A DNA stretch of 64,000 bases from Eledone cirrhosa (taxonomy: Eukaryota). Within the stretch, counting starts at the first letter, position 1; each line of letters starts with the position of its first letter. This document shows positions 1 to 64,000 of this stretch, in pieces. The notes under the pieces were generated by a model, which saw only the letters and a program-made list of their open reading frames with translations, searched no databases and was not told the DNA's origin. The position numbers and the translations under genes are program-made. Where the stretch lies: the NCBI GenBank assembly GCA_964016885.1, contig CAXHJY010000072.1:7555-71554 (forward strand), written 5' to 3'.

Positions 1-730
<730 letters not shown>

Positions 731-956
731 ATTGGAATAAATGCTCTGAAATAGCGATATATATGTGAATATAGACACAGAATATTCGAAAATATTCTGT
801 ATGTTATAATAAACATTTTGAAGACCTAATCGCTATAGAATAGAATACGTCACGTATTACAATTAGATTCTCGATAAAAGCAAGGAAGTAAGTCTACGCG
901 TTTCATTCTTGTTAGAATTCATCAGGACTACATATCCAGTGCTTTTATCGAGAATG
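731..956 (-). repeat. Inverted partial copy of the 311-bp unit, with one complete hammerhead on the minus strand
   Basis: Reverse complement of unit sequence tctcgataaaagca...ttattccaat; TCATCAG at 919-925. Confidence 0.93.
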
Positions 957-3900
957 AAACGCGTAGACTTACTTCCCTTGCTTTTATCGAGAATCTAATT
1001 GTAATACGTGACGTATTCTATCTATAGCGATTAGGTCTTCAAAATGTTTATTATAAACATACAGAATATTTTCGAATATTCTGTGGTCTATATTCACATT
1101 ATATCGCTATTTCAGAGCATTTATTCCAATTTCTAATTTCTGCCGGACCGCAACCGCTCTTTCAAACCAGTTCCTGTACACAGCTAAGTATTCTATAAGT
1201 CTCTAGCTGTGTCATTCTCGATAAAAGCACTGGATATGTAGTCCTGATGAATTCTAACAAGAATGAAACGCGTAGACTTACTTCCCTTGCTTTTATCGAG
1301 AATCTAATTGTAATACGTGACGTATTCTATTCTATAGCGATTAGGTCTTCAAAATGTTTATTATAAACATACAGAATATTTTCGAATATTCTGTGTCTAT
1401 ATTCACATATATATCGCTATTTCAGAGCATTTATTCCAATTTCTAATTTCTGCCGGACCGGCAACCGCTCTTTCAAACCAGTTCCTGTACACAGCTAAGT
1501 ATTCTATAAGTCTCTAGCTGTGTCATTCTCGATAAAAGCACTGGATATGTAGTCCTGATGAATTCTAACAAGAATGAAACGCGTAGACTTACTTCCCTTG
1601 CTTTTATCGAGAATCTAATTGTAATACGTGACGTATTCTATTCTATAGCGATTAGGTCTTCAAAATGTTTATTATAAACATACAGAATATTTTCGAATAT
1701 TCTGTGTCTATATTCACATATATATCGCTATTTCAGAGCATTTATTCCAATTTCTAATTTCTGCCGGACCGGCAACCGCTCTTTCAAACCAGTTCCTGTA
1801 CACAGCTAAGTATTCTATAAGTCTCTAGCTGTGTCATTCTCGATAAAAGCACTGGATATGTAGTCCTGATGAATTCTAACAAGAATGAAACGCGTAGACT
1901 TACTTCCCTTGCTTTTATCGAGAATCTAATTGTAATACGTGACGTATTCTATTCTATAGCGATTAGGTCTTCAAAATGTTTATTATAAACATACAGAATA
2001 TTTTCGAATATTCTGTGTCTATATTCACATATATATCGCTATTTCAGAGCATTTATTCCAATTTCTAATTTCTGCCGGACCGGCAACCGCTCTTTCAAAC
2101 CAGTTCCTGTACACAGCTAAGTATTCTATAAGTCTCTAGCTGTGTCATTCTCGATAAAAGCACTGGATATGTAGTCCTGATGAATTCTAACAAGAATGAA
2201 ACGCGTAGACTTACTTCCCTTGCTTTTATCGTGAATCTAATTGTAATACGTGACGTATTCTATTCTATAGCGATTAGGTCTTCAAAATGTTTATTATAAA
2301 CATACAGAATATTTTCGAATATTCTGTGTCTATATTCACATATATATCGCTATTTCAGAGCATTTATTCCAATTTCTAATTTCTGCCGGACCGGCAACCG
2401 CTCTTTCAAACCAGTTCCTGTACACAGCTAAGTATTCTATAAGTCTCTAGCTGTGTCATTCTCGATAAAAGCACTGGATATGTAGTCCTGATGAATTCTA
2501 ACAAGAATGAAACGCGTAGACCTTACTTCCCTTGCTTTTATCGAGAATCTAATTGTAATACGTGACGTATTCTATTCTATAGCGATTAGGTCTTCAAATG
2601 TTTATTATAAACATACAGAATATTTTCGAATATTCTGTGTCTATATTCACATATATATCGCTATTTCAGAGCATTTATTCCAATTTCTAATTTCTGCCGG
2701 ACCGGCAACCGCTCTTTCAAACAGTTCCTGGTACACAGCTAAGTATTCTATAAGTCTCTAGCTGTGTCATTCTCGATAAAAGCACTGGATATGTAGTCCT
2801 GATGAATTCTAACAAGAATGAAACGCGTAGACTTACTTCCCTTGCTTTTATCGAGAATCTAATTGTAATACGTGACGTATTCTATTCTATAGCGATTAGG
2901 TCTTCAAAATGTTTATTATAAACATACAGAATATTTTCGAATATTCTGTGTCTATATTCACATATATATCGCTATTTCAGAGCATTTATTCCAATTTCTA
3001 ATTTCTGCCGGACCGGCAACCGCTCTTTCAAACCAGTTCCTGTACACAGCTAAGTATTCTATAAGTCTTCTAGCTGTGTCATTCTCGATAAAAGCACTGG
3101 ATATGTAGTCCTGATGAATTCTAACAAGAATGAAACGCGTAGACTTACTTCCCTTGCTTTTATCGAGGAATCTAATTGTAATACGTGACGTATTCTATTC
3201 TATAGCGATTAGGTCTTCAAAATGTTTATTATAAACATACAGAATATTTTCGAATATTCTGTGTCTATATTCACATATATATCGCTATTTCAGAGCATTT
3301 ATTCCAATTTCTAATTTCTGCCGGACCGGCAACCGCTCTTTCAAACCAGTTCCTGTACACAGCTAAGTATTCTATAAGTCTCTAGCTGTGTCATTCTCGA
3401 TAAAGCACTGGATATGTAGTCCTGATGAATTCTAACAAGAATGAAACGCGTAGACTTACTTCCTTGCTTTTATCGAGAATCTAATTGTAATACGTGACGT
3501 ATTCTATTCTATAGCGATTAGGTCTTCAAAATGTTTATTATAAACATACAGAATATTTTCGAATATTCTGTGTCTATATTCACATATATATCGCTATTTC
3601 AGAGCATTTATTCCAATTTCTAATTTCTGCCGGACCGGCAACCGCTCTTTCAAACCAGTTCCTGTACACAGCTAAGTATTCTATAAGTCTCTAGCTGTGT
3701 CATTCTCGATAAAAGCACTGGATATGTAGTCCTGATGAATTCTAACAAGAATGAAACGCGTAGACTTACTTCCCTTGCTTTTATCGAGAATCTAATTGTA
3801 ATACGTGACGTATTCTATTCTATAGCGATTAGGTCTTCAAAATGTTTATTATAAACATACAGAATATTTTCGAATATTCTGTGTCTATATTCACATATAT

Positions 3901-4825
3901 ATCGCTATTTCAGAGCATTTATTCCAATTTCTAATTTCTGCCGGACCGGCAACCGCTCTTTCAAACCAGTTCCTGTACACAGCTAAGTATTCTATAAGTC
4001 TCTAGCTGTGTCATTCTCGATAAAAGCACTGGATATGTAGTCCTGATGAATTCTAACAAGAATGAAACGCGTAGACTTACTTCCCTTGCTTTTATCGAGA
4101 ATCTAATTGTAATACGTGACGTATTCTATTCTATAGCGATTAGGTCTTCAAAATGTTTATTATAAACATACAGAATATTTTCGAATATTCTGTGTCTATA
4201 TTCACATATATATCGCTATTTCAGAGCATTTATTCCAATTTCTAATTTCTGCCGGACCGGCAACCGCTCTTTCAAACCAGTTCCTGTACACAGCTAAGTA
4301 TTCTATAAGTCTCTAGCTGTGTCATTCTCGATAAAAGCACTGGATATGTAGTCCTGATGAATTCTAACAAGAATGAAACGCGTAGACTTACTTCCCTTGC
4401 TTTTATCGAGAATCTAATTGTAATACGTGACGTATTCTATTCTATAGCGATTAGGTCTTCAAAATGTTTATTATAAACATACAGAATATTTTCGAATATT
4501 CTGTGTCTATATTCACATATATATCGCTATTTCAGAGCATTTATTCCAATTTCTAATTTCTGCCGGACCGGCAACCGCTCTTTCAAACCAGTTCTGTACA
4601 CAGCTAAGTATTCTATAAGTCTCTAGCTGTGTCATTCTCGATAAAAGCACTGGATATGTAGTCCTGATGAATTCTAACAAGAATGAAACGCGTAGACTTA
4701 CTTCCCTTGCTTTTATCGAGAATCTAATTGTAATACGTGACGTATTCTATTCTATAGCGATTAGGTCTTCAAAATGTTTATTATAAACATACAGAATATT
4801 TTCGAATATTCTGTGTCTATATTCA
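950..4825 (+). repeat. Tandem array of a 311-bp unit, about 12.5 copies (retrozyme-like)
   Basis: gaatgaaacgcgtag recurs at 1261, 1572, 1883 and onward (period 311); copies differ mostly by 1-bp indels. Confidence 0.97.
1214..1303 (+). ncRNA. Minimal type I hammerhead ribozyme (representative; cores at about 1244, 1555, 1866, 2177, 2488, 2799, 3111, 3422, 3732, 4043, 4354, 4664)
   Basis: gtagtc-CTGATGA(1244-1250)-attct/aaca/agaat (stem II)-GAAA-cgcg-TA^gacttac; stem I extended by a 16-bp perfect helix attctcgataaaagca/tgcttttatcgagaat; predicted cut after 1274. Confidence 0.88.
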
Positions 4826-5637
<812 letters not shown>

Positions 5638-5754
5638 TAAACGTTAGAATATGTGTAATAAGGCCAAGACAATGCAGATATGGACATAGAAAAAGAATGC
5701 AATAGTGAGAGATATTGATGAGAATTCGTCTTTCACCTTGTATTTATTTAAATG

Positions 5755-5790
5755 TCCTTAATTTTCGAGATAATATTCTTCTTCGGAGGG
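5755..5790 (-). ncRNA. Degenerate minimal hammerhead in the Penelope 3' region
   Basis: cct-CCGAAGA-aga/atatta/tct-c-GAAA-at-TA^agg; core has U4>C. Confidence 0.4.
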
Positions 5791-6164
5791 AAGTAAAAGT
5801 CTCAGACCAGCGTCTAAATTCCCAATGAAGCCATGCTGACCGGAAATAGTATAGAGTTCTAACTTTAATATCAAAGAATTAAAATTAGGTGGGTAAAGAG
5901 TAGTCTCCCTTTAAGAGGGGTTTGTTTATGTTTTTGTTGTGTTTTTTAAATTTTATATGCGTGCCTGTATATGTGTGTGGGAGAAAGCATGAAGGTGTAG
6001 GTATGTGTGTGTGTGAGTGTGGGAAGATAGGTCTAATCGTAAAAGTGGGGGGTAGGTGTTATCTGGTGTTAGAACTGGTTTTGTGTGTGTATGTGTGAGA
6101 GAGGAATAAGTGAGGTGTGTGCGTGCGTGTGTGTGGGGTGTGTAAAGTGGGGCTAGAGGCCCTA

Positions 6165-6905
6165 TCAGGTTATAAATTGGGTGTTGAGCTCTAGTCTATT
6201 ATTGATTGGTGGATGTGTTCTATCTATAATGAGTGCTTCCTTGATTCTAAGATTACCGAGGTTTCTTTCTTTAGTTTCTATCCTAACTGTTATGTTTTTA
6301 TCAGTGTTTTTGCATTTAACTAGGTGTTTCTTAAATGAGGAAGCGTTAGTATTGAGGTGTTCTTTTATTCTTATGTGGAGTGGTCTGGTGGTGCTACCTA
6401 CGTAGAAGTTGTTGCATTTGTCACACTCTAGTCTGTAAACTACGTAAGCCTGGTGGCATAGGTCTGTGTCCGTTGATGGGGCAGTTGGCTAGTCCTGCAG
6501 CAGTTGTCATGTCTGGTGGAGTGTCTCTTAGCTAGCCATCCACGCAAAGCAGGACCCGAATGGGCCAGTTGAATATCCAGACCTTCTCGTCTGATGGCTC
6601 TGCGGATGGCTGTTGTTGTTTCTTCACTGAAGTGTGGGAGCTTCAGGAAGCAAGTGTTAGTGCTCGGGTGTGGGTGTCCTCTGTTCTTTCTGGCACGGTT
6701 TGTGGTGGATGTCGTGTATCCGTTCAGTTTGAGTACTTCCAGGAAATGTGTGGTGTGTGTGTCTCGGTCTCTGGCGTCGGTGCATTTGTTCTTGATACGT
6801 GCCAGTTCGTTCTTTATGTATCCGAACTTGGCACCGAGTGGGAGGGCCGATGTGAAATGTACGAACAGGTCCCTGCTGGCGGATTTTTTATAGAAGCAGG
6901 TGTGG
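6165..6905 (-). pseudogene. Penelope RT C-terminus and GIY-YIG endonuclease, frameshifted near 6470-6500
   Basis: [19 protein letters not shown]...NGY resembles the PLE thumb; in another frame, read by hand: DLCHQAYVVYRLECDKCNNFYVGSTTRPLHIRIKEH...LRIKEALIIDRTHPPINNRLEL, stop TGA at 6165-6167. Confidence 0.88.
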
Positions 6906-6908
6906 ATG

Positions 6909-8300
<1,392 letters not shown>

Positions 8301-8430
8301 GTATACTAGGGAGAGGATCAGGGGTGTATAACACTCCACTTATCCAGCAGGCAGTATAAGGTTAGCTCGATGTCTGAGGACAGAGCCGTGATATAATAAA
8401 TAACAAAGAACGCCTATAGCATATGCATAT

Positions 8431-8488
8431 CTTTACTTGCTAACATTGTTTCATCCGCACTATAAGTGGGACTTATCAGAGCATAAAG
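8431..8488 (-). ncRNA. Degenerate hammerhead, related to 23391-23452
   Basis: tgct-CTGATAA-gtcc...ggat-GAAAC-aat-GTT^agca; G8>A. Confidence 0.5.
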
Positions 8489-9039
8489 GTTAATTACATA
8501 CCATACAAGCAATAACAAATCCAAGACATTGAAGAATGAAAAATAATAGAAGATAAAGGATATTAAGGAAGTAAAAGTAAAAATAAGAATAAAAATAAAA
8601 ATAAAAATAAGAATAAAAATAAAAATAATAAAATAAACAATGAAACATAAGGGGTGCTATCAGTCACAGTTGGGCGGGGTGCTGTCAACATATAGTTACA
8701 TACAAGCATACACATGGATAAGAGAACAGACAAGTGTAGATAAGATAGATAGGATTAGGTAAGAGTAGGTAAAAAATAGGTGAAAAATAGACTTATAATA
8801 TATATAAGAAAGTATAAAGAAATATATAACAAACTTACATATAAAATATAAAATATACAGATAATAGTGATACAGGGTAAGGAATGAAATAAAATAAAAT
8901 AATATAAAATTAAAATTAAAATTATATAAAATAGAACATAATATAATATAATCATAAAATAAGATAAAATAAGGTAAACTAAAATAAAATAAAATAGACT
9001 AAAGTAAAATAATATAATATAAGATATAATTAAGTGTAA

Positions 9040-9071
<32 letters not shown>

Positions 9072-9103
9072 AATTAAATAAATAAATAAAATTAAAATTA
9101 AAT

Positions 9104-9139
<36 letters not shown>

Positions 9140-9240
9140 GTAAATAAATAAATAAATAAATAAATGAAATTAAATAAGTAAATAAATAAAATTAGATAAA
9201 ATGAAATGAAATAAAATAAAATAAAATGAAATAAAGTAAA
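9040..9240. repeat. (AAAT)n/(AAAAT)n simple repeat
   Basis: Directly visible. Confidence 0.9.
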
Positions 9241-9309
9241 TTGAGATAAGATATATATTTTTTTAGAATATATCTCTTGAATATATCAGGGGCCCGCGAA
9301 GGCACTAAG

Positions 9310-10646
<1,337 letters not shown>

Positions 10647-11154
10647 CCTCTCCCCCTCTCTGTCGCACACACGAATAAATACACACACATATATATACAT
10701 TCATATGTCCAGGAAAACAGTCATACACATCTCTCTCTCTCCACACACATACATAAATATATATATATATATATGCATACATATGTCCATACAAACATAC
10801 ATATCTCTCTCTCTACATACACACACAGACACACACATACACACATTTATGCATACATACACACACACATACACATATATACACACAAAAAATAAATATA
10901 TGTTTTATATATATTTATATAAATATATGCAAACACACATGTTTTAGTGAAATAAAGTTTGTATTTAATGTGTTAATGGCGTATATTATAGCAACTATAC
11001 TGAAAATAAAGGGTTATGTGTTTAGCTAAAAGAACGAAAAACCCATTCATATAAAACACTTTTCTTGATGTATGCTGCAAATAGTGGAGATTTTGTAAGC
11101 AGTTTATTTAATTTCTGGTTGAAATCATTTTACTTGACGTACATTATTTTATCG

Positions 11155-11680
11155 GGGGTGGTGGCTTGGCAGTATCAGTAGAGAATCGGACACCATGCTT
11201 TGTAGCATAGAGTTACGGTCCTTTACGGTCTGAGTTCAAATCCAGCCGAGGTTAACTTTGCCTTTCATCCTTACGAGGTCGATAAAATAAAGTACCAGTA
11301 ATGCACTGGTTAATTTGGTGGCCTTGTGCCAAAAGTAGAAACAATTATTAATGGGGGGATTGACAGTATCAGTAGAGCATTGGACACTATGCTTTACAGC
11401 ATAGAGTTACGGCCCGTTGCGGTCTGAATTCCGCCGAGGTTAACTTTAATGAATAAATAATAATTATTATTAATCGGGGGATTAACAGTATCGGTAGAGC
11501 GTTGGACACCATGCTTTACAGCATAGAGTTACGGCCCTTTATGATCTGAGTTCAAATCCCGCCAAGGTTAACATTGCCTTTCACCCTTACGGAAATAAAG
11601 TCGTCACTCTCTGGGGTCGATTTAATCGACTTTTTCTCCCCAAAATTGCTGGCCTTGTGCCTATATAAGAAACCATTATG
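11155..11680 (+). mobile_element. Three tandem copies or fragments of tRNA-derived SINE family A
   Basis: A box TGGCAGTATCAG, B box GAGTTCAAATCC, body aactttgcctttcatccttacgaggtcgataaaataaagtaccag, (ATT)n tail. Confidence 0.85.
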
Positions 11681-12424
11681 AAGCATTCTATGTACATTAC
11701 ATTCGCCCTTTACATTCTAAGTTTAAACCCCATCTAATTCACAGTCCCAACACCGCCGCACCCTAGGCCCAGAGCCGATCATCTTCAGCCATTCCCCCTC
11801 CTTTTCTTCTGTGGCCCTAGCGTCCTTGGTTTTCCCCTATTTTCCTCTCATTTATGGCATTTATAGCCCTTTCCTCTACTTTCCCACACAGACAGTATAC
11901 CTTTCTTTACCCCTTCCCCGTTTTTTATTATTTTTGTTATTTATTATTTTTGAGTGATTCGAATAAGAAATCCAATTGTTTAAAAAAAAGAGAAATTCAC
12001 AGCTAGAACACACTGGATATATATATATAAGCAAAGGGATATTTAATTTGTTGGTAATTCAACAGATATATATATATTTATAACAGATTCGAAGCACTCG
12101 ACAGCTTTCTGGAGTATAATATCAATGATATTAATAAATGGAAACTATATTTATAAAACCATATTTATTCTATTATATATATTTCAAGGGTACCAAAATG
12201 TTGGTACGCTCTCATCATATAAAATACAAAAGTTGTTTTATAAATAGTGACATACCCCCCAAAACAAGAACTTATTATTTTAAATATATATATGTGTGTG
12301 TATGTGTGTGTGTGTGTGTACGTTACTTTATTTCAGCCCACATGTAAAACCCATATATATATATATATATATGTTGGTATATCTCAGCCGACATGTATAG
12401 CATATATATATATATATATATATA

Positions 12425-12590
12425 TAGGAACGAGTAGGACCTCGACGGCTGAGTCCAGAATTAGCCGTCGAAACGGCTTGAGCTCAGCCGTCGGGGTCCT
12501 ACTCGTTCCTATTACCCACTCTACTACCCTAAGTATTGAGTACTTTGGTGCGTTATGGTCCACCTGGTTCCTTACCACATCTGCTTCGTT
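12425..12590 (+). mobile_element. Fold-back mini-element, family F1 (also 22340-22545, 33720-33915, 45137-45348)
   Basis: Arms taggaacgagtaggacc.cgacggctgag / ctcagccgtcggggtcctactcgttccta; shared 3' end ggtccacctggttccttaccac; within (TA)n. Confidence 0.75.
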
Positions 12591-13195
12591 ATATATATAT
12601 GTATGTGTGTTGATTTATCTCAGCCGACATGTATAGTTCCATACATGAACTTCACAGAACTTACATTGTAGAGCCCACTCAAACATATGACATTGTCGAA
12701 CTTTGTTAAGTTGTTTTTTTTAAATAACTCATTTTTTCTTAACAGTTGCCTCTTAGAATTTTACATTGACCAACCAATTATAAATGACTTGTTCATTACG
12801 ATGTATATTCTCACGATATGATGTCACGTTTCAACAAAATGCCAGATATTTAAATAGTAACCACGATTAAATATAGATTGTTTGTAAGTCATAAATTTCA
12901 TTACATATTTACATGAGATTAGAAAAACGTACAGACAACAAACTACTGTTGGTAGGAAAGGTTAGGCGTACTATAGCACATCACTTACATAGTCCAAGTG
13001 TTCTTAAATAAAGTCGTTAACAAGACAGCTCGTTGTGTGTAATTATAACTTACCAGAATGTTTATGTAAGTAATCAGAAGCTATTGCCACCTTGGTGAGG
13101 ATCAGAAGTCAATATTGTATTAGAAAGGTAGTATGTTGAATAAATAGGTTAAGAAAAAACATGTTAGAAAGAGTAAAGATGGTAGGAGATCCATA

Positions 13196-13445
13196 CCAAC
13201 ACAGAACAACACACTACAGGAAAACACAACACAGAACACAACACAGAACACAACACAGAACACAACACACCACAACACAGAACACACCACAACACAAAAC
13301 TCAACACAGAACAACAACCACATAAAAACACAACACAGAACACACCACAACACAAAACTCAACACAGAACAACACACCACAAGAAAACACAACACAGAAC
13401 ACAACACAGAACACACCACACCACAACACAACACTCAACACAGAA
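13196..13445. repeat. (CACAACACAGAA)n-type minisatellite
   Basis: Directly visible. Confidence 0.9.
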
Positions 13446-13487
13446 CCTCGAGTATAGTTTGCTAATTTGTGTGGAACTAACTCCCAC

Positions 13488-13499
<12 letters not shown>

Positions 13500-13518
<19 letters not shown>

Positions 13519-13583
13519 ATTTGAAAGGGATATATATATATATATATAAATATATATATATAAATATATATATATAAATATAT

Positions 13584-13614
<31 letters not shown>

Positions 13615-15230
13615 CAGATATATAAGTAGATATATATACATATATATAAGTAGATATATATAAATATATATAAATAGATATATATAAATATATATATATA
13701 CATAAATATAAATATATAAATATATATATATACATATATATAAATATAAATATATAAATATATATATATACATATATATAAATAGATACATATAAATATA
13801 TATATACATATATATAAATATATATATATATACATACATATATATAAATAGATACATATAAATATATATATACATATATATAAATATATATATATACATA
13901 TATATAAATATATACATATATATAAATATATATATATACATATATATAAATCTATATATATAGATAGATATAAATATATATATATATACATATATATAAA
14001 TATATATATATATACATAATTAAATAAATGGAAAACTATATTTATAAAACCATATTTATTTCATTATATATATTTCGGGGATATCATATTAACAATATGC
14101 TATGCCTTCATCAGACAAAATACAATATAGTTTGCTAATATTGTCTGATGAAGGCATAGTATATTGTTAATATGATATCCCCGAAATATATATAATGAAA
14201 TAAATATGGTTTTATAAATATAGTTTTCCATTTATTTAATATTGTAAATATACTCCAAGTATTTGTCGAGTGCTTTTATATCAGTTATAAATATTTACTA
14301 GTTGTAACCCAACAATTTTAAATATAACTTTACATGTATATATATACATATATATAAATATATATATATACATATATATATAAATAGATAGATATAAATA
14401 TATATATATAGATAGATATAAATATATATATATAGATAGATATAAATATATATATATAGATAGATATAAATATATATATATATATACATAGATATAAATA
14501 TATATATATATAGATAGATATAAATATATATATATACATATATATAAATATATATATATACATATATATAAATATATATATATATATACATATATATAAA
14601 TATATATATATATATACATATATATAAATATATATATATACATACATATATATATATATATGTATACATATATATATATATATATGTATACATATATATA
14701 AATATATATATACATATATATAAATATATATATACATATATATAAATATATATACATATATATAAATAGATAGATATAAATATATATATATAGATAGATA
14801 TAAATATATATATATAGATAGATATAAATATATATATATAGATAGATATAAATATATATATATATATACATATATATAAATATATATATATAGAGATAGA
14901 TATAAATATATATATATACATATATATAAATATATATATATACATATATATAAATATATATATATACATATATATAAATATATATATATATATACATATA
15001 TATAAATATATATATATACATACATATATATATATATATATGTATACATATATATATATATATATGTATACATATATATAAATATATATATATACATACA
15101 TATATATATATATATATGTATACATATATATATATATATATGTATACATATATATAAATATATATATATACATATATATAAATATATATACATATATATA
15201 AATATATATATATACATATATATAAATATG
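13500..15230. repeat. (TA)n-derived compound microsatellite, interrupted by the element at 14019-14334
   Basis: Directly visible. Confidence 0.9.
14019..14334 (+). mobile_element. Fold-back hammerhead mini-element, family F2 (relatives 12133-12240 and 46025-46135 on the minus strand)
   Basis: ~100-bp inverted arms 14019-14118 / 14139-14240; CTGATGA 14145-14151, GAAA 14183-14186. Confidence 0.78.
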
Positions 15231-15277
15231 AAGTATTTCCCAAGGAAAGAGTGCTCTATGTAGGCTACAGAGCGTTT

Positions 15278-15475
15278 TAGTTATGTAATAAACAGCATAA
15301 GATGATTATTTCATTTACCAGTGGTTTCTTGAAGACATATTTATATGCCTTCAGTCGCCAGAACGAATAAAATGTCACTATTTTATTCGTTCTGGCGACT
15401 GAACGCATATAAATATCTGTCTTCAAGAAACCACTGGTAAATGAAATAATTATCTTATGTTGTTTATTACATAAC

Positions 15476-15478
<3 letters not shown>
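15278..15478. repeat. Palindrome with ~95-bp arms
   Basis: tagttatgtaataaac...gtttattacataacta, centre about 15375. Confidence 0.9.
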
Positions 15479-15506
<28 letters not shown>

Positions 15507-16394
15507 ATGTGTGTATGTATTGATATACCCCTTTCAAATTGACATTTTATCAATTTTCTCCATGACAACACTGAATATTCTCTTCTCTTTCAAATGTTAT
15601 CAGCTGTGTTATACATTTGAATTACATATAATAGAAGCGATTTAACTCAACTGATGAATCGCTTGTATATAACGTTAAAAGAATTCATGTTTACTTCTTA
15701 TTTTTATATTATCTATTTACTTTTGTTTTCCTTTCATATTTAGTTCAGCACATTAAAGTTGTTGACGAAAGCAGTATTCTTTTATTCTTTAGAATTCTTC
15801 AGCATGCTTCGATGAACATCAAGAAATAATCAATAAATTTTCTATTGACTCGGTTATTCATTTGACATTTTCATAAGATAAATACTGAGAGATTTACAGA
15901 TAACGTGGAAAGCAGAGTAGATAGATGAAAGTGATATTAAGAGATATAAAAGATAGAGAACAATTTTAGTGGGAGAGTGTATCGTTATGGTGGAACTTCA
16001 AAGATGATACGAAACTTCTATTGTTTGTATGAATATAAGCAGTTAAAGAATTAAATATTTCTTAATTATTGCACAATCAAAACCGGCTGACAAAATGTTT
16101 CGACACTCGCGACAAAGATATTTAGCTTATATATTCGTCACCTATACATAACTTTTCATTGTCTGTCATATAAGTGATTAGATAAAGCATTCACACTTAC
16201 ATGATATCACAAAAAGGATATATATGAAGTTTTAGTCTATTCATATAAAAAGAATACAATTGTATATATTTATTCCATGGAAGAGGAGATTTCTTGCAGA
16301 CAGGAAAGACATGTCGCCGGGTGGTTTAATGGTTTAAACATATATTCATATGGATAACAACTGAATAATAGAATGGACTCTATAGAATATGGTC

Positions 16395-16612
16395 TGTGGA
16401 AGAGCCGAACTCCCACTGTCATCGCCTCCATCTCTCTCGCCCTCCCCATCTCTCTGTATGGTGAGCAAATGGAGTCACATGTGCTGGCCTCCCCAAATCC
16501 CTGGCAGACAGAATCGAGAAGGCGTTTCCCCGAAGAGTGGTAAGGGAGATGCGCTGGAAGACCCATTCCAACTCGCAAGGCTCACACTTACGGCTGGCCA
16601 GCTCAGCGTCTA
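16395..16612 (-). mobile_element. CRE-like non-LTR 3' fragment
   Basis: Homologous to 34530-34745 (EW(V/L)FQRISL...GNA). Confidence 0.6.
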
Positions 16613-16789
16613 TGTTTCTTTACGTTTAGAGTAACTTGAACAATAATTTTTACAAGGGCATATGGAGCAAAGTTGTTACGAAGTTGTTACACAGGGGCCA
16701 CATATGTAATTAAGCTTCTCAATTAATTAACTATTTGGTGGACAGACTAACTTGTGCATGAATAAGTTACCTGATTAATCATATAATAT

Positions 16790-16980
16790 AATTGTTTCTA
16801 CTTTTGGCACAAGGCCAGCAATTATCCCAGTGTATTACTGGTACTTTATTTTATCGACCCCGTAAGGATGAAAGACAAAGTTAACCTCGGCACGATATGA
16901 ACTCAGAATGGCAAGGACCATAATTCTATGCTGCAAAGCATGACGTCCGACCCTCTACCGATACTGCCAATCCAACGCCC
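16790..16980 (-). mobile_element. SINE family A
   Basis: Homology to 11155-11350. Confidence 0.85.
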
Positions 16981-16985
16981 TTAAT

Positions 16986-17502
16986 CTCCTTATAATATAT
17001 AACCAGAAATTTCTCTGTCTGTCTGTCCGACAGTGGAAACACGTGCGCGCGTGCGAATGTTTTTTGCGCACGCGTAGAGAGAGAGTGAAAGAAAAAAACA
17101 GACTACGAGAGGGGGATAGCGAGAGGGAGAGAGTGAATAGACGCTAAAACACTTGCGCTAGGGCGAATGCTTTTTGCGCACGCGTAGAGAGAGAGTGAGA
17201 GTGAAAGAAAGAGACAGACTACAAGAGGGGGATAGCGGGAGGGAGAGAGGGGGGAATTGAGGAGTGCTACAGAAACATATATACATTTCTGTGTGTGTGT
17301 AATAAATATATATACACACACACAGAAATATATATATATATATACACACAGAAATATATATACATTTCTGTGTGCGTAATATATATAATATATATATATA
17401 TACAGATATACACACACAGAAATATATATACATTTCTGTGTGTGTATATATATATATATATATATACTAGCAGAAAACCACCCGATGGGCGGTTTTCTGC
17501 TA
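16986..17502 (+). mobile_element. Non-autonomous Helitron-like element H1
   Basis: Starts tc..ttataatatataaccag; ends in hairpin ctagcagaaaaccacccgatgggcggttttctgCTAG; second copy at 40784-42608. Confidence 0.65.
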
Positions 17503-17644
17503 GTCATATAATTTAATGAGAGAAAGGGACAGACTGGGATACACAAAGTCTGATAGGTATGTTTATTTTGAGTGAGGTGAGTGATTTTTGTCATAACAAT
17601 ACATACGTCTGCTTCGGAGTCACAGACACATATTCAACGATGGA

Positions 17645-17993
17645 AATAATTGTTTCTACTTTTGGCACAAGTCCGAGCAAATTAACCAGTATATTACTGG
17701 TACTTTATTTTATCGATCCCGTAAGGATGAAAGGCAAAGTTAAACTCGGCGGGATTTGAACTCGGAATGGCAAGGGCCGTAACTCTATGCTACAAAGCAT
17801 GGCGTCCGACCCTCTACCGATACTGCCGATGAAATAATGTTCCCCAACATAGCCTCAGCATTGCTGCAACACGTGATGGAATATAACATAACTATTTATA
17901 ATATTGTTTCTACTATTGGCACAAGGCCAGAAATTACGCAGTACATTACTGGTACTTTATTTTATCGACCCCGTAAGGATGAAAGACAAAGTT
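17645..17993 (-). mobile_element. Two SINE family A copies (17645-17830; 17900-17993 partial)
   Basis: Homology to family A. Confidence 0.82.
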
Positions 17994-18945
17994 ATAATAT
18001 TACAAATTTATTTGTATTACATATCAAAACATGCATTTATTGATTCAGTTTATTGTATCCTCGATGTGAATTATAATTGTATTTGCAATGAAATCGTTTT
18101 GGATCTGCCCCCTCTCTTATCATTGACGCTCGCACTCTAATATTTTTGACAGAAACATATCGTAATGCTTTTGACAGAATATACGGATTTCTATCACGGA
18201 AATATTGATTTTAAATCAACGTTCCTCGAGCATTTTAATGAAGGATGATTGCATTATTATTGCCTATAATATAATTGTTACTGCTTTTATTTCTTACGAG
18301 ACTTCATTGCTACGTTTTATCCCTTTATGTAATTTAAATAATATTTGTGACGACAAATGTCTCGTGTGAATATTTGTTTAGGCGGAAACAAAGCTGAACA
18401 TATCTTCTTGAAATGGAAGATCATAATTTATCTTCCTCCATACCTGAACAAGATTTATGCTGCCTTTTCATTTCATCCACTTATATAGATAACGTCATTT
18501 ATTGCATGTTAACAGCTTCTCGGTGTGTGCTTTTAAACGCATTAAACACGCAAATCCCGTCTTTTATAAACCGAATACAATCCATATTTCAATTACAGTT
18601 ATCTTATATCCTGTAGGACATACGATAGAATTGAAGCAGATACAATATAAGTTTTGATTTTCGTTTTTGTTTTACACCACATAATACGTTTCGGAGAGGA
18701 ACATTCTGGAAATGTGTTATAGAAAGACAGCAACATGTTAATAAGATCAACATTACCGTCATAAAATGTAGAGATTTATTGATAATGGCTGTCTTAGCTT
18801 TCATAAAAAAGAATTTAATTTTAACTGTGTAATAGAAGATAGAATAAAATAACTAAATATGTAAATCTGAGGAAGAGAAGGAATATTTGGAGGGAAAGCG
18901 GACAATTATGATGTAACTAGAATTATTTTTCCATATCCCGACGCG

Positions 18946-19001
<56 letters not shown>

Positions 19002-19040
19002 GGGGTGTGTGTGTGTTTGCGCGCGCATAACCATACATTT

Positions 19041-19211
19041 ATCTATCTATATCTAAGGCGGGTACAATTCCCGAGATCCATGGACGAGTTCTCTCCAGCG
19101 GTCTCTGTCCCTCATTATCGCTGCCATGTCCTGCGTCTCCAACAGACCAGTGTCTGACCTTAGGGCATCAACATACGTCAACCTTGGTCTTCCCTCTTCC
19201 AGTATGTCCAT
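19041..19211 (-). mobile_element. RTE LINE 3' fragment
   Basis: Reverse complement of 57237-57405 including the (TAGA)n tail. Confidence 0.9.
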
Positions 19212-19899
19212 ATAAACGTACAAACACAGACGCTCTTACGAAAATACACACTCACGGACATACATTGACACAAACACACACACATACATTCACACTTTCA
19301 CCATCTCATTCCTTCCCTTTACACGCACATACATTCACGAAGGCAAGACGCGTAAAGAGAGAGGAGTAGTATGAGGTAATCGAAGTACTCCTCTCACTTT
19401 AAGTGTTGTGACAGAATCGCATGAATTTATATATAGATCGTATTAAGCTCGACACCAATGATTAAATGGAAGCAAATACATGACACCTTATTATGATGCG
19501 AGTGTGTGACAGAGACTATAGTGACATGTGACATCGTGTAGGGATATTGAGACAAGGATATATTCTTATACTCTGGTAGGATATTTCTTGTACCTTGACA
19601 TATGTATTGTGTATCAGAGACTATAGTTACGAAAGAAATCACCTCAAGGTAATTTGTATATTTTACATCAGGTTTCACGACGATAAAAGTTTCATTAGTG
19701 ATGCAACTAATAAGAAGAAAGCTCATTTGAAACCGTCTTTACATATCACAGCCCAGTAGTTTATATAATCTTTATTTTTTAGCTGCTTGTACTCTTTATT
19801 TTAACTATAAATCTGTAAAGTAGTTTTGATTTGGTCACATTTTCTCATATGTTTCGTACTTCATTGCCTCCTTACCGACAACTGACGCTGTACTCCATG

Positions 19900-20037
19900 T
19901 CCGAACACAGTTGCCGAATTCCCGCTGTCATCGCCTCCATCTCTCCGGCCATCCCTATCTCTCTGTATTATGAGCAAATGGTGTACCACGTGCTGGCCGC
20001 CCCACCGCCCTGGCGGTCAGAATGGAGAACGCGTTTC
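19900..20037 (-). mobile_element. CRE-like 3' fragment
   Basis: Homologous to 34620-34740. Confidence 0.5.
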
Positions 20038-20062
20038 TGATTTAGATACAAGTCCAACACAC

Positions 20063-20246
20063 TTGGGGTGGGAAAAGTCAATTAAACCGATCCCAGTATG
20101 TTACTGCTACTTTATTTTATCGACCCGGTAAAGTTGAAAGACAAAGACAACTTCGGCGGGATTTGAAATCAGAACGGAAAGGGCCGTAACTCTATGCTAA
20201 AAAGCATATTTTCCGACGCACTTCTGATACTGCCAATCCACTGCCT
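20063..20246 (-). mobile_element. SINE family A, diverged
   Basis: Homology to family A. Confidence 0.75.
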
Positions 20247-20525
20247 TTAGTAGCTTACATAATGCGATAGTAATGTGAATTCATTTAGACACGAATTTAT
20301 ATCAAATCTTATTTGTACTTTAAATTCGCCAATCATGAATAAATATGTTTTTTTATTGTTGTTCTTGAGAGTGGATCAGTAAAAATTAAACAGAATAAGT
20401 CTTCATCTACATGGAGAATGTAAGATTTACATTGAAGCAGCCACTTAACCTAAGATTGAAATTATTCATTCTTAATTTTATTGGTGGTAGTTTAGGAGTA
20501 TCAGGGACAGGAAACAGAGCAAAGG

Positions 20526-21062
20526 AAGTATTTTTTAAAACAATGGGCTCTGAATCATTTTCGCATGTAGAAAATATTAATTAACATATAACAATGCTAA
20601 TATTTCAGTCTTCCATACATGACAGAAGGAAACAAAACGAGGAGACTTAAAAAGAGGTACGGAGAGAGAGAGAAAGAGAGACGGGATTTGAAATAAGAAA
20701 ATATTCTTACCTTCTACTTAGTATTGTTTCAATCGCTATTTGTTATTTAATACAATAAGTAACACAATCCAAGCACGATAAAATCAAAAGAAAAGTATTT
20801 TTTAAAACAATGGGCTCTGAATCATTTTCGCATGTAGAAAATATTAATTAACATATAACAATGCTAATATTTCAGTTTTCCAAACATGACAGAAGGAAAC
20901 AAAACGAGGAGACTTAAAAAGAGATACGGAGAGAGAGAGAGAAAGAGAGACGGGATTTGAAAGAAGGAAATATTCTTACCTTCTACTTAGTATTGTTTCA
21001 ATCGCTATTTGCTATTTAACACAATAAGTAACACAATCCAAGCACGATAAAATCAAAAGAAA
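20526..21062. repeat. Direct tandem duplication of about 267 bp
   Basis: caatgggctctgaatc at 20541 and 20808. Confidence 0.92.
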
Positions 21063-22115
21063 AAACAAAACAAAAGACCAGAACAAAAGCAAAGAAGTAG
21101 AATTATTGCAATAAAGAACACACAATACTGCAAATATTTAATTCAGCTACTGTAATTCCAATGTAATTCTATATAACAGGTTGTTATATAGATAGCGTGT
21201 GAAATTATATAAATATCAATATAGAAGAAAACACAACACAATCTGTAATAAAGTGTTTCTATATAGAATGAACGTAATAAATAAATAAATAAATGACAAA
21301 GGAATTGCTGTGGAACTAATACAATAAATATTGCATTACATTCAAACTAAATCACATATTGAATAATAGTGATTGTAGTTGACTAAGTCACGCGACAAAT
21401 ATTGTGTACATACGATGTTTATGTTATATTTTATATACGAAAGTGTATTGCTTCAGCACATATCTGGAGAATTTGTTGGGTGTCTATCAGCATGCTGAAT
21501 ATAGAACCACTAACATCTCACTCAAATCAAATCCTACCGCGTAGCAAGAAAAAGAAAACGAAAAAAGAAAAAAACGTTGAGTAACTGGATCTTAAATAAC
21601 GTGCCAAAAATGGCGAATGAAATACTTTTGACCAATATATCTGTTTTATCTAATCTGACCTATAACAAAACAAAAACCAATTTTGTCCACGCGTCACAAA
21701 CATTGATGTAATATATACATCTATACTTGGTATGTTAGAAATACCAGTGAAATTACAGTAATATCATACCCGAGCCTCTTTAAATAGGACAGTAAAGTTC
21801 TAAAGTATACAATTGCATATGTGTTAGATATGACATTTATCGAAGAGATGCTGGCATATATGCTTGTCAGAAACTGAAATGTCAAAAATGTCTTCAATGG
21901 CAGGTATATGAAAAACAAATACAAAATATATCTTTTATTTACATATAAATACCAGTCTGATGAAAACGCATCGAATAACTGTTGCATAACGATGATTTTG
22001 ATGTCATTAAAATGTATATAATGGGCATGATGTAATGAAATGCACTGATTTTGAATATGTGATTACTTCTCTCTTGCATTTTTTAATATATGTACTCAAT
22101 ACCGAAGTATAGTTT

Positions 22116-22266
22116 TAATATTCATTTATATTAAAGCTAAAAAGCGAGTCTTTGTTACTCTGGAGTTTCACCTACTTATCACAGGGTGATCATACACAAG
22201 TTCTCTGCTGACGACCCTGTGACACTCCAAAGTAACAAGACTTTCTTTTTAGTCTCAATATAAATG

Positions 22267-22272
<6 letters not shown>
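22116..22272. mobile_element. Fold-back element with hammerhead remnants (F3)
   Basis: Diverged inverted arms; combining them gives CTGACGA-ccctgtgataagtaggt-GAAA-ctc-ca-gag-TA^acaaag. Confidence 0.55.
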
Positions 22273-22333
<61 letters not shown>

Positions 22334-22339
22334 AACATA

Positions 22340-22545
22340 GAAGAAAACAGTCAGGACGCCGACGGGTGTACTCCGGCGGTTTCGGCAGCTAGATCTAAAC
22401 TAATTCGGATATAGCTGTCGAAACGGCCGGAGCTCAGCCGTCAGGGTCCTGACTCTTTTGCTATTACCTACTCTACTATTCTAAGTATTGAGCACTCTGG
22501 TGCATCATGGTCCACCTGGTATCTTACCACACCCTTTTTGCTTAT
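22340..22545 (+). mobile_element. Fold-back family F1, diverged copy
   Basis: gtcgaaacggccggagctcagccgtc...ggtccacctggtatcttaccac. Confidence 0.7.
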
Positions 22546-23146
22546 ACAATCATATATAAATACATAGTTAAATGTGAGAGTGTGCATGTTCGTGAATGTT
22601 TAAGTTAGTTTAACTTCATGACGGCCATAATGAAATGTGAGAAACCTTTAAGAGAAAAGATTACAAAATAACTGACAGAATGTTATATCTATATTAAATA
22701 TCTGTCTGTAAAAATATGTTTTGGCATGTTTAAAAAATATTCTTAGGTGAGAATGACCTTCAAATTTCATTTTATATTATATATATGTATGTGTGTATTT
22801 TAATTATTTAAAAATTATTTTTTAGTGAATTGACCCAACGGGTCACTGGTGGTCTAGTATATTACTAAAATTCTGTGATTGCTTGCTTGCCTGTCTGTAA
22901 TGTAATACAGCCAAAAGGGTGCATAATGGGAAAATACTTTGAAAGGAATTTCCCTGTCAAATGGGGATACACATGGAATAAAACAAGTTTCGCGTAAATC
23001 GGACCACGGGGTCCCAAGATATGGATTTTTTTCCGGGTACCTTCATAAGAGAAATAGATAGTGGTTGTGAGAGACGAGATTGAACGAGAGACATAGAGGG
23101 AGAGGAGACAAAGAAGGAGAATGGAAGAGAGAGCTGGTGGTGTTGT

Positions 23147-23203
<57 letters not shown>

Positions 23204-23390
23204 ATGCGTATATATATACATGCGTTTGTGTGTGTGTGTCTATGACCAGTATATATGGATCACAGACATCAACATATATATATACACATGCATATATATA
23301 TATATATATTTTCGTTGACAAATATATCAATGTGCCCAGACACGCAGATATGAAGTAGCTTGATGGAGCATGCAACTATTGATATACTCT

Positions 23391-23452
23391 TGTTTATAGG
23401 CTCTGATGATACCTGCCTTAGGGTACGGATGAAACACTGTTAGCTAATAAAA
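23391..23452 (+). ncRNA. Minimal hammerhead
   Basis: ggct-CTGATGA-tacc...ggat-GAAAC-act-GTT^agct. Confidence 0.6.
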
Positions 23453-23500
23453 CAATGTATTTCTAAGCACTCTTTAGTTATTCCTAAACCTATATATATA

Positions 23501-23542
<42 letters not shown>

Positions 23543-23585
23543 CATACACACGTATATATATGGGCCTTCCAGTTTTATTTCACAC

Positions 23586-24364
23586 TAGCAGTAAAGCCCG
23601 GCGTTGCTCGGGGTCGCTCAGTAGCTGTGTTAAAGTTACAATGTTAAGTTTCTTTTTTGGCTTAAAAACTGTAATGTCTACTGTGCAGACTTGCATGTGG
23701 TGTTTTTGATTAATATTTCCTCAACCAACAATATGTCTTATGAAGTTAAGAAAACATAACGATAACCCGAATGTTATAACAAAAGAGGATGCTGGGGATA
23801 AAAACTGCACTGGTTATTTATTAACAAAGATCGAAAATGTAAACACTGCAACGCAGAGAAAAACATTAGCGTAACCAAATTATCAGTTATGTCTGTCTGC
23901 ACGCCTATATCACCTCTCTGCACGACTGTCTGTCTGCACGCCTGAAATATTTGCTTGTTTTACGTAGTCTTTAAATAGACTTGTTTTCAAGTAAAAATAT
24001 TGTTTAAAATGCTTTTAAATGGAAATGAAGCAAAACGGAAGCTTAGTGTTCGAACTGATGAATTTTGCAGGTCAATATTTTGCTGGCTCGACAACTGTTC
24101 GAGCCAGCGTAATTTTTTACGTAAGACGCTCAATGTAAACAGAACAAAGGGAAATAACTGATAACTTACGCTCAAAAATCGATACATTATATTCGATTTC
24201 GTCACATAGGGCGGGTCAATTTGAAATATTTTTTTTCCGATGTCTTCGCTAGGGCTCAATGTATAAGTATAGCAATTTCGGTGCAATTCCGTGAGAGATT
24301 CTAAGAGGAGATGTGTGCCAAAAATCGATAGACAGACAGACAACCACAGTTTTATATATATAGA
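23586..24364 (-). mobile_element. Non-autonomous Helitron-like element
   Basis: Minus strand starts TCtatatatataaaactgtggttgtctgtctg and ends cccgagcaacgccgggctttactgCTAG. Confidence 0.7.
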
Positions 24365-24899
24365 TTATAAACATGTCTGTGTATATTTTAATTATGTAAA
24401 TATTATTTTTAAGTGAACATGATTTAAAATAATATTTTGAAGTGAATGTCACGCATCGGGTCACGGGTGGTCTAGTTTTATATGAATTATTTCTAATGTT
24501 TCATAGCCTGATTGCCTTCTGTCTTCTACAACTAATTTTGTTAAGCAACATGTATTTAGACAAATAATTACCTTGGAATATAAAATACTGTTTAGTACTG
24601 CATCCTTACATTTAATATTTGATGTTCAGAGAACAAGATCAGATTAAGTACATATAATATGAGCGAAACGACATTTTTAGATATAAGCTTGTGTTAAAAC
24701 CTTGAAAAGCTAATTCAACAATACTTTATCGAGTTGCAGGAAATCTCTGCATAATTCTCTGTAATTTTCTATTATTTTCTATATTTATTGTAATTTAATA
24801 TTTCTATATCTTCGTGAAAATATATATCATAGTGAGGAAGAAATCTAAGAAATCTAAGAAATCTAAGAACAAATCTCATAGCTGCTATTTATTATTTTG

Positions 24900-25123
24900 T
24901 TGATATGTGTATATATAAATATAGATAGATAGATACATATGTGTGTGTGCGTGTAGTATATGTGTGTGTGTATAGTATATGTGTATGTGTGTGTAGTATA
25001 TGTGTGTGTGTGTATAGTATATATATATATGTGTGGGTATGTATATATATATATATGTGTGGGTATGTATATATATATATATATATGTGTATGTATATGT
25101 ATATATATATATATATGTGTGTA

Positions 25124-25164
<41 letters not shown>

Positions 25165-25335
25165 ATATATATATTTATATATATGTATATGTATATCTTT
25201 GTGTATATATATATATTTATATATATATGTATATGTATATATATGTATATATATGTATATATTTATATATATGTATATATTTATATATATGTATATATTT
25301 ATATATATGTATATATCTATATACATGTATATGTG

Positions 25336-25371
<36 letters not shown>

Positions 25372-25799
25372 TGTATATATGTGTGAGTATATATATGTGT
25401 GAATATATGTATATGTGTGTGTATATATATTTGTGTGTATATTTATATATGTATATGTATATATATATATACATTTATATATATATGTATGTATATATAT
25501 ATGTGTATATATGTATGTGTTTATTCACGTGTATATATGTATGTGTGCCTGTGTATATATATATTTGTGTTTATGTATATATATATATGTGTGCGTGTGT
25601 GTATATATACATATATATGTATGTGTATATATCTACGTATATATGCATGTGTATATATCTACGTATATATGTGTATATATGTACGTTTATATATGTGTAT
25701 ATATATGTGTGTATGTGTGTATATCTATATATCTATATATTTTCATGTGTATATATATACATGTGTATATATCTATGCATATATATGTGGGTGTATATA

Positions 25800-25839
<40 letters not shown>

Positions 25840-25888
25840 CGTGTATATATATATATATATTCACGTGTATATATATATATATATTCAC

Positions 25889-25929
<41 letters not shown>

Positions 25930-25930
25930 T
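24900..25930. repeat. Degenerate (TA)n/(TG)n microsatellite
   Basis: Directly visible. Confidence 0.92.
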
Positions 25931-26424
25931 TTCATATCATCATGCATAATTCATAGTATATTTACAATCTCTATGTATCTGCATATATTTATAAGATACT
26001 TTCTTTCGTAACTCGATCCCAATATGTTATTCGATATTGACAATAGAAAAATAAATAGATATTGACAATAGAAAAATAAATATACAAGTGAATGTTCAAG
26101 AACATAATAATGATAATAATAATAATAATAATAGTAATAAAAAAAGTACTAATAATAAATATAGTTGTAGAATTTGAGAAGTCAACTATTGCATTGTTTG
26201 TCATTATTCAGTGCAGTAGTATATTCTAAGTCTTTAATGTCGTCTGCTTCCAGATTGTTTTACGTTTCAGAAGGTTTATTTAGTGAACGTTTGTCCTCAA
26301 TTTTAAATTGCGTGGATAGAGATTACATTCGCTTGCGTGTTCTCTCACACTCTCTCTCCCTCTCTCTCTCCCCCTTTCTCTCTCTGATACTCTTACACGA
26401 TCTCTCTCCTCCTTATTCTCTCTC

Positions 26425-26509
<85 letters not shown>

Positions 26510-27016
26510 TTTCAACAACGTCAGTATTCCGTGTGTCATAAATCTCGATTATCATTGGTTCATAGGTTTCAAACGACCTCGCCCACCCCAGCGACGCCAA
26601 ACTGAAATTAATATGCATAATGCCAATGAGGGAGTGAGAGGGGAGAGTGTGAACGCTATATGTGTCAGTGTAGAGACATGTGTGTGTGTGATATGTGTGG
26701 AAATAAGAGGTGAAGGAAAGCAATAACTATTAACATGCGTGCGTGTGTATGTACGTGCGCGTATGTGTGTGTGCGTGCGTTCAGCGTTCCACAGAGAGTA
26801 AAAACTATCAACATGTGTGAGTGCGTGCGTGTGTAAGTTTGCGTGCGTGTGCGCGATTCCATGTGTGTATGTGGGTGGCGTTCCACAATCGCCACGCTGT
26901 TTATCTGTATGTGTGCCTGTCTGTCAGTCTAACATACACAGATTTGTGAAGGGAGTAAATAGGGACCTTTTTTTTACATTGACGGACATCTTTTATATTA
27001 ATTATCTATATCTATA

Positions 27017-27363
27017 TCTATATGTAATATAAAAGATTGGAAATTCAATCATCCTTTTGAGGAACGTGGAACAACCACGTCTATGCAATGATACACGTTT
27101 TACAGTCAGGCAGAAGATGAAGCATCTCCTAGAGGTCACTATTCTAGGTGGGAGCACCTAGAATTGTTCATATACTATGCACAAACGGTACAACGAAGAA
27201 TCTGGTATATCTGGAATATTTTTTTTACTGTTTTCTGTATCACACAGACACCACGGACTCGCCTCGTACTGTAACCAGGCAAACATCCAATACAGTCATT
27301 TTCTCTTTTACCTGTCTTCTCTTATCAACTGTTTACCCGGGCGAAGCTGGGTACGTCAGCTAG
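27017..27363 (+). mobile_element. Non-autonomous Helitron-like element
   Basis: TCtatatgtaatataaaag start; 3' hairpin acccgggcgaagctgggt followed by CTAG. Confidence 0.6.
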
Positions 27364-28037
27364 TATATATAAATTTGTATTCCTGTCTGATGTTTGTTTG
27401 TTTTTTCACGAACTACTCCTATGATTTTGGAGATAGATCCCCATAACCATATATATTCTGAAACTAAATTGCCCAGGGTACTTGGATATGTATATTTTAT
27501 TTTAATCAAAGGGTTCCCCGGAGACACAAAACCTCCGCGGAAACCCCCTCTGAAAATGTTTTCCCTTCGATTTATATGAAATTTAAACCGTAGGTAAATG
27601 ACAGGATCCGATGCCTATTCACAACATTTCAGCAAATTTCAATAATATTAAGACACCCTAATAGAGGTTAAACCCCCTATTAGAATTCCCCTGAGGTACA
27701 AACCTTCGCTGAAAATTCTTTCCTTTCCTTTCAATTCATATGAAATTTAAACCATAGCTAAATGACAAGATATGAAGCCTATTCACAAACATTTTGAATT
27801 AATATTTAAAAAAAATATATTTACAAGAAACAACATAAGAATAAGATTTAATAATGTAATTTTGATTTCATATATTACAAAAAATAATGTTTTCCAATTT
27901 TTCATGCATTGCATTTTAGATTGAGTAATATTGAAATGCAGAGTTTTTCTCCATAAATTATATCACTGATGTAAAATCAATCATCATTTTCTTACAAAAA
28001 AAATGTGTGAAACGCAATAAGGCGGGGGTAATTCGGC

Positions 28038-28101
<64 letters not shown>

Positions 28102-28106
28102 GTGTG

Positions 28107-28572
28107 TAGAAATAAACACAGTAAATTGTGTGTTTAAAATTATGAGGGATGAAATACCACATTGGTTTGATAAATTTAACCTGAAGCAAACGGAAAATAT
28201 AGAATAGATATACAGACCGTCTCAATAGCTATTTAATCTCTCGGACAGATTAGAGATTTTATCTGTTTCGCCTTGAAAATTGTGTTTGTAACAGATAATC
28301 CGTAGGCTTTACTCAGCGAGAGCTAAGATCAAATGGAACAAACACAAGGGGAGATATTCATTCGTGAGGCTTTTAGTTGTATGTGTTTCTTCAACACAAT
28401 TTTCAGGCCGAAACAGATTAAATCTCTAATCTGTCGAAGAGATGGAATAGTTATTGAGACGGTCTGTATATCTAGTCTATATTTTACGTTTGCTTCAGGT
28501 TAAATTTATCAAACCAATATGGTATTTAAACCCTCGTAATTTTAGACACACAATTTACTGTGTTTATTTCTA
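28107..28572. mobile_element. Fold-back element with ~180-bp arms and a hammerhead (F4)
   Basis: Arms 28107-28286 / 28393-28572; minus strand 28236-28322 reads ctctcg-CTGAGTA-..gcc...ggc-GAAA-cagat...atctg-TC^cgagag. Confidence 0.72.
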
Positions 28573-28587
28573 AATATATTATTATAT

Positions 28588-28777
28588 AATTGTTTCTACT
28601 ATTGGCACAAGGCCAGGAAATTACCCAGTACATTACTGGTACTTTATTTTATCGACCCCGTAAGGATGAAAGGCAAAGTTAACCTCGGCGGGATTTGAAC
28701 TCAGAATGGCAAGGGCCGTAACTCTATGCGTCAAAGCATGGCGTCCGAACCTCTACCGATACTGCCAATCCACCGCC
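28588..28777 (-). mobile_element. SINE family A, near full length
   Basis: A and B boxes plus body. Confidence 0.88.
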
Positions 28778-28887
28778 ATTATATATTATTATATAATGCT
28801 CAGTATTTATACTTTGAGCTTGTTAATTACAGGGTATCAATATGAGTTAGTAACTCTGTATTTTATTTGTATATATATATACTTTTG

Positions 28888-29326
28888 GGTGCAATGTCAA
28901 CTCTGGATGTCGGTGAGCATGTCCAGCTAACCTCGGTCTCCTCTGTGTCACTTTTGAGCTGACTTTTGGGATAATCCCATACAGCTCTGAGTTTTTCATC
29001 CTCAGTGTATACTGATTAATGTTCAGAGCCATCCTCAGCATTCTCGTGTAGCACTCATCCACCATCTGAGTGAGTTTCTTGGTCAGTGTCCAAGTCTCAG
29101 ACCCGTACAGCAGCACAGACTCCACTACAGCAATGAAGAGGCGGAATTTCCTGTGGGAGCCCCTACTAGAAGAGGAAGACCAAGGTTAACGTATGTTGAT
29201 GCCCTAAGGACAGACACTGGTCTGTTGGAGACGCAGGACATGGCAGCGATAATGAGGGAGAGAGACCGCTGGAGAGAACTCGTCCATGGATCTCGGGAAT
29301 TTTACCCGCCTTAGATAGATAGATAT
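28888..29326 (+). mobile_element. RTE LINE copy with 5' inversion
   Basis: 28888-29149 is the reverse complement of about 56950-57210; 29154-29326 is a direct copy of 57224-57405 with (TAGA)n. Confidence 0.88.
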
Positions 29327-29745
29327 ATACTTTTGATATATATATATATATCAAAAGTATATATTGAGTTTAAAACTCACAATAGTCCCTTATAATCAAA
29401 ATAGCTGAAGGAAAAAAAATGTTCCGAGCTTTATGATACAGTAAAGAGAGATGAAGACAGATATATGTGTTCAAATCACAAGGGACAGAATCCGCCAGGG
29501 TGAAGAAAATACTAACTAAAGTCGTATGGTTCACAGAACTCAATCAAAAGGATAAATTGAGATATACAAACCTGTAGAATTGTTTCTGTCCCTTGTGATT
29601 TGAACACATAATAGAACGGAAAATATATTTTAGGGTTTGTTTTTCTTTTTTTTCATCCTTTCTTTGATCCGTTAAAGTGACATTATTGAAAAAATGAAAG
29701 AGTTTCATAATGTATATAAAGTATAACTGGTTTGGATGTATTATT

Positions 29746-29915
29746 GTGGATTGGCAGTATCGGTAGTGGGTCGGGTGCCATGCTTTGCAGCACAGTTACG
29801 TCCCTTTACCGACTGAGTTAACTTTGCCTTTCATCCTTAAGGGGTCGATAACATAAAGTACCAGTAATACACTGGGTTAATTGCTGGCCTTGTGCCAAAA
29901 GTAGAAACAATTATT
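29746..29915 (+). mobile_element. SINE family A
   Basis: Homology to family A. Confidence 0.82.
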
Positions 29916-30095
29916 AAAATTCATCTTATCAAATGTTGAGTATTACAATTAAAAAGAATTAATAAGAATTAAAAACTAAGAATTAAAGATTTAAAATTAA
30001 GTGGTAAGTGTTGTTCATCTTCCTTGCTGAGAAGGAGACTGATAGATTCTGGTGTATAGAGAGAATGTAGTCATAAAGTAGCAGCAGCATACGTT

Positions 30096-30134
<39 letters not shown>

Positions 30135-30204
30135 TCATTTTCGTATTTGTGTGTCTTTACTGGACATTATTTCTGTTTCTTAATTGTGATCCGTCTCTAT
30201 TTGT

Positions 30205-30240
30205 ACTCCTGAAGAAGGGCTTAAACCCGAGACGTCGAAC
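30205..30240 (+). ncRNA. Degenerate minimal hammerhead
   Basis: CTGAAGA-aggg/cttaaa/ccc-GAGA-cg-TC; GAAA mutated. Confidence 0.4.
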
Positions 30241-30322
30241 TTGATTTTCTCTTTCCAATATAAAGCGTGAAACTAATAAGACTTTTTTGTACCTCTGTTT
30301 GTTGTCTCCTTGAACTATATAA

Positions 30323-30509
30323 AATAATAATTGTTTCTACTTTTGGCACAAGGCCAGCAATTATCCCAGTGCATTACTGGTACTTTATTTTATCGACCCC
30401 GTAAGGATGAAAGGCAAAGTTAACCTCGGCGGGATTTGATCTCAGAATGGCAAGGGCCGTAACTCTATGCGTCAAAGCATGGCGTCCGACACTCTACCGA
30501 TACTGCCAA
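30323..30509 (-). mobile_element. SINE family A
   Basis: Homology to family A. Confidence 0.87.
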
Positions 30510-30526
30510 TAATAATGATAATAAGA

Positions 30527-30988
30527 AACGATCAGGTGAAGGTGCTATAGGATTTTAGGATACAGACGGACAAGAAATTAGAACACAACAGGCCCGACCT
30601 GGTGGTTTTGGACAAGGGAAAACCGTAGTAGATGTAGCCTGCTCATTTGACACGAGAGTGTAAGAAGAGGAGAGGGAGAAAATTAACCAATGCCAGGATT
30701 TAAAGTGCGAGTTAAAAAGTATTTGGAACTGCCATTAAATCAAGGTCGTCCCGATTGTCATAGGCGCACTAGGTACTATCTCAAAGAGTTTCCAAGGATG
30801 GTTAAAGAAGTCCAGTCCCGTTTTTTGGAACACTTCAAAAAGCATGCTTGCTGGGAAAAAGCAAGAACCCTCCCATACGTCCTGAATGTCTGAGGCTGCA
30901 GGTAGCGGCTTGATATTCATTTCAACAAATTTTCCAGTTAAATAACACCAATGACTGAGACTCAAAGAACAATAATAATAATAATAAT
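30527..30988 (+). mobile_element. R4/Dong-clade non-LTR retrotransposon 3' fragment (restriction-like endonuclease), decayed
   Basis: Hand translation VKVL*DFRIQTDKKLEHNRPDLVVLDK...VDVACSFD...EKINQCQDLKCELKSIW...KVVPIVIGALGTI; (TAA)n on both sides. Confidence 0.8.
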
Positions 30989-31203
30989 GTGTAAGCATTT
31001 TGACCTGCCCCATCAAAAGAATTGTTGGGAGCATCAACCAGCTCCCGTACTTGAAAAAGATCACATCTCAATGTTGTGGAACTTCAGCATCCAAACAGAC
31101 CGAAAAATAGATGCTTGTCTCTGATCCCATCATGCATCTCGTTTGTCACATGTTAAAGAGCAGTAAAATATGTACCAAAAACAAACAAACGAACAGCAAG
31201 AAC

Positions 31204-31376
31204 TACCATATTTCCCGGCGCCGAAGATGCTTCGTCCTCGAGGACGCACCCTAATTTTGACAACCAAAAATTTGAAAAAAAATAACAAACAATCTTCGAC
31301 CTCAAGGATGCGTGGTAGATTTTTGAAACCTACTTTTTAAAAAAAGGTAGCGTCTTCGACGCCGGGAAATAGGGTA
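31204..31376. mobile_element. Tc1/mariner/pogo-type MITE
   Basis: TIRs taccatatttcccggcgccgaagatgct / agcgtcttcgacgccgggaaatagggta, with TA ends. Confidence 0.78.
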
Positions 31377-31598
31377 AGTATGCAGGGATTGAGTGTAAAT
31401 ATTTTGTTAAGAAATATTTATTTCAGTCCTTATCTAACAATATTTAACTGCACATCCCTGTATCTATCAATATAGACTATGGTTTACCTATTGAGTGCTT
31501 GGAAGAAAATATTCCTAGTAATATCGCACATTGAAATTGTAAATTTGTTCCTGGGTAGGCAATGTGAACATCTCATTAAATAGTTCTTTAGAGAGAGG

Positions 31599-31653
<55 letters not shown>

Positions 31654-31729
31654 ATAATAATAAATTTGAAGACTAAAATCCAAAGAGGGCTCGATAAGGA
31701 TATATCAAATATATAAGAACCGTAGAGCA

Positions 31730-31886
31730 AATATTTACTAAAATTACAGATTAAAGTTTAAGCAAAAAATCGGTGCTTTCACCCTTAACGGGATCTTCTG
31801 AAACTAACCTTAGTTTCATAAGATCCCGTTAAGGGTGAAAGCAGCGATTCTTTGCTTAAACTTTAATCTGTTATTTTAATAAATAT
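31730..31886. mobile_element. Fold-back element with hammerhead-like arms (F5)
   Basis: Palindrome centred at about 31808; each arm reads agttt-CAGAAGA/CATAAGA-tccc/gttaa/gggt-GAAA-gca...tgc-TT^aaact. Confidence 0.65.
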
Positions 31887-32774
31887 ATATATATATATTA
31901 GTAAAAAGGAAAAGAAAATGTTGACAAATATTTCCCAGTGAAAAATAATTTAATTAGGAATAAGTATAAATTTGTAATAAGTATTAGTTAGTATTCAGTT
32001 TTAGTTTTAAGTTTTTTCCCGTTGCGCATTTCTTAGAGAGAGAGAGAAACAGAGAGAAAGAGAGAGATAAAGTACCATTTGATATCGAAATATCCAGTTT
32101 GGTATGCAATTTCCTAAGGATTGAATCTGCACTTTATTCCTACAAAGTACACAAACATGTACGACTAGACACTTAAACGAACAAAGTAAATAATGTTTCT
32201 CACTTGATTGGCAATTGTTGGAAACATATCTTGTGACTTGGCGTGGTATTGTTTGACTATGTAGGAGGCACCATATCTATTAATTTTATTGCTTCTCTGT
32301 AATGAAATTTTTGATAGCACTATTGCATTACGTTCGTTACTTCATTTATTTATTGCATGTCAACCATTGTTTTCTTGGCAAATGCTATAAATTCTAATTG
32401 TATTCGTTTATCTAACTGGAAAAATGGTACAAGTGCGTACAAAGGAGTAGCGTGTTCGTATGTTTATGCCATTAAAACGGCAGTAATTATATTTACATAA
32501 TAGGGTAGCTTTTATTAAAATTGATCTGATGTGTGATACAACTAACCCTCTTTATATAATGCATTTCATTTACTGCAATCGGCAAGTACAAAGAAAACCC
32601 TAAAAAGCATTTCTTATTTATTTAGTTTTTGTTTATATATTGTTCTGCTCTGTTCTAATGTATGAATTAATGAGCCGAAGCAATAAGCTCTCTCGTCACT
32701 TTGTATGTATGTATGTATGTATGTATGTATGTATGTACACACACACACACATACATACATACATACATACATAC

Positions 32775-32824
<50 letters not shown>

Positions 32825-32825
<1 letters not shown>

Positions 32826-33005
32826 ATATAATTGTTTCTACTTTTGACACAAGGCCAGCAATTACCCAGTGCATTACTGGTACATTATTTTATCGACCCC
32901 GTAAGGATGAAAGGCAAAGTTAACCTCGGCGGGATTTGAACGCAGAATGGCAAGGGCCGTAACTCTATGCGTCAAAGCATGGGGTCCGACCCTCTACCGA
33001 TATAC
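32825..33005 (-). mobile_element. SINE family A
   Basis: Homology to family A. Confidence 0.85.
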
Positions 33006-33719
<714 letters not shown>

Positions 33720-33721
<2 letters not shown>

Positions 33722-33912
33722 CAAAGAAAGTGTGGTAAGGAATCAGGTGGAACATAATGCACCAGAGTACTCGATACTTAGTGTAGTAGAGTGGGTACTA
33801 TGAAAAGGTCAGGTCGCCGATGGCTGAGCTCCGGCCATTTCGACAGCTAGATCCGAACTAGATGTACCCGTCGAAATGACCGGAGCTCAGCCATCGGGGT
33901 CCTGCCTTCTTT

Positions 33913-33915
<3 letters not shown>
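33720..33915 (-). mobile_element. Fold-back family F1 copy
   Basis: gtggtaaggaatcaggtgga is the reverse complement of the F1 end; hairpin ccgatggctgagctccgg...ccggagctcagccatcgg. Confidence 0.72.
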
Positions 33916-33950
<35 letters not shown>

Positions 33951-34222
33951 CAAATGGCGTAGACATCACAATACAACTGGGGGAGACATAAACCACTGAT
34001 GATGTCACAGATGCGAGACGACAGATTTTGATAGACTATATATATATATATTTATATCTGTATTTTTAACCGTTGGTCAATCAATGATAAACGTTGATTG
34101 CCAGATAAATTAACTATGGAGATTTAAAAGAAGCGAAAACCAATTCAAATCAAACAGTGAGTGTGTTTGTTTTATTATTATTCCTGGCAGTATTGTAACA
34201 ATATGACCCTCCCCAAATATAT

Positions 34223-34263
<41 letters not shown>

Positions 34264-34529
34264 ATTTGTTGTTTTGTTAACTGGTTTTACATGGCGAAAG
34301 TTTGGGTTCTACTTTTATTAGGTTGGGAGACCATTGAGATGCTTTCTTCTCAGATATGAAACATTTGCTTTTAAATATAGTTTGTTGTTGGCAGCAAGAA
34401 CCGTATCTATAAGTTGTAAATGTGAACATTGGGTGATATGCTGAGGTATATTATATTCTGCCTTTACGTGACTCTGACTTTAAATTGCATCTTTACGGAG
34501 ACACCGCAAATGTAATACGAACCCTAAAT

Positions 34530-34745
34530 TACATAGGCGCTGAGCTGTCCAGCCGCAGGTGTGAGCCTCTCGAGATGGAATGGCTTTTCCAGCGCATCTC
34601 CCTTATCATCCTCTGGGGAAACGCCTTCTCCGCCGGGGCTGTGGGGCGGCCAGCACGTGGGACCCCATTTGCTCACCATATAGGCAGATGTGGAGGGCGA
34701 GAGAGATGGCCGCGATGACGGTGGGAGTTCGGCTCTTCCGTGTTT
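34530..34745 (+). mobile_element. CRE-clade non-LTR 3' fragment
   Basis: GAELSSRRCEPLEMEWLFQRISLIILWGNA resembles the CRE C-terminal motif (LFQRxSxxxxRGNA); three copies in the window. Confidence 0.6.
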
Positions 34746-35559
34746 GGACACATTGCACCTATCAAGAGTGTATTTTCATACTTGCGGCGAACATTGTGAA
34801 TTCCTATTGACAGTTTGAATATATCTATCACTAGAATGCCAGCAACAATTTAGCCTCCATTGTTTAGATCACTAGACGTGTAAAGCCTCAAAAAGGTCTT
34901 TAATGATCCAGTACATTTGTATAAATTTTTATTTCAAATTCTAACAATGTCGTTTTAAGCTCTCTAGTTTACACAGCCGATAAAATGTGTAACTGTGAAG
35001 TATTGACGGCAAAAAATTTGATTTTCCATATGCCTGAAACTAGTGACACTGTGCCTATGTTAAACAGCAGGTAGACACCTATCTGAAACCCCATAAGTAG
35101 GTATATAAAGGTAAAAGTAAAAGCATAACATATGCTACTAGTAATTTTAAAACAAATGTAACTCTTTGGTGAACATAATTGGAAGTGGGGTAGATAATCG
35201 TTGAGGAGTTTTAAACCTTGAATTAAGCATAGCATTGATCTAGTCATATTATTGATTTGATATATTGTGAATAACATTCACATCTCGTCAAACATAATCT
35301 ATGTTCTTGCAATTTGAAAGGAGTACTAGAAGACTTTGGAATACATAATATTTAAAAGTAATATGGAGTTGAGGTGACTGGCATGGTTTTAATCAGATTC
35401 TAGGTAACCCTAGACGTAGAGGGGTAAAGAACAACAGCAAGCAAAATGATGTCTCTGTGTTGCCGTTCCACCAGACTAAATGTGCTGGAATATCGTTCTT
35501 AAATGATACTGGATATATTTAATAAATGTACTGACACATTAGACAATGATTTTTGATTT

Positions 35560-35763
35560 CAGCATAGGCCCAACAATTGTGGGGCAGTGGAATGTCGATT
35601 AAAACGACCCTAGTGTATTACTGGTGCTTTGTATTCTCGACTCTATAAGGATGAAAAGCAAAGCTAACCTCGCTGGTATTTGAACTCAAAACGCAAAGGG
35701 CCGTAACTACATGACGCAAATCATGTTGTTCGATGTTCTACTGATACTGCAACTCTACCACCC
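35560..35763 (-). mobile_element. SINE family A, diverged
   Basis: Homology to family A. Confidence 0.72.
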
Positions 35764-35889
35764 TAATGACACATTAGACAATGTCAACAGAGATATATAC
35801 AGCAGATATATGGTCTGGACTGGAATGTGCCACTGAATTCAGGATTGACCAGTTTGCATTAAATACAATTACATTGAACATGTAATATC

Positions 35890-36099
35890 TATAAGGGTCA
35901 GTTGAAAAGTTCCTAACTGACCAAGAGACTCTCATGGAACGACCAAATGAGGTTTATTTCTTAACATAGTTCCTGAAAAAAGGAAACAAAAACAATGCAG
36001 TTATTAATAAGAAAAGTTGAAATTAATGTATGCAATATTTCACTGCTCTAGCATCTCTACTTGATAGTCATCCTATAAACCTTTCAGCCTATCCTCATA
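35890..36099. mobile_element. Mariner-like MITE, old
   Basis: Imperfect TIRs tataagggtcagttgaaaagtt / aacctttcagcctatcctcata. Confidence 0.5.
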
Positions 36100-36961
36100 T
36101 TTATCATGTGTGATAGGTATGTGATATAGTTATTCATTGCCACTTTCCCGCTACGTTTTTCCCAGAGTATTGCTTACTGCCTGCGATACTATAACAGATT
36201 GGTAAATACATCTTACAATATGTAAGTTGAATATTTCGAGCACATTCCCAGAATCAGTGGCAATAGCATACAGAAAATTATACAAGTGCAGTTTTTTGTC
36301 GATGGCCTGAGAGATACAATTTGAATAATCAAGTGCTATAATGATTGCTTGTATGTTAACAAATATTTACTGAAACTCATTATTCTGACATAAAGTGTCA
36401 AGAAGACAAATATTTATGGTACGGTATTTATCTTTGTTACTTCACATATACGTATGTAGTAGTTTTGATAAACACCGAAAATAAGATAAACACCGAATAT
36501 AAGATAAAAAATAAGATACGAATTGAATGTCCAATTTTGTTTTTCAATTAATCACTGACATAAAAAGTCAAGTTATCTGTAGATGTCAAATGTTTGCTGA
36601 AGTCTGTCAAAGAGATAGTTATTGAACGTCAGTATATTTTTAGATTTTCTAAATTAATCTGTACAACAGTGAAAGGATGATGGTAGATAATTAACTTTAA
36701 ACTACATGAGATATCAAACTTGGCCGAACTTAAGAAATAATTGAGAAGTAACAATTCATGGAAACGTGTTTCTTTCTCTCTTTTTTTCTGGGTTAGAAAA
36801 TGATTAAAACGAAATGTTTTACTTTGTGTGAAGTGTTAAGGTATTAGTTGATTTATTTATTATTCAAAATATTATAGAGAAGATTTCGGCTATTGTTATA
36901 TTTTGGAGGAGAGAGCAACTTGGCATATACATGTTAGTGTTTGAGTTGTTATTTTCTAAAA

Positions 36962-37279
36962 CAGGAGTGTGCAAAATATTACATTGGCGAGTCACTTTTG
37001 AACATTGGAACAACTATTAGGGCCATTAATATCTATTAAGCACTACTCCAAAGATTCACCACAACTTCTTTCCACGACATGGAGCTGGGAAATTATAACA
37101 CACATAACCATATCAGTGAAGCCCTTTAGTGTAGGTCAACTAACAGAAAATTGTACTACGATTACTAAAAAATTCTGAATAAGCCTACAAGGTAACAATT
37201 AAAAATGCTCGTCGCGGGCCGCTCTGACTGGTCTCGAGGGCTGGATTATGGCCCGCGGGTCGCCTGTTGCACGCCCCTG
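36962..37279. mobile_element. hAT (Charlie-like) MITE
   Basis: TIRs caggagtgtgcaa / ttgcacgcccctg; imperfect 8-bp TSD ttctaaaa/ctctaaac; subterminal ggcccgcggg. Confidence 0.7.
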
Positions 37280-38169
37280 CTCTAAACAAACAGTATTTCG
37301 TTCTGTTTCGTTCGAGGGGAAATGCTGCGTGTCAAATTATCTATATGTTCAAGCATTGTTTGTAGAGCAGTTTAAATTGCTTATTAGAATGGTACAGATA
37401 CACATACACATATACACACATACACAGAGACATACAGAGACAGATACACACATACACAAACACACACGCATACACACACAGACGCACACACACACATACA
37501 CACACCGACACACACACACACACACAGACACGCGCACACAGACAGACATACTTATATACGCACTACATATATTTAAGATTGCACATTTAAATTGGGTTTG
37601 AGTAAAATTTAAAGCATCTATATAAAATATTTTATCGATCTCTGTTGAATTTCTATAATTGCACATGCAAAGAAATACAATGTAGACACCACCGACCCAT
37701 CCTCATACCAAATAATACATACATATTGAGATAATACATCTCATAGAAAACAAGATGGTGTAAGACATAGCAATAGAGACACAAAGTAACAGCAAACGTA
37801 GACACTGAGGCGGTCACAGAATGTGTGACGAAAGAGCTTTGACAATCAAAAACAAAATAACTTGTCGGTTATTAAACTAAACGTCTGGGAAATTAAAACA
37901 ATAATATGGAATGAAAAGCTGACGGGTGCCTGTGTTTTTTTATCGGCAGCATGACCCTCGCAAAGTATAACATATGTTTCAACACATGCTTTCAGATAAA
38001 AAATCTTGCAAAACATATACAAAATTGAAACACACACACACATACACACACACACACACATACACACACACACACACACACACGTGTCAAATCTAAACAG
38101 AAATAACACAATCGGTAGAGTATATGGAAGAAATATATTAGCTTAAAGCTTGAAATAGCAGGAAGAGGG

Positions 38170-38205
38170 TCTTAACGTTTCTGACGCTAGTCCTTCTTCA
38201 GAAGA
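38170..38205 (-). ncRNA. Minimal hammerhead
   Basis: tctt-CTGAAGA-ag-gac/tagc/gtc-a-GAAA-cg-TT^aaga; palindromic stem III AACGTT. Confidence 0.55.
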
Positions 38206-38348
38206 AAGAATGAGAAATTAGAAAGATTGAATTGACGGGCAGGGTGGAATTGGAAAAAAAATGTTTTAAGAGAAAAATAACAGCGCCATTCATGTTGCTA
38301 TCTCTTGGAAAACTGTTGATGCTGGCGTTTTGTGTATATATATTTGTA

Positions 38349-38401
<53 letters not shown>

Positions 38402-38405
<4 letters not shown>

Positions 38406-39170
38406 TTAATATAGATGAGATTCTACAGGACTAGAACTGTTTCATTCATTAGAAATCATCAGGAGTCTGGGTATCGAAAAATAAAATGGTATTTATAGGT
38501 CTCTACAAGTGGTAGGAGAGGGTGGGGAGTGGGATGGGTGCAGGTCATTGGTTGATAGAAAAGGGAATTCATTAAAAGCTAATTCTACAAAGCTATAGTT
38601 TATTTTTATTTATTTATGTTTTTAGAGTAACAAGGGCAGACAGAATTCTATAAACAGGTTCCGGATGGCATGCCAATCCTTGTCATTAAGTTTCTCTTAA
38701 GCTAACAGATGTCTATAAAATCAGTGGGGGGTCAGTCATGGTCGATAATTAATTCTATCGACCATGACTGACCCCCCACTGATTTTATAGACATCTGTTA
38801 GCTTAAGAGAAACTTAATGACAAGGATTGGCATGCCATCCGGAACCTGTTTATAGAATTCTGTCTGCCCTTGTTACTCTAAAAACATAAATAAATAAAAA
38901 TAAACTATAGCTTTGTAGAATTAGCTTTTAATGAATTCCCTTTTCTATCAACCAATGACCTGCACTCATCCCACTCCCCACCCTCTCCTACCACTTGTAG
39001 AGACCTATAAATACCATTTTATTTTTCGATACCCAGACTCCTGATGATTTCTAATGAATGAAACAGTTCTAGTCCTGTAGAATCTCATCTATATCAAAAC
39101 TTTTATACCCTGCTATGTATTGAGTACCTTACTTACTGTGGTTACCTCCGATTCAACCCGGAATAACGTA
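38402..39170 (+). mobile_element. Fold-back hammerhead element F6 with 346-bp near-perfect arms
   Basis: Arms 38402-38747 / 38756-39101 with an 8-nt loop; agactc-CTGATGA(39041)-stem II-GAAA-cag...ctg-TA^gaatct. Confidence 0.85.
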
Positions 39171-39404
39171 TATATATATATATATATATATATGCATACA
39201 AATTCTCGTTTCATCTCTCGGAGAGTTACTGTGACAAAGAATCTTTTATATTATGACAGTATTCCACCTGTTCTACATAGTTCGTTTAAATTTCGACACT
39301 ACCAAATTATAGGATTCTATTACGATGATAACTCACGCCGTTGTATGAGAAGTTGTATGTAATAAGAAACGAAATTACAAACAACGTACATGAGCTTATT
39401 CCAT

Positions 39405-39443
<39 letters not shown>

Positions 39444-39487
39444 AGAACAAATTTACGAAATGGAAATGCGGGTATATAGAATTTATT

Positions 39488-39604
39488 AGGTAACAATTGT
39501 TTCTATAGTGTGTGAGTTACCTATACCTCGCTATTTGAATAATACACAAATATTATCAAAAACCGAAAGTACACTGTAAGCCAACACACCATGTCATCAG
39601 ACCT
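39488..39604 (-). ncRNA. Hammerhead with long stem II
   Basis: aggt-CTGATGA-catggtgtg...cacactata-GAAA-caattg-TT^acct; palindromic stem III. Confidence 0.62.
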
Positions 39605-40378
39605 CTGTATTAGAATGATATGAAAATATGTTATACACTAGATAAAAGATAAAGAAGGAGGTAAGAAGAGAAGGGGAAGAGGGAAGTGAGTAAGGTGGAG
39701 GGAGTCTTAGGGTTTAAGACTGTCAGACTAGTAGAGATTGTGAAGAGAGAATGTTTTGGCAGCAGTTAGCTTAATGAGGCGTGCTAAGGTTGGCTGGGAA
39801 GTAGATACTTCTAGTGGTGTTGTTCGGACAAAATTTAGTTAGAGGGGTCAAAGTGGTACAATGTCACAGACAAGTTATTAGGGCTATTATAGTAGCAGGT
39901 TATTTCTAAAGGGGTCCAGAAAAACAGTGTTTAGTACTATTATTATAGAAAGTCATATCTAGTGTATATATATATATATATATATATGAGATTATTGCAA
40001 TTATTGTTAGCATTATATTAACTCAATCCGTTTAGCCTCAGGATTCACAACTTTTAAATTTATGTCTATAAACTTAAACAGAAATCTGTAGATTTGATAA
40101 AAATGAATTATTAGTTTCATATATGAAAGTCTGGCTTTAATGTATTTCTATATATTGCGTTATGTATGATACCATTAATGATAAGATTCATCTGATCACA
40201 GTCGTAAATGAAATTTCAATTAAATTGTTTTCCAAACAACTAGGAAATATACATGGAAATATCGAGTAATTTATTTTCCTTAATATTTCGATACACAATC
40301 TAATGCTCACGTATATTATGGAAGATGCAAATAGAAGTGAAATTCTGAAAAATACATACTGGAAATATTTTGTTTGCA

Positions 40379-40772
40379 ATAATGGTTTCTTATATAGGCA
40401 CAAGGCCAGCGATTTTGGGGGAGGAGAAAGTCTATTAAATCGACCCCAGTGCGTGACTGGTACTTTATTTTATCGACCCCGTAAGGATATAAGGCAAAGT
40501 TAACCTCGGCGGGACGTGAAAGCAGTTCATAAAAGGCCCGAACTCTATACTGCAAAGCATGGCATCCGACCCTCTACCGATACTGCCAATCCACCGCCCT
40601 TAGAGTTTCTACTTTTGGCACAAGACCAGGGATTACCCCAGTGCATCACTGGTATTTTATTTTATCGACCCCGTAAGGATGAATGGCAAAGTTAACCTCC
40701 GAATGCCAAGGGCTGTAGCTCTATGCGTCAAAGCATGGCGGCCGACCCTCTGCCGATGCTGCCAATCCCCCG
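40379..40772 (-). mobile_element. Two tandem SINE family A copies
   Basis: Homology to family A. Confidence 0.83.
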
Positions 40773-40783
40773 TTCTACCGTAA

Positions 40784-41041
40784 TCTACTTATAATATATA
40801 ACCAGCAATTTCTCTGTCTGTCTGTCCGACAGTGGAAACACGTGCGCGCGTGCGAATGTTTTTTGCGCACGCGTAGAGAGAGAGAGACTACAAGAGGGGG
40901 ATAGCGGGAGGGAGAGAGGGGGGAATTGAGGAGTGCTACAGAAACATATATACATTTCTGTGTGTGTGTAATATGTAGATATATACACACACAGAAATAT
41001 ATATATATACACACAGAAATATATATATATTTCTGTGTGTG

Positions 41042-41080
<39 letters not shown>

Positions 41081-41112
41081 CACAGAAATATATATACATT
41101 TCTGCGTGTGTA

Positions 41113-41145
<33 letters not shown>

Positions 41146-41171
41146 GAAATATATATACATTTCTGTGTGTG

Positions 41172-41226
<55 letters not shown>

Positions 41227-41247
41227 GAAATATATATATATATTTCC

Positions 41248-41307
<60 letters not shown>

Positions 41308-42026
41308 CACACACAGAAATGTATATATATATACACACAGAAATATATATACATCCCTTAGCTACTGTACTGTATCTGTTGCTATCTCTCTCTCTCGCCA
41401 GCTATCCTTCTCTTTTAGTCTGTCTGTTTCTCTCACTCTCACTCTTTCTCTTTGTAACACACTAACATTCCTCCCCTCTATCGCTGTGACGAATGGGGAA
41501 ATGGAGGAGGAAGAGGAGAGAGTCACTTCGTCACTTCACCTCTGCCTTTCTTTCTCTCCCCTCTCACTCCCTCATTACGTACAGACATTAGGGCGGTGGA
41601 TTGGCAGAATCTGTAGAGAGTCGGACACCATGCTTCATAGCATGGAGTTAGGTCCCTTTACGGTCTGAGTTCAAATACCGCCGAGGTTAACTTTGCCTTT
41701 CATCCTCACGGGGTCGATAAAATAAAGTACCAGTAATGTACTGGGTAATTGCTGGCCTTGTGCCAAAAGTAGAAATAATTATTAGAAACATTGCTTCATT
41801 TTTACATATCTAAGCATTAGTAAAATAACTAATAATTTCAAAAGTAATTTTTCAATTCCAATTGTTATGAACAACAAAACATTAATAATAATTTTGTTCT
41901 AAGAAATATATATACATTTCTGTGTGTGTAATATATATATATACACACACAGAAATATATATACATTTCTGTGTCTGTAATATATATATATACACACAGA
42001 ATTATATATACATGTCTGTGTGTGTA

Positions 42027-42059
<33 letters not shown>

Positions 42060-42608
42060 GAAATATATGGGCATTTCTCTGTTTGTCTGTCTGTCTGTCT
42101 GTCCTTCCCTAAAACTCAAATGTAGGTGCTACAGAAATATTACCTTCCCCTTCCTTTCTCCACTTTGGTACTACCAAGAGAAACACTGTCGCTATAGAAA
42201 CATTACCTTCCACTCTACACTGACTTTGGTCACTGAGGCCGAGGGAATTGCTGGTTGCTATAGAGACACCTTGCACAAGCCAGAGGTAACCAGTTCGAGG
42301 CGGTTCTGACTTGACACCATGCCAAGGACCATTTGAAGATATATTTCCATCGTTATATCATAACGTTTATGTATCATAACGTTTATATTTCCGTCACTAA
42401 TCTCTTTTTCTCCTTTTTCGTTTTAACATATATTTATTTCAAAGATTTCACCGTATAGATAACATATATATTTATACATGCATAAAAGACACACCGAGAG
42501 ACGGTGAACATGTGGTGCCGAAAACATCTCTCATCCAAATCTCAACAATATCAGTATATACACTAGATTTGTTAGCAGAAAACCGCCCATCGGGTGGTTT
42601 TCTGCTAG
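40784..42608 (+). mobile_element. Helitron-like H1, long copy with internal minisatellite and nested SINE
   Basis: 5' end near-identical to about 16990-17080; ends agcagaaaaccgcccatcgggtggttttctgCTAG. Confidence 0.62.
41591..41783 (+). mobile_element. SINE family A
   Basis: ggcggtggattggcagaatc...gagttcaaat...(ATT) tail. Confidence 0.87.
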
Positions 42609-43094
42609 TCTATATATATAAAACTGAGGATGTCTGTCTGTGTGTGTGTCTGTGAGTTTGAATCCCTAAAACCCGAGAAGAACTCCCAACCGATTCTATT
42701 AGACTTCACATGTGTATTACTTATGTTTTAGGGAGTGTTATGCACATGAAAACATTCAACTTTTTGATCCCTAGGGCCCGCATTAGGTGAAAAACTTTGT
42801 TTTCAGCTTTTGGGGGCTTTTTTGAGGCGTTACGTCTAGCCGATTTCCCGAAATTTCAAGGCATATCATGCACATAAACAAATCATTTTCTTGATCCCCT
42901 GGGGCCCGCATTAGGTGAAAACCTGCATTTTTCCTGCTTAATCGAGGAAAATCTTAAAGATTATCCAGCCATCAGAGTATTCGGTTTATTTTCTTTACAT
43001 ATTGTCCAGGCATGCAGTTTTTCCACGATTAGGTCTATTGGTGGCCCGCGTTTCAAAATACCCTATACCGTGCAACGACAGGTACCACTGCTAG
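42609..43094 (+). mobile_element. Helitron-like element directly abutting H1
   Basis: TCtatatatataaaactgaggatgtctgtctg start; taccgtgcaacgacaggtaccactgCTAG end. Confidence 0.68.
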
Positions 43095-43359
43095 TAATAA
43101 TATACATTTTCTATTATTGTTTCATGCAAGAGAAACAATAATTAAATAGCAAAGTCCCATCACAAATAAGATGGAAGACAATTCAACACAACATTTATTC
43201 TGTACCGAAAATCGATCAAAATTATGCCCTCAATCACACATTTGCAATATTCCAATATGATTAAATATGCAAAATATATACACTTATAAAAGCGAGGAAT
43301 GTATGTGTGTGTACGTCTGTGGGTGTTTGTGTATGTATGTATTTGTGCATGCATGCATG

Positions 43360-43895
43360 TATGTGTGTATATAAATATGTATGTATAAATATATACATAT
43401 ATATATTTATAAATACAGATATATATCTATAAATAGATGTATATCTATAAATATATATATATAAATATATAAATACATATATATATATGCATCTATATAT
43501 AAATATATATACATATATAGATAGATAGATAGATATGCATATATAAATATATAGACATATATAGATAGATGGATATGTATATATAAATATATAGACACAT
43601 ATATATACATATATAGATATGTATATATAAATGTATATATATTTATTTACATATGCATATATGAATAAATATATAGATATAGATATGTATATATGAATAT
43701 ATATATTTAGATATAGATATGTATATATGAATATATATATATATATATATATGAATATATATAGATATAGATATGTATATATGAATATATATATGAATAT
43801 ATATAGATATAGATATGTATATATGAATATATATATATATATATATGAATATATATATATATATATATGAATATATATATATATATATATATGAA

Positions 43896-43944
<49 letters not shown>

Positions 43945-44001
43945 TCATAACTACATATCTATATCTATATATATTCATATATACACACACACACATATAT
44001 G

Positions 44002-44032
<31 letters not shown>

Positions 44033-44374
44033 GAATATATATAGATATAGGTATGTATAGATATGTATATATGAATGTATAGATATGTATATATGAATAT
44101 ATAGATATGTATATATGAATATATAGATATGTATATATGAATATATAGATATGTATATATGAATATATATATATACATATGAAAATATATGTATAGATAT
44201 GAATATATATATAGATATGAATATATATATAGATATGTATATAGAAATATATATATTCATATATACATATATATATTCATTTATAAATACATATATAAAT
44301 ATGTATGCATATATATATACTTATATATATATATATTTATATATATACTTATATCTATATATATATTTATACAT

Positions 44375-44416
<42 letters not shown>

Positions 44417-44438
44417 AGATAGATATGCATATACAAAC

Positions 44439-44471
<33 letters not shown>

Positions 44472-44683
44472 TATACAGTGTGGGGGGAGGGGAATATGAT
44501 GTATTATATGGAAATGGCAGAACTTAATAAAAATAATATTGAAGAACACATATTTGTAATTACAATGCCTAGTATCAAATTAGGAAAAACAAATTTTATA
44601 CTCAACGTTTAATATTTGTTTTCTATTACACACGTCTGCACCCACACAACATATACGAATATATCTCAACTATGTAAAGAACG

Positions 44684-44772
<89 letters not shown>

Positions 44773-44856
44773 ATATTATATGGGTATGTATAAATATCCG
44801 TATATATTTTGTATATGTATATATTTTGAATATGTATATAGATATAAATATGTACG

Positions 44857-44887
<31 letters not shown>

Positions 44888-44960
44888 ATAATATATATAT
44901 ATGTGCATGTATATCATATATAATATATATATATGTGCATGTATATCATATATAATATAT
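43360..44960. repeat. Compound (TA)n-derived microsatellites, including (CA)n at 44690-44770
   Basis: Directly visible. Confidence 0.88.
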
Positions 44961-45094
44961 ATATATGTGCATGTATATCATATATAATATACATACATGC
45001 ACATGTATACATGTATAAATATGCATATGATATATATATGCGCATATATAGGTACATATAAATCTCCCTCTTTCTCTCTTTCTTTCTCTCTCTG

Positions 45095-45136
<42 letters not shown>

Positions 45137-45139
<3 letters not shown>

Positions 45140-45345
45140 AACGAGTAGGACCCCGACGGCTGAGCTCAAGCCGTTTCGACGGCTAATTCTGGACTAAGAC
45201 TCGTTTTAGTCCAGAATTAGCCGTCGAAACGGCTTCAGCTCAGCCGTCGGGGTCCTAACTCGTTCCTATTACCCACTCTACTCCCCTAAGTATTGAGTAC
45301 ATTGGTGCGTTATGGTCCACCTGGTTCCTTACCACATTTCCTTCG

Positions 45346-45348
<3 letters not shown>
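45137..45348 (+). mobile_element. Fold-back family F1, best copy
   Basis: ~60-bp arms around ggactaa-gactcgtt-ttagtcc; within (TA)n. Confidence 0.8.
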
Positions 45349-45389
<41 letters not shown>

Positions 45390-45579
45390 TAAGATGGCAG
45401 CATGGAGAAACAGGAGAAGAAAAGAAATCGTTCATCAGCTGTAAAACCGAGATCAAGATGTTTCGGCGCTTATTACAGGATATCTAAAAGCGATCACCGG
45501 CACGCCCAAATATATATATATATATATATATAGTGACGAAACATAAGTCAATTGTATGAACTCATAATCCTTTATTGAT

Positions 45580-45631
45580 TGCTATATATATTTCGAAGAT
45601 AGCCATTGAATGACTATGACCTCATCAGGCA
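45580..45631 (-). ncRNA. Minimal hammerhead
   Basis: tgc-CTGATGA-ggtcatagtcatt/ca/atggctatcttc-GAAA-tatata-TA^gca. Confidence 0.62.
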
Positions 45632-46060
45632 GTTAGTCAGTTCTTAGATATGCCAGCTCTGTGTTTATAGTGTTGATGGTATCAGAGCCTTGGGACATAT
45701 ATATAGTTAAAGAAAGAAGAGTAACATGGTTGGCTGTACAATAAGGGTTTTATTTAAAATACTGACAATTGATCAACGAAACAATTGTCAGTACTTTAAA
45801 TAAAACCCTTATTGTACACCCAACCATGTTACTCTTCTTTCCTAAACTATTATTATTCCAAGTATAACCTGCACAGAGATTACCGCGAACTCGCTGCATA
45901 AGTATGGAAACATCTTGTTGAGTCAAACAAAGCCGTACGTTAAAACTATCCACGACGCGGGGTACTCTAACTGGATTACGTATAACGATAACTTGTTATC
46001 CCAAATATATATATATATACGATATTAAACAAATGGAAACTATATTTATAAAACCATATT

Positions 46061-46126
46061 TATTTCATTATACATATTTCGGGGATACCATATTAAAAAT
46101 ATGGCATGCCTTCTTCAGATAAAATA
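46061..46126 (-). ncRNA. Hammerhead of family F2
   Basis: tattttat-CTGAAGA-aggcatgccata...tatggtatcccc-GAAA-tatgta-TA^atgaaata; 8-bp stem I. Confidence 0.65.
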
Positions 46127-46302
46127 CAATATATAAACAGTTTTATAAATAATTTTGACGTACTATAAATATTGATCAACTTTTATGTAAGAAGTTGGTT
46201 TGGTAGTGAAATGTTTATAAATATTTAGTGTTAAGCACAGTTAAAAAGAAAGACGGAGAAAAAGAAGAAATGTATCTAAAGAAAAACAGAGAGAAATAGT
46301 TT

Positions 46303-46476
<174 letters not shown>

Positions 46477-46819
46477 AATAATGTGATTGTGAAAACATAA
46501 CTGATATTGGAATATTGATAGTAAAGTACATATATATTCCATTTATTGCTGAAATGTATAGCTAGATTTACATTGTATCTTATATTCTGGGTCAACGATT
46601 AACAGAAATGGCAGATTGTTGCTAGAAAAACACTTCTAAAACATCACCACCAAATCATTCTTGGAGTATCCTTTACTAATCTATTCACCAAATAATGTAA
46701 GGTACAATATATTCATTGGAGCATTAAATTAAATACACACATGATCTTTGTTATTCTTTAAAACAAGCAATCATTTTCATAATCATATACATCGCTACCT
46801 TTTCAGTGAATTATACCTT

Positions 46820-47795
46820 ACGTTGACTTTGCCTTTCATCCTTACAGGGGTCGATAAAATAAAGTACCAGTAATGCACTGGGTAATTGCTGGCCTTGTGC
46901 CTAACGTAGAAACAATTATTATATAGTTACGTCGCTTTACGGTCTGGGTTCAAATCCCGCCGAGGTTAACTATGCCTTTCATCCTTATGGGGTCGATAAC
47001 ATAAAGTACCAGTCATGTACTGGGGTCGATTTAATCGACTTTTCCCTCCCCCAAATTGCTGGCTTTGTGCCTATATAAGAAACCATTATTACGTCAGACA
47101 CCATGCTTTGCAGCATATAGTTACGGGCCTTTACGTTCTGATTTCAAATCGTGCTGAGGTTAGCTTTGCCTTTCATCCTTACGGGGTCGATAAAATAAAG
47201 TACCAGTAATACACTGTAGGAGATTTAATCGACTTTCTCCTGCCCAAAATTGCTGGACTTGTGCCTATAGTATTACGGTAGAGGGTCGGACGCCATGCGT
47301 TGCAACATAGTTACGGCCCTTTATCATCTACGTTCAAAATCCCGTTGAGGTTAACTTTGCCTTTCATCCTTACGGCGATAAAATAAAGTACCAGTAATAC
47401 ACTGAGGTAATTGCTGGCATTGTTCCAAAAAATAGAAACAATTATTACATCAAACACCTTGCTTTGCAGCATATAGTTACTGCCCTTTACGTCGATAAAA
47501 TAAACTACCAGTAATACACTGAGGTAATTGCGGGACTTGCCTTGTTCCAAAAATAGAAACAATTATTACATCACACACCATGCTTTGCAACATAGAGTTA
47601 CTGCCCTTTACGTCTATAAAATAAACTACCAGTAATACACTGGAGTATTTGCTGGCCTTGTACCAAAAAATAGAAACAATTATTACATCAGACACCATGC
47701 TTTGCCACATAGAGTTACTGCCCTTTATGTCGATAAAATAAACTACCAGTAATACACTGAGGTATTTGCTGGCCTTGTGCCAAAAGTAGAAAAAT
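46820..47795 (+). mobile_element. Tandem cluster of truncated SINE family A copies ending in a ~120-bp satellite-like repeat
   Basis: About seven repeats of gataaaataaa(g/c)taccagtaat. Confidence 0.82.
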
Positions 47796-48239
47796 GTATT
47801 AGTGTTGTTGTTGAGCCATTCCAGACGTGGAACACATCGACAGCGTAAGTTCCTTGTTTGCTAACGTGTTTTAAAACATTTTTCTCTGCATATAATATAT
47901 TGCTTTGTAGCTAAACCAACAATCTTCTCAAGAAGCTGGTTGGATTCTTTATATCTGTAGAGATTAAGGGGTATATTCGTGTATGCCGTTTCGTAAGCAC
48001 GCCCAACAACAACATCAACTACCATCAACATCCCCACCACCAATATCACCGCCACCATCACTAACACCAGAACAACCATATATATTTTAAAAAAAAATAT
48101 ATATATATATATACACATATCCAAAATTAAATGAAGAGTGTCATATCTGAGACTTGCACCATATCCACTATAGAATATGCTCAAAGATTCTAATGAATAG
48201 ATCCGAGCATTTTATATCAACTAGAAATTGATTGACATT

Positions 48240-48620
48240 TATATATATATATAAACTAGAAATTCATTGAAATATATATATATATAAACTAGAAATTGAT
48301 TGAAATATATATATATATAAAATAAACATATGAAACAATCAGAGGGAATAATTTGTAAAGTGTGTAAGCACACACAGCTAGGTAGGTAACTAGTTAAAGT
48401 TTAACTAGAACTTCAAATATAGATACCTTTTCATCTATATTTGAAGTTCTAGTTAAACTTTAATTAGTTACCTACCTAGCTGTGTGTGCTTACACACTTT
48501 ACAAATTATTCCCTGTGATTGTTTCATATGTTTATTTTATATATATATATATTTCAATCAATTTCTAGTTTATATATATATATTTCAATGAATTTCTAGT
48601 TTATATATATATATATATAT
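48240..48620. repeat. Palindrome with ~180-bp arms
   Basis: Centre gaacttcaaatatagat-accttttc-atctatatttgaagttc at about 48428. Confidence 0.9.
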
Positions 48621-48627
48621 ATAATTT

Positions 48628-48910
48628 GGAGGCACTTGGCCTAGTGGTACGGGGCTTGGACTTATGATCATAATGTCGTGGGTTCGATTATTGTGTTGCG
48701 TGTTGTGTTCTTTAGCAAAACACTTCATTTCATGTTGCTCCAGTATACTCAGCTGAAAATGAGTACCAGTAATAGCTGGGGGTTTAACCCTGCGATGGAC
48801 TAGCGTCCTGTCCAGGGAGGAGTTTTGTACTCTCAGTCGCTTCACGCCAAGAAACCAGGATAAGCACCGGCTAAGTGAGCCTTCTGGCTTTAGACAGACT
48901 TTAGACTTTA
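48628..48910 (+). mobile_element. tRNA-derived SINE family B
   Basis: A box TGGCCTAGTGG, B box GGTTCGATT, conserved-domain-like aaccctgcgatggactagcgtcctgtccaggg, (AGACTTT)n tail. Confidence 0.78.
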
Positions 48911-48977
48911 TATATATATGTTGAGAGAGAGAGACGGAAAATCAACGACGGTGGGGCCAAGCGGGTTCGGCTTGGTT

Positions 48978-49251
48978 TTATATATATACAAACACAAAAC
49001 GTCATAACTTCTGGAGTTCGCAATCGATTTTCACAAAACTTGACACATCGGCTACGTTTGTCCTGCATATGAATGTGAACTCCCAGAATTGGCACATATT
49101 GAGTAGGGGACCCATGGGGGCAGGAACCCCCTTTTGGAAAAAGCCGATGATTTTGTAAAAGTAGACTTTTCGAAGCAGCACTGAAGTATTGACATAAATG
49201 GTATACACAACTGCTATTTAATACCAGAGCAACGCCGTGTACCTCTGCTAG
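48978..49251 (+). mobile_element. Helitron-like element
   Basis: 3' end accagagcaacgccgtgtacctctgCTAG resembles other Helitron-like ends here. Confidence 0.5.
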
Positions 49252-49337
<86 letters not shown>

Positions 49338-49351
49338 CATGTATCGATATA

Positions 49352-49431
49352 TTGGGTTGTAACATAGATTGCTGTCGATTTGTGAAAACAAACAATTTAT
49401 AACAACGGCGGAAATTCATGTTACAACCCAA
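49352..49431. mobile_element. 80-bp mariner-type MITE
   Basis: TA-ttgggttgtaacat...atgttacaacccaa-TA. Confidence 0.7.
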
Positions 49432-50577
49432 TATATATATATAGAGAGAGATAGAAATAGGGAGCGGGAATAATATACGTGCCCGGATTTGTGATAACAC
49501 ATAATCTAGTGGTACTATTATTTGGGAAGCCATAGAATACATTGTGTTAAGAGATGAGTAATTGGGGTCTATAAAGTCACAGATGAAATGAATTTTATAA
49601 GTTTGAACATTCTTACAATGTTTTGTATTAAACACAAGCTGGGCAATCGATACATGACCAGTGAAATCGATACACGACCAGTGAAATAACCACTTAGAAG
49701 GAGAAATTACATTTAACTTGTCAATATAATGACATCAGCTTTTCTATTATTTTACCCGGAAATTCGGTCAACCTAACTGTGCCATCTTTGATATTAGCAT
49801 TATGGAGATTCTTATAAATGTTTTCATTTTTCTGATATTTATAAGTGGACGAAATTGGAAATACTATCTAGCATGTTAATGATACATAAGAAGCCTAAGC
49901 GAAATAGTAAGACCTGCTATTTGATACACAAACATCTAGATAGAGGGTCTTGTGAAGATTTAGATATGCATATCACTTTCAAACATGACATTCTGACAAG
50001 AAAATATACTACTTGTGCTAAATTTATTGAAAATGCTAATACAAATATAAATTCTCTGTCTGAAAACTTTTCCCATTTTAAACGACGTAAAACTTTTGAT
50101 GTCAGCTATTACAGAGACGTGCATGAACATATATGCTACTGGAATTCTATAAATAATTGCAGTTTCCGTGTATGGAAGAGTAGAATGGCCAGTCACTGGA
50201 AAATTACGTAGATTGGGAGACAGTTTTGTATCTACTGATGCAAACAAATGGCAGATCTGCACAGCATGATAATAAAATATACATCTCTGTATCATCGTGG
50301 CAACGAGATAATAGACGTATGAGACATTTCGCCAAATTTCTATGCCAACCTCCATAGTAGTTCTGCAGACAGACACACACATCGACCCCCCCCCCCCCCA
50401 CACACATATTTATAAAGAGGCAGACAGACATACATAAACAAACAAAAAGAAAAAATATATTACAAATAAGGAATTGATAGGGAAATGGAAGGCATTTGAA
50501 TTATGACCTGGATGTATCCGATATATATATATATTTATATATACATATCTATATCTATATCTCTCTCTATATATATA

Positions 50578-50767
50578 TACGTAGGTCCCGGGTTGAGTCG
50601 GGGATAACCACAGTAAGTAAGTTACTCAATACATGGCAGAGTAAATTTTTTTTATTTTATAGAAGGAGCTTCTACAGGACTAGTACTGTTTCATTCAGAT
50701 GAAATCTTCCTGAAGATTTCATCTGAATGAAACAGTACTAGTCCTGTAGAAGCTCCTTCTATAAAAT
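50578..50767. mobile_element. Fold-back hammerhead element, family F6 relative
   Basis: Palindrome 50655-50767; cttc-CTGAAGA(50710)-tttca/tc/tgaat-GAAA-cag...ctg-TA^gaag; 50578-50645 is the reverse complement of the 39105-39170 end. Confidence 0.82.
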
Positions 50768-50770
50768 ATA

Positions 50771-50827
<57 letters not shown>

Positions 50828-50918
50828 GTATATATATATATATAGATTTATATTTAAAAAAAAAAAATATATATATATACATACATATCTATATATGTAT
50901 ATATATATAAATATATGT

Positions 50919-50951
<33 letters not shown>

Positions 50952-51204
50952 CATATCTATATTTATATATACATATCTATATATATATAGTATATATACA
51001 TATATATATATAGTATATATACATATATATATAGTATATATACATATATATATATATAGTATATATATATAGTATATATATATATATAGTATATATATAT
51101 ATCGTGAATATATAGTATATATATATATATCGTGAATATATATATATATATATATATATCATGAATATATATATATATATACCGTGTATATATATATATA
51201 TATC

Positions 51205-51275
<71 letters not shown>

Positions 51276-51429
51276 TGTATATATATATATATATATATCG
51301 TGTATATGTATATATATATATATATATCGTGTGTATATATATATATATTTATATCGTGTATATATATATATATATATATGTATAGATATATATCGTGTAT
51401 ATATATATATATATGTATAGATATATATC

Positions 51430-51463
<34 letters not shown>

Positions 51464-51520
51464 TGTGTATATATATATATATATATCGTGTATATATATA
51501 TACATGTATAGATATATATC

Positions 51521-51563
<43 letters not shown>

Positions 51564-51698
51564 TTATATATATATGTATATATATATATATATCGTGTAT
51601 GTATATATATATCACTTATATATATATCGTGTATATATATATATATATATCGTATATATTTATATATCGAATATGTATATATATATATATATATCGTG

Positions 51699-51730
<32 letters not shown>

Positions 51731-51777
51731 TCGTATATATATATATATTGTATATATATATATCGTTCATATATACC

Positions 51778-51814
<37 letters not shown>

Positions 51815-51856
51815 ATATATATATCATATATATATATACATATATATATATATATC

Positions 51857-51921
<65 letters not shown>

Positions 51922-52196
51922 CATACATATATATTATATATATATATATATATCATACATATATATTATATATATATATATATATATATCATATATATCA
52001 TATAAATATATATATATATATCATATATATATATATATCATATATATATATCATATATATATATATCATATATATATATATATCATATATATATATATAT
52101 CATATATATATATATATCATATATATATATATCATATATATATATATCATATATATCATATATATATATCATATATATCATATATATATATATATC

Positions 52197-52234
<38 letters not shown>

Positions 52235-52369
52235 CATATATATATATCATATATATCATATATATATATCATATATATATATCATATATATCATATATAT
52301 ATCATATATATCATATATATCATATATATATATATATCATATATATCATATATATATATATATCATATA

Positions 52370-52400
<31 letters not shown>

Positions 52401-53258
52401 CATATATATATATCATATATATCATATATATATATCATATATATATGTCATATATATCATATATATATCATATATATCATATATATCATATATATATATA
52501 TATCATATATATATATATATATCATATATATCATATATATATATATCATATATATATATATCATATATATATATATATATATATACATATATATCATATA
52601 TATATATATCATATATATATATATCATATATCATATATATCATATATATATATATCATATATCATATATATCATATATATATATATCATATATATATATA
52701 TCATATATATATATATCATATATCATATATATCATATATATATATATCATATATATATATATATCATATATATATATATCATATATGATATATATATATA
52801 TATATGATATATATATATATATATGATATATATATATATACATGTATATATATATAGTGTATATACATATATATATATATATCGTATACATATATATATA
52901 CATGTATATATATACAGTGTATATACATATATATATATATCGTATATACATATATATATATATCGTATATATATATATATATATATATAGTATATATATA
53001 CATATATATATATATATCGTATATATATATATATATATATAGTATATATATACATATATATATGTATATATAGTATATATATAGTATATATACATATATA
53101 TATATCGTATATATATATGTATATATAGTATGTATATATGTATATATATGTATATATGTATATATATATATATACATCGTATATATAACATATATATATA
53201 TATAGTATATATATATAGTATATATAAATACATATCTATATATGTATATATATATAAA

Positions 53259-53315
<57 letters not shown>

Positions 53316-53331
53316 TATATATATATATATA

Positions 53332-53367
<36 letters not shown>

Positions 53368-53382
53368 TATATATATATATAG

Positions 53383-53413
<31 letters not shown>

Positions 53414-53430
53414 TATATATAAATATATAG

Positions 53431-53462
<32 letters not shown>

Positions 53463-53768
53463 ATATACTTATATATACATAGTATATATATAGTATATAT
53501 ATATATATATATATATAGTATATATACATATATATACATAGTATATATATATATATATATATAGTATATATACATATATATACATAGTATATATACATAT
53601 ATATATATAGTATATATATATATATATATATATAGTATATATACATATATATATATAGTATATATATATATATATATATATAGTATATATACATATATAT
53701 ATATAGTATATATACATATATATATATAGTATATATACATATATATATATATAGTATATATATATATA

Positions 53769-53808
<40 letters not shown>

Positions 53809-54113
53809 TATATATATATAGTATATATACATATATTTATATGTATATAGTATATATATATATATATAGTATATATACATATATTTATATATATATATAT
53901 ATATAGTATATATATATATATATATATATATAGTATATATATATATAGTATATATACATATATTTATATATATATATATAGTATATATATATATATATAT
54001 ATAGTATATATATATATATATATATATAGTATATATATATATATATATATAGTATATATATATATATATATATAGTATATATATATATAGTATATATATA
54101 TATATATATATAG

Positions 54114-54144
<31 letters not shown>

Positions 54145-54148
54145 TATA

Positions 54149-54215
<67 letters not shown>

Positions 54216-54219
54216 TATA

Positions 54220-54279
<60 letters not shown>

Positions 54280-54304
54280 GTATATATATATATATTATAT
54301 ATAT

Positions 54305-54340
<36 letters not shown>

Positions 54341-54349
54341 GTATATATA

Positions 54350-54389
<40 letters not shown>

Positions 54390-54430
54390 TATATATATAG
54401 TATATATATATATATATATATAGTATATAT

Positions 54431-54464
<34 letters not shown>

Positions 54465-54500
54465 CTATATATATGTATATATATGTATATATATATATAG

Positions 54501-54536
<36 letters not shown>

Positions 54537-54537
54537 G

Positions 54538-54626
<89 letters not shown>

Positions 54627-54666
54627 TATATATATATAGTATATATATATGTATATATATATATAG

Positions 54667-54702
<36 letters not shown>

Positions 54703-54703
54703 G

Positions 54704-54737
<34 letters not shown>

Positions 54738-54738
54738 G

Positions 54739-54778
<40 letters not shown>

Positions 54779-54779
54779 G

Positions 54780-54813
<34 letters not shown>

Positions 54814-54866
54814 GTATATATATATATATGTATATATATATATAGTATATGTATATATATATATAG

Positions 54867-54897
<31 letters not shown>

Positions 54898-55006
54898 GTA
54901 TATATATATATAGTATATATATATATATGTATATATATATATAGTATATATATATATATGTATATATATATATAGTATATATATATATATGTATATATAT
55001 ATATAG

Positions 55007-55040
<34 letters not shown>

Positions 55041-55740
55041 GTATATATATATAGTATATATATATATATATATATATATACATCGTATATATATAGTATA
55101 TATATATAGTATATATAGTATATATATATATATATAGTATATATAGTATATATAGTATATATATATATATATAATATATATATAATATATAATATAGTAT
55201 ATATATATATATATAGTATATATAGTATATATAGTATATATATATATAGTATATATAGTATATATATAGTATATATATATATATAGTATATATAGTATAT
55301 ATATATATATATAGTATATATAGTATATATATATATATAGTATATATAGTATATATATATATATATAATATATATAGTATATATAGTATATATATATTTA
55401 TATAGTATATATAGTATATATATGTATATATAGTATATATATATATAGTATATATAGTATATATATATATATAGTATATATATGTATATATAGTATATAT
55501 ATATATAGTATATATAGTATATATATATATAGTATATATATATATATAGTATATATAGTATATATATATAGTATATATAGTATATATATATATATAGTAT
55601 ATATAGTATATATATATATATAGTATATATAGTATATATATATATATAGTATATATAGTATATATATATATGTATAGTATATATAGTATATATATATATA
55701 GTATATAGTATATATATATATATAGTATATATAGTATACA
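50768..55740. repeat. ~5-kb (TA)n tract with successive TCG, TCA and TAG variant blocks
   Basis: Directly visible. Confidence 0.95.
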
Positions 55741-57410
55741 GATCCAGGGAACGGGGCCCGAGGATAGGAAGAGGAAATGGCTAGACCATTTTAGGACCCT
55801 ACTAGGAGAGCCACCCTCCACAGCCCAGAGCACTGGGGAGATCAGGCGGCTGTTTGAGGAACTGGATGTTGAGACAGAGCCCTTCACCAGAGAGGAGCTT
55901 CAGAGAGCCAAGAAGAAGATCAAGGAGGGCAAGGCTCATGGAGAAGATGGAGTAGCATCAGAGGTGATGAAGTGGTGTGATTTTGATGATATCATCCTGG
56001 GGTTCTGTAACGGGGCACTGGAGAAAGGAGTTGCCCCGAATCAGTGGAGGATCAGTAACATCGTCCCAGTGCCAAAGAAGGGAGATCTCTCTAACACCAA
56101 CAACTACCGGGGGATCTCACTGACGTCACTTGTGGCAAAGACCCTCAACAGGATGATTCTTAACAGGATCCAGCCTGAGATGGAGAAGAAGCTCAGGGAC
56201 AACCAGAACGGCTTCAGAGAGGGTAGATCAACCACCAGTCACATCCTGATGCTGAGGAGGATATTAGAGGGAGCTAGAGCAAAGTGCCTTCCTGCGGTCA
56301 TGGTTTTCATTGACTTTAGGAAGGCCTTTGATTCTGTGGACCGTTACTGCCTGATGAAGATCTTGCGGGCTTATGGAATCCCCAAGAGGATAGTGGACCT
56401 GATATCACTGCTCTACACCAACACCAAAGCCCAAGTCATTACACCTGATGGGATGACAGAGTTCTTTGAGATACTGGCTGGAGTGCTCCAGGGAGATACA
56501 TTGGCTCCCTACCTTTTTGTCATCGTAGTGGACTATTGTATGCGCCTTGCACTGGAGAAACACCAGGACTCTGGCTTTACTGTAGCACCGGCTCAGAGCA
56601 GGAGAGTTGGGGCGAAAAAGGTATCGGATGCTGAATTTGCCGACGACATAGTTTTGGTGACAAATACAGTGAAGGAGGCATAGGATTTGATGCGGGAGGT
56701 TGAGACTGTGTCGATGAGTGTGGGGCTGAGAATGAATGAGTCTAAAACAAAATATCTGGTAGAGAATGTTGAGAAGCCAGAGGGGATCACTAATATAGGC
56801 GGGAAGCCGCTGGAATTGGTTGAGGACTTCCTGTATTTGGGAGCAAAGATTGGGAATACGGAAGATGATGTGGTTGAGAGGAAGAGCAAGGCTTGGGCGG
56901 CGTGCCACAGCTTGAGATCGGTGTGGAAGTCGGACCTTCGTAGAGACCTGAAAATCCGCCTCTTCATTGCTGTAGTGGAGTCTGTGCTACTGTGTGGGTC
57001 TGAGACTTGGACACTGACCAAGAGACTCACTCAGATGGTGGATGGGTGCTACACGAGAATGCTGAGGATGGCTCTGAACATTAATCAGTATACACTGAGG
57101 ATGAAAAACTCAGAGCTGTATGGGAGCCTCCCAAAAGTCAGCTCAAAAGTGACACAGAGGAGACTGAGGTTGGCTGGACATGCTCACCGGCATCCAGAGT
57201 TGACATTGCACTCCGTGCTCCTTTGGGAGCCCCTACATGGACACACTGGAAGAGGAAGACCAAGGTTAACATATGTTGATGCCCTAAGGACAGACACTGG
57301 TCTGTTGGAGACGCAGGACATGGCAGCGATAATGAGGGACAGAGACCGCTGGAGAGAACTCGTCCATGGATCTCGGGAATTTTACCCGCCTTAGATAGAT
57401 AGATAGATAG
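55741..57410 (+). mobile_element. 5'-truncated RTE-clade LINE with (TAGA)n tail, inserted in (TA)n
   Basis: RT remnant listed below; the stop codon runs directly into the (TAGA)n tail. Confidence 0.92.
55742..57394 (+). pseudogene. RTE reverse transcriptase, 5'-truncated, one in-frame TAG at 56681-56683
   Basis: PKKGD..NYRGISL, QNGFR, FIDFRKAFDSV, GVLQGDTLAP, FADD, FLYLG, GSETW, GRGRPR motifs. Confidence 0.93.
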
Positions 57411-57618
57411 TATATATAGTATATATATATATAGTATATATATATATATAGTATATATAGTATATATATATATATAGTATATATAGTATATATATATATA
57501 TATATAGTATATATAGTATATATATATATAGTATATATAGTATATATATATAGTATATATATATAGTATATATAGTATATATATATATATATATATATAG
57601 TATATATAGTATATATAT

Positions 57619-57661
<43 letters not shown>

Positions 57662-59171
57662 GTATATATATATATAGTATATATAGTATATATATATATA
57701 GTATATATAGCATATATATATATTATATATAGTATATATATATATATTATATATAGTATATATATATATATAGTATATATAGTATATATATATATATATA
57801 TATATAGTATATATAGTATATATATATATTATATATAGTATATATATATATATATTATATATAGTATATATATATATATTATATATAGTATATATATATA
57901 TATTATATATAGTATATATATATATAGTATATATAGTATATATATATATATTATATATAGTATATATATATATAGTATATATATATATATAGTATATATA
58001 GTATATATATATATTATATATAGTATATATATATATATAGTATATATAGTATATATATATATATTATATATAGTATATATATATATATAGTATATATAGT
58101 ATATATATATATATTATATATAGTATATATATATATATATATATAGTATATATATATATATTATATATAGTATATATATATATATAGTATATATATATAT
58201 ATAGTATACATAGTATATATATATAGTATATATAGTATATATATATATATAGTATATATATATATATTATATATAGTATATATATATATATAGTATATAT
58301 ATATATATTATATATAGTATATATATATATATATTATATATAGTATATATATATCTAGTATACATAGTATATATATATATATATATTATATATAGTATAT
58401 ATATATATATATTATATATAGTATATATATATATATATTATATATAGTATATATATATATCTAGTATACATAGTATATATATATATATTATATATAGTAT
58501 ATATATATATATAGTATATATATATATAGTATATATATATATAGTATATATATATATATATAGTATATATAGTATATATATATATATATAGTATATATAG
58601 TATATATATATATATAGTATATATATATATAGTATATATATATATATAGTATATATAGTATATATATATATATAGTATATATATATATATAGTATATATA
58701 GTATATATATATAGTATATATAGTATATATATATATATAGTATATATATATATATATAGTATAGTATATATAGTATATATATATATATATAGTATATATA
58801 GTATATATAGTATATATAGTATATATATATAGTATATATATATATATAGTATATATATATAGTATATATAGTATATATATATATATAGCTATATATATAT
58901 AGTATATATATATATAGTATATATAGTATATATATTATATATAGTATATATATATAGTATATATAGTATATATATTATATATAGTATATATATATAGTAT
59001 ATATAGTATATATATTATATATAGTATATATATATAGTATATATAGTATATATATATATATATAGTATATATATAGTATATATATTATATATAGTATATA
59101 TATATAGTATATATAGTATATATATTATATATAGTATATATATATATAGTATATATATATATATATATTAT
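57411..59171. repeat. (TA)n/(TAGTA) microsatellite
   Basis: Directly visible. Confidence 0.95.
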
Positions 59172-59355
59172 ATATCTATCTATCTAAGGCGGATAAAATT
59201 CCCGAGATCCATGGACGAGTTCTCTCCAGCGGGTCTCTGTCCCTCATTATCGCTGCCATATCCTGCATCTCCAACAGACCAGTGTCTGTCCTTAGGGCAT
59301 CAACATATGTTAACCTTGGTCTTCCTCTTCTAGTGTGTCCATGTAGGGGCTCCCA
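59172..59355 (-). mobile_element. RTE 3' fragment
   Basis: Reverse complement of 57224-57405. Confidence 0.9.

Positions 59356-64000
<4,645 letters not shown>

Follow-up and report, generated by a model that had tools for sequence, protein, structure and literature searches.

The window analyzed here, a stretch of 64,000 nt from Eledone cirrhosa, contains a 311-nt tandem array that was originally predicted to be a satellite of self-cleaving hammerhead ribozymes. Knowledge of animal retrozymes dates back to newt satellite 2. We found that the array represents one of many insertions of a non-LTR retrozyme family that is young and dispersed.

The array and its hammerhead

TRF reported a period of 311 with 12.5 copies and 99% matches at 951-4834. 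Twelve CTGATGA..GAAACGCGTA cores on the plus strand start at 1244, 1555 and so on to 4664, with predicted cleavage sites after 1274, 1585 and so on to 4694, and a single minus-strand core lies at 925-895, in agreement with the 12 plus units and one minus copy of the original prediction. Five of the 12 units are identical, and the remaining units mostly vary by 1-nt indels restricted to single units. The minus copy is a partial arm that overlaps the plus arm by 7 nt, and both arms are embedded in (TA)n (Table 1). The predicted period of 311 was thus recovered, but rather than forming a local satellite, the array is one dispersed insertion whose two arms are divergent. The unit has a GC content of 0.35, and its longest ATG ORF has 39 aa. 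Nine ORFs of at least 40 aa were found over 700-5000, all of them TA-repeat read-throughs except two (84 and 40 aa) that sit within units bearing single-unit indels. As predicted, there is no credible coding ORF.

Table 1. Features of the insertion and of example units, in window coordinates
Feature	Position	Strand	Remarks
Left (TA)n target tract	1..730	.	TRF AT array 1-732
Inverted arm	731..957	-	0.73 unit, 227 bp
Outer end of inverted arm, 'tailed' B end		-	166 nt past predicted cleavage site
Hammerhead core, inverted arm	895..925	-	plus weak HH9 match 874-941
Inner junction of arms	951..957	.	7-nt microhomology
Direct arm	951..4825	+	12.5 units of 311 nt
Outer end of direct arm, short A end		+	131-140 nt past cleavage site; TA microhomology blurs to 4834
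Example type I hammerhead	1541..1616	+	motif in all 12 units; stem I, CUGAUGA at 1555, 5-bp stem II with AACA loop, GAAA, palindromic ACGCGU stem III, predicted cut after 1585
Example conserved structured domain	1638..1747	+	closing stem and two hairpins; spans A site
Example 'tail' interval	1716..1756	+	A site (1716-1725) to B site (about 1749-1756)
Right (TA)n target tract	4826..5639	.	TRF 4825-5639

Every full unit of the window (12/12) has a type I hammerhead motif, and the unit folds better than chance (z = -5.14; none of 100 shuffles was as good). Pair probabilities in stems I and II were 0.76-0.99, whereas a stem III hairpin had a probability of 0.00, its place being taken by the palindrome ACGCGU. 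At the base of stem II, A-U (U-U in the most frequent haplotype) takes the place of G-C, and the absence of the G10.1-C11.1 pair makes this hammerhead atypical. Two features of the canonical monomer-active type I hammerhead, a foldable helix III and G10.1-C11.1, are therefore missing. Of the full core claimed for each unit, CUGAUGA, stems I and II and GAAA stood, but stem III as a foldable hairpin did not. The Rfam check suggested at the time qualifies the claim: no match reached the gathering score, and the sole hammerhead match was Hammerhead_HH9 at 18-20 bits versus a gathering score of 52. Rfam matches of the miRNA type were rejected, as they originate from the inversion hairpin. No hammerhead core was found on the minus strand of the unit.

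In the sister subfamilies, which are homologous round the entire unit and likewise tandem and ORF-free, both sides changed in 13 of the 16 hammerhead pairs, and none of 500 shuffles reached the observed covariation score. C3-G8 was replaced by U3-A8 in 4 of the 20 rows of the alignment. Among the haplotypes of the family itself, none of the 55 fixed changes fell in the 12 core positions. Judged by sequence comparison, the ribozyme structure of the family is under selection. Cleavage every 311 nt is expected from the modeled fold to require a dimeric, double-hammerhead conformation. Of nine predicted Xenopus retrozymes, eight failed to cleave in vitro (10.64898/2026.07.22.740005). Hammerheads of the PLE type can have almost no activity unless protein is present (PLE, Penelope-like element; PMC11167929; PMC4209133). 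The modeled structured domain near the A site is likely a recognition element for the reverse transcriptase; the three pairs in it that change on both sides are not above shuffles (269/500). A B-box-like word, seen when Pol III boxes were judged by eye, is not conserved among the sister subfamilies.

A dispersed family with paired ends and locus-private haplotypes

The unit gave 18,205 matches in the E. cirrhosa genome and its control none. The B junction gave 1,056 matches and the A junction 714 (controls, 0 each), and the B-junction count sets a lower bound of at least 1,056 loci. The genome-wide search proposed with the original prediction thus revealed a large family with a unit of 310-311 nt, and, in line with the suggestion that it may be undescribed, we found no paper describing it. 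The family has no LTR organization, and its insertions are dispersed over many loci, 142 of which were mapped, mostly on one chromosome-scale contig. Where a classical satellite would consist of a few long local arrays grown by DNA recombination, the genome has over 1,000 short double-arm insertions, near-identical and scattered. Among the 142 loci, 105 are inverted double arms with both outer ends visible, 16 are one-armed or unresolved, and 21 extend past the stretch examined.

Insertion ends genome-wide map to the A and B sites that bound the 'tail' interval. A paired with B in all 105 inverted loci with both ends visible, a short end always facing a tailed end at an offset of about 30 nt. 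These loci came from successive sets (81 + 5 + 2 + 17); 15 were chosen regardless of their ends, 73 via the B end and 17 via the A end. Like PLE-mobilized elements, all 105 combine an inverted copy with a tail at one end only. Flanks were (TA)n at 76 of 84 A ends and at 110 of 113 B ends; the B-end figure largely reflects ascertainment. Telomerase-like reiterative synthesis of the TA flanks was not supported, since A ends showed no excess of sense-type interruptions (21 versus 34).

Arms range from 0.2 to 45 units. Their inner ends lie within 8 nt of the cleavage site in 8 of 170 cases, versus about 8.8 expected (hand count); arms do not stop at the predicted cleavage site. Three arm ends that seemed to lie there were BLAST edge artefacts. 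The phases of the two inner ends are unrelated to each other and to the A or B sites, and microhomology at the inner junctions averages 2.1 nt versus 0.76 nt at random.

Among the 126 loci with full coverage, we distinguished 43 haplotypes. Within a locus, all units and both arms are fixed for that locus's own haplotype, and loci about 1% apart from each other are each homogeneous. Differences within loci amount to 0.79 per kb (579 units); 125 fixed variants are common to both arms, and six loci show discordance. The longest arm (45 units) carries recurrent interspersed variants with partial periodicity, which counts against a one-circle template because such variants are impossible from a single circle. 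A mid-arm switch from A to G at one locus (L182) also counts against it. Changes in the family show an A>G excess, a sequence pattern that hints at RNA editing. The unit was also present in contigs of six runs of unrecorded kind, contigs that are uninformative on expression or circularity; 340-nt single contigs from three of the runs fit a circle and a tandem array equally well.

Template, enzyme and rival explanations

We consider it about 75% probable that the self-cleaved monomer is circularized and then copied by rolling-circle reverse transcription from both target nicks in (TA)n by a PLE enzyme. Read-through transcripts would self-cleave as double hammerheads and the monomers would be ligated into circles; because stem III is palindromic, a monomer circle would be unable to cut itself. 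A Hydra-type PLE protein would nick both (TA)n strands and would prime at B on one strand and at A on the other, about 30 nt apart, where the ends are observed. Each cDNA would then make the 0.2 to 45 turns recorded in the arms, and the microhomology seen at the junctions would join the two cDNA ends into a back-to-back array. The original prediction had likewise proposed a retrozyme, a Penelope link and rolling-circle reverse transcription, all of which are supported by the genome-wide end rule and the haplotypes. It had argued from near-identical copies; the inference is supported, but near-identity alone is weak, and the diagnostic evidence is the locus-private haplotypes together with the paired end rule.

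PLEs are reported to carry a tail of 30-40 bp at one end (PMC8557442). In work with a purified PLE protein, both strands were cut and extended, and synthesis started at two RNA sites, which define the tail (PMC11167929). In the E. cirrhosa genome, inverted copies of Hydra-type PLEs obey the same rule of one short and one tailed end (family A, 5/5; family B, 10/10 pairs), and intact elements of this type show it too. Young open-frame PLEs are co-resident (821-aa and 758-aa frames, copies 95-100% identical), so that a young PLE with a matching target and end rule is present. Pfam found no family in three PLE-like ORF pieces, and the clade assignment of the PLEs is therefore based on motifs and atlas neighbours. 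The hammerheads of the unit and of PLE family B match at 26 of 28 nt, a score reached by 3 of 1,000 core-preserving shuffles. When masked loci totalling about 0.48 Mb were searched with the unit by sensitive BLAST, only sister retrozymes and this family B hammerhead came up. The tails of the Hydra-type families examined measure about 66 and 88 nt and are not homologous to the retrozyme tail. None of the PLE loci examined has a homologous A-B region, the loose-end motif had no match genome-wide, and no RT plus GIY-YIG ORF bounded by the unit was found in loci whose flanks were read. A 54-nt junction insert (L219) was rejected as a switch to another element's RNA, and hence as evidence for a partner; a private variant that it has in common with a genomic copy nearby shows it to be locally templated. 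At one locus (L284), the retrozyme joins PLE family F directly, which may be an insertion with deletion.

A PLE could also have performed the two-primer insertion on a long linear RNA, read through from an array already present and left uncleaved, the ribozyme being slow or silent. Such a template would yield the same A and B ends and arm-shared haplotypes, it would explain the mosaic 45-unit arm, and unprocessed RNA is the main substrate of the purified PLE (PMC11167929). However, any new mutation would then be confined to a single unit, and mosaics should be common, whereas the 43 haplotypes are fixed over whole loci. On one linear RNA, moreover, the first arm would be expected to stop close to the second priming site, whereas the observed inner ends show no relation to A or B, and selection on the ribozyme structure also counts against this reading, which we regard as unlikely. 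A cleaved linear monomer, on which the reverse transcriptase jumps repeatedly from the 5' end to the 3' end and so makes concatemers, would likewise provide a monomer bottleneck, and jumps between molecules could account for the whole-unit interspersed variants of the 45-unit arm. We give it little credence, since neither the arm ends counted above nor single-unit errors (13/204 within 8 nt) are in excess at the cleavage junction.

Local growth at the DNA level from a single inserted unit or PLE end, by unequal crossover or circular-DNA amplification, has been proposed for vertebrate retrozymes (10.64898/2026.07.22.740005), and the partial periodicity of the longest array suggests some secondary rearrangement. 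It is a very improbable origin for arrays whose inverted arms are both multimeric with private variants in common, whose ends lie at fixed RNA sites, whose loci are each homogeneous although about 1% apart, and which have no PLE ORF next to the unit in loci whose flanks were read. The identical insertion anatomy and the family B hammerhead would also fit an ordinary autonomous PLE of which the unit is only the terminal repeat (pLTR), present as truncated end copies. This is largely refuted by arms of pure head-to-tail units, up to 45, by the lack of similarity to the PLEs compared outside the hammerhead, and by the whole-unit homology of the tandem, ORF-free sister subfamilies. Long-read assembly artefacts are a negligible explanation of the arrays or inversions: the scattered 1-nt indels in window units do resemble consensus errors and exact unit numbers could be off, but the loci have unique flanks on both sides, private haplotypes and a strict end rule. 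Separately assembled contigs of one public sample also contain 13 distinct minus-to-plus joints at depth 3-40, although none is the window's own junction and the sample may be the assembly's source.

Relation to known elements and significance

In LINE-1 twin priming, cDNA is primed by two target 3' ends, giving an inverted arm and inner-junction microhomology. Unlike there, both priming sites are fixed in the Eledone family, many turns are copied per arm, and the positions of the inner ends bear no relation to the second priming site. Metazoan non-LTR retrozymes, by comparison, have a TSD of more than 4 bp when one is present; Eledone flanks are (TA)n, in which a TSD is unreadable. As described in the portions of PMC7229834 cited here, those of coral, mussel and axolotl (newt satellite 2) share with the Eledone family a non-coding tandem unit (150-450 bp there, 311 nt here), a type I hammerhead, a GC content below 50% (35% here), the absence of LTRs, a palindromic helix III expected to act as a dimer, and PLEs in the genome. 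In contrast to that description, most Eledone insertions consist of two divergent arms in (TA)n, strictly pair a short end with a tailed one, and have haplotypes that are clonal within the locus; expression, cleavage and circles have been shown for those retrozymes, whereas the Eledone family is known from genomic sequence.

The family resembles endonuclease-positive PLEs, notably the Hydra clade, in its inverted 5'-truncated copy, its (TA)n targeting, its 30-40-nt tail at one end only, and its two initiation sites with the hammerhead upstream of both (PMC8557442, PMC3846280, PMC11167929); unlike them, it has no ORF, and its arms are concatemers of a 310-nt unit. With vertebrate non-LTR retrozymes, viewed as PLE derivatives, it shares the PLE association and a hammerhead resembling that of a co-resident PLE. 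Post-insertion local amplification was suggested for the vertebrate elements, whereas Eledone arrays appear to be made at insertion, and beyond the hammerhead none of the PLE ends found is homologous to the Eledone unit (10.64898/2026.07.22.740005).

How animal retrozymes re-enter DNA, and by which enzyme, has only been proposed so far (PMC7229834; 10.64898/2026.07.22.740005). The Eledone family is young and abundant enough for the mechanism to be read from its insertions. With two priming sites mapped, a target and a template bottleneck recognized, and candidate open-frame Hydra-type enzymes in the same genome, an in vitro test is well defined. An enzyme able to reverse-transcribe a small RNA circle into concatemers of several kilobases, and to place them in a defined repeat, would be of biochemical interest in itself. 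The strict short/tailed pairing, present in autonomous elements too, suggests ordered two-strand priming for PLEs generally.

We tentatively go further, at somewhat less than even odds: each locus may be the fossil of one circular RNA, on which a dimeric PLE-type enzyme would prime both nicked strands at two fixed sites of the ribozyme-made circle and roll for up to 45 turns, while A-to-I edits on circles would enter the germline and drive the family's sequence change. If true, this would be direct genomic evidence that PLEs retrotranspose circRNA, and it would account generally for their inverted-plus-tail structure. The copying of an RNA circle straight into the genome by a PLE is a long-proposed step that is now testable.

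The 311-nt unit and its hammerhead

The array was originally predicted to hold 12 plus-strand hammerhead copies and 1 minus-strand copy without a credible coding ORF. Our count of type I cores agreed (12 plus, 1 minus), and an ORF check found the 311-nt unit to be without coding capacity. Its predicted fold is strongly structured (z, -5.14), with high pairing probability in hammerhead stems I and II. Stem III is the palindrome ACGCGU, for which hairpin closure is impossible and which is predicted to pair with a second copy (-7.5 kcal/mol). This is the same design as in dimer-only hammerheads, where, according to the available text of PMC4209133, multimers cleave and the monomer circle is spared. 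An Rfam search of the window gave no call for the unit's hammerhead.

Features of the window (PLE, Penelope-like element)
Feature	Position	Strand	Remark
(TA)n left tract	1-730		
Inverted arm	731-957	-	227 bp
Direct arm	951-4825	+	12.5 units x 311 nt
(TA)n right tract	from array end to 5639		
PLE ends with hammerhead	38462 (-), 39041 (+), 14114 (-), 14145 (+), 46118 (-), 50710 (+)		inverted or single; PLE families B, F and a B relative
LINE-type reverse-transcriptase fragment	55709-57391	+	frames of 324 and 236 aa; within 13-kb TA-rich tract
Second partial copy of LINE-type fragment	near 29038		
SINE-like tandem repeats, 194 and 117 bp	46921-47801		presumably resembling octopus SINEs

Older sister subfamilies of the unit gave 1,794 matches to one common motif; their tandem copies are spaced 314 to 333 nt apart, and homology runs around the entire unit. 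At such loci (L151-L180, L106 and L149), stem III is longer and foldable within a monomer, and one subfamily has a U3-A8 core. The same short/tailed end pair was seen there by eye. In a hammerhead alignment of the window with 19 of 36 listed rows, picked for diversity, 91% of 304 cells were paired, 13 of 16 pairs had changed on both sides, and the covariation score was matched by none of 500 shuffles; these counts are not independent events, because the rows belong to only a handful of related subfamilies. In four rows, the tertiary C3-G8 pair was replaced by U3-A8, a swap known from PLE hammerheads (PMC4209133, in part). Within the young 311-nt family, none of 55 fixed changes fell in the 12 core positions, although 18 of 49 fell inside the 48-nt ribozyme region. 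Judged from sequence, the hammerhead is under selection. A second domain, around the insertion ends, likewise has a conserved structure and was 96.6% paired (window plus 16 of 21 rows), with weaker covariation than the hammerhead.

Dispersal and the Penelope-like end pair

The array belongs to a family of dispersed insertions. Searches of the 3.0-Gb genome gave 18,205 exact matches to the unit's hammerhead, 714 exact junctions of the short outer end (A) and 1,056 of the tailed outer end (B), while reversed control queries for all three gave 0 matches. In the first 31 Mb of the chromosome-scale contig C1, 11 of 17 unit-bearing loci had the exact B pattern, so that extrapolation gives roughly 1,600 loci genome-wide. 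This dispersal, together with the noncoding tandem unit and type I hammerhead, supports the proposed retrozyme-like nature of the array. We inspected 142 loci (116 + 6 + 20), mostly on C1: 105 showed a divergent double arm and both of its outer ends, 16 were one-armed or unresolved (2 of them ending in gaps), and 21 extended beyond the fetched stretch. All 105 double arms combined an A end (~127 to 141 nt past the predicted cleavage site) with a B end (~160 to 172 nt), and this held for the 15 loci taken without regard to their ends as well as for the 73 selected by B and the 17 selected by A. On the ribozyme-sense strand, each outer end is a 3' end, and thus both arms read as target-primed cDNA.

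This inverted-arm anatomy with a one-sided tail is the same as in PLE insertions, where often an inverted copy lies alongside and one end alone bears a 30- to 40-bp tail (available portions of PMC8557442 and PMC3846280). A purified PLE protein can cut AT-rich DNA on both strands, extend the two strands and initiate at two internal RNA sites, which delimit the tail (PMC11167929, in part). The paired end rule is the Penelope signature, and its presence in 105/105 double-arm loci favors the suggested mobilization by PLEs. Two families of the same genome are young PLEs with open frames: family A (821 aa; 74 scored matches, 97 to 100% identity) and family B (758 to 759 aa; 73 matches, 95 to 100%). 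The family A motifs DKT, CxCx5C, CxxC and CxH match those described for the Hydra clade of (TA)n-targeting PLEs; family B has RW, DKT and CxCx5C, and atlas neighbors of the PLE proteins carried the HTH_animal and GIY-YIG families. Inverted copies paired a short with a tailed end in 5/5 cases for family A and 10/10 pairs for family B. Over 28 nt, the retrozyme hammerhead and that of family B agree at 26 positions, a score that 3 of 1,000 shuffles with the core preserved also reached, before any correction for how many families were compared; the unit and family B did not align outside the hammerhead, and no autonomous partner was found among the PLE families compared. At one locus, the retrozyme is joined directly to the tail of a different PLE family, which may reflect insertion with deletion.

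Several other elements were met. Hydra-type PLEs fall into five or more distinct families (L072, L270, L147, L144 and L150), well above the few molluscan PLE families noted in the available part of PMC8557442; two have many open-frame copies (~96,000 to 98,000 first-look candidates each, the sets overlapping). By eye, the tails of three PLE families have an apparent common UACUC...GAGUR hairpin directly beyond the short end. At least two more retrozyme-like tandem families of ~467 to 468 nt, with type I hammerheads and the stem III palindrome ACUAGU, sit at L038 (9 cores, 468-nt spacing), L055, L057 and L110, with 467-nt spacing at L104:2231 and 2698. They contain the word ATGCAAAT, which we take to be octamer-like, and their internal TA run is an occasional insertion site for the 311-nt family. 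Family G, an abundant short palindromic TA-inserting element (L041, L110, L139, L169, L177, L219 and L262), has a hammerhead-like stem III, and its short and tailed ends are separated by ~80 nt; no ORF was found at these loci.

Template, inversions and sequence changes

Support for real inversions came from an independent set of contigs, built from a public sample that may be the source of the assembly: they contained 13 distinct minus-to-plus joints at depths of 3 to 40, excluding the window's own junction. Three runs labelled as three other organisms (X4-X6) each held one 340-nt unit contig with 1 to 3 substitutions and a 1-nt gap, which may come from a related species, carry-over or an RNA circle.

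Over 126 fully covered loci we found 43 haplotypes, 28 of them observed once. Differences within loci amounted to 0.79 per kb (579 units), mostly singletons, and 125 fixed variants were common to both arms, with discordance at 6 loci. Locus-private haplotypes shared by both arms imply that each new variant goes through a bottleneck of one unit before a single event multiplies it. The template thus behaves like one monomer circle, and the bottleneck lends support to the predicted rolling-circle copying of a circular RNA. Arms measured 0.2 to 18.7 units in the main sample, with an overall maximum of 45.4. Inner ends were not concentrated at the cleavage site (8 of 170 fell within 8 nt of it, versus ~8.8 expected), and no relation was found between the two inner ends of a locus (85 junctions). 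Of these junctions, 63 were flush or overlapping (mean overlap, 2.1 nt versus 0.76 at random) and 22 had inserted bases, most of which derive from the unit; in one case they were copied from adjacent DNA. Two observations speak against a single circle as the only template: recurrent variants are interspersed among the units of the 45-unit arm, and at L182 an A-to-G change begins partway along one arm and is present throughout the other. These would require a switch of template, editing while the arm was being copied, or rearrangement afterwards. In the 45-unit arm (C1, about 97.46 to 97.48 Mb; L194 and L261), two-base variant units recur at roughly 9- and 27-unit spacing.

Fixed sense-strand changes were enriched in A>G over T>C, both by origins (at least 22 versus 5; p = 1e-4) and by sites (13 versus 5; p = 0.02); within-locus singletons were symmetric (13 versus 14). 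The excess is partly explained by tolerance of G-U wobble. A>G in A-U pairs nevertheless exceeded C>U in G-C pairs (18 versus 2, p = 0.013; by sites, 10 versus 1, p = 0.06), and the A>G site with the most recurrences (5 origins) lies in a paired UAG, the context that ADAR prefers. RNA editing is thus possible, the signal being suggestive only because origins were counted on a tree with the commonest haplotype as its root, and recombination could raise the counts.

Relation to known retrozymes

Circles of metazoan non-LTR retrozymes have been demonstrated in coral, mussel and axolotl, and their PLE-driven copying was proposed earlier (PMC7229834, in part). A 2026 preprint used phylogeny to tie retrozymes to PLE ends across 35 genomes, of which 31 were from vertebrates, 3 from insects and 1 from a coral, and suggested local amplification (available text of 10.64898/2026.07.22.740005). 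A squid genome gave 235 hammerhead hits, unanalysed in the accessible part of PMC6962438. The repeat landscape of the present genome may resemble that of an octopus. In line with the suggestion that the family may be undescribed, the literature searched contained no description of it, although Repbase, subscription papers, Figure S9 of PMC7229834 and the family files of PMC8557442 could list it. The same literature held no report of a double-arm end rule, clonal haplotypes or editing in retrozymes. Overall, the class is known, and the 311-nt family appears to provide unusually direct genomic evidence on its mechanism.
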